A stretch of 39,004 nucleotides of DNA. Source: a virus. Its lineage: Duplodnaviria; Caudoviricetes. Under the pieces are notes generated by a model. It searched no databases, was not told where the DNA came from, and saw nothing but the letters and a program-made list of their open reading frames with translations. The position numbers were made by a program, and so were the translations under genes. Below are positions 1 to 39,004 of this stretch, piece by piece (position 1 is the first letter of the stretch; every line of letters starts with the position of its first letter). The stretch spans positions 1 to 39,004 of IMG/VR virus record IMGVR_UViG_3300048576_000452; one strand, 5' to 3'.

Positions 1-780
1 TTAAAACGATATGATCTTGAAGTATTTGGTATTCGGCTTGCACCAGCCGGTGATGCCGCCAAGCTTGACATTCCACCAGCCCTTTTTCTCTCCCAGCTTT
101 TCAACGGTATATCCTGTTCTGATAAAGCCGATTTTCTTGCCGGTAATAGTGCTGGCCTTTGCCCGGATGTTCAACCCGCCCCCGCTGTATTTATATTTGG
201 GATACGTCACCACAGGCTCCATGGGCGGAGTCGAAGGCTCTGTATCTGGCTGAACAATAACACTGGCTCTCTGTTCGTCGGTCAAAAAGTCCACGATCGC
301 CGTGATCTTGTCCTTCTTCCAGTTGAACGAGCGGATCTGGAAAGGATTGAGCCTGGATCGTGTGTCGCCCATTAGTCCGCCGCCCAGGTATCCCGCGGCG
401 TGCGTGGCGTGTTTATTGCGGTTTGAAAGCTTGTACAGTGTCACGCACAAAGGTTTGATGTCTTTTTCTGCGATATGCTTTCCGCGGGCCGCTGCGTACA
501 ACGCTTCGGTATAGCTGCCGATATCTTTTATCCCAAACCAGTAATACAGCACGTTGATCCAGAACTGCGAACAGTCGGCCTTTTTATCCAGTGCCATGCC
601 GCCGTCGCCGTAAGGCAGTTTCACGAACTCTTTCACAAATTCGACCACAAGATTTGTTCCCGCCGCATATTCTCCCGCCTCTGCTTTGGCGAATACCTTT
701 TCCGCCGCTTTTACCGTTCTACCGTTGACCGCGTTGTATTTTCGCACCCTAAGCAATACATCTTCTTTAGATACAAACAC
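1..780 (-). CDS. Endolysin: NlpC/P60 peptidase + Pro-rich linker + C-terminal SH3b domain
   Basis: LPYG..ADCSQF and THAAGYLG NlpC/P60 motifs; SH3b-like LNIRAKAST..GWWNVKLGGITGW; GTG start at 780 follows AAAGGAGGTGA; TAA at 1-3. Confidence 0.85.
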   Translation of the reverse strand: MFVSKEDVLLRVRKYNAVNGRTVKAAEKVFAKAEAGEYAAGTNLVVEFVKEFVKLPYGDGGMALDKKADCSQFWINVLYYWFGIKDIGSYTEALYAAARGKHIAEKDIKPLCVTLYKLSNRNKHATHAAGYLGGGLMGDTRSRLNPFQIRSFNWKKDKITAIVDFLTDEQRASVIVQPDTEPSTPPMEPVVTYPKYKYSGGGLNIRAKASTITGKKIGFIRTGYTVEKLGEKKGWWNVKLGGITGWCKPNTKYFKIISF

Positions 781-793
781 TGGATCACCTCCT

Positions 794-1192
794 TTAACCT
801 TCCCCTGCGGCATCGTCATAACTATCACTTACCGCCTGCTTCTTTGCTTCATTTATACCCGTGGAAGCCAACCCTGCCACAATACCCTCTACCGTAGCCA
901 ATACAACATCTAAGGCGGTACCGCCTCCCAACATGCCAATGACCAACCCGAAAAGCAATCCAATTCCAGCCATAACAAACGGTAATAGCCAGACCGCGAA
1001 GTTAGGTATTTTTTTAAGTGCCTGGCCCAGAAAAAACAACAGTACAGCCAGCAGCGGCAGGTAGTCTTTTAACACCTGTATAACGCTGGCGGGATCCGCA
1101 GGTGGAATGGCATCCGCTGCGTATGCAACCAAGGGAACAACCATGACGAAAAGCACCATCATGATTAAGAGAAGTAATAAAACCTTTTTCAT
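794..1192 (-). CDS. Phage holin with an N-terminal signal-peptide-like extension
   Basis: Hydrophobic segments, LKKIPNFAVWLLPF and GIVAGLASTGINEAKKQ holin-type motifs; directly upstream of the endolysin. Confidence 0.75.
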   Translation of the reverse strand: MKKVLLLLLIMMVLFVMVVPLVAYAADAIPPADPASVIQVLKDYLPLLAVLLFFLGQALKKIPNFAVWLLPFVMAGIGLLFGLVIGMLGGGTALDVVLATVEGIVAGLASTGINEAKKQAVSDSYDDAAGEG

Positions 1193-1228
1193 AAATATAA
1201 GACCTCCATTTGATTATTATAAAAACGC

Positions 1229-1507
1229 CTATAAGCGGTGCTCTAGGCATTCTTTGCGGTATTTTGTAATACGCTTTTTTGCGTCATGGCACGGGCCGTT
1301 TTGCCCCAAAGAGATAGCGGCGTCTATGGCCGCTTCGGAGGCATCCAGCGTAATGCTGTTTTCCTCTTTTCGCATTTCGAGTGTAACCTTTATTTTCTGT
1401 ATATCTTGCTGAACTTCTCCCAGGGCCTTATTCGGCTTTCTGTTGACTATCCGCTCTATAACAACTAACCCCATTACCAGATACGATGCCATTTCACCAA
1501 TATCCAT
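1229..1507 (-). CDS. Small lysis-module membrane protein (one TM helix + coiled coil)
   Basis: N-terminal hydrophobic helix; position between RBP and holin. Confidence 0.55.
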   Translation of the reverse strand: MDIGEMASYLVMGLVVIERIVNRKPNKALGEVQQDIQKIKVTLEMRKEENSITLDASEAAIDAAISLGQNGPCHDAKKRITKYRKECLEHRL

Positions 1508-1539
1508 CTTTTGTATACCCCCGCGTTTTGTTTTGCTTA

Positions 1540-3690
1540 TTATCTGATCTTGAGAATTTCCATGTAGCAGTAAGTATGTGTGCTTGTTATCGCATATAAG
1601 TCTACTGTATTAACTCCGGCTTGCGAAACAGCGCTTAGTGTAATTGTTTCGCCAGCCGAAAAGTAATATATCGTACTAAGCGGAACGGAAAATTGCGGCG
1701 TAGCCAATGCATACGAGCATACGCCATACGATCCGCTTATCGATATTACGCTTGCTTCACCCACGTTTTTATTAAAAGCTGCGCCATACGGCTTATCTGC
1801 CACAAGATTTGTAAATCGAAGGTTGGCATTTATTAAATAATATCCGCTTTCGGGAAACGTATATCTGTGGTTAGCTGCTGAAAAACCATTATGCGTATCG
1901 TAATCCGTAGCGTCCAAGAGCACCGTTGTCCATGTCCCCGACACAAGATTTTCCTGCGATGCTGACATATAAGCGCGGCAAGCTACAACTGGCGTGAAAT
2001 TACTAGCCGTAATATTTCCGCCAACGTCAAGATCATTTTGAACAACAGCACACCCTTCTTCGACGGGCACCGTATAATCGTCACCAACGATCAAAGACTT
2101 TTGCGCAGAGCCGGAAACACCAGAAACGCTGTTTTTGAACGCCATCCACGCTGGGGTAAACTCTACAATTGTAGCGCTGTATGCCGAGCTTGTTTTACTT
2201 GAAAGCGCTGTATCATCCGGCGCGTTGTTGATTGCCTTAACGTTTACCGAGTATCTATTCGATGCAGACAGCCCCGTTATTGTAAAGCTGTTTTTAAGGC
2301 CGTCCCACGCGCCCAGTGAAGCATCAGCATACCCGCCGCCTATGTCGTATTGCACTTTATTTATTTGGTCACTCGACTGCGTCGCGCCATAGCCGGTATC
2401 CTGTATCTCGATATGTATTACGGCTTCAGTTTCGCTGCGGTCAATTTCAGAAATATTGATAATCGGAGCGCGGAAACGTTTTATTGTAAAATTCTGTTCG
2501 GCGCTGTACGCTCCATATAATACTTCCAGATTGTCAATATTCCAGCAGCGCGCTTTTATAGCAGTGGCTAAATCGACCCTTGGCGTGGTCAAGTTTCCAA
2601 CAACATACGAAAGTGCTTTTGTTGCGTTTGTAACTGCCGAATCCCCGTTTACCAGGGATGGCCCGCTCGGAAACGCAACTTCATATGTCAGAGAATTTAC
2701 AGAGCCAGATGATGTATGCGTGTTATAAGACGTCGGCCGGCCGAGTGTGAACGTCTGCGTTTCGCCCTCGTATAGGCTTGCTGCAAAGCTAATTATCGTA
2801 GGCGCTGACGGCGTGATGCGGTAATCGATTGTAAATGCCGACGATGTAACATACGCCGAATAATAAGTAGTTCCCTCATACGCCGGTGTTTTTGTGCGCA
2901 CCCTAATCTTAACTTGGGTATTATTGTAATATTGTAATGTTTGCAGGCTTAAATAGCTTTTCATATCCAGCGTTTTTGAAGATACGCCCTGGCTGCTGGT
3001 CTGCGTTGCGCCCCATGAAGCTCCATTATCTAGAGATATTTGCATTTCATAATAAAGCTGTGATGCAGTGAATATGCCGCCTGCGTCGCTTGCATCTGAC
3101 CAATCGAATGTTTTGCTTGCCGTGGTGATGGGCGATGGCGTTGTTACCGTTGGCGCTGTGGGCTCCGGCGTTCCTACATAATCAACCAGCAAATAAGGCG
3201 CTGTGCCATCTCCCAATTCGCGTGCATAAAAATACTTGCCGTTTTCCGTTGCTTCATCCTGAGAACGCATTTTAATGCCGTAATACGTGTTGCTTAAGCA
3301 TTCGGTTATTAAAGACGTAATAGTCCAATTGCGCCATACGTTAGATGAACTATACGCTGCTGTCAGCCCTGTTATCGTTGGCGTCGCCTCTGAATCTGGC
3401 GAGCTTGTCCATGTAAGCGTTGTTTCACTCCATGTTTCAATAACACGGTAAAGATCAAAAGTAAGCGTGCCGGAACTGCTGCCGCTTGCTTCGTTATAAA
3501 GATATAATTTTATGCTGTTAATTGTCAGTCCAGTAAGCGCGCTTAAATCAAAATACAAAAACGGGCGCGAAATATTGCTTCCAGAAGCAAACTTGCCAAC
3601 TATAACGCGGCTTGTGCTGTTAAAGTTAGTTGACGGTGACGCTTGATTAGTAGAAACGTCCTTTGTTGCCCTTATCGTCATTAATGACAT
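1540..3690 (-). CDS. Tail fibre / receptor-binding protein (DNRLRE-like N-terminus, Fn3/Ig-like middle, C1q-like C-terminus)
   Basis: 716 aa, S/T-rich; SRPFLYFDLS..WSETTLTW..APYLLVDY; C-terminal YTFPESGYYLINANLRF; follows the tail spike. Confidence 0.75.
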   Translation of the reverse strand: MSLMTIRATKDVSTNQASPSTNFNSTSRVIVGKFASGSNISRPFLYFDLSALTGLTINSIKLYLYNEASGSSSGTLTFDLYRVIETWSETTLTWTSSPDSEATPTITGLTAAYSSSNVWRNWTITSLITECLSNTYYGIKMRSQDEATENGKYFYARELGDGTAPYLLVDYVGTPEPTAPTVTTPSPITTASKTFDWSDASDAGGIFTASQLYYEMQISLDNGASWGATQTSSQGVSSKTLDMKSYLSLQTLQYYNNTQVKIRVRTKTPAYEGTTYYSAYVTSSAFTIDYRITPSAPTIISFAASLYEGETQTFTLGRPTSYNTHTSSGSVNSLTYEVAFPSGPSLVNGDSAVTNATKALSYVVGNLTTPRVDLATAIKARCWNIDNLEVLYGAYSAEQNFTIKRFRAPIINISEIDRSETEAVIHIEIQDTGYGATQSSDQINKVQYDIGGGYADASLGAWDGLKNSFTITGLSASNRYSVNVKAINNAPDDTALSSKTSSAYSATIVEFTPAWMAFKNSVSGVSGSAQKSLIVGDDYTVPVEEGCAVVQNDLDVGGNITASNFTPVVACRAYMSASQENLVSGTWTTVLLDATDYDTHNGFSAANHRYTFPESGYYLINANLRFTNLVADKPYGAAFNKNVGEASVISISGSYGVCSYALATPQFSVPLSTIYYFSAGETITLSAVSQAGVNTVDLYAITSTHTYCYMEILKIR

Positions 3691-3699
3691 GTAATTACC

Positions 3700-5439
3700 T
3701 CACTCAATAAAAGTACCTATTCCGTAAAGGTCTCCGACTTCAAATTTTATCGTCGAAGTGCTGCCGACATTATACCCGTGCTTATGCAGCCTTAGATTTT
3801 TTGTATTCAGATTGTCGTAAAAATCTAAAAACGGATCGTTAAATTCGTCTGTACCAAAGTGCATACGTTGGGCGTTTGCTATACCCGCCACCAGATCCGC
3901 AAAAGTGCCGCTTGCCGCTTGCAATATGCCCGCGAATACAATAGCTGCGTTCAGTGTTCCGGTAAGTATTTCATCTGCTGTGGCTCCGCTGCCGGTGACA
4001 AAGGTACGCCAATCATATTCCCCGCTGGTTTTGGTGCTTGCAAGTGCGAGAATACCGCCGCCTATCTTTACTGCCGCTGTTTGGTCTGCATTTTCAAAAA
4101 GAAAATTGCCGTTCTCATCCGTAGAAAAGCCCGTAACCGTGGAAAATAATTGTGTTTTCAACAGGTCAATTCTATGTTCAAGTTCGCCAAGCGTGCCGGT
4201 ATATGCTTCAATGGCGTTTGCCCTGTCCCAAACGCCAGACCGCGCCGTCAATGCGGATTGCTTTGCCTGAGTTTTAACCAGGGTATTTACCATAGAAGGA
4301 ATATAATTACCCAGTGTAACCGCGCAATCGGCAGGATTAATAAGGTTTTTATCAATCTTTATTACCCGCGCCGTGCCGGTGATGGCCGGTGATGCTGCGG
4401 CGTTGATAACATTCACCGTATCGCCCAGCCTTACGGCCTCATGCTCATAACCAGACAGTTCCTCAAGCGTTATTACCGCCATTTCATAGGTGCATAGCGG
4501 AGCCTTACGCTCCTGTAGCTTGTCATATGTGAGTTGTAAAAGTTCTTCGGCGTCTGTGCAATCGTCAAGCTCGATGAAGTCTTTAATATGCCTGCCGCCC
4601 GGCCCGTAAGCTGCCGCAGCTGTATCGTCACCAATCCAGTTTTGCCCATACGGCTTATCAGCAGGATCTCCGCCCGCTACCGTCCATACAATCTCGTCAA
4701 ATTCAAGCCGCCTGCCGTATGCCGGGTCTGTTGTTTCAGTACCGCCGTATACCTCTACGCCCTTACCGCGCCCTATGAGTGCCGTTGCGAGGTTTTGCAT
4801 GTTTTCGTTATACCGAATGCTTACGAGGTCTTTACGGAATTCAAAGCGCTTGCCTGTGACGTTTCCAATGGATGCGAGAATATCAACCTTGCGTGATACG
4901 ATAACGCCAGCGATAACTTCAATGTAAAAACGAAGCTCCCCGCCCCAGACTGTAGCAATCTGCGAAAGCGCATTCAGCACCTTGGTTTTGTATATACGCG
5001 TGCTGTTATTCCCAAGGTCTGCGCCGGTCCCTATCTCCCAGCGCGTACCGTCAAGAGCCTGAATTACCGCCAAAGACGCCGTTGTTTCCGTTGGTCTTAT
5101 ATCGTCTATTGCTTCTCCATAAAGCTCATAAAAGGCGTGCTCGCAAGTCGCAACAATGCGGCTTTCTGCTTGCGCGTCCTCTCTGGATGTGTCGATTATT
5201 TTATATTCCTGGTAATACCCGTCTGCATCCTCGAAAACGATGTAATTCCCGTTTACGATATGTTGCGCGTCAATATGGTCTGCCGGTATAGTAAGCAGGC
5301 AAATATCGCTGTAAATCCCACCTGCCATCATTTCTTTTTGTTCCCGCTGCTCAATGATCGCGCAAGCTTCCGGAATGGTATTACTAAAAACAGCGGCAAG
5401 GTTTTCGCCGCTGTCTAGTATCATTATTTGATCAAGCAT
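3700..5439 (-). CDS. Tail spike / Tal-type baseplate hub protein
   Basis: WGGELRF, GKRFEFRKDL, LATALIGRGKG, VRLGDTVNV motifs; follows Dit. Confidence 0.85.
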   Translation of the reverse strand: MLDQIMILDSGENLAAVFSNTIPEACAIIEQREQKEMMAGGIYSDICLLTIPADHIDAQHIVNGNYIVFEDADGYYQEYKIIDTSREDAQAESRIVATCEHAFYELYGEAIDDIRPTETTASLAVIQALDGTRWEIGTGADLGNNSTRIYKTKVLNALSQIATVWGGELRFYIEVIAGVIVSRKVDILASIGNVTGKRFEFRKDLVSIRYNENMQNLATALIGRGKGVEVYGGTETTDPAYGRRLEFDEIVWTVAGGDPADKPYGQNWIGDDTAAAAYGPGGRHIKDFIELDDCTDAEELLQLTYDKLQERKAPLCTYEMAVITLEELSGYEHEAVRLGDTVNVINAAASPAITGTARVIKIDKNLINPADCAVTLGNYIPSMVNTLVKTQAKQSALTARSGVWDRANAIEAYTGTLGELEHRIDLLKTQLFSTVTGFSTDENGNFLFENADQTAAVKIGGGILALASTKTSGEYDWRTFVTGSGATADEILTGTLNAAIVFAGILQAASGTFADLVAGIANAQRMHFGTDEFNDPFLDFYDNLNTKNLRLHKHGYNVGSTSTIKFEVGDLYGIGTFIE

Positions 5440-6166
5440 ATAAATACCGCTTTCTATAGGCCATAACCGCTGTATACGTACTGTCTGCGGTTACTGTTAT
5501 TGTTTGATCTCCTGGAGGCACGCCGAAAAACGTACTTAAAATATTAACCTTGTCCATGCATCCCGCGGCGTTTTTCGTAACCTTACCAGTGGACATGTTG
5601 ATTATTACTTCATCGCCATTTACAAAGCTGTCTGTGATTAATATATATTCGCCGGTAGAAAGCAAGGTAACAAGCAGCGTTGCCGTGTTTGCCGTAATGT
5701 TTACGGTTATAACGGGATAAAATATTATATCGCTGCCGTAGTCTTGCTCAGTATCTACTGTAGCGTCTGTAGTTTCAGTGACGTCTTCTGCGTATGGTTG
5801 GCATTCAAACATAACGTTAAATTGCCGCGCCAGAGGATAATGCGATATTTCAATGCCCGAATAAACCTTTGCATACCATTGCTTTGCGCTATCCAGATCG
5901 AATATAAGTTTACCGCGGCCTGTCAGCCAGATTGCAATATCATTCAAATATGATCTGATCGTTGCTTCGCTGGATGCCGAGAGTAGGCAGTCTACCGGAA
6001 TAATGCGCGGCAGATAGCTATCGCGATTGAAGTCAACAGATCCATCGCGCCCCGGTATAACTATCCTTGATGCGCTTCTTTCCGGCAGCAACGGTATGAG
6101 CGGCGTGCAGCGCTCCAAGTGCATAGAGGTTGACGTTATGCTATTAAATGTCATAACTCCTGCCAT
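5432..6166 (-). CDS. Distal tail protein (Dit)
   Basis: MTFNSITS..IPGRDG..FECQPYA; follows the tape measure gene. Confidence 0.85.
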   Translation of the reverse strand: MAGVMTFNSITSTSMHLERCTPLIPLLPERSASRIVIPGRDGSVDFNRDSYLPRIIPVDCLLSASSEATIRSYLNDIAIWLTGRGKLIFDLDSAKQWYAKVYSGIEISHYPLARQFNVMFECQPYAEDVTETTDATVDTEQDYGSDIIFYPVITVNITANTATLLVTLLSTGEYILITDSFVNGDEVIINMSTGKVTKNAAGCMDKVNILSTFFGVPPGDQTITVTADSTYTAVMAYRKRYLYA

Positions 6167-6170
6167 TATA

Positions 6171-8603
6171 TCAACCTCCCGCCCTTGTTATTTTTGTGGC
6201 TTTAGCAGACTGCGCCGCGTCGATATCGTCTACAGTCGCCTTTGCGAATTCTTTACCATTGATATACAACGGAATAACCGCGCTGCGCACTGCCCGCGCC
6301 GCGCCAGATCCGCTTGATACTTTATAGCTGCTGCTTTTGATTGACGGGCTTTCAGATATAATCGCCGGGCTTATCGTTGCCGCATATGACGGCATAGGAA
6401 GCGACATACTTCCGTCAAACGCCCCGTACACGCTGCCCGCCATTGTCTTTGATGCGTTCATTGCAGCTTTTGTGTTTTCGCTAATACCTAGCGCCACCGC
6501 AAGCGGTATGTTTTTGCCAATTTCATCACGGAATTTTCCTGTAGGCGATTTTTGGCCAAGCCAATCCTTTGCGCCCTGAAATGCTGCTTTTGCGGCTTCT
6601 ATAGCTTCTTTTTTGATCTTCCAAGTGTTTTGATCTATACCGTTAGCGAGTGCCGTTGCGAGGTCTGCGCCCGCTTCTTTCCATTGCTTATCCTGCGCGG
6701 ATATTGCATCCTCAACCGCTTTAAGCTTCGTTACGACCTCTTTTTTCATGGGCTCGAGTTCTTTTACAGCCTCTTCCTTTGCGAGGCGGTTTTTATCACG
6801 ATACAGCCCAACAGTTTTGGTAAGCTCTTTGTCTGTCATGGTATTCATGGCCTGAATTTGCGGAAGGGCTTTTACGCCAAGCTGCCGCAGTTCTGCCACC
6901 ATGCCATCATCAACGCCGCGTTTTGAAAGCTTTCCGATCTCTGTACTCCACGTTTGAAAGCCCTCTACCTGATCTTCAAGGTTTCCGATGATCTCATCTT
7001 TAATCTTTTTCAGGCTTTTTTTAGATGTGTCCAATTTGATTTCAAACTTATCAAAGATGCCGCCCATCTGTCCGAGATATTTTTTAGTCGTATCTTCAAT
7101 GGCTTTTTTTAAATCGTCTGATGCCTTGTTATATTCATCAAGCGCGATTTGCGTAGCGTCAGCAAGCTCTTCTTGTTTTGTCATTACCTCTTGCGTTTTA
7201 AGCGCCGCCAGATCATAACCATCTGCAAGGTTGTTTAGTGCCAATAAATCAGCTTCTGCAACGGGTATGCCCTGTTCTGTATAGAATGTTGTAAGTTCCG
7301 CGAGCTTTGCTTTGTAGACATCAACGCTACTGCCAGTAACATATAACGCTTCCTGCGCAAGGTTTTGCCTATCCACAAGTTTTTGCGCTTCATCTGCCGA
7401 TGCACCATTGGCTATAGCTGTGTTATATATTGCTGTTGTGTAGTTATTTGTTGGATCAATAGATTTTAATGTATCGCGCCATATATTGTCGAAGAACTGC
7501 GACACCGGAGCCATAGAAGCGGCGAATCGCCTGCCTGTCGCATCTGCTACGGACTGCGTTTTATCGAATTCGTTCTGGAGCCGCGAGAGAACAGCCACGC
7601 TGCCGCGATCAACGATAACGCCCATGTCCTGCGCTTCTTTGGCGTATTTTTTGAGAGCGCCGCCTCCGGCTGTAATTAACGGGTTTAAATCTGCCGCAGA
7701 TTTTCCAAATAGTTTTTGGGCAAGCACGTCGCGTTCTGTGGCGTTCGTCATAGTGCCGAGCGCGTCAATAGCCTCAGCAAATACATCGTTCCTGTCGCGC
7801 AGCTTGCCGTTTACTTCAATATCAATGCCGAGCTGGTCTTTAAATACTTTTTGAAGGTCTTTATTTCCGTCTGCCGCTATACCCATAGATTTTGTGAACT
7901 TTGCCATGGAGCTGGTCATAGTGTTCATATCAACGTCAACAAAATATGATGCGTATTGCATGCCTTGGAGTGCTTTTGTGCTTATATCTGTTTTGCGGGC
8001 CAGTGTGGTTAAATCGTCAGCCCATTGCGCAGAATCCGATATAAGTTTTGCAAGCGCCTGAAAAGCATCTTTTGCCAACGCCACCGCGCCGGTGATAGAT
8101 GCAAACTGCAATAAAGACGATGATGCAAAATTTTTTATTTGCGATTTCATGCTGCTGGTGCTGCTTGCTGCCGCCTTTATTTTTCCACCCATAGCGGTAG
8201 CTTCGGCGCCGGTTTTGCCTTCGGCTACTGCTGTTTCATATAACTCTTTCTGCGTGGTATTTAATTCTTTTTGGTATCTGTCAAGCTGCCCGGATTGCGT
8301 GTTATACTGCTTTTGCAACGTGGTATATGCGTCGCTTTCTTTATATCCGGCATCGGCAACGGCTTTCATCTCAAGCTGAAGTTCATTCAGTATTCTTTTT
8401 TGTATGCCGATCTTATCATTGAGAGCGCCGACTTTTAAAGACAACCCCGCGCTGGTGCTTTGCCAGTTTTCCATAGCGTTTGCGCCGGTGCGAAATTTGT
8501 TTTCAACTTCAGTCTGCTGCTTTTTAAGATCATTGATAGAAGTTGTATATTGCGAAAGGTCAACGCCCACCTTTATTAATAAGCTTCTTAATGTATTGCT
8601 CAT
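6171..8603 (-). CDS. Tail tape measure protein
   Basis: 810 aa, helical and Ala/Lys-rich; C-terminal LYINGKEFAKAT; position. Confidence 0.9.
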   Translation of the reverse strand: MSNTLRSLLIKVGVDLSQYTTSINDLKKQQTEVENKFRTGANAMENWQSTSAGLSLKVGALNDKIGIQKRILNELQLEMKAVADAGYKESDAYTTLQKQYNTQSGQLDRYQKELNTTQKELYETAVAEGKTGAEATAMGGKIKAAASSTSSMKSQIKNFASSSLLQFASITGAVALAKDAFQALAKLISDSAQWADDLTTLARKTDISTKALQGMQYASYFVDVDMNTMTSSMAKFTKSMGIAADGNKDLQKVFKDQLGIDIEVNGKLRDRNDVFAEAIDALGTMTNATERDVLAQKLFGKSAADLNPLITAGGGALKKYAKEAQDMGVIVDRGSVAVLSRLQNEFDKTQSVADATGRRFAASMAPVSQFFDNIWRDTLKSIDPTNNYTTAIYNTAIANGASADEAQKLVDRQNLAQEALYVTGSSVDVYKAKLAELTTFYTEQGIPVAEADLLALNNLADGYDLAALKTQEVMTKQEELADATQIALDEYNKASDDLKKAIEDTTKKYLGQMGGIFDKFEIKLDTSKKSLKKIKDEIIGNLEDQVEGFQTWSTEIGKLSKRGVDDGMVAELRQLGVKALPQIQAMNTMTDKELTKTVGLYRDKNRLAKEEAVKELEPMKKEVVTKLKAVEDAISAQDKQWKEAGADLATALANGIDQNTWKIKKEAIEAAKAAFQGAKDWLGQKSPTGKFRDEIGKNIPLAVALGISENTKAAMNASKTMAGSVYGAFDGSMSLPMPSYAATISPAIISESPSIKSSSYKVSSGSGAARAVRSAVIPLYINGKEFAKATVDDIDAAQSAKATKITRAGG

Positions 8604-9026
8604 TTATCCACCAAGCCCTTTCACAATATCGTCAATCGCATTTTCAATAAGCCAAAATATTTTATCTGCGTTTTCATCTGCCGCAGGCCGCAAAAACGGC
8701 CGGGGCTGGATATAGCGTGCTGTTGGTTTTCCCCATGCAACAAGGTTATGTCCAAGTTCATATGGGGCGGCAAAATCGCGTACATCATCGCCCCAGGTTA
8801 AAATATTTGAAATAGTATATCTGCCGCCAGATGGCGCTTCTCGTTTTAGAAACAAGCTGCTTCTTATCCTTTGGCTGCCGCATTTTGCCTTAGTTGCGGC
8901 AAGAAGCAAATCGCCGCCTGCGTCAACGGCATTTTTTATCTTTAGTCGCGCCGTACCTTCCGCAGAGTTGATTGATTTTATAAATTCTTTAAGCCCTTCG
9001 ACTTCAAAATTATTTCTTGACGTCAT
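8604..9026 (-). CDS. HK97 gp10-like tail component
   Basis: EVEGLKEF start; FAAPYELGH and QPRPFLRPAAD motifs. Confidence 0.8.
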   Translation of the reverse strand: MTSRNNFEVEGLKEFIKSINSAEGTARLKIKNAVDAGGDLLLAATKAKCGSQRIRSSLFLKREAPSGGRYTISNILTWGDDVRDFAAPYELGHNLVAWGKPTARYIQPRPFLRPAADENADKIFWLIENAIDDIVKGLGG

Positions 9027-9388
9027 TATTTTTTCACCACAACCTCACCGCCGAGCGCAGCGACCAACCCCTTGAAATATGCCAGCGTTGCTGCAGGGCT
9101 TACTTCTTTTTTATGTTCTGGTTCCTCGCTTATGAGATAATCTCTAAGGTAGATTGTTTTATCCTTCGGTGGGCGAATGAATGTAGCAAGCGCCCACGAT
9201 CTTGTTATTTTTGCATTGTATTCCTGCCGTTCTCTTTTTCGCCTGGCGTTTACCGTTGCTATAAATTCCGCGTACGTCATTTGATAAAATTCGCAAGGTT
9301 TTAATCCAATCTCACCGACCGCAATTCCGAATTCATCTTCGAGATTTAAGAATTCTCGCTTTTTGCGTCCGGTGGTTTGGCGTTTGGG
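9026..9388 (-). CDS. Tail assembly chaperone gpT portion, reached by -1 frameshift from the upstream gpG ORF
   Basis: The -1 frame is open from CCCAAAC (9382-9388) through EFGIAVGEIGLKPCEFYQMTYAEF into the listed 9026-9280 ORF. Confidence 0.75.
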   Translation of the reverse strand, partial: PKRQTTGRKKREFLNLEDEFGIAVGEIGLKPCEFYQMTYAEFIATVNARRKRERQEYNAKITRSWALATFIRPPKDKTIYLRDYLISEEPEHKKEVSPAATLAYFKGLVAALGGEVVVKK

Positions 9389-9693
9389 CTTTCTTGTTCC
9401 TTTTCATCTTTTTTCTTTTCTCCCGCCATTCCAGTGATGATAGCTTTTAAAACAGTATTAGAGATATAAGACATGCTTTCGGCTTCGTTCATCATTTCGC
9501 ATGTTTGTTCAAAGCTAATTTCTTTTTCTTCCTGCTTCAGCAAAATCCAAAGTATTTTTGAGATGCTTTCCATGTTGTTGTCCACATCGAGTATTTTTAT
9601 CCCAAATGTTTGCTCTATTTCAAGCGCCGCCTGAATAGTTAGGCGTAATTTTCTCGGTTTATCTAGGTTGATCATAATAAAAGGTATAGGCAT
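9346..9693 (-). CDS. Tail assembly chaperone gpG
   Basis: INLDKPRKLRLT motif; follows the major tail gene; AAAGGAG RBS. Confidence 0.8.
   Translation of the reverse strand: MPIPFIMINLDKPRKLRLTIQAALEIEQTFGIKILDVDNNMESISKILWILLKQEEKEISFEQTCEMMNEAESMSYISNTVLKAIITGMAGEKKKDEKEQESPNAKPPDAKSENS
9382..9388 (-). promoter_or_regulatory. -1 ribosomal frameshift slippery heptamer C CCA AAC
   Basis: X XXY YYZ in the correct phase (AGC CCA AAC) near the end of gpG. Confidence 0.75.
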
Positions 9694-9757
9694 AATGTAT
9701 TCTCCTTTAATTTTTATAAGGGCGGTTTTTACGCCGCCCTATAATGTTTTTTTTTGT

Positions 9758-10480
9758 TTATGCAGCTGCTCTCTGGCAGTGAAGCGTGTAAATAACCGGT
9801 GCTTTGTTGGTTTCTGTAACTTTGATTGTAACATCAATGAAGTCATCTGCTGCCGGGGCCGTGATAGCGCTTGAAGCAACTCCTGAGGTTACGGTCTGCG
9901 AAACTCCGTTTGCCGTAATTTCTATCACACCTGCTGCAGCTGTAGGCGTAATTGTGAACGAAGCAACGCCGTTTGCAAACGTCAGTACATAGGCAAGCTC
10001 AGCGTTTGCCGGGTTAGGCGAGATTGTGCCGCTGTCAGATACCGCAAAAAACGGCGTAGTCAGACCGGCGCTTTCCGTAATTGTCAACACGGGCATACCG
10101 TTTGGTTTTACAGTGTACTTCGATTTCAAAACGTTATCTTTTGGGATTGTCAGTGCTAATCCTGTAGGAATACAGGGTATGGTAACCACCGCTCCAGTGG
10201 ATGCAGGAAGCCTAAACACAAGATTTCTTTCCGTGCCTGCGTAAAAGTCGGTATTGAATGCCATCTGCCCGTCCGTATCTGTCGGATCAAAATTGCATGT
10301 CAGCGGTATTTCCCCCGTGTCAATGAGGCTGCGTTTAAACTTCTTGAAAAAGTTCGCAACATTGAAAGTGGAAACGTCCACAGTATCTGCCTTCATGTCG
10401 ATATCTCCGATTGTGTCCATCTCTCCAAGGCTATGTCCGTTCCATTCCGTGGTTGTAGTATTTCCATGTGTTGCTGGCAT
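9758..10480 (-). CDS. Major tail (tube) protein with C-terminal cadherin/Ig-like domain
   Basis: ADTVDVSTF..IDTGEIPL tube motifs; C-terminal ASFTITPTA..ITANG..VTETNKAPVIYTL. Confidence 0.85.
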   Translation of the reverse strand: MPATHGNTTTTEWNGHSLGEMDTIGDIDMKADTVDVSTFNVANFFKKFKRSLIDTGEIPLTCNFDPTDTDGQMAFNTDFYAGTERNLVFRLPASTGAVVTIPCIPTGLALTIPKDNVLKSKYTVKPNGMPVLTITESAGLTTPFFAVSDSGTISPNPANAELAYVLTFANGVASFTITPTAAAGVIEITANGVSQTVTSGVASSAITAPAADDFIDVTIKVTETNKAPVIYTLHCQRAAA

Positions 10481-10483
10481 TAT

Positions 10484-10891
10484 TTAATCATTCCTTTCAT
10501 ACCAAATTTCATATTCGAGATAGCCGGTGTCCACGCTGGGGATTCCATCACCGGCGGTGTATTTTGAATAAAGCTCGTTCAAAAGCCTTATGCGTTGAAC
10601 CGTTATCCCCGTTATTTCTCTTTCTTTTTTATACAGTGCTGTCTTGATCTGATTGCATACCGCTTTCGCCGCAAGCTTAGATTCCGCATATACAGTGAAT
10701 TGAAACGACGGATGCTCCAGCACACATTGACTATTGAAGATGTGGTCTTTTACGTCGCTGATATTAGTCATCACCACATACGGATATTGTTCCTTCTTTG
10801 GCGCTTCATCAAAATGAAACCGCCTATTAATTAATGCGGTCAACGCTGTTTTTGATAAAAGTTGTGTAGTTAAGGCGGTTTCAATCTCCAT
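10484..10891 (-). CDS. Tail completion/terminator protein (DUF3168-like)
   Basis: APKKEQYPYVV..FQFTVYA; position. Confidence 0.75.
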   Translation of the reverse strand: MEIETALTTQLLSKTALTALINRRFHFDEAPKKEQYPYVVMTNISDVKDHIFNSQCVLEHPSFQFTVYAESKLAAKAVCNQIKTALYKKEREITGITVQRIRLLNELYSKYTAGDGIPSVDTGYLEYEIWYERND

Positions 10892-11214
10892 TAGATCACT
10901 TCCTTAGCAGAGATAATAATTTCATCATGCCGGTTGTTAACATCATCGATTGGCGGAAGGATCTGAAAGATACGGCTTCCAAGCTTAATGCGCATATCGG
11001 CGTTTATCCATTTGTTGTATCTGATCACGAATACCGCCGTTGTCTCATCGTTCAGCTTTTGCGCCGCGTAAAACCGCTTGCCACCTTTAGTTTCCATGCT
11101 AGCGCTTATAGTGCCAGCGTCTGCCCATGTAGGTATTGCTTGATTTATTGCATCGTAGGTATATGTGGCGCGCTGGAGTGTAATTTTAGTATTTAATTTA
11201 CCTGGGTTTAACAT
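10891..11214 (-). CDS. Head closure protein (SPP1 gp16-like)
   Basis: MLNPGKLNTKITLQ..FVIRY..INADMRI. Confidence 0.85.
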   Translation of the reverse strand: MLNPGKLNTKITLQRATYTYDAINQAIPTWADAGTISASMETKGGKRFYAAQKLNDETTAVFVIRYNKWINADMRIKLGSRIFQILPPIDDVNNRHDEIIISAKEVI

Positions 11215-11224
11215 CTAAACCACC

Positions 11225-11722
11225 TCATAAAAGGTTTATGCTGTGCATTCCGAGTATGTTGTCTACCACCTTATTGACGTTTGCATTATCAACATACATT
11301 GTGCGGTTGTCGTACATATCCTGACACAGCACGTATACAGCAATCACAAAATCATCGAATGCGTCAATACCGGCGGTGTAATCTGCTGTCGGTGTTTCTG
11401 CCGGCGTTTCATCAAATACGATAGTGCCAGTTGAATAATCAACGTCAAAGCCTGTTGTGATCTGCGTACCGTCAAGATACACTTTTAGCGTACCACTTAC
11501 TAAAGGAGAATACCTGGTTGTAAAAATTACCGTGCTTTCAACGTCTTGAGTAAGCGTTTCGCCTGTTACGGTTACGTCAACATGCCCGGTGTACGACTTT
11601 AGATATGCTTTTGCAGCCGCAATAATTGCATCCAACTCCAGCTTTTCCGCTGCTGTCATAGTGGTGTAATCCTGCTTTAAATATTCAGCTACAAGCTGTG
11701 TAGTAATTTCGCTAACCTTCAT
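11225..11722 (-). CDS. Head-tail connector (HK97 gp6-like) with an internal beta-rich insertion
   Basis: AAKAYLKSYTG and AVYVLCQDMYDNR..HSINLL motifs flank an extra segment of about 65 aa. Confidence 0.8.
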   Translation of the reverse strand: MKVSEITTQLVAEYLKQDYTTMTAAEKLELDAIIAAAKAYLKSYTGHVDVTVTGETLTQDVESTVIFTTRYSPLVSGTLKVYLDGTQITTGFDVDYSTGTIVFDETPAETPTADYTAGIDAFDDFVIAVYVLCQDMYDNRTMYVDNANVNKVVDNILGMHSINLL

Positions 11723-11736
11723 TGCGGCCTCCTTTC

Positions 11737-12129
11737 TTAGTCTGCAACCATCAGCCCTGCGGCCTTGAGCTTCGTAAGCAACCCGTTAAACTCTGCCGTT
11801 GTCGGGCTTGATGCCTCAACGCTTGCCGTCTGATTTGCGGCCTTGCGTGCTGCGAGTGTTTTACCCTGTTCAGCGGACAACGGAACCGCTATACCACCAG
11901 TGGTGAGATCGTTTACGATTGCGGACGTTGCTATTTTTGCATCAACAAGCGTTTTTAATGCCTTGCCCTGCGCTGCCGTAAGCGCCTTATCTGTGTCGGT
12001 GGATGTTAAGTTGTCAACAAGAGTTGCCGTCGTAATTCCTGTAACGCTTGCGCCAGCTGCAACTTCAAGTTCCCCGCCTATCACAGTCTTTGCGCCGCCT
12101 TGTTCCGTATAATTCAGTACATTTGACAT
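11737..12129 (-). CDS. Head fibre / decoration protein
   Basis: NYTEQGGAKTVIGGELEV N-terminus and FNGLLTKLKAAGLM C-terminus; directly after the capsid gene. Confidence 0.7.
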   Translation of the reverse strand: MSNVLNYTEQGGAKTVIGGELEVAAGASVTGITTATLVDNLTSTDTDKALTAAQGKALKTLVDAKIATSAIVNDLTTGGIAVPLSAEQGKTLAARKAANQTASVEASSPTTAEFNGLLTKLKAAGLMVAD

Positions 12130-12148
12130 GTTTTTACCTCTCTTTCTT

Positions 12149-12174
12149 AAAAAGGGCGGGTTTTACCCCGCCCT
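12149..12174 (-). terminator. Intrinsic terminator after the major capsid gene
   Basis: Minus strand GGGCGGG-GTAAAA-CCCGCCC followed by TTTTT. Confidence 0.6.
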
Positions 12175-12182
12175 CGTCATAT

Positions 12183-13322
12183 TTACAGCGTGCTCATTAC
12201 CAGCGTGGCGAGCTTCTGATGATCTACAACATCGCTGTCAAACTCAAACCAGCTCACGATACCAACGGCGTGCATCGTCGCGTATTTCTCGTTGAGAATC
12301 TGCATTTCGATGTTCTGGCGCAGATTTACGCCAAGCCCTGAATAGTCGCCGTACAAAACAGCTTTTGCTGCGCTTCCCATTGCCGGCATGTTGTCTGAAA
12401 CATAAACGGGTTTGTCTAAAATGTTTCCATCTTTAAAGATGTACGTTCCGTCTGCGTACTTCAATTTACGTATGTACGTAAATGTAGCAGGTGCCATAGT
12501 GAATGCAGCGTTTGCCTGATATACTCCCTTAACTTTTGCTTTCAGGTCAATCAGGTTGTCGGCGGTTATTGCGCTGGTAGACCCTCCGTTCATGGTATTC
12601 GTTGTAGACAGTGCGCCTGTTGCCTTCTGAGATGTGCCGACAAGCAGCTCTTTTTCTAGGAATAGCGCTATCTTTGTGCCCATTTCTTTGATGATGAACG
12701 ACATAACATCGATATCGCTATTGTTGATTACAGATTTTCCAATCAAAGACAAAGCGCCAGCCAAAAATCCTGTCAGGTCTACGGACGTAAAAGCGCCAGC
12801 GTCTGCGACGATGTCTGTAAACTCATCCTGATAGCCAACGGTAATATCATGCGTGGTGTTCGACAGCCCGTATACAGGAACTTTCAGCGTGCCTTTTACG
12901 CTGAACATCGTAGCGCCTGCATAGATCGGGCACATGTCCTTTACAGTTGTAATGATGCGGTTGACAATGCTTGTTGGTATAACCGCGCCGTTGTTTGCCA
13001 TTGTGAAATTCTGCTCACCGGACCGAACCTCGACCGCCATGCCGCATTCCCGCTTGATGTGATTAAGGAATGCGCGTTCCTCAATAACCTCGGCGCGCTC
13101 CTCGGTCTTTTCCTGTTTTTCCTCTTTCTTTTCGATCGCCCTGGCACGTTCCTCCATATCGATCGTGGCGTCGATATCTTTGATCTGCTTTTCGAGCTTA
13201 TCAAAGGTGGCGCGTTCCTCGTCGGATATGGCGCGTGTCTCCGTGTCTGCTTTGGTTATAATGGCCTCCATCTGGGCCTGAAGCTCTGCCCTGTTTTCGA
13301 TAAGGGCCTTAAGATTTTTCAT
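12183..13322 (-). CDS. Major capsid protein, HK97 family (N-terminal coiled-coil delta domain)
   Basis: NGAVIPTSI, KPVYVSDNMP, VLYGDYS motifs. Confidence 0.92.
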   Translation of the reverse strand: MKNLKALIENRAELQAQMEAIITKADTETRAISDEERATFDKLEKQIKDIDATIDMEERARAIEKKEEKQEKTEERAEVIEERAFLNHIKRECGMAVEVRSGEQNFTMANNGAVIPTSIVNRIITTVKDMCPIYAGATMFSVKGTLKVPVYGLSNTTHDITVGYQDEFTDIVADAGAFTSVDLTGFLAGALSLIGKSVINNSDIDVMSFIIKEMGTKIALFLEKELLVGTSQKATGALSTTNTMNGGSTSAITADNLIDLKAKVKGVYQANAAFTMAPATFTYIRKLKYADGTYIFKDGNILDKPVYVSDNMPAMGSAAKAVLYGDYSGLGVNLRQNIEMQILNEKYATMHAVGIVSWFEFDSDVVDHQKLATLVMSTL

Positions 13323-13359
13323 GTTTTTACCTCACTTTTTTAATAATAAAAAGCCCTCA

Positions 13360-13938
13360 TCAGGCTTTTATTGCGTTTATCCTTTTTCTGTATTCGCCAT
13401 TATCCGGCGGTGATTTGTATTCTTTTATATTTGGCGTGTATTCGATATCTCGCGTTTCGATATCAATATCTGCCCCCGCGCGAACCTCAATTGAGGTTGC
13501 TGCATATGCAGGCCGCTTGTTTACAACCAGCGTAAGATGATCGAGATCAAGAGCTTTCACGTGTCGTATGGAGATACCATCCGCTCTTGGCTCCATCTCA
13601 TCTACGACGTTATACATGCCGAAAGACCATCCGCGTATCTTGCCTTGCTTTGCAATTTCTATTACAGCCAGATCTCTAATAAGCACATCAGCATGAAGGC
13701 CAATGGCATCTTCATAAAGCGTTAGAGTACCATCGTCAGTATTGGCGTATACGTTAGAATTATCATGATCTATGGTCACCGTAATATTCCCAGAGCGCTC
13801 TATGGCTTGTTCAAATGCCCTAGGTTCAATTTCCTCAATGACCTTGCCGCGCGGTGTGATAACCGGTCGGCTCTTTTTTCCAGTGACATTTACATAGCCG
13901 CTTATGTGAGCTCCATCCGCCCTAATTTCTATATCCAT
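13360..13938 (-). CDS. Prohead protease, HK97 family
   Basis: ISGYVN, IDHD, GWSFGM, PAYAATSIEVR. Confidence 0.9.
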   Translation of the reverse strand: MDIEIRADGAHISGYVNVTGKKSRPVITPRGKVIEEIEPRAFEQAIERSGNITVTIDHDNSNVYANTDDGTLTLYEDAIGLHADVLIRDLAVIEIAKQGKIRGWSFGMYNVVDEMEPRADGISIRHVKALDLDHLTLVVNKRPAYAATSIEVRAGADIDIETRDIEYTPNIKEYKSPPDNGEYRKRINAIKA

Positions 13939-13939
13939 C

Positions 13940-15151
13940 TTACCCTCCCGTTTTCAAATCATTTAAATTCTGTGTTCGGTTCGTATTCGGCGTATAAATC
14001 TCTTTGGTATCCGGATTATACAGAACCGTATCAAGGCCAAGCTTCAACCATTTTACGCCATAAGGCGGCAAATCTTCCATATACCGTGCTTCGTCGATTT
14101 GCAGCACATTTGTATCCAAAGCGGCCTTATACCCCTCCATACGGTCTTTGAAGTTTCCTTTTAGCAATTCTTTGGTGTCAAACGCCCAATAAAGCGTTTT
14201 TTTCTCTTTTTCAAGCAGAAAATCACGGTTTAATGCGCATTCTATTACTTTCATCAATGGTATTGCAGCCAGTTTTGCCACTGATTGCATGTCTGCGTCA
14301 GTTGCTTTACCCGCTATTACATCCGAAGAAACATGAAACAGCTTGCATAACTCATTCGCGTTTGATGTTTTATTTTCATTAAGCTGCATCTCTACCGATG
14401 TATTGGACGATTCTGTAAAGTCAAGCCCATCATTTAACACAACTACATTCTCGCTGCTGTTGCTATATAGGCTTTTAAAAGCATTTTTAAGTGCCGTCAT
14501 TGCATCTTCAGATAACTTTTTAGCTGATTTTAGAAAGCCTTTTTTGTTTCCGCCTTTTTTTACAAGATTGCTTTCAAAAATAATGCTTTCATATGCCACC
14601 TCGATGGCCTTACTGTTTTCCGTTACAATTCCCGTACCGCTGGCGCCGTCCTTGCTGTTGCGGAGTATTTTTATAAACTCATAAGGCTTGTACGGTTTTC
14701 CATCAACGAGCAAATCATAATCTTTGATAATATGATCCGTGTTTATCTGCGGCGTTACATACGTTTCATCAACAAAATGCAGGCTTGCCACTTTACCGCG
14801 ATTTTTATTGATGTATGCATATCCGCCTTTACCAAGATAATAGTCAGAGAGGATCGCCCGCCAAAAATCATGCGCATTCAAAGTATCTCCGGTGTCATCA
14901 TTTAAAAGCGTTATGCGCTGATCGTCTTTTACTTCAACAACCTTGTTGCCTTCCTGCCTGTATAGCTTTATAGGAGTTCCAGAAACGATGTTTGTTAATA
15001 GATCGATTGCGCTTGCAATCGTCGGTATCTGCAACGCCACGGCTTTTGTTATGCTGGTATTCCCGAGTATGGCCTGCAGGAGCGAGTCTTCATAACTTAC
15101 CACTCCCGTGTCTGCCCTGATTTCTTGTTTTTTACGGTTAAATAACCCCAT
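13940..15151 (-). CDS. Portal protein, HK97 family
   Basis: ALQIPTIASAIDL, VVVLNDGLDF, IDEARYMEDLPP. Confidence 0.92.
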   Translation of the reverse strand: MGLFNRKKQEIRADTGVVSYEDSLLQAILGNTSITKAVALQIPTIASAIDLLTNIVSGTPIKLYRQEGNKVVEVKDDQRITLLNDDTGDTLNAHDFWRAILSDYYLGKGGYAYINKNRGKVASLHFVDETYVTPQINTDHIIKDYDLLVDGKPYKPYEFIKILRNSKDGASGTGIVTENSKAIEVAYESIIFESNLVKKGGNKKGFLKSAKKLSEDAMTALKNAFKSLYSNSSENVVVLNDGLDFTESSNTSVEMQLNENKTSNANELCKLFHVSSDVIAGKATDADMQSVAKLAAIPLMKVIECALNRDFLLEKEKKTLYWAFDTKELLKGNFKDRMEGYKAALDTNVLQIDEARYMEDLPPYGVKWLKLGLDTVLYNPDTKEIYTPNTNRTQNLNDLKTGG

Positions 15152-15160
15152 GTACGCCTC

Positions 15161-16837
15161 CTATATCTGCGCTACGAACATATCAGCGCCAAATAACATA
15201 TCCTGCTGCAATAAATAAATTGCGTTGATAACGGCCACCACCATATCAACTTTTCCGGCTGATTTCTTTTTATTTACGTATTTATTTAGGTTTGTATCCT
15301 CTGTGCATCGCGCATTCTGAAAGTTTATTTCAAGCATTCTGTTTTCGTCGTAATTAAACTGTTTGCTTAAAATCTGTTCTTTCAATAGCTTTGTCGGTGC
15401 ATGAAGGACGCTGGAATGCTGCTTGATTTCAACGCATTCGTACTCGGTGGCTTCTAATTTCTGCACCGTTGATATGGCGTTATATCTGTCATATCCTATT
15501 TGCACAATCGATACGCCATATTTTTCTTGAATACCCATGATAAATTGTTCTATAAACCTATAGTCTATAACCTCATCGCCGCACTCGAAACAAACGCCCT
15601 GGCGAATAAGGCGGTCATAATCAACCTGTTCCTTTTTGGTTTTAAAAAGCTTTCTATCCTTTGGAATAAATCCCCACGCTTTCGCGTATATCTGTCCTCC
15701 GAATTCGCAAACCATACCCACCGCTGTGTTGTCTTCCGTCTGCGAAAGATCAAGCCCCACATATACCGATTTGCCTTTCCAAAAGTCTAAATTCTCAATA
15801 ATTTTGCATTCGCGCACTTTATCAATTGAGATAAAGCCCTCAACGCCAAGGCTCTTGTACTTGATGTTGTTGTGCTTACACAGGTAGTTTTCGCGCTTAT
15901 TTTCGTACAATACTGCCATTGTGCACATATCTTTGATGGCTTCAAAGATATAGTCATGCGCTACTGCAACCGGGTTTGATTGATATATAACCAGGTCATT
16001 CGTTTGCCATTGATCATTAGTAAGTAAATCCTCATCCGGCTCGTATAACAAAGCAAAACGCCGGCGGTTATCCATTAATCCATCAAGCGTTTTTTTAGAA
16101 ATATCTATTTCGTCGATCATGCCGTTGTTATCGTTTGGGTACTGCGTTGATATTATTATCCCGAGCTTATCAAAAAGCGTGATCTGGGATGACCGCATTG
16201 CCTCGATCGGGTAACTGTCCATAGCTCCGGCTTCATCCGCTAGGAATATATTGGCCAGTTTCCCGTCCATACGGTCTTCGGAATAGGCAAGCGGTGTATA
16301 CTCGCTTTCGGTCAGCATGCAGCGTATTTCGCTTCGAAGTAGCTTAAAGGCTTTTCCGTCAGACAGCGCGGGGCTGGCCTTGATTATTTTCTTAATAGCC
16401 AGCTTCAACTCGCTTGATAATTTTAAATCAGGTGCTACAGAGAAAAAGCGAGAAAAACGCTTTTCTGTCAGCATCCCGATTATAAAAATTACCGCGGCAT
16501 TAAACGTTTTAAAGTTCTTGCGGGCAATTTCCAAAAGAGCCGTGATGTAATATCGATTGTTAGTGTCGGCCTGCCTGGTACAAAACACTGCAGTTATCAA
16601 AAACCATGCGTAATCCTCAAGCCCATCATACATGGTGCATTTCAAATCAGGATGTATCATCAGCTTCAGGATTTTGCAGATCTTTTTAAACGCTTTTTCG
16701 TCTACGTATGCTCCGTTATCTTTGCCGGCCGCAATATCAAGCCACGCCTGTGCTTGCAGTTTGACGTAGCGCGGAGCTTTGTGATTTTCAGGCTGCGTCG
16801 CCCATATGCAGTACTGGTAAGCTTTACTCTGTATCAT
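15161..16837 (-). CDS. terL: Terminase large subunit
   Basis: Walker A-like IARKNFKT, Walker B FLADEAG, nuclease GLDLSQTED, GKVDMVVA. Confidence 0.95.
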   Translation of the reverse strand: MIQSKAYQYCIWATQPENHKAPRYVKLQAQAWLDIAAGKDNGAYVDEKAFKKICKILKLMIHPDLKCTMYDGLEDYAWFLITAVFCTRQADTNNRYYITALLEIARKNFKTFNAAVIFIIGMLTEKRFSRFFSVAPDLKLSSELKLAIKKIIKASPALSDGKAFKLLRSEIRCMLTESEYTPLAYSEDRMDGKLANIFLADEAGAMDSYPIEAMRSSQITLFDKLGIIISTQYPNDNNGMIDEIDISKKTLDGLMDNRRRFALLYEPDEDLLTNDQWQTNDLVIYQSNPVAVAHDYIFEAIKDMCTMAVLYENKRENYLCKHNNIKYKSLGVEGFISIDKVRECKIIENLDFWKGKSVYVGLDLSQTEDNTAVGMVCEFGGQIYAKAWGFIPKDRKLFKTKKEQVDYDRLIRQGVCFECGDEVIDYRFIEQFIMGIQEKYGVSIVQIGYDRYNAISTVQKLEATEYECVEIKQHSSVLHAPTKLLKEQILSKQFNYDENRMLEINFQNARCTEDTNLNKYVNKKKSAGKVDMVVAVINAIYLLQQDMLFGADMFVAQI

Positions 16838-17372
16838 CGTCCTTTAACGCATCCGCAAGAGGATTGCTTTCATCTACTTTTTTTGGTATGTTACGCAAAG
16901 ACGCCGCAATTGTAAATCCGTTTTCTTTTTCTATGTCAAAAAGCATTTTGCGTTTTTGCTGGATCTGTTTATCGCAGTTAATAACCGTGTCGTATATGGA
17001 CAATATTGCTTTTGCAGCTTCTTTGGTTTCGGTATAAGTGGCTTGATCCTCCAGGTCATCTAACTTTTTTTCGAGCTTCTCTGCAGTCGCATATATTTTT
17101 TCCTGCTTTATCTCAAGGTTTACACACTCAGCCAACAACATGCAATAGCGGTTGATTATAGTTTCAATAAGCGCGTCGTTTTTTTTGACCTTTGTTAACA
17201 GCTTTTTTATTCGAGTAAATTCTTTGTGCGCTGTTGCGTTGTTTTTCACCTCAGGCCGTTCGCGTATGGATATTCCGGTAAGTGCCGCTATTTCTGCCGT
17301 CTCGCGCTGTTTTTTCTCTTTATCTGTCCGGTGCCCGGACGTGTTTTGTATTGCCTTAGACGGCCTTGACAT
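16824..17372 (-). CDS. terS: Terminase small subunit (P27 family)
   Basis: MSRPSK start after GAGGGAG; IEKENGFTIAASLR; overlaps the terL start. Confidence 0.85.
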   Translation of the reverse strand: MSRPSKAIQNTSGHRTDKEKKQRETAEIAALTGISIRERPEVKNNATAHKEFTRIKKLLTKVKKNDALIETIINRYCMLLAECVNLEIKQEKIYATAEKLEKKLDDLEDQATYTETKEAAKAILSIYDTVINCDKQIQQKRKMLFDIEKENGFTIAASLRNIPKKVDESNPLADALKDDDTE

Positions 17373-17381
17373 TTTATTCAC

Positions 17382-17475
17382 TCCCTCAATCTCATTTTGG
17401 GAATATTTTATTTACGGTTGGGGGCGTCCGTTGTAGAAAGTTTTCAAAAAACAAGTTGACTACCCTAGGGGGGAT
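17382..17475. other. Putative cos / packaging-initiation region
   Basis: HNH-terS intergenic segment with G/C runs (CCCCCCTAGGG, CGGACGCCCC), the usual cos position in HNH-terS-terL phages; exact cut site not determinable. Confidence 0.4.
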
Positions 17476-17843
17476 TGTTCTTTTATGATTTTAAGGACTA
17501 CCACAACCGGTATCTTGCCTGCCTCTGCCATATCGTGATGCATACCGCACAGTGTAAGCAGATTATCATCATCAAGACGCTTATCATAGTTCTGTTCGAG
17601 TGATATCGCATGATGAACAGAGAGATTGTCGTATGTAAATTTATTTACTGTGTCATATTGTTCACGTATGCATATCTGACAAAGGTACTTATCCCTTTGT
17701 TTAATCTGTTCACGCTTACTCTGCCACACTGCTGTTGATCTGAATTTATCTATGTCTTTTCGATATCGTTCCTGTTTTGGCTTCTTGCCACAATCATATT
17801 TGCTGTCATGTATGCGGCCACAATAACTGCATGACTTTAACAT
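17460..17843 (-). CDS. HNH endonuclease (terminase-associated)
   Basis: CSYCGRIH, RDKYLCQIC, LSVHH, NLLTLCGMHH. Confidence 0.9.
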   Translation of the reverse strand: MLKSCSYCGRIHDSKYDCGKKPKQERYRKDIDKFRSTAVWQSKREQIKQRDKYLCQICIREQYDTVNKFTYDNLSVHHAISLEQNYDKRLDDDNLLTLCGMHHDMAEAGKIPVVVVLKIIKEQSPLG

Positions 17844-17968
17844 TACTTCTTATGCCCATTGCCTTTGTTTGGGTATATGCATTCCTTGACCCTGCATCGG
17901 CTGTTCTTCTTATCCCACTTGCCGCATTCTTTACGCTTCGGCGTATGCACCCATTTAATAGCATCCAT
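17843..17968 (-). CDS. 41-aa basic hypothetical protein (MDAIKWVHTPKRKECGKW...)
   Basis: GGAGAG RBS; TAATG stop/start coupling to HNH; below the ORF-track cutoff. Confidence 0.5.
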   Translation of the reverse strand: MDAIKWVHTPKRKECGKWDKKNSRCRVKECIYPNKGNGHKK

Positions 17969-18046
17969 GTTTCTCTCCAACAAAAAATATCCGCATGGAT
18001 GTCACACGCGGATACATAATCATGGGTAACGATAGTTTTTGATAAT

Positions 18047-18107
18047 ATTATAATATCACAGGACTTACTGTTATTTACTGTACACTTTACTGTTATTTAC
18101 TGTTATT
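18047..18107 (-). promoter_or_regulatory. Late promoter: four TTACTGT direct repeats upstream of an extended -10 (TGaTATTAT / TATAAT)
   Basis: Repeats at 18065, 18075, 18087, 18097, directly after the activator stop codon; no consensus -35. Confidence 0.65.
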
Positions 18108-18507
18108 CTTTAATTTTTTCTAAATTTTCTATTGCTTTACGATGTAATATAAAACAATAATCCAAACTATAATTTGATTTTCGTGCTACATCTGGCCAGG
18201 ATAATCCTTCGACATATCGCAGACGCATAATTCTGCATTGCTGATGTGGTAAACTGGTAAGCTCATCTTCGGCCTGAGTAATGTCATATTCAAGAAGTAC
18301 CAATTCTTCATGCAGTTGATGCTCTAATTCATCCAGCTTTGCCATATCTGCTGCCAACCGGTCTTTAATGCTTTTATTCCCGGGCATCCCAGAAAGTTGT
18401 TTATTCCCCATTTCCATCGCTGATCGTAACCGAGTGATCCGCTCCTGGATGGATTCTATCTTTTCCCGTTGGTTTCGTATTTGGTTCAGGTTTATTTGAT
18501 CGGTCAT
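18103..18507 (-). CDS. Late transcriptional activator (ArpU/RinA-like, sigma region-4 HTH)
   Basis: IMRLRYVEGLSWPDVARKSNYS..LHRKAI; last gene before the packaging module. Confidence 0.85.
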   Translation of the reverse strand: MTDQINLNQIRNQREKIESIQERITRLRSAMEMGNKQLSGMPGNKSIKDRLAADMAKLDELEHQLHEELVLLEYDITQAEDELTSLPHQQCRIMRLRYVEGLSWPDVARKSNYSLDYCFILHRKAIENLEKIKE

Positions 18508-18522
18508 TGGTACCCCCTTGCC

Positions 18523-18546
18523 AAATCTCCAAGCGCTTGGAGATTT
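18523..18546. repeat. Perfect 24-bp palindrome AAATCTCCAAGCGCTTGGAGATTT
   Basis: Read directly; near-copy at 27598-27620. Confidence 0.85.
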
Positions 18547-18554
18547 AAACCTGT

Positions 18555-18761
18555 CTAATCTTTTGTACTTTTAATAGCATCTTTTGAGATATAAAAATCT
18601 GTCCTACCGTCAATCGCCCTGATGCAAAACTGACAGCATACTATTTTCTGACCTCGTAAATATTGCTCTTCATATTGGCAGCCAACGCATGATGTATCGA
18701 TTAGCTTCTTACCCATAAGCTTGTTTTGCACATACTCGCTTATAACCTCATTTGTTTCCAT
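18555..18761 (-). CDS. Hypothetical protein with two CxxC motifs
   Basis: AGGAG RBS; CVGC and CQFC. Confidence 0.6.
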   Translation of the reverse strand: METNEVISEYVQNKLMGKKLIDTSCVGCQYEEQYLRGQKIVCCQFCIRAIDGRTDFYISKDAIKSTKD

Positions 18762-18771
18762 ACGCTACTCC

Positions 18772-19170
18772 TTACGCGATATCCGTAATCTTGATATATA
18801 TGCCGGGCAACTTGGCCCAAAACTTTTCTATGATCTCACTGGCTACCAAAGCATCGTCTGTCCAATATCCGAGATGTGTCATGACGTCCTTCAGCATCTT
18901 CTGCAGGTTGTCTGTGTCTGGTTTGCTGGTTTTATACTCCCCGTCCAGATGCTTACCGGCAATAGGGAAACACCATTTGGTTATCAGCTGCACAGCGCCG
19001 GTGTATTTCTCAGCCGGAACATGCTGCCCTAGATGCGCCCGCAACTTAGTGCGAACGGCCTGCAGCTCAGCAGGCTCATAAAACACCGGTTTATTATTTA
19101 CGACGCGCGCCTTCTTTTCCTGATGCGTTTTTGTCGGCGGGATTATCGGCAGGAAGAATTCAGTCTGCAT
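18772..19170 (-). CDS. rusA: RusA-family Holliday junction resolvase
   Basis: KPDTDNLQKMLKD..YWTDDALV. Confidence 0.88.
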   Translation of the reverse strand: MQTEFFLPIIPPTKTHQEKKARVVNNKPVFYEPAELQAVRTKLRAHLGQHVPAEKYTGAVQLITKWCFPIAGKHLDGEYKTSKPDTDNLQKMLKDVMTHLGYWTDDALVASEIIEKFWAKLPGIYIKITDIA

Positions 19171-19621
19171 TTTGTTCCTCCCAATTCCAGAGACCTTGAC
19201 GACCCTTTACCGGTATTGGTTCATCAAGCATTTTCATATTGGCAAATTCCCAGGCATACCGCCCTATTGTAAAGTCTCCGAAATATTCTTCATCGGCAAA
19301 GTTTATTCTTGAGCACCGAAATGAATATGTAATTTCGTGACACTCCACAAGGGCAGCCGTTGCCAAGACAAATCCTGTCGGTAAAATTCTGAAATCAGTG
19401 CTTGGTGTTAATATCCCTGCAGTTTTTAGCGCACCACGCATCGTTAGAATTATTTCGTCTGGTATATCCCTAATTGCGCGAAATGGATTAAGCGTTGCCG
19501 CATGTATCGCTATTGGGCCGCGGTATGAAGTTGCCCAGCTTCGTGTTTCATATTTTTTTACCCCGCAAACCAGCAGACTTGCCCACGGTTGCCATAAAGA
19601 AATAGCTTTCATCTTTAGCAC
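19160..19621 (-). CDS. ASCH domain protein
   Basis: AISLWQPWASL..KKYETRSW..RGPIAIHA..KGRQGLW. Confidence 0.9.
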   Translation of the reverse strand: MLKMKAISLWQPWASLLVCGVKKYETRSWATSYRGPIAIHAATLNPFRAIRDIPDEIILTMRGALKTAGILTPSTDFRILPTGFVLATAALVECHEITYSFRCSRINFADEEYFGDFTIGRYAWEFANMKMLDEPIPVKGRQGLWNWEEQNAD

Positions 19622-19662
19622 CTCACTTTTTACTTTTTGAAATTGCTTTTAGTCATGGATTT

Positions 19663-19942
19663 GGGAAGGGAGGCGTCGTGCGGTAGCATACGCACGACTT
19701 CCTTTCCCCATGACCTCCGCGAGGAGGGAAACGGAAAATATTATATTTATATAGTGTTTTTTTCCCTCAAAATTTCCCTCAGGGAAAATAACGTAATTTA
19801 TGTTTTTTTCCTTCCAGTTTCTTGTATTGCAGATTGCTGTTTTCCACAGAGGGAAAATAACTTGTTTTATGTTTTTTTCCCTCTGTTTTTCCCTCTTATA
19901 TATAGGAAGGGAAAGGGAAAATATTATGTTTTTTTCCTTCCC
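19663..19942. repeat. Putative replication origin: long hairpin plus four GGAAAATA...TGTTTTTTTCC dyad units
   Basis: AT-rich non-coding stretch immediately downstream of the primase-helicase gene. Confidence 0.6.
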
Positions 19943-22155
19943 ACCTTCCCATCATCAATATCAAAACCGCCGTGTTCTTTGATCCTGTTTCTTACAGTTT
20001 TCACTTCTACATCCATATACTCAGCCATCGCATGCACGGTTACCTCACCGTCAATTCCGCATGCTTCAAACGCTACTTCCACGGCCCGCCGCCGGTCGTT
20101 AACCTTCGTTTCTTTCGGCCGGCGCTTCTCCATCGCCTTTTGCCAGGGCGCCTTCTCGCCTTCCGCTTCCACATCGTTCAGGCTGCCCACAGCGTCCACG
20201 TGATGCACAGGATAATCAAACCAAAGATTGATAGGCGGGAACTTCGGGAACTCGCGCAGCGTGCCGTCTATGCGCCAGGCAGAGCGCTGCCGCACTGCTT
20301 TTCTGACTGCCCCAATCTCTTTCTGCATTGCTTGATAAGGCTTTGTCCCGACGCCAAACAGCCGCGTACAGGCATCGATCATGGCAGTCTCGCTACATAA
20401 GTCGTCCTGTGATACCTCGTTCTTATAATTAGGCATATGCGCCTGCAGGAAGCTTTCGCATACCCTGCATACCGCTTTGTTCTCTTCCTGCTTCATGATA
20501 TTGTCGTTCAGATCTAACTCGATGAGATCCAGCAGCACGTCCGGATCGCGCGCAAACACACCGGAGCCGGAAGCCCTGTCCATGCTGCGCTTCTGCCCCT
20601 GCACGCCCTTTGAATGGTGATGGCAGTAGATCACCGCGGCGCCCAGCTCCGAGCATACGCGGTCAAACTGGTTGCAGAAATGCGCCATCTGGTCCGCGCT
20701 GTTCTCGTCGCCGGTGATCACCTTGTAAATAGGATCAATGACGATAGCGATGTAATTTTTCTTTTGCGCCCGGCGGATAAGCTTCGGCGCCAGTTTGTCC
20801 ATGGGTACGGATTTGCCGCGCAGGTTCCAGATATCGATATTGGCAATGTTATCGGGAGACCAGCCCAGCGCGGTATACACGTCCTTGAAGCGGTGCAGGC
20901 AGCTTGCCCGGTCCAGCTCCAGATTGACGTACATCAATTTCCCTTGCGTGCAGATCCAATTTACCCACTTCCTGCCTTCCGCGATCGCGCAACACAGTTC
21001 GATTAAGGCAAATGATTTCCCCGCCTTGGAAGGTCCGGCCAGGAGCATCTTGTGCCCCTGACGCAGCACGCCTTCAATCAAAGGCGGAGAAAGCGCCGGC
21101 AGGTTGTCCCAAACACTGGATAGCGTTTCAGGCTCCGGAAGATCGTCGTTGACGCCCTCTATCCACTCCTGCCATTCCTTCCAGCTCTCTTTTCCGATGT
21201 TGGTATCAATGAGAAATTGCTTGCGGCCGTTGCGCATTACGCCGGGCATGCGTGAAAGCCTCGATGGGTTTTTATTCTGCGTATCCACTACCAGCCCGTT
21301 TTTTTTACAGACATCATACAGATAATCCACGCGCTTGCGGTATTCATCATAATTAGCCGCGTCAACCTTCACGATGGCGTGCAGGCTCTTTTTCCCTGAA
21401 TGCACCAGGCAGGCCACAGGCAGATCCAGCTCCCGGATGATAGCGTTTTGCTGGTCGATATCCAAACTATCTGATTCAACCAAAGCATACCGGTACTCGG
21501 CCACATTTTCATTCTTTGCGCCTTTGCCGTCCATGGGGTTAAAGCGTATCCATGCCCCTACCTCGGGCTTATAATCGCCCAATACAGCCCCGATATCTCC
21601 GTTGCATGTATTCAGCAGCTGGATCAGTTCCCCGGCCGTCCTGTCCCAGCAGCCCTTCGTGGGCATGTATTTTTCCTTCTCGTTGTCATACCAGCTGGTA
21701 GTCACATACCCCACGTTTTCTGATGCCTCAAACAGTGTTTCCAGATACTTCACCAGATGTTCCACGGGCGTCCATGTGTCGGGCTCGATCACTTCCTTGC
21801 CTTCGACCCAGCCCTTATCGATTACCACCAGATCATCCTTGGCGCCGATGATATCATCCCACTCCAGCTCATAGCTCCCGGCAGATACCGGCGGCGTCCA
21901 TCCCTGGTCTTTGGCCATCTGCACGATCGTGCCGGCCGTCACAGGTACGGAAGCGCCGCGGAAGCTGTCCCACTTTTTGAAGCACTCCCCGCCATGATAA
22001 CGTTTTGTATCGCGTGCGCTCCACAAGTCCCAATCAGATGCGGTATATCCCGCATCCTTCAAAGCCATGCCAACAGAACACCACTCGGTATAATCCAGCT
22101 GGGAAGGATCGATATGCTTCAATATTTCTTTTAAGTCAGTCTTATACTCAGACAT
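19924..22155 (-). CDS. Primase-helicase / RepA-like replication protein (PriCT-2 + AAA_25)
   Basis: DYTEWCSVGMALK, HSGKKSLHA, GPSKAGKS Walker A, IVIDP, HHHSKG. Confidence 0.88.
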   Translation of the reverse strand: MSEYKTDLKEILKHIDPSQLDYTEWCSVGMALKDAGYTASDWDLWSARDTKRYHGGECFKKWDSFRGASVPVTAGTIVQMAKDQGWTPPVSAGSYELEWDDIIGAKDDLVVIDKGWVEGKEVIEPDTWTPVEHLVKYLETLFEASENVGYVTTSWYDNEKEKYMPTKGCWDRTAGELIQLLNTCNGDIGAVLGDYKPEVGAWIRFNPMDGKGAKNENVAEYRYALVESDSLDIDQQNAIIRELDLPVACLVHSGKKSLHAIVKVDAANYDEYRKRVDYLYDVCKKNGLVVDTQNKNPSRLSRMPGVMRNGRKQFLIDTNIGKESWKEWQEWIEGVNDDLPEPETLSSVWDNLPALSPPLIEGVLRQGHKMLLAGPSKAGKSFALIELCCAIAEGRKWVNWICTQGKLMYVNLELDRASCLHRFKDVYTALGWSPDNIANIDIWNLRGKSVPMDKLAPKLIRRAQKKNYIAIVIDPIYKVITGDENSADQMAHFCNQFDRVCSELGAAVIYCHHHSKGVQGQKRSMDRASGSGVFARDPDVLLDLIELDLNDNIMKQEENKAVCRVCESFLQAHMPNYKNEVSQDDLCSETAMIDACTRLFGVGTKPYQAMQKEIGAVRKAVRQRSAWRIDGTLREFPKFPPINLWFDYPVHHVDAVGSLNDVEAEGEKAPWQKAMEKRRPKETKVNDRRRAVEVAFEACGIDGEVTVHAMAEYMDVEVKTVRNRIKEHGGFDIDDGKVGRKKT

Positions 22156-22160
22156 GCGTT

Positions 22161-22502
22161 TTACTCCTCTGTCGCGGTCTCCCTGTACATACGCCTCTTG
22201 TTATATTGCTCATTCGATATTTCGCAAACCATCATTTCGTGATAACTGCATTCGCATTCCTCGTTTCCGCAATCCTCACACTCGATTCCAAACCGCTTGC
22301 AGTCAAGCCCATCCGCACGGTAGGCCAGCGGACATGAATGAGCAAAGCAGCAACCTATACCATATTGTTCTTCTGCTTCCGGATGATCGCAGTTGTAACC
22401 ATTGTTGACGTCGGGCTTATCCTCAAATCCGGGTGTCAGGCAGCAGTTAAAGAAGTGCCCGCACATATTCGCCCAGGTATTGAGCGGCATAATTACTTTC
22501 AT
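22161..22502 (-). CDS. Cys-rich hypothetical protein (113 aa, 13 Cys)
   Basis: GGGGGAG RBS before ATG at 22502; fills the helicase-primase gap. Confidence 0.6.
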   Translation of the reverse strand: MKVIMPLNTWANMCGHFFNCCLTPGFEDKPDVNNGYNCDHPEAEEQYGIGCCFAHSCPLAYRADGLDCKRFGIECEDCGNEECECSYHEMMVCEISNEQYNKRRMYRETATEE

Positions 22503-22506
22503 TCTA

Positions 22507-24090
22507 TTACTCCCCCGGTTTGAATTCATTCGGTATGATTTCGTGCGGTACCCTCCAGCCGTTCGCCGCAATGCGGTCGATCAGCTTCTTTGCGCCCTCG
22601 AACTGCCATGTGCCCACGTGCTCAAAGCCCCGGCCCTCCAGGAAGCGGATCTGCTTCGGTGTAGTCAGCCCTTCATCGCGCCGCTTGTCCAGCCTGTCCA
22701 ACAGCTTGGCGGCCTTGCCCGCGTTCTCGATCTCATCCGGAAAAATGCCCAGCTTCTCCAATGTTTTGATCTGCTGATCCGAAGGCGGCCCCGCCTCCCA
22801 TCCAAAGGCTGGTACATACCCGGAAAGGTCCTCCGCCTGTATGCTCATTTCAAACTGCAGCGGATCCACCAGCTTGCGCTTGCGGTTTTTCATTTCCTTC
22901 AGCTTTTCGGCCAAAGCCTTTTCGCGCGCCATGATCACGTCTTCACTGGCCTGCTGCTCAGCATCGGTAATATCCACAGGGCAGCCCGCCTGCTCCAGCT
23001 CCTCGGTCATCACCTGTGCTACTTCCTCGTTTTCACAGATCAGGTGCGCCGGGTGGCAAAGCTCATGGCGCTCGGTGTGCCAAAGGAAATCCAGCAAAAG
23101 CAAATGGTCTTTCCCCGGGTGCAGGCGTGTGCCGCGGCCCACCATCTGCGCGTATAGGCTGCGGATCTTCGTCGGCCGAAGCGGTACGATACAGTCCACC
23201 GAAGGACAGTCCCAGCCTTCCGTCAGCAGCATGGAATTACACAGTACGTCATATCTGCCGGCGTCAAAGTCTTTCAGTATTTCCGCCCTGTCTGCACTAT
23301 CGCCGTTTACTTCGGCAGCGCGAAAACCCTTGGATAAAAGGATCTCTTTGAATTTCTGGCTCGTCGCTATCAATGGAAGGAAGACTACTGTTTTACGGTC
23401 CATACAGTGTGCGGCCATTTCATCCGCGATCCTGTGTAAATACGGCTCCAGAGCGCCGCCCAGATCGCTGGCCTTGAAGTCCCCCGCCTGTTGTCCTACT
23501 CCGGTCAAATCAAGCCGTAAAGGTATGGTCTGGGCCTTTATGGGGCAAAGAAATCCGTCTTTGATCGCCCGGGGCAATGAGTATTCATACGCCAGGCTGT
23601 CGAAATAAGTGCCCAGGTTCTTCATATCCCTACGGTCGGGGGTGGCGGTCACCCCCAAAACATACGCATCTTCAAAATACTGCAACACCCGCTGATAGCT
23701 GTCTGATATGCAATGATGCGCCTCGTCCACGATAATTTTATTAAAGAAATCTACTGGGAATTGCTCCAGCCGCTTTTCACGCATCAATGTTTGGACAGAC
23801 CCGACAATGATCCGGTACCAGCTGCCGATGCAGGTCTCTTCCGCCCTTTCCGTGGCGCATTTAAGCCCCGTCGATTGTGATAGCTTGTCGGCAGCCTGGT
23901 CCAGCAGCTCTCCGCGGTGCGCAAGGATCAGCACCCTTTCCCCGTTCCTTACGCAGTCCTCCGAAAGCTTTGAAAATACGATCGTCTTACCGGTGCCGGT
24001 CGGCAATACCAGCAGGGTCTTTTTGTTGCCGGAAGACCACTGCTGCTGTATTGCTTCTTTTGCTTCAACCTGATATGGCCTGAGCTGCAT
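22507..24090 (-). CDS. SF2 DEAH-box helicase
   Basis: LRPYQ, PTGTGKT, DEAHH, TATP, QMVGRGTR. Confidence 0.92.
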   Translation of the reverse strand: MQLRPYQVEAKEAIQQQWSSGNKKTLLVLPTGTGKTIVFSKLSEDCVRNGERVLILAHRGELLDQAADKLSQSTGLKCATERAEETCIGSWYRIIVGSVQTLMREKRLEQFPVDFFNKIIVDEAHHCISDSYQRVLQYFEDAYVLGVTATPDRRDMKNLGTYFDSLAYEYSLPRAIKDGFLCPIKAQTIPLRLDLTGVGQQAGDFKASDLGGALEPYLHRIADEMAAHCMDRKTVVFLPLIATSQKFKEILLSKGFRAAEVNGDSADRAEILKDFDAGRYDVLCNSMLLTEGWDCPSVDCIVPLRPTKIRSLYAQMVGRGTRLHPGKDHLLLLDFLWHTERHELCHPAHLICENEEVAQVMTEELEQAGCPVDITDAEQQASEDVIMAREKALAEKLKEMKNRKRKLVDPLQFEMSIQAEDLSGYVPAFGWEAGPPSDQQIKTLEKLGIFPDEIENAGKAAKLLDRLDKRRDEGLTTPKQIRFLEGRGFEHVGTWQFEGAKKLIDRIAANGWRVPHEIIPNEFKPGE

Positions 24091-24560
24091 TAGAATTTAC
24101 CCGGCTGGAAATTTGAAGGTTGTTCGGGTGCTTTTTCCGCGGGCTCATAAAACTTTTTGATCTCGTTGAATGTGGTTTCGCTTTTATCTTCTTTAACATA
24201 TTTACGGATGCCGATTTTGCACCGACCCTTAGAGCCTACAACGGCATTCCAGTTCATTTTCACCTTCTCGCCCTTCTGGCGCTGGCCGATGGATGTAAAG
24301 AATGAGCAAAGCATCCCTTCAGTGATCGAATGTAGGAAAAGATTGTGCTTGATAATCGTTACGCCCTCTTCTCCCTCAATCCGGATATGCACGACCGCCT
24401 TATTGCATGGCGGCAGTTTGTCGCTTCCGGTGTGCCGGCCGCGCTCAAATTCGATGACCTCAAAATCATAATCGCCCTCAGGCAGGACTGCAAAATCCGG
24501 GCTGTCCTTCTCAATGCTGTCATCCCAACCTAATTCTCTTCCTTCGTTTACGCTTGCCAT
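24090..24560 (-). CDS. DUF669-like single-stranded DNA-binding protein
   Basis: LPEGDYDFEV..FFTSIG..NEIKKFY. Confidence 0.75.
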   Translation of the reverse strand: MASVNEGRELGWDDSIEKDSPDFAVLPEGDYDFEVIEFERGRHTGSDKLPPCNKAVVHIRIEGEEGVTIIKHNLFLHSITEGMLCSFFTSIGQRQKGEKVKMNWNAVVGSKGRCKIGIRKYVKEDKSETTFNEIKKFYEPAEKAPEQPSNFQPGKF

Positions 24561-24575
24561 AATATAAAACCCTCC

Positions 24576-25760
24576 TTATACTGCTTTTAATTGTTTTCCG
24601 TTTTTCAATTCCTGTATCATTTTATGTACCTGATCCCATGCCCCTACGAGTACGCCGGATACAAACTTCTGATCGTATTTCGATAAAGGCGTATCGATCG
24701 GGTAATAACCGCGATTAGCAACCGCCAGCTGGATATCTTTTTCAGAAACGCTATTGTCCTGCATCAGTATCCTTAACGATCGCAGCGGCATGCTCTCAAG
24801 CTCCGGAGGCGAATCGCGCCTACCGTCAAAGCTTGGGACGTCCCCCTTATATTCTGTAAATCCGGATTGCGCTTCCGGTGGTTCTTCCGGTGGAGGATCT
24901 TCCGGCGGAGGCGCAGCGGGCGCACTTACAGGCGGCGAAGGTGGCGCAGCTGCCGGCTTTTGCGGCACTGTATTTGCCGTTGCAGCGGGCCTGGCTGGCG
25001 GCGGACTGGATGCCTGCGTTATCTGCGTGGGATTAGCGGGGATGCAGTGAGCAATCGCGGAATAATCAAAATCCACTTCATCCGGCAGGCTATGGCGGTT
25101 CTTTGCGTCCCAGCAGGAATGATGTGTCGTATACATAACGCGCTTCCCGCCCTGCGCCTTGTTTTTGCCCTTTGCAGCGCCCTGGTTGTCCACATTCACC
25201 ACATAAGTCTTGTAATTGCAGAAAAGCACCATATCGGCCCATTCCTTCAAAAGAGGTGCCGTTTTCTTCTCAAGCTTTAATTCCCATCGGTCATAACTTC
25301 CCAGCTCGTCCGGCTGCTCAAACTTACGCATCTGCGCATGGGCAACCAATACGATGTTCACGCCTCGGTCGAGCAGATCATTCAGCAAATTCAAAAACCG
25401 GCCAAATTCCTCTTCAAGATATGTATAACCTTTGCCGTATCCGAATTCTTCAATGCTATCTTTTTGGTGTTTCGCACACACATGCGCTCGGCATAATTTT
25501 TCTGCCCAGTCCGCTGTATCAGTGATAAAAGTTCCTATTATTTCAGGATGCGCAATGAAATATTTCACCTGCTCTATCAGCAGTGTCCAGCTTGTGGGCG
25601 TTGGTTTTGTTCGAGCCACGTCCAACTGGTTTGTACTGCCTTCCACATCTGCGAAAATAGCTCCCGGGAATTTACTTGCCAGTGTTGATTTCCCAATTCC
25701 CTCTGGACCATAAATCAATACTTTTTGTGCTTTCATAACTTTTCCTTTGGTAATTTCCAT
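24576..25760 (-). CDS. AAA_24 ATPase (Sak4-like recombinase) with Pro-rich linker
   Basis: YGPEGIGKST, DTADWAE, GYGKGY, WDAKNR; TAATG coupling to the upstream gene. Confidence 0.85.
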   Translation of the reverse strand: MEITKGKVMKAQKVLIYGPEGIGKSTLASKFPGAIFADVEGSTNQLDVARTKPTPTSWTLLIEQVKYFIAHPEIIGTFITDTADWAEKLCRAHVCAKHQKDSIEEFGYGKGYTYLEEEFGRFLNLLNDLLDRGVNIVLVAHAQMRKFEQPDELGSYDRWELKLEKKTAPLLKEWADMVLFCNYKTYVVNVDNQGAAKGKNKAQGGKRVMYTTHHSCWDAKNRHSLPDEVDFDYSAIAHCIPANPTQITQASSPPPARPAATANTVPQKPAAAPPSPPVSAPAAPPPEDPPPEEPPEAQSGFTEYKGDVPSFDGRRDSPPELESMPLRSLRILMQDNSVSEKDIQLAVANRGYYPIDTPLSKYDQKFVSGVLVGAWDQVHKMIQELKNGKQLKAV

Positions 25761-27019
25761 TAAAATTGTCCCTCCTTCCAAGTAGGTTCTGTTTCAAACG
25801 CCTGTCCCTGTACATAGCCGTCTTCGATAATGATGGAGCATTCATCACCAGTCGAAACCCGTGTGGCGATCGCCTGCAGGCCCTCAGCTTCCAGCCAGTT
25901 GCCGAATTCGCGCAAGGTGTCCAAATCCATCTGCTCCAGTTTATCCAGCAGCACAAAGCCGCATTTCGGGTTGATTTTGCGGACAATCGCCGTAGATACT
26001 TTCATCTGGTCAGCGCTCGACATACAATCCCATTTTTTACCCTCAAAAGTCAGTTCCCCGTCCTCGACGGAAAGCCCGGGCAATGGCAGGTTTGCACCTT
26101 TCAGTAAAGCTAGCTTATCCTTGCGGATATTCTCCAGATCGGTGGATAGCGTGGCGTATTGGTTCAGGTAATCCTTCGCGTCCTCTTCGGCCTTGTCCTT
26201 ATCGAGATTGGCGCGTACCTTGCGGTTGATCGTCTCGATGTCATTGAGGTTGGCCTCCAACTCTGCGGTTGATTCGTCGTGAAGATCCAAAGCGGACTTA
26301 CGGGCTATATCAAGATCAGCCCAAATACTTTTTTGTTTTTCATGCAATTCGTCAAGCCGCTGCTGGATTTCCTCAGCCTGGTTTTCGAGATACTGCAAGT
26401 TCTGCCGTTTACGCTGGTTGTCACCGTTGCGGGCCAGTATTTCCTGCTGTTGGCGGATCAGATCCGATGCGGAAACGGGCTCCTTTGGCGCGTCCGGGTA
26501 ATACGGCTGTTCCTTTGCGTATTTATCTTTCTGATCGGCTATCTGCCCGATCGTGCGCCGGCGGTTGAATTTCTCTACCTCCTGTTGCTCCAGCAGCGCG
26601 AGCTGATTGCCCACGCCGATGATCTGCAGGAGCGTATTTGCCTTATCTTTGGAAGTGGATTGCATGAACTTCGGCAGGTCGAGCGCCAGCTGCTCTACGA
26701 AATCATTTAAAAGCTGCTGTCCCCCTTTCTGGCCGTTGGGATCTATCACCTTTAGGTCGCTGTTCTTTCCCTTGCGCTCGATCACCAAGCCGTTAGACAT
26801 TACGATATGAAGATTGGGCGGGATCACAGAATCCACACGCTGGGGCTGTGAAGGACGGTATTTATCCCCTCCCAAGGCCCATGCAATGGAATCGAGCACC
26901 GATGTTTTACCCTGCCCGTTTCTCCCGCCGACGATCGTCAGGCCGTTTGCGGAAGGCTCGATCTTTACGGCCTTGATGCGCTTGACATTTTCGATTTCAA
27001 GCTTATTGATTTTGATCAT
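25760..27019 (-). CDS. SMC/Rad50-like AAA ATPase
   Basis: IENVKRIK, GRNGQGKTS, coiled coil, MSSAD, VLLDKLEQMD. Confidence 0.85.
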   Translation of the reverse strand: MIKINKLEIENVKRIKAVKIEPSANGLTIVGGRNGQGKTSVLDSIAWALGGDKYRPSQPQRVDSVIPPNLHIVMSNGLVIERKGKNSDLKVIDPNGQKGGQQLLNDFVEQLALDLPKFMQSTSKDKANTLLQIIGVGNQLALLEQQEVEKFNRRRTIGQIADQKDKYAKEQPYYPDAPKEPVSASDLIRQQQEILARNGDNQRKRQNLQYLENQAEEIQQRLDELHEKQKSIWADLDIARKSALDLHDESTAELEANLNDIETINRKVRANLDKDKAEEDAKDYLNQYATLSTDLENIRKDKLALLKGANLPLPGLSVEDGELTFEGKKWDCMSSADQMKVSTAIVRKINPKCGFVLLDKLEQMDLDTLREFGNWLEAEGLQAIATRVSTGDECSIIIEDGYVQGQAFETEPTWKEGQF

Positions 27020-27878
27020 TTATATAGACCTCCTTTTCTAATCGCTCTGACATGCTAGTTGTCAGCTTTGACACGGCACCTTTGAACCGTTCATGATATT
27101 CCGGGTTTCTTGCCTTTACTTCCTGTAGTATCGAAAGCAGGGTTTTAAACCCGGAAGCAAGCTGCTCAAAATATACTTGGAATTGCTGGGCGGCGGGATT
27201 AGCTTTCATCTTCAGGTCCTCCAGCTGCCGGAGCAATTCCTCGGGTACCTTTTCAACTACGGCCGGCTCCAGAGTAACGGGTTTGGCCAATTCATCGGTA
27301 AGCGCGGCGTTTTTCTCTTTCGCGTCCTTTAAACTCGCCTCCATGGTTTCAGCCTGTTTTTTATAAATGCGCACATCATCCAACGCTTTTTTATTGGCCC
27401 GTTCCTGTTCATCAGCTGCCAGCAGGGCCTTGGCCGCATCAGCCTTGGCAGCGACCGCTTTATTTTCTGCGTCCGCCTTGTCCTTGATCAGCTGCTGCAG
27501 CTCCCGGGTAGAAATGTTGGCCATGTCATTGTCTTTTACGAATGCTTCCCGTTCTTCGGCCGGTATGCCCAGCAGCGCCACCGCCTGGGTATAGCTCAAA
27601 TCGCCAAGCGCTTGGGATTCTGTTTCTCCAAAAAGGGAAATCTGGTCGGCGCCGTATGCCTCAAAAATACGCATAAGGTTATTGGCCGTGCTGGTGGAAT
27701 AGTCGATGTTGTCTTTCAGCCAGGCTTCCCAATTGCCATGCTGTACCAGCTGCTTGGCTTCCATCAGGCGCCGGCCGATCTCGATGCTGCTGGCCAGTAC
27801 CATTTGCCGGGTTTGATTTTTAATGCTATTGATTTCAACCGCGATGATCTGCGGCGTTCTTGCTGTAATTGCGTTCAT
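27003..27878 (-). CDS. DUF3102 domain protein
   Basis: IEIGRRLMEAKQLVQHGNWEAWL..STANNLMRIF..LSYTQAVALL. Confidence 0.85.
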   Translation of the reverse strand: MNAITARTPQIIAVEINSIKNQTRQMVLASSIEIGRRLMEAKQLVQHGNWEAWLKDNIDYSTSTANNLMRIFEAYGADQISLFGETESQALGDLSYTQAVALLGIPAEEREAFVKDNDMANISTRELQQLIKDKADAENKAVAAKADAAKALLAADEQERANKKALDDVRIYKKQAETMEASLKDAKEKNAALTDELAKPVTLEPAVVEKVPEELLRQLEDLKMKANPAAQQFQVYFEQLASGFKTLLSILQEVKARNPEYHERFKGAVSKLTTSMSERLEKEVYINDQNQ

Positions 27879-29377
27879 GCTACTTTTCTTCCTTTCTTTC
27901 TCAACCGTTTGGATTTAAATACCGTAATAAATGCATTGACTTCCGGCGTGGCCGAGCAGTTGTTTTTTCCGCGGATTTGTATGATTTCACCGCTTCGTAT
28001 CTCAATTGTGAAGTAGGGCTCTTCCGGGGCTTCTATCTGCCGGATAAAAAGGATATCCGTTATACCCTTTGCGTAACGCTCTGCGTATGTTCCCACGCAA
28101 TGATGCAGGGCTTTCCCCTCATCGATGAGCTCCAGCGAATCCTTGGCCGCGCGGATCAGCAGCCCTTCATACTCAAAGTAAAACTTTTCGCGTTCCTTTT
28201 CCTTTTCCTTGATAAGCTCGTTAAGCTTTTCATCCTCCTTGATCTTTATCTGCCGGATCGTGTTTTGGTGCATGGTATAGAGATCCCGGGGGAAAACATT
28301 ATTTTTATCCGTGAGATCTATCGCAAGCTTTTGACAGTCAGAAATATAATCACACCATGTGGTAAGAACACTGGAGTCGGTGTTATAATGTTTTTTATTC
28401 TTTAGCCTCTGATCACGGAAATATTTCATCAACGTCCGAAACGAACCGTATTCTTTGCGTTTGGTCATTTCACTAAAATATGTGGCACCATAGGCGTTGG
28501 CGAAATACCGGGCTTCTATCGGTGTAAAATTAGATCCGTCTTGCTTGGAAAGCTGAAGGATGCGCAGGAACTGATAAGATACACTGATCTTGCGTTTATG
28601 TATTTCGTTAAATTCGGCTTTGGATATTCGTAGTACTTTAAATAGTGTTTTGCCATTCCAATTGATAGAGCTATATGTTGGTTCTCTTTGGAGCTTGCCA
28701 ATAACCAGCTTCTTGAAGCCTAATTTCGTCAAGTATTCGATACACGGGTATTTTGAATACAGCCCAAGGAAAGCCGTCATATCCTGGTAATCATACTGCT
28801 CCCAAGTGCTGTATTGAAATGGCGTCCCTTTTACGCTTTGTTCCAGGCTGTCACGCGAATATTGTGTGTTTGAATTAAATATCGACAATCCATAGATGGT
28901 TGCTGTCGGCTGAAAAGAGGATGTACCTTCGCGCCAATTATATTCTTTTTTGTACATAACGCTTTCACCCATCGCAAAAACATAATAGGCGGTTATCTCA
29001 AAATGAGTATTAACGTTGCGGAATGATCTTCGATAATCTCGATAAACTTCAAAATGCCGGGCAACCACAATTTGAGGATCGAGTAATGATTTTTCATAAT
29101 ATGTAAAAGTCCCGCTGTCATATAAGTGGGAATAGCCACGGCCTGAGGCTTTCACCAGACAATATGATCCGCAATGCAGGCAGCGCGTATATTTATTGTG
29201 ATAAAGCTGTGATGCAAACTCCTGCCGGCAGTGTGTGCAATACGCAAACTGCTTCTTTCCGATCCTGTGGGTAAAGATATACCGGCTATGCAAAAGCACA
29301 TCATCATCGGCAAAGCGCAGGATCTCATCCGAAAGCTTTTCATTAAAATGAGAGTAAAAATCATCTGTTAACGGCAT
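27875..29377 (-). CDS. PcfJ-like protein
   Basis: ELIDEGKALHHCVGTYAERY..FTIEI..QIRGKNN. Confidence 0.85.
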   Translation of the reverse strand: MPLTDDFYSHFNEKLSDEILRFADDDVLLHSRYIFTHRIGKKQFAYCTHCRQEFASQLYHNKYTRCLHCGSYCLVKASGRGYSHLYDSGTFTYYEKSLLDPQIVVARHFEVYRDYRRSFRNVNTHFEITAYYVFAMGESVMYKKEYNWREGTSSFQPTATIYGLSIFNSNTQYSRDSLEQSVKGTPFQYSTWEQYDYQDMTAFLGLYSKYPCIEYLTKLGFKKLVIGKLQREPTYSSINWNGKTLFKVLRISKAEFNEIHKRKISVSYQFLRILQLSKQDGSNFTPIEARYFANAYGATYFSEMTKRKEYGSFRTLMKYFRDQRLKNKKHYNTDSSVLTTWCDYISDCQKLAIDLTDKNNVFPRDLYTMHQNTIRQIKIKEDEKLNELIKEKEKEREKFYFEYEGLLIRAAKDSLELIDEGKALHHCVGTYAERYAKGITDILFIRQIEAPEEPYFTIEIRSGEIIQIRGKNNCSATPEVNAFITVFKSKRLRKKGRKVA

Positions 29378-29388
29378 AGCGGTTCACC

Positions 29389-29766
29389 TCAAAGATAATC
29401 GTCAAGCTTGACATCAAAGTCAATGCTGCTGGTGTTGGCCATGGCGGCCGGCGTCTGGTATGCTGTCACACCGGGCACGCTTTGTATGGCTGCCGGGGCT
29501 TCTCCAATACCGAAGTATTTCAGCACAATGGCAAACCCTTCTGCATCGGAAAGCACTGCACAGTTGCCGGACTTCTTCTTTGAGGCTTCAGTGCGCATTG
29601 CATCCATGCTTCTGGAGATCGTTTTTCCTGCAGTTAGCACTATTTCTGCATACTGCGGATTTGCCATAAGGAAGGAAGTTAAAAAATCGCCTACAGCTTG
29701 GACATATGAATTGTTTGTGTTTTGGGACATTTCATCACTGATTTTTTCTAAAGCTTTATCGAGCAT
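29389..29766 (-). CDS. PcfK-like protein
   Basis: GKTISRSMDAMRTEASKKKSGNCAVLSDAEGFAIVLKYF; directly upstream of PcfJ. Confidence 0.7.
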   Translation of the reverse strand: MLDKALEKISDEMSQNTNNSYVQAVGDFLTSFLMANPQYAEIVLTAGKTISRSMDAMRTEASKKKSGNCAVLSDAEGFAIVLKYFGIGEAPAAIQSVPGVTAYQTPAAMANTSSIDFDVKLDDYL

Positions 29767-30052
29767 TGGTTTCTCCTCCAGTTCTTTCTCGTAATCCTGC
29801 TTTATACAGCGCTACATACACAATGTCTGTGCGGATATTCATTGCTTCTGCAATTTGAGTCGGGGTTTGTTCGTTTTTATACCGTTTGCATATTTCTATA
29901 ACCCTTTGCTTTAGCTTCTCTCTCGGCATAAAATGGCGTTCAGGTGCAATGCCTATAGCGCGAAGGCTTCGGTCGATGCTCTTTTCAGATACGATGGATA
30001 AGCACAAAGCGGCATAATTCGGGTTTAAAATATCTGATGATGCTTGCAACAT
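29756..30052 (-). CDS. Hypothetical protein with C-terminal HTH
   Basis: AGGAGG RBS; TPTQIAEAMNIRTDIVYVAL. Confidence 0.7.
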   Translation of the reverse strand: MLQASSDILNPNYAALCLSIVSEKSIDRSLRAIGIAPERHFMPREKLKQRVIEICKRYKNEQTPTQIAEAMNIRTDIVYVALYKAGLRERTGGETNAR

Positions 30053-30070
30053 GGTTTTTTCCTCCTCTTT

Positions 30071-30475
30071 TTAAATAAAAATCTTGGCAACCAGGTTTAG
30101 CTTTAGTTCCTTCCAGTCCTCGGGGCTGATGTTATACTTGATACGTAATTCGTCCAGCTTCGCTTGACATCTTAACAACCGTAGTGTCCGGGGCTCAATC
30201 CTTCTTTTATCCGACGCAATTGGCGGAATTAAGGGTTCTGCTGCGGGCGCTTTTGTATCCACGCGGGGCGCTGGTTCCTGTTGATCAATTTTCTCGCCGG
30301 TTCTTTTCGGGCACCACTTGGGCGAAAGGAACGGACCAAACCCCTCAATACGCCTATTTGTAGCTGTGCAGTCATGATTATGTTGTAGACCATTACCTTT
30401 TTTTCCGTACGGTATAGCTTTGTGGTATTCGCACTCTTTGCATTGGGGTACTCTATTTTTCGTCATATGCATCAT
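30071..30475 (-). CDS. Hypothetical protein (N-terminal Cys cluster)
   Basis: CKECEYH..C..SPKWCPK; operon context. Confidence 0.65.
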   Translation of the reverse strand: MMHMTKNRVPQCKECEYHKAIPYGKKGNGLQHNHDCTATNRRIEGFGPFLSPKWCPKRTGEKIDQQEPAPRVDTKAPAAEPLIPPIASDKRRIEPRTLRLLRCQAKLDELRIKYNISPEDWKELKLNLVAKIFI

Positions 30476-30518
30476 CCTTTTTTCGGATTAAGAGAGGGCT
30501 TTAATCGCCCTCGTTGTT

Positions 30519-30599
30519 TTAGTTATTTTCGTCTTCACAGTCGCAGTGTTCTTCGCAGGAGTCTAAATTCGCTCCGCATTGGGGACAGGGGTACGGCAT
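30519..30599 (-). CDS. 26-aa zinc-finger-like peptide MPYPCPQCGANLDSCEEHCDCEDENN
   Basis: AGAAGGGA RBS; CPxCGANLD..CDC motif of small clostridial phage ORFs. Confidence 0.5.
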   Translation of the reverse strand: MPYPCPQCGANLDSCEEHCDCEDENN

Positions 30600-30712
30600 T
30601 TCTTTCCCTTCTTTCTGGCAAAGGCGTCCACATCGCGCCGGATGCGCCCGCGGCTGCGGTTAAAGTCTTTTATCGTGTAGAACTGCAATCTTGGCTTTTG
30701 TACAAACGGCAT
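30563..30712 (-). CDS. 49-aa basic hypothetical protein (MPFVQKPRLQFY...)
   Basis: AGGAGG RBS upstream of ATG at 30712. Confidence 0.5.
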   Translation of the reverse strand: MPFVQKPRLQFYTIKDFNRSRGRIRRDVDAFARKKGKKCRTPVPNAERI

Positions 30713-30738
30713 GATGGGTTTCCTCCTATTATTCATTC

Positions 30739-30825
30739 ACAGAGAGGAGCGGGATTTGCCCCCGCCTTCGGCCATTATCGGTTTGTCCCCCTATACCCTT
30801 TTGGCGATTGAGCCGGCCTCTCTGT
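30739..30825 (-). ncRNA. Putative tRNA-like three-way-junction RNA 2
   Basis: Closing stem ACAGAGAGG/CCTCTCTGT, internal hairpin, AA linker, T-arm-like GGCGGG-GGCAAAT-CCCGCT. Confidence 0.55.
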
Positions 30826-30881
30826 ATTGCCAAGGATATACCGCCTCGGCTTTCGGTTCGCGAAATTCCTCTTTTAGAGGA

Positions 30882-30964
30882 TGGTGGAGAATGCCGGATG
30901 TTTACCCGGCTTGCAATTACGCCGCCGTACCACTCCTGATGATAGCCAACGCAACTGCTTCCCC
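30882..30964 (-). ncRNA. Putative tRNA-like three-way-junction RNA 1 ending in ACCA
   Basis: GGGGAA/TTCTCC acceptor with G3.U, A discriminator and CCA; long hairpin GCAGTTGCG/CGTAATTGC; AA linker; GCCGG-GTAAACAT-CCGGC arm. Confidence 0.6.
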
Positions 30965-30996
30965 ATAGTGCCGGGCGCTGATCCCCGGCGGCATAA

Positions 30997-31101
30997 TCAT
31001 CGTTTTTTCTTTTGCTCAAGCTTTTCAGTAATGATAATGGCGATCGCAACGCCGACAAACACGATTATCAATGTAAGCGCATCCGGTATGTAACAACTCA
31101 T
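30997..31101 (-). CDS. 34-aa single-TM peptide MSCYIPDALTLIIVFVGVAIAIIITEKLEQKKKR
   Basis: AGAGGT RBS; hydrophobic helix followed by a basic tail. Confidence 0.55.
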   Translation of the reverse strand: MSCYIPDALTLIIVFVGVAIAIIITEKLEQKKKR

Positions 31102-31105
31102 ACGC

Positions 31106-31654
31106 TTACCTCTTTACCAGCTGGCCGGATGTATCGATGTACATATTCCCCGGTACCGCTTTGGCCTTACCCACGGTGTAAAACGTGTGATCACCTATCC
31201 GGCAGTATCGCGGTATGTTCTTATTCCGGCCCCAATGCTTACGGTTCGCGCGCTGGAACATAGTGCAGTTTTTCGGCAGTATGCGGTGATCAATGGCGTA
31301 CATTACCGCCTCGCGGCACTTTTTTACCGATGCAATCACGCCTTTTTTCTTTGATGTCAGTATCCATCGGCCCGCCTTTGCGTATTGGCCGTGGCGTGTA
31401 ATATGCCTCATAGAATACTTGCCCTTGTTGTTTTCGTAACGGTAGATCGCAGTAAGCGCTACGGCTGCCCTGCCATAGAAAGGCTGGTTCCGTGCTTCGG
31501 CATAAACCACACGGGTAAGTTCGTTGATCTCCGCTTCGGTGTAGGTGTATTTAATTTTGCCGTCCGGTGTTTTGGTTGCTTTGGCCTGTGCTATAGGAAT
31601 GAATAGTGTGATGATAAGCAGAACTACGATGCAGAATAATATGATTTTCTTCAT
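31106..31654 (-). CDS. Cell wall hydrolase (SleB/CwlJ-like Hydrolase_2) with signal peptide
   Basis: LTRVVYAEARNQ..QY..RIGDHTFY; AGGAGAGG RBS before MKKIILF. Confidence 0.85.
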   Translation of the reverse strand: MKKIILFCIVVLLIITLFIPIAQAKATKTPDGKIKYTYTEAEINELTRVVYAEARNQPFYGRAAVALTAIYRYENNKGKYSMRHITRHGQYAKAGRWILTSKKKGVIASVKKCREAVMYAIDHRILPKNCTMFQRANRKHWGRNKNIPRYCRIGDHTFYTVGKAKAVPGNMYIDTSGQLVKR

Positions 31655-31727
31655 AAACCTCTCCTTATGCAGCTGCCTTGTGGCCTGCTGCGCTCTTTTG
31701 TATTTCATAGGCTTTTGCCTAAAACTT

Positions 31728-31985
31728 TTATACGGTCCTTGATTCCCCTGTCACCCAATACCAGAGCGCAAGCTTCGGTATCTTGCAGTAGCCGCGCCCA
31801 TATTTTCCGCCTTCCGTGCCGATTGCAAAAGGCACATTCCCGCTGTATATCATGTTGCGGAATTTCACCTTGTCCAGCCCGAAAATATCAGCGACCTTAT
31901 CTGCGGGAATGTCCGGTTTATCATCGGCTTCAAGCGCCAAAAGCAACTCCGTATTCAGTTTTTCTATAATTGCTGGCCGTGTCAT
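31728..31985 (-). CDS. Excisionase-like winged-HTH protein
   Basis: IPADKVADIFGLD..VPFAIG..CKIPKLALWYW. Confidence 0.65.
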   Translation of the reverse strand: MTRPAIIEKLNTELLLALEADDKPDIPADKVADIFGLDKVKFRNMIYSGNVPFAIGTEGGKYGRGYCKIPKLALWYWVTGESRTV

Positions 31986-32440
31986 TTCTTTTTCTCCGTG
32001 TCGTATCGCGCTGCCGCAGCCAAAAGTTCAATCAGGTTGATCAATAAGTTTATAACGTCGAGCTCATATGCGCCCCACTCCGGCAGCTCTTCAGCTTGTA
32101 ATTGATTGTCGGAGGCCATATCAAGAATGTCCTCAATGTGGCGCTGAACGGCTGAAAGCTTCTTCGGCAACCGGCATGCTGCGCCGCGAAGATCCACGTG
32201 GTCAAAATTTATCTTCGGAAAAAGCTCTTTCCATGCCGGACATTCCTGTAAGCATTTATATAAAAGCTGTTTATCGTTATAGGCCATTGATATGGACGGA
32301 ATTACATCGGCCGGAACCTTGCGTTCGCCGCACTCATAGGCTTGCAGCGTCCGCAAATCGAACGGAAGCGTTTGTGCGGCATTTTCCTGAGATAATCCTG
32401 CTTTTTTACGGCTTTCGCGTATTAATTCGCTTATATCCAT
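31982..32440 (-). CDS. XRE-family HTH regulator with CII-like C-terminus
   Basis: RESRKKAGLSQENAA..TLQAYECGER; AGGAGG RBS before ATG at 32440. Confidence 0.8.
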   Translation of the reverse strand: MDISELIRESRKKAGLSQENAAQTLPFDLRTLQAYECGERKVPADVIPSISMAYNDKQLLYKCLQECPAWKELFPKINFDHVDLRGAACRLPKKLSAVQRHIEDILDMASDNQLQAEELPEWGAYELDVINLLINLIELLAAAARYDTEKKK

Positions 32441-32498
32441 CGTGGTGTTGCCTCCTAAAAATTGGTAAGATAAAAGTGTAAAAAAAATTAGGCGGTGA

Positions 32499-32696
32499 TC
32501 AGTTTTGTTTAAAAGTATCAATCGGAACCCCATAAACCTCAGCAAGCTTAAAGGCCATATTCCGTCCGGGAAGCCTGAGGCCAGCCTCAATCTTGTGGAT
32601 ATAGTCAACGCTCACGCCTGCGCTTTCTGCTACTTTAGCTCTGGTTAGAGATTTCGCCGCCCTTGCGGCCATTAAGTCCTGTCTTTTTTCTGGCAT
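32499..32696 (-). CDS. Cro-like XRE HTH protein
   Basis: 65 aa, LTRAKVAESAGVSVDYIHKIEAGLRLP; divergent from cI. Confidence 0.85.
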   Translation of the reverse strand: MPEKRQDLMAARAAKSLTRAKVAESAGVSVDYIHKIEAGLRLPGRNMAFKLAEVYGVPIDTFKQN

Positions 32697-32732
32697 ATTC
32701 TCTCTCCCTGAAATGATTAATCTCGAAACGTA

Positions 32733-32780
32733 TTGAATAACTTACAAATTGTTGCTATAATTACTAAGACTGCATGTCTA
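32733..32780 (+). promoter_or_regulatory. sigmaA promoter (TTGAAT-17-TATAAT, extended -10 TG) with operator-like AAGAC-N5-GTCTA at 32766-32780
   Basis: Read directly; the operator matches the cI/cro operators. Confidence 0.7.
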
Positions 32781-32799
32781 AGTTTGTTGGGGGTGTTGT

Positions 32800-33057
32800 A
32801 TGGGTAAAATTATTGAGCTTCAACGCCCGAGTATTGGGGAAATATTAACTTTTGTTACGGCGGGCGGTATGTTTAGCGGCAAGATTGCAGGTTATTCCGG
32901 CTCTGATGATAATATTGCCGTTGACATCAATGAAGTTTATTTTCGCCCAGCAGGAAACTTTTCAAGGCTGTTAGCAATGGATGAAGCGCACATTTATTTA
33001 AAAAACGTCGTTGCCTTAATCCCTTGCATTGAGAGGTTTCAAGATCAATGTCCTTAA
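32800..33057 (+). CDS. Hypothetical 85-aa protein, possibly Sm/Hfq-like fold
   Basis: Own promoter and GGGGG RBS; beta-rich LTFVTAGGMFSGKI..HIYLKNVVAL. Confidence 0.6.
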   Translation: MGKIIELQRPSIGEILTFVTAGGMFSGKIAGYSGSDDNIAVDINEVYFRPAGNFSRLLAMDEAHIYLKNVVALIPCIERFQDQCP

Positions 33058-33140
33058 GTATTGCTTTATCAACACTGCCGCGAATTATGATTGCCTCGTC
33101 GTTCTGCATTGGGCTTGTCCTCCTTGTGGGGTTCAACGAT

Positions 33141-33218
33141 AAGACGTTATGTCTTGTCATGGCTTTATTATATTAGACGTTATGTCTTATGTCAATATAT
33201 ATTTTGGCGTTTTGTCTT
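33141..33218. promoter_or_regulatory. Three repressor operators, consensus AAGAC-N5-GTCTT (33141-33155, 33174-33188, degenerate 33204-33218)
   Basis: AAGACGTTATGTCTT, TAGACGTTATGTCTT, TTGGCGTTTTGTCTT. Confidence 0.75.
33167..33195 (-). promoter_or_regulatory. Early lytic promoter, perfect consensus TTGACA-17-TATAAT
   Basis: TTGACA at 33195-33190, TATAAT at 33172-33167; an operator fills the spacer. Confidence 0.85.
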
Positions 33219-33236
33219 ATTTTTTATGGTGTAACA

Positions 33237-33563
33237 ATGGAAAGATTAAAGCAGTTAAGAATTGAAAAAGGAATAACGCAGCAGCAAATAGCCAATGATC
33301 TGGGTATTCATTATTCAACATACGGAAAATACGAATTAGGGCAGCGGGATACAGATACAGAAACATTGAATAAGCTTGCCGACTACTTTGATGTATCTGT
33401 CGATTATCTCCTTGGTCGCACTAATCAAAAACGCGAAAACGAGCGCGCAGCCCTAAGTATCGCCGGGGGAAAAAGCTATGCCGATCTACCCCCCGAAGCT
33501 ATTCAGGACCTGGAAGAATACGCGGAGTTTCTGCGTTCTAAATACGGGAAGAAAAAAGAATAG
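33237..33563 (+). CDS. CI/ImmR-like XRE repressor
   Basis: RLKQLRIEKGITQQQIA..KYELGQR..LADYFDVSVDYLLGR; no S24 peptidase domain, ImmA encoded nearby. Confidence 0.9.
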   Translation: MERLKQLRIEKGITQQQIANDLGIHYSTYGKYELGQRDTDTETLNKLADYFDVSVDYLLGRTNQKRENERAALSIAGGKSYADLPPEAIQDLEEYAEFLRSKYGKKKE

Positions 33564-33578
33564 TATGAGGTTTTACAA

Positions 33579-34025
33579 ATGCTTGATCAATTAGAGATCG
33601 ATCGATTGTTAGCTTTATTAAAAGACTTACATGAAAAAAGCATATTATTTCCAAGGCAAGGCAGAGACTTGAGGCTGAATGTTACGGCTCAAAAATCTAA
33701 AGATCAATTTAATATAATAATCAATTATAAATCCAAAATAGCAAAAAAATGCACATACTTGGAAAAGTATTCAAATGACATATTATTGAAATTACACTTT
33801 ATGGGTGCTCCCCATGAGAATCCAGATAATACTGTTATCCATTGCCCTCATATACATATTGCAAAAGAAAACTTTAATGACAGCTGGGCTTTTCCAATAG
33901 ATACTGTTGGAATAAAAAATTCAGACGATTTAATAGAACAACTGTTTGATTTCTTGCAATTTTGTAATATAATTAATCTTGAAGATATAGATATTCAGCA
34001 TAATTTTATAAATGAGGTAGATTAA
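33579..34025 (+). CDS. DUF6978-like protein
   Basis: PHENPD..CPHIHI..WAFPI motif; AT-rich; follows cI. Confidence 0.7.
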   Translation: MLDQLEIDRLLALLKDLHEKSILFPRQGRDLRLNVTAQKSKDQFNIIINYKSKIAKKCTYLEKYSNDILLKLHFMGAPHENPDNTVIHCPHIHIAKENFNDSWAFPIDTVGIKNSDDLIEQLFDFLQFCNIINLEDIDIQHNFINEVD

Positions 34026-34796
34026 ATGGCGCAGAGACCGCCAGATGGTAATGTTCTGATTGACCATTACCTTGAATGGATAAAAACTAAATTTAGCGCA
34101 AAAACCATCGGCGAGTATTGTGAAATTACAACGCCTCTTCTTGATTCTCACAATGATTATTTTCAAATATATGTTAAATCTACTGAGCATGGTCTTTTGT
34201 TAACTGATGACGGATATGTTATTAATGATCTTTCATACATAATTGACTTGAATAATCCAAAAAGAAAAGAAATATTAAATACCGTCATAAACAGATATGG
34301 AATAAAACGTGATGATGATGAGTTATATGTTGAAGCAACATTAAATAATTTTGCGCAAAAAAAACATAACCTTATTCAAGCTATGATTGCAGTTAATGAT
34401 ATAGCTTATACTTCAACATCAACCGCTATAAGTATTTTTACTGACGAAGTCGCAAGTTTTTTGGATGTTATTAACATACCATATACTTCGTCGGTATTAT
34501 TCAACGGTAAAAGTGGTCTTGCGCACAGTTATGATTTTATTATTCCTCGTACATCAAAAAGTCCCAGCAAGGCAATTAAGGCAATACAAAAGCTTGATAA
34601 GAACAGAACTCAATTGTTTATTTTTGCATGCAATGATACGAAGCAAGCGCGTAACGATAATTTAATTATATATCCAATAGTCAATGATACCGATAAGCCT
34701 ATTTCACAAGATATATATAAAGCTTTTAATGAATATGACATTGATCTTTTGGCGTGGAGCAATAAAGAAAATATAAAACATAAATTAGCTATTTAA
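34026..34796 (+). CDS. DUF1828 + DUF1829-like protein (C-terminal restriction-endonuclease-like domain)
   Basis: EITTPLLDSHNDYFQIY..LTDDGY; GKSGLAHSYDFII. Confidence 0.8.
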   Translation: MAQRPPDGNVLIDHYLEWIKTKFSAKTIGEYCEITTPLLDSHNDYFQIYVKSTEHGLLLTDDGYVINDLSYIIDLNNPKRKEILNTVINRYGIKRDDDELYVEATLNNFAQKKHNLIQAMIAVNDIAYTSTSTAISIFTDEVASFLDVINIPYTSSVLFNGKSGLAHSYDFIIPRTSKSPSKAIKAIQKLDKNRTQLFIFACNDTKQARNDNLIIYPIVNDTDKPISQDIYKAFNEYDIDLLAWSNKENIKHKLAI

Positions 34797-34860
34797 TGTC
34801 CCAAATTATACCCAATACCTTTGCTATAATAGCACTACAGATATAAAAGGGGTTTAAAAT

Positions 34861-35334
34861 ATGATAAGTGAGTATGAGCGCATGGAGCAGCTTGCTTATG
34901 AGAATGACGTTTCGATTTTTTATCGCTCCATGACCGATAATGTAAAAGGTTTTTACTATTCAATTAATGATTTTGCATCAATCACCTTGAACCAATCGCT
35001 TGAAACTACTGCAGAAAAGTCATGCGTGCTCGCGGAAGAAGTCGAGCATTTTTTAACTACACCCATAAACTTACTCTCTGCAACCGCTGGCAATCAAGAG
35101 AAATATGAACACGTCGCCAGATGGGGCGCCGTCCGGCGGCTGGTTCCTTTGCGTAAACTGATAGACGCAAAATACGAAGGCGTGGGTAATATTTATGAAT
35201 TGGCCGAATATCTCAATGTAACAGAGGATTTTCTTTCTATGGCTTTGAATATGTACCGTGAGCATTATGGGCTTGAATTTTGTTATGGGCGGTATATAAT
35301 AAAACTTAATCCAATCGATGTTTATTACGCATAA
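34861..35334 (+). CDS. ImmA/IrrE-family metallopeptidase (anti-repressor)
   Basis: KGFY..ITLNQSL..LAEEVEH..ELAEYLNVTEDFL; TGcTATAAT at 34822-34830. Confidence 0.8.
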   Translation: MISEYERMEQLAYENDVSIFYRSMTDNVKGFYYSINDFASITLNQSLETTAEKSCVLAEEVEHFLTTPINLLSATAGNQEKYEHVARWGAVRRLVPLRKLIDAKYEGVGNIYELAEYLNVTEDFLSMALNMYREHYGLEFCYGRYIIKLNPIDVYYA

Positions 35335-35367
35335 TTCTACCAACTAAATTTAAAAGGAGAAAAACGA

Positions 35368-35961
35368 ATGAAAAAAGTATTATTAATTTTACTGTCGGTT
35401 CTTTTCATATTGTCTTTTGCCGGATGTTCCGGCGTATCACAGGAAGCTTTTGAACAGTTGAAGAGCGAAAATTCTCAATTACAGCAGGAGCTTGATAACC
35501 TTAAAGGCCAGTCAGATGACAGCGAAGTAGCAGAAGAGCCGGAAGAAATAGATTCTGCTGAACCCGCGGATAGCCCAGCGCCTGCAGCTTCACTATCTTC
35601 ATCCGGAACTATAGATGAGTATAAAGTAAAAATTCTCAATTGTGAAGTAATAAAAAACTATGAAAAGAAGCCAGCCGTTAGAATATATTTTGAGTTTACA
35701 AACAATAGCAGCAAGACAGATAAATTTATGATGTGTATAACGACAATTTGTTTTCAAAATGGCGTGCAGCTTGATACAAGCTCTGCAGACAAAGATGCGC
35801 CCGAAGATAATAACGCATATAAAGATATTAAGCCAGGCACGACAATAAAATGTGCGGACGTATTTTTAATACAGGACAATTCACCGATAGAAGTTTATGC
35901 AGGGGAATTTGCTGCAGACACCGACGAATGTACGGTGAAAAAATCATTTACCCTCAAATAA
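35368..35961 (+). CDS. Lipoprotein (DUF5067/DUF4352-like Ig domain), candidate superinfection exclusion
   Basis: Lipobox FAGC; FEFTNNS..FQNGVQL..DIKPGTTI. Confidence 0.75.
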   Translation: MKKVLLILLSVLFILSFAGCSGVSQEAFEQLKSENSQLQQELDNLKGQSDDSEVAEEPEEIDSAEPADSPAPAASLSSSGTIDEYKVKILNCEVIKNYEKKPAVRIYFEFTNNSSKTDKFMMCITTICFQNGVQLDTSSADKDAPEDNNAYKDIKPGTTIKCADVFLIQDNSPIEVYAGEFAADTDECTVKKSFTLK

Positions 35962-35973
35962 GGAGCCTGAACC

Positions 35974-37056
35974 ATGGCGAAGAAGAAAAAGCGGCAAGAC
36001 GGCCTTGTGGAAATAAAGATTACAGTAGGAAAACGGATGAGCGGAACTCTGATCCGCAAGTCTTTCTATGGCCATACCGCAAAAGAGGCCAGCGATAAGG
36101 CCAACGAGTACATGAAAAAAAGCCAGTATCAGACAATCGATGAGCGGATCACATTGGAAGATTGGGCGGATAAGTGGCTTGAGACATATAAATCCGGCGT
36201 TAGAGACTATACCTATGAATACACGTATAAAAACGCCATCGAAAAGCATATTAAACCATACTTTAAAGACGCGCGGCTTGCGGCGATCCGGCCCGTGGAC
36301 ATCCAGGAGTTTTTCAATACAAAGGCAAAAATGAGCCAGTCTGCCATACACAAGCTTAAAATAACCCTCAGATCCATATTCGATACCGCAATTGAGAATG
36401 ATCTGATATACAAAAATCCCGTGCCTAAAAAAGAAATCGAAAGCAAGGCAACGCCTGGTGTAAAGAGAGCGTATACCAAAGAGGAGGTTGCCGCTATAAC
36501 TGCGTTTGCAAAAACGCATCCTGCAGGCGCTCCAATCATCGCTATGCTCAAGGCTGGGTTGCGTCGTTCGGAAGTGCTGGCCCTGCGCTGGCAGGATGTT
36601 GATTTTAAAAACAAAACGCTTTCGGTGAATGTGTCCGTGTCGTGCGCAAAAGGCGTTGTAAAAGTAGATAAACCGAAGTCAAAGGCAAGCATGGCAACTA
36701 TACCTATTGACGCAGAATTAGCCGCCGTTCTGCAAGCCGTACCGCATAAAATAGGCTGCGAATATATTTTCCCTTCTGAAAGCGGCAAAGTGCAGATCCC
36801 CGATACTTGGGAAAAAAAATATTATAATACTTTTATGGCTGATTACTTAGCCAACAATGAAGGTGCCCGGAGGCTCACCCCCCATGAGCTCCGACACACC
36901 TTCGGTAGCCTGGTATATGAGGCCACGAAGGATATTTATATAACTTCAAAACTTATGCGCCATTCTGATGTGAAAATCACTGCGAATATTTATGTGCATG
37001 AGAAGATGGACACGAAGCGGAAGGCGCTAGGAAAAGTCTTAAAAATGAATAAATAA
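35974..37056 (+). CDS. int: Tyrosine integrase of the prophage
   Basis: GLRRSEVLAL, HELRHTF, MRHSD, IYVH catalytic motifs. Confidence 0.93.
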   Translation: MAKKKKRQDGLVEIKITVGKRMSGTLIRKSFYGHTAKEASDKANEYMKKSQYQTIDERITLEDWADKWLETYKSGVRDYTYEYTYKNAIEKHIKPYFKDARLAAIRPVDIQEFFNTKAKMSQSAIHKLKITLRSIFDTAIENDLIYKNPVPKKEIESKATPGVKRAYTKEEVAAITAFAKTHPAGAPIIAMLKAGLRRSEVLALRWQDVDFKNKTLSVNVSVSCAKGVVKVDKPKSKASMATIPIDAELAAVLQAVPHKIGCEYIFPSESGKVQIPDTWEKKYYNTFMADYLANNEGARRLTPHELRHTFGSLVYEATKDIYITSKLMRHSDVKITANIYVHEKMDTKRKALGKVLKMNK

Positions 37057-37069
37057 AGGGGTATTTATT

Positions 37070-37339
37070 ATGATCAAATCAAATTGTCCGGTATGCGACG
37101 AGCTTGCATATACTCATAGATTTTCTACTGAGGCTACGATGGAAGTTAATTGTAGTGAATGCGGAAATTTCAAAATTTCTTCAAAAGCTGTGGATCATAC
37201 AATTAAAGCCTTAACAGATCAAAAAAGAAATGAATTTATTGCCTATGTAAGGAGTAAAATAAAAAATAATAATAATTCTGAAATAATAACAATTACTTCT
37301 GATGATATTAATCTATTTGTTAATTCTACAGTTTTATAA
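37070..37339 (+). CDS. Small zinc-ribbon protein (CPVC..CSECG)
   Basis: AAGGGGG RBS; AT-rich; between int and att. Confidence 0.65.
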   Translation: MIKSNCPVCDELAYTHRFSTEATMEVNCSECGNFKISSKAVDHTIKALTDQKRNEFIAYVRSKIKNNNNSEIITITSDDINLFVNSTVL

Positions 37340-37341
37340 TA

Positions 37342-37361
37342 GTGTCGTAAATGTGTCGTAA
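37342..37361. repeat. GTGTCGTAA direct repeat x2, putative arm-type sites of the prophage integrase
   Basis: Copies at 37342 and 37353, just left of the att core. Confidence 0.55.
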
Positions 37362-37396
37362 TGATTGAATTTATCCAATAAAATAGGTGTAATTCT

Positions 37397-37446
37397 CCTG
37401 ACTGGCAGTCAGGAGATCAGGAGTTCGAATCTCCTTAGCTCCACCA
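37397..37446 (+). pseudogene. 3' half of tRNA-Ala(GGC), interpreted as the attachment-site core
   Basis: CCTGA-CTGGCAG-TCAGG anticodon arm, GGAGTTCGAATCTCC T-arm, TAGCTCCACCA end; no 5' acceptor strand or D-arm. Confidence 0.85.
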
Positions 37447-37450
37447 AACA

Positions 37451-37486
37451 AAAAAGCCCTTGAAATCTTCATTTTCAGGGGTTTTT
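37451..37486 (+). terminator. Intrinsic terminator after the tRNA 3' end (possibly bidirectional)
   Basis: AAAAAGCCCTTGAAA-TCTTCAT-TTTCAGGGGTTTTT. Confidence 0.7.
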
Positions 37487-37545
37487 GCATTCTTTAAATT
37501 GGCTTATTCGAATGTATTTTCTCAACCATGCCACTGTTTATGCCA

Positions 37546-38772
37546 CTATTTTGAATTTGGGAACAATTGAATCGACCGCAATGCTTCTTCTTTAGTTCTG
37601 TTCAGCGTCGGGCCGAACTTTTTATCCATAACATCGGCAATCTCTCTTTCTGCTTCCTTTACTCCATGAATATAGATTTTTATTGTTGTTGAAACATTGC
37701 TGTGACCTAAGGTTTTGCTTATGCTCGCAATGTCTACGTTTGACTTCAATAAGAGAGATGCAAAGGTATGCCTGAGCCCATGATATGTTATGTGATTTAA
37801 TCCATGTCTTTTTATGAACCGTCGAAACCAGCATGATAGACTATCGGGATATATCATTTTACCGTTTTCTTCGTTTATGAAAACAAAGTCGTTCATTTCC
37901 CACTGCGGCCCCATTAACAACCTTGTTTTTCTCTGTTCGGTTTTATACAGCTTTAAAGGCTCGATCAGGAATTCGGGAATATCTATTGTTCTTTCGGAAT
38001 CCTCCGTTTTCGGAGGCTTTAAATATACTCCGAATTCTTTCCCAGCATACCGCGCTGCTTCCTTCACATATAACTTTCTTTCTTGCAGGTCTATGTTTGC
38101 CCATCTTAATGCAACGACCTCCTCACGACGAAGCCCGCAAAACGAAGGCAAATATACATAAAGCCTTTTTTGCATGGGGTATTTCTCTAAAACATCAAAC
38201 ATTTTTAGAGCCATATCGGTGTTATACACACTGATCTTGGTTTTAGGAACCTTGAAAGGCGTAACTTTTTCACAGGGATTTCTGTCTATCCATTCCCATT
38301 TTACTGCCAGTTGCAAAATCGCTTTCAGGATTTTAAGCAGTGTGTTTGCATATGCCTTACTTTTTCCCTTTATTGTTACAGTCCACTTCATAAAATCATC
38401 GATGTCTTTTACACCAATATTGTTTAATTTCCGATTGCCGAAATACTCCCGTATAATCGGTGTATTTTCACGATACCAGTTTAAAGTACCCTTTTCCAGT
38501 TGTGGCTTTGCATAATCATCCTCCCATCGTGCAAAAAATGCATCGAAAGATATATTCCCGCCGCGGCCGATCTCCTTCTCAAGTTCGGTAATATATCGCC
38601 GCATTGATATTTGGGCTTTGCTGTACTGTTCTTTTTCCGTTCTGCCTTCGACATAAACGATTTTGCTTCTCTCGATCTTCCTGCGATCTGGTGTGTATCC
38701 CATCGATACACGAAGGCGAAATTTCCCATCTGCCATTTTGTTAATGCTTCCTTTTCCTTTAATTGTTTTCAT
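37546..38772 (-). CDS. int: Tyrosine integrase with N-terminal arm-binding domain
   Basis: KGSINKMADGKFRLRVSMGY; GLRREEVVAL, HGLRHTF, LGHS, IYIH. Confidence 0.93.
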   Translation of the reverse strand: MKTIKGKGSINKMADGKFRLRVSMGYTPDRRKIERSKIVYVEGRTEKEQYSKAQISMRRYITELEKEIGRGGNISFDAFFARWEDDYAKPQLEKGTLNWYRENTPIIREYFGNRKLNNIGVKDIDDFMKWTVTIKGKSKAYANTLLKILKAILQLAVKWEWIDRNPCEKVTPFKVPKTKISVYNTDMALKMFDVLEKYPMQKRLYVYLPSFCGLRREEVVALRWANIDLQERKLYVKEAARYAGKEFGVYLKPPKTEDSERTIDIPEFLIEPLKLYKTEQRKTRLLMGPQWEMNDFVFINEENGKMIYPDSLSCWFRRFIKRHGLNHITYHGLRHTFASLLLKSNVDIASISKTLGHSNVSTTIKIYIHGVKEAEREIADVMDKKFGPTLNRTKEEALRSIQLFPNSK

Positions 38773-38827
38773 TTCAATCCTCCTTATAAAATTTTGGCCT
38801 GTCGTTTTCAGACAGGCCTAATGAGCA

Positions 38828-39004
38828 TTACGATACGTTTTTACCGCGCCCGCTGGATTTCAACCATTGGGTCAATTCTTCAGGAATATACATATATTTG
38901 CCACCAATTAACCTGTAAGGAACTTCCTCTTTTTTTGTTAACTGGCGAAGTGTATATTCTGATATTCCCAGCCAATTTGCGGTATCTTTAAGTTTTAACA
39001 TCAT
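38828..39004 (-). CDS. xis: HTH_17-type excisionase (58 aa, MMLKLKDTANWLGISEYTLRQL...)
   Basis: Manual translation: LGISEYTLRQLTKKEEVPYRLIGGKYMY..LTQWL; directly upstream of int; may extend past the window edge. Confidence 0.8.
   Translation of the reverse strand: MMLKLKDTANWLGISEYTLRQLTKKEEVPYRLIGGKYMYIPEELTQWLKSSGRGKNVS

Follow-up and report, generated by a model that had tools for sequence, protein, structure and literature searches.

What does an RNA with the acceptor end of a tRNA, and no anticodon arm, do in the early message of a phage? The question is raised by an 83-nt element on the minus strand of the window, by which we mean the whole stretch of DNA analysed here (39,004 nt of the record IMGVR_UViG_3300048576_000452, Caudoviricetes, positions 1-39,004). 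The window is a temperate phage, with genes for integrase, repressor, Cro-like and XRE regulators, recombination, replication, terminase, portal, capsid, tail and holin. The phage probably infects a member of the Clostridia, as judged from the Lachnospiraceae label on the sole genome contig that carries a relative of its hydrolase gene, and from tRNA-Ala matches in Clostridia-class genomes. A gene-free stretch of 285 nt in the early leftward gene run holds the element, about 2.2 kb downstream of a promoter site from which the early transcript is likely driven. Within 29300-33300, no terminator-like site was found on the minus strand. The setting, from upstream to downstream, is given below; L003 is a related viral contig discussed further on.

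33167..33195, minus strand: sigma-70-type promoter site, 12/12 match.
31106..31708, minus strand: hydrolase gene of the CwlJ/SleB-like cell wall type, used as upstream synteny anchor (Pfam Hydrolase_2 at E 3.7e-4, below the cut-off).
30997..31101, minus strand: hydrophobic ORF of 34 aa just upstream of the element; in L003 the equivalent place is taken by a hydrophobic ORF of 43 aa.
30882..30964, minus strand: the whole anticodon-less tRNA-like RNA, 83 nt, defined by folding, with no ARAGORN or Rfam match.
30519..30712, minus strand: 49-aa ORF and overlapping 26-aa Cys-rich ORF downstream of the element; L003 has counterparts behind its tRNA (E 0.015 and 0.001).

The hydrolase has a hydrophobic N-terminus, and in all three phages compared here (the window, L002 and L003) its gene is placed among early regulatory genes, outside the lysis module. 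On the plus strand, lysogeny-side cargo is found at 33579-35961, consisting of a DUF1828/DUF1829 protein (34026-34796), an ImmA-type metalloprotease (34861-35334) and a DUF5067 protein (35368-35961). An 85-aa ORF with its own promoter-like site (32733-33057, plus strand) lies antisense in the early leftward region and overlaps a 77-aa minus-strand ORF.

Within the element and its immediate flanks, folding delimits the following parts.

30965..30989, minus strand: leader, a hairpin with an 8-nt loop followed by ACUAU up to G1, arranged as in the related contig L002; CUAU is also found in L003.
30959..30964, minus strand: acceptor stem 5' strand, G1 G2 G3 G4 A5 A6.
30913..30958, minus strand: long hairpin, nt 7-52, in place of the D and anticodon arms.
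30893..30910, minus strand: T-like arm, a 5-bp stem with a non-canonical 8-nt loop; 8/10 stem bases as in the orthologous tRNAs, with one compensatory pair.
30882..30892, minus strand: unpaired A66, acceptor 3' strand, discriminator A73 and encoded CCA.
30867..30881, minus strand: trailer hairpin directly after CCA, with a counterpart in L002.

The first-pass annotation had read this locus as an 83-nt minus-strand fold with G1-C, G2-C, G3.U, A73 and an encoded CCA, with a GCCGG-(8 nt)-CCGGC arm at the T-arm position and one long hairpin replacing the D and anticodon arms, and folding confirms this outline. Read 5' to 3', the acceptor is followed by the long hairpin, an AA linker, the GCCGG/CCGGC stem with its 8-nt loop, the acceptor 3' strand, A73 and CCA. 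The acceptor consists of six pairs, not seven (G1-C72, G2-C71, G3.U70, G4-C69, A5-U68 and A6-U67, then a G7/A66 mismatch), so that 11 of the 12 bp of a tRNA-type acceptor/T branch are paired, and the branch ends in ACCA. The long hairpin comprises 19 pairs, six of which are G.U, one G/G mismatch, one bulge and a 5-nt loop. The T-like stem can zip to 7 bp in folding; its loop starts with G, and the 7-nt loop with U54, U55, C56 and A58 is absent. Among all stems of nt 8-54 there is neither a cloverleaf D arm nor a 5-bp stem with a 7-nt anticodon loop, and given this predicted lack of an anticodon arm, the element would likely not read codons.

The fold is both stable and strand-specific. The whole 83-mer reaches a minimum free energy of -40.1 kcal/mol (z -5.4 to -5.6, with 0/200 shuffles as stable), and for the long hairpin alone only three of 5000 shuffles were equally stable (z -4.6). 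The plus strand of the 83-mer gives a z of +0.5, and the reverse complement of the hairpin is worse than its shuffles at z +1.8. In contexts of 161-601 nt the helices persist, with probabilities of about 1.0 for the long hairpin and T stem and 0.6-0.9 for the acceptor. The tRNA-like features do count jointly rather than one by one, since a permissive descriptor that asks for a 6-bp stem, a T-like arm and NCCA matches six sites in the window, five of them apparently by chance, and two windows, out of 974 of 83 nt compared in a noisy scan, rank above the element by z. ARAGORN reports no tRNA or tmRNA at the element, and Rfam gives no match at the locus up to E 10, with tRNA (RF00005), tmRNA and C4/CI included. 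This check for known classes, proposed along with the original reading, thus returned no match, and the element is real and lies outside every family tested.

What occupies this place in related phages was examined through the hydrolase gene. Besides the window copy, six homologues of the hydrolase were found; five of these were aligned with the window copy, and the alignment was used to find the viral contigs L002 and L003. A homologue of 74% identity, P0002, occurs on contigs of up to 923 kb. The window, L002 and L003 have repressor, XRE, hydrolase and integrase genes in common, and few others. Behind the hydrolase, both contigs carry a canonical tRNA-Pro(UGG), at 6228-6305 in L002 and 5763-5839 in L003, each with a full cloverleaf, a canonical T-loop and an Rfam tRNA score of 66.8 and 62.3 bits, respectively. 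The gene order of L003 is that of the window: hydrolase, small hydrophobic ORF, tRNA, the 'QKPKL' ORF and the Cys-rich ORF. In L002 other genes intervene, and it is the flanks that match those of the window, with a hairpin carrying an 8-nt loop, CACTAT and G1 on one side, and a CCTC/GAGG hairpin after CCA on the other. The slot tRNA of L003 is without either flanking hairpin, which means that these hairpins are not required at the slot.

All three slot RNAs keep G1-C72, G2-C71, A73, CCA and the CUAU leader. In the T stem, 8 of the 10 bases match in both L002 and L003, the difference being a compensatory pair, and the acceptor matches at 9/14 bases for L002 and 8/14 for L003. Over the acceptor and T stems together, the comparison with L002 shows compensatory change at two pairs, a wobble at one and a break at another. 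Position 3-70 is A3-U70 in both orthologues, and G3.U70 is private to the window copy. R1, a model built from the single window sequence and hence weak, was run over 164 kb in which the tRNA stretch of T4 and the remaining tRNAs of G002 were included; besides the element itself it recovered only the slot tRNA of L002, weakly (E 2.2). Judged from a canonical tRNA-Pro(UGG) at the same slot in two phages that share the early-gene cassette, and from the flanks shared with L002, the element and the phage tRNA-Pro gene are positional orthologues, and the tRNA gene slot is occupied here by a remodelled version. A remnant of tRNA register in nt 8-38, with G18-G19, U33 and A37 in place, is suggestive only: it is faint, its score is negative, and 1,644 of 100,000 shuffles score as well.

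The canonical occupants are themselves unusual. Their G1-C72 is found in 0/25 host tRNA-Pro genes, 24 of which have C1-G72 (the 25 being the best loci of matches in 121/200 genomes). G72 is an identity element for the bacterial-type ProRS, and the tRNA-Pro(UGG) of L002 and L003 may need another type of ProRS, or may be non-decoding too. Behind its tRNA, L002 has about 460 nt without obvious genes (6310-6770), with many hairpins and no Rfam match; a 71-nt stem-loop within it (6345-6415, z -3.7) ends in ACCA. A lone tRNA gene (anticodon UUG, A1-U72, CCA) was also seen in the early gene run of a distant prophage with a related XRE gene (L082, 5507-5581, minus strand); this was the case at one of the seven such loci examined.

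Further copies of the fold were searched for in several ways. The exact T-arm pattern had no matches in the viral contigs; a degenerate T-loop/CCA pattern had two matches, both by chance, and a T-stem/acceptor/trailer pattern had two, namely the L002 tRNA and one by chance. Searches by blastn gave only short chance matches in the phage and plasmid collections, and a best match of 27 nt at E 0.003 over 399/401 Clostridia-class genomes. The single-sequence model R1 returned one AT-rich chance match over 150/151 and 43/43 genomes, and nothing below E 0.8 over seven loci behind distant XRE genes. Several of the protein-anchored scans were empty, and the others led only to L002 and L003, together with a contig that ends 260 nt past the hydrolase and two short contigs that match only the first part of the XRE protein. 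None of these searches turned up the fold a second time, so that covariation in the long hairpin is lacking and selection on it is unproven. A literature search found no publications on this topic; most subscription journals, the old T4 papers and supplements were outside its scope, and absence from print is not established.

Could the locus simply be a dying tRNA pseudogene, its anticodon arm replaced through one inverted duplication and its sequence now drifting without function? We consider this unlikely. The fold was seen once only, the orthologues are ordinary tRNAs, the T-loop and the pair 7-66 are broken, U8 and A14 are changed, and only the faint tRNA register is left in nt 8-38. However, decay would have left CCA, the two flanking hairpins and all but one of the 12 acceptor/T pairs intact, even if the compensatory changes in the acceptor/T half could predate the remodelling. 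Moreover, the hairpin holds six G.U against zero A.C pairs, expected in 1/64 of cases under symmetric drift; this figure is biased, as the helix was found by folding, and strand-biased mutation could contribute. When the middles of six real tRNAs were subjected to simulated point decay, a process that includes mutation alone and no inverted duplication, the stability of the hairpin was reached in 72 of 36,000 trials. The G.U bias of the hairpin points to selection at the RNA level, subject to the biases named above.

What might be selected? The features kept in all three slot RNAs, from the CUAU before G1 to the CCA, are those that tRNA-processing enzymes read. RNase P prefers U-1, and further features of its substrates are present in a paired G+1, a 3' RCCA and an unpaired leader. 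Against cutting stand the non-canonical T-loop and the absent D-loop. These should weaken recognition by RNase P at the elbow, and argue for weaker processing. The 3' RCCA and the N-1 base are described as RNase P determinants on non-tRNA substrates as well (PMC12710915), and the enzyme is reported to cut mRNAs, other non-tRNA RNAs and phage regulatory RNAs (PMC4919922). With moderate confidence, we therefore propose as our best explanation that the element would be an RNase P cutting mark, from which a small non-decoding RNA is released, in kind like T4 RNA C.

The proposed course of events starts from a slot, and flanks, which are those of tRNA-Pro(UGG) genes in two related phages. The occupant of this slot is predicted to adopt a three-way fold, in which the acceptor and T stems and CCA are kept and an anticodon arm is missing. 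It would be transcribed as part of the early RNA that starts from the promoter site (33195), and RNase P would cut before G1, where U-1, G1-C72 and ACCA are kept as in the orthologues; the 3' end would then be released and trimmed to CCA. Such a cut would fall between the genes for regulation and the hydrolase on one side and those for recombination and replication on the other, and the downstream message would then start with the trailer hairpin. RNase J is a 5' exonuclease in Firmicutes, and this hairpin would shield the downstream message from 5' exonucleolysis. The freed by-product would be a stable, non-decoding RNA of 83 nt. As a last, candidate step, AlaRS may charge this by-product, since one transition from the A3-U70 of the orthologues completes an alanine identity.

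This raises the possibility that it is the released RNA itself that matters. Alanine minihelices are charged by AlaRS, and an alanyl-RNA without an anticodon would leave nothing for nucleases to cut or for the ribosome to use; it could feed non-ribosomal transferases (AlaPGS, or those of the Fem/MurM type), or titrate AlaRS and EF-Tu. The AlaRS keys G3.U70 and A73 (PMC3968760) are indeed present in a paired acceptor end, along with G1-C72, G2-C71 and G4-C69, and the element lies behind a cell wall hydrolase gene. An alanine minihelix is reported to equal the full tRNA as a donor for AlaPGS (PMC6103681), and G2-C71 is described as a FemX determinant in a source that also relates how S. aureus keeps a non-decoding tRNA-Gly for wall synthesis (PMC4052509). 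However, G3.U70 is found in neither of the two orthologues and is a single transition away from their A3-U70, the acceptor has just six pairs, and no such transferase was found among the 40 window proteins scanned. Alanylation of the 83-mer is possible on the sequence of its acceptor, and a role for the released RNA as an alanine carrier is doubtful. The complete scenario we hold to be improbable: that a proline tRNA gene became an anticodon-free alanine carrier which would be cut by RNase P, charged through its newly gained G3.U70, and placed beyond anticodon nucleases and decoding, so as to channel alanine into membrane or cell-wall transferases (or titrate AlaRS and EF-Tu) in early lytic growth, with its long hairpin docking a phage protein. 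Of the original reading as a processed tRNA-Ala-like RNA, the tRNA likeness, the probable processing by RNase P and a full alanine identity set stand, but the orthologues at the slot are tRNA-Pro. Lack of G3.U and CCA in homologues had been named as a ground for refutation. If the two canonical tRNAs are counted as homologues, this applies to G3.U70, which neither of them has, and not to CCA, which is present in each.

The alanine character of the acceptor might also be sought in the integration site of the phage.

37397..37446, plus strand: 3' part of a tRNA-Ala(GGC), likely attR; the six best-matching loci are all tRNA-Ala (five GGC, one UGC).

Integration into tRNA-Ala, as the first-pass annotation had it, probably holds in view of these six loci. 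The tRNA fragment, which lies behind the integrase gene, matches tRNA-Ala genes in 19 of 399 Clostridia-class genomes at E 1e-10. A pattern search found acceptors identical to that of the element at 13/14 positions in 4 of 201 genomes, all in tRNA-Ala(GGC), at loci that were selected by the pattern itself. The six tRNA-Ala genes found via the att fragment match the acceptor of the element at 9-10/14, which is similar to the 9/14 of L002, and an Ala or Pro ancestry of the acceptor can therefore not be separated. A link between the element and the att site was rejected, as only 4/7 acceptor 3' bases and 2/10 T-stem bases are shared with the att fragment. It is also opposed by G002, which begins behind a Thr-Tyr-Leu tRNA run and yet has tRNA-Pro in the slot. 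The tRNA-Ala(GGC) 3' part is accompanied by a terminator-like hairpin (37397-37490), beyond which a further integrase gene lies on the opposite strand (37546-38772); this gene likely stems from a neighbouring element at the same tRNA.

tmRNA's tRNA-like domain offers another precedent for an alanine acceptor, as it shares with the element G3.U70, A73 and CCA, as well as a T-like arm and a long helix at the place of the anticodon arm. That the element mimics this domain and sequesters SmpB is hardly credible, though. SmpB binding is described as requiring a single-stranded D-loop and contacts between D- and T-loop (PMC3968760), while in the element the D-loop is absent, the long helix follows the acceptor without an unpaired base, and the T-loop is non-canonical. 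It also has no pseudoknots and no tag frame, and neither ARAGORN nor Rfam finds a tmRNA. The earlier proposal of an SmpB decoy falls on these grounds, and that of a decoy for anticodon nucleases on the lack of an anticodon loop to offer.

Equally, the CI RNA of phage P4 and the C4 RNA of P1 come to mind. These are built from a stalk plus two hairpins, which the element resembles, as it does in its early-operon position and likely processing by RNase P. C4 is described as an RNase P substrate (PMC4919922). We regard an antisense RNA of this type on a tRNA-like scaffold as very improbable: Rfam gives no CI or C4 match to E 10, the loops are short and the hairpin is closed. The longest complement in the phage genome is 12 nt, equalled or exceeded in 40/200 shuffles, and nearby there is only one 7-nt complement of a loop region. 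An antisense scaffold, likewise suggested at first, accordingly has no target above chance in the phage genome.

Downstream of the trailer hairpin, the gene-free stretch is structured further.

30829..30865, minus strand: two more small hairpins, found by folding.
30738..30826, minus strand: second element, with a 10-bp closing stem, a loosely folded middle and a T-like arm with a 7-nt loop, no CCA (folding, z -2.9).

This second element lies 56 nt downstream of the 83-mer, with three small hairpins between, and its closing stem and T-like arm are well defined, the middle not. It has no sequence alignment to the 83-mer, and the model R1 does not score it. Its 3' strand contains a CUCCU complementary to the ribosome-binding site just downstream, and it may gate translation of the 49-aa ORF. 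The 83-mer and the second element may thus form one structured leader in the folding model. Carried further, the element would be one domain of a larger cis-acting leader (30989-30738, second element included), which controls read-through or translation of the replication genes, its tRNA look being ancestry only. In favour of this, the 361-nt stretch as a whole folds well (z -3.2), forming five hairpins or domains in addition; the second element resembles the first in outline, CCA excepted, and 11 nt separate its end from the following ribosome-binding site; and in L002, too, a long stretch without genes follows the tRNA, with a z of only -1.8. Yet the minus strand lacks a terminator-like site in the range given above, deletion of the element leaves the predicted access to the ribosome-binding site unchanged, L003 is without such a stretch, and that of L002 has no sequence likeness to the one in the window. 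A cis-acting leader is therefore quite improbable to us.

The element itself is not without parallels. The small stable RNA C of T4 (rnaC, species 1; NC_000866.4, 70908-71046) resembles the element in having a closing stem and T arm, long hairpins for the D and anticodon arms, and a place in a tRNA locus. It differs in its length of 139 nt, its two hairpins, its canonical T-loop, its location in the tRNA cluster of a lytic phage and its lack of an alanine acceptor. No homology to T4 rnaC or rnaD was found, and the T4 locus (L051) gets no score from R1. The passages on RNA C in PMC3014915 and PMC12685909 give its role as unknown. Closest in descent are the tRNA-Pro(UGG) of L002 and L003, which have position, leader, end nucleotides and most of the T stem in common with the element, and in L002 both flanking hairpins, but which differ in their full cloverleaf, A3-U70 and canonical T-loop. 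The t-elements, mascRNA/menRNA and the C4 and CI RNAs are described as tRNA-like modules in a longer transcript that are cut by RNase P (PMC4919922). For t-elements, mascRNA and C4/CI these cuts have been demonstrated, where for the element cutting is inferred; t-elements and mascRNA are moreover eukaryotic, and C4 and CI have antisense targets, of which the element shows none. Allo-tRNAs with G3:U70 are irregular tRNA-like genes, and as described in PMC5389517 some have alanine identity, some are translation-inactive and some come from Clostridia. They are characterized there by an 8/4 or 9/3 acceptor branch, a D arm, an anticodon arm and a long variable arm, unlike the 7/5 geometry of the element and its missing anticodon arm. 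Identity with allo-tRNAs was rejected on branch geometry and the missing anticodon and long variable arm (PMC5389517, PMC7609411).

Phage RNAs that resemble tRNAs and lack an anticodon, such as RNA C and D of T4, have long been known, and are still without a function. What the present locus adds is a visible ancestral state: the same cassette carries a canonical tRNA in two relatives, which indicates a way in which a tRNA gene can give rise to such RNAs. Alanylation of the 83-mer, should it occur, would make it a natural example of a charged RNA unable to decode. Furthermore, the canonical and the remodelled occupant, sharing the same flanks, constitute a natural pair with which to ask what a phage keeps a lone tRNA gene for, decoding or the cutting of its early message at that site.
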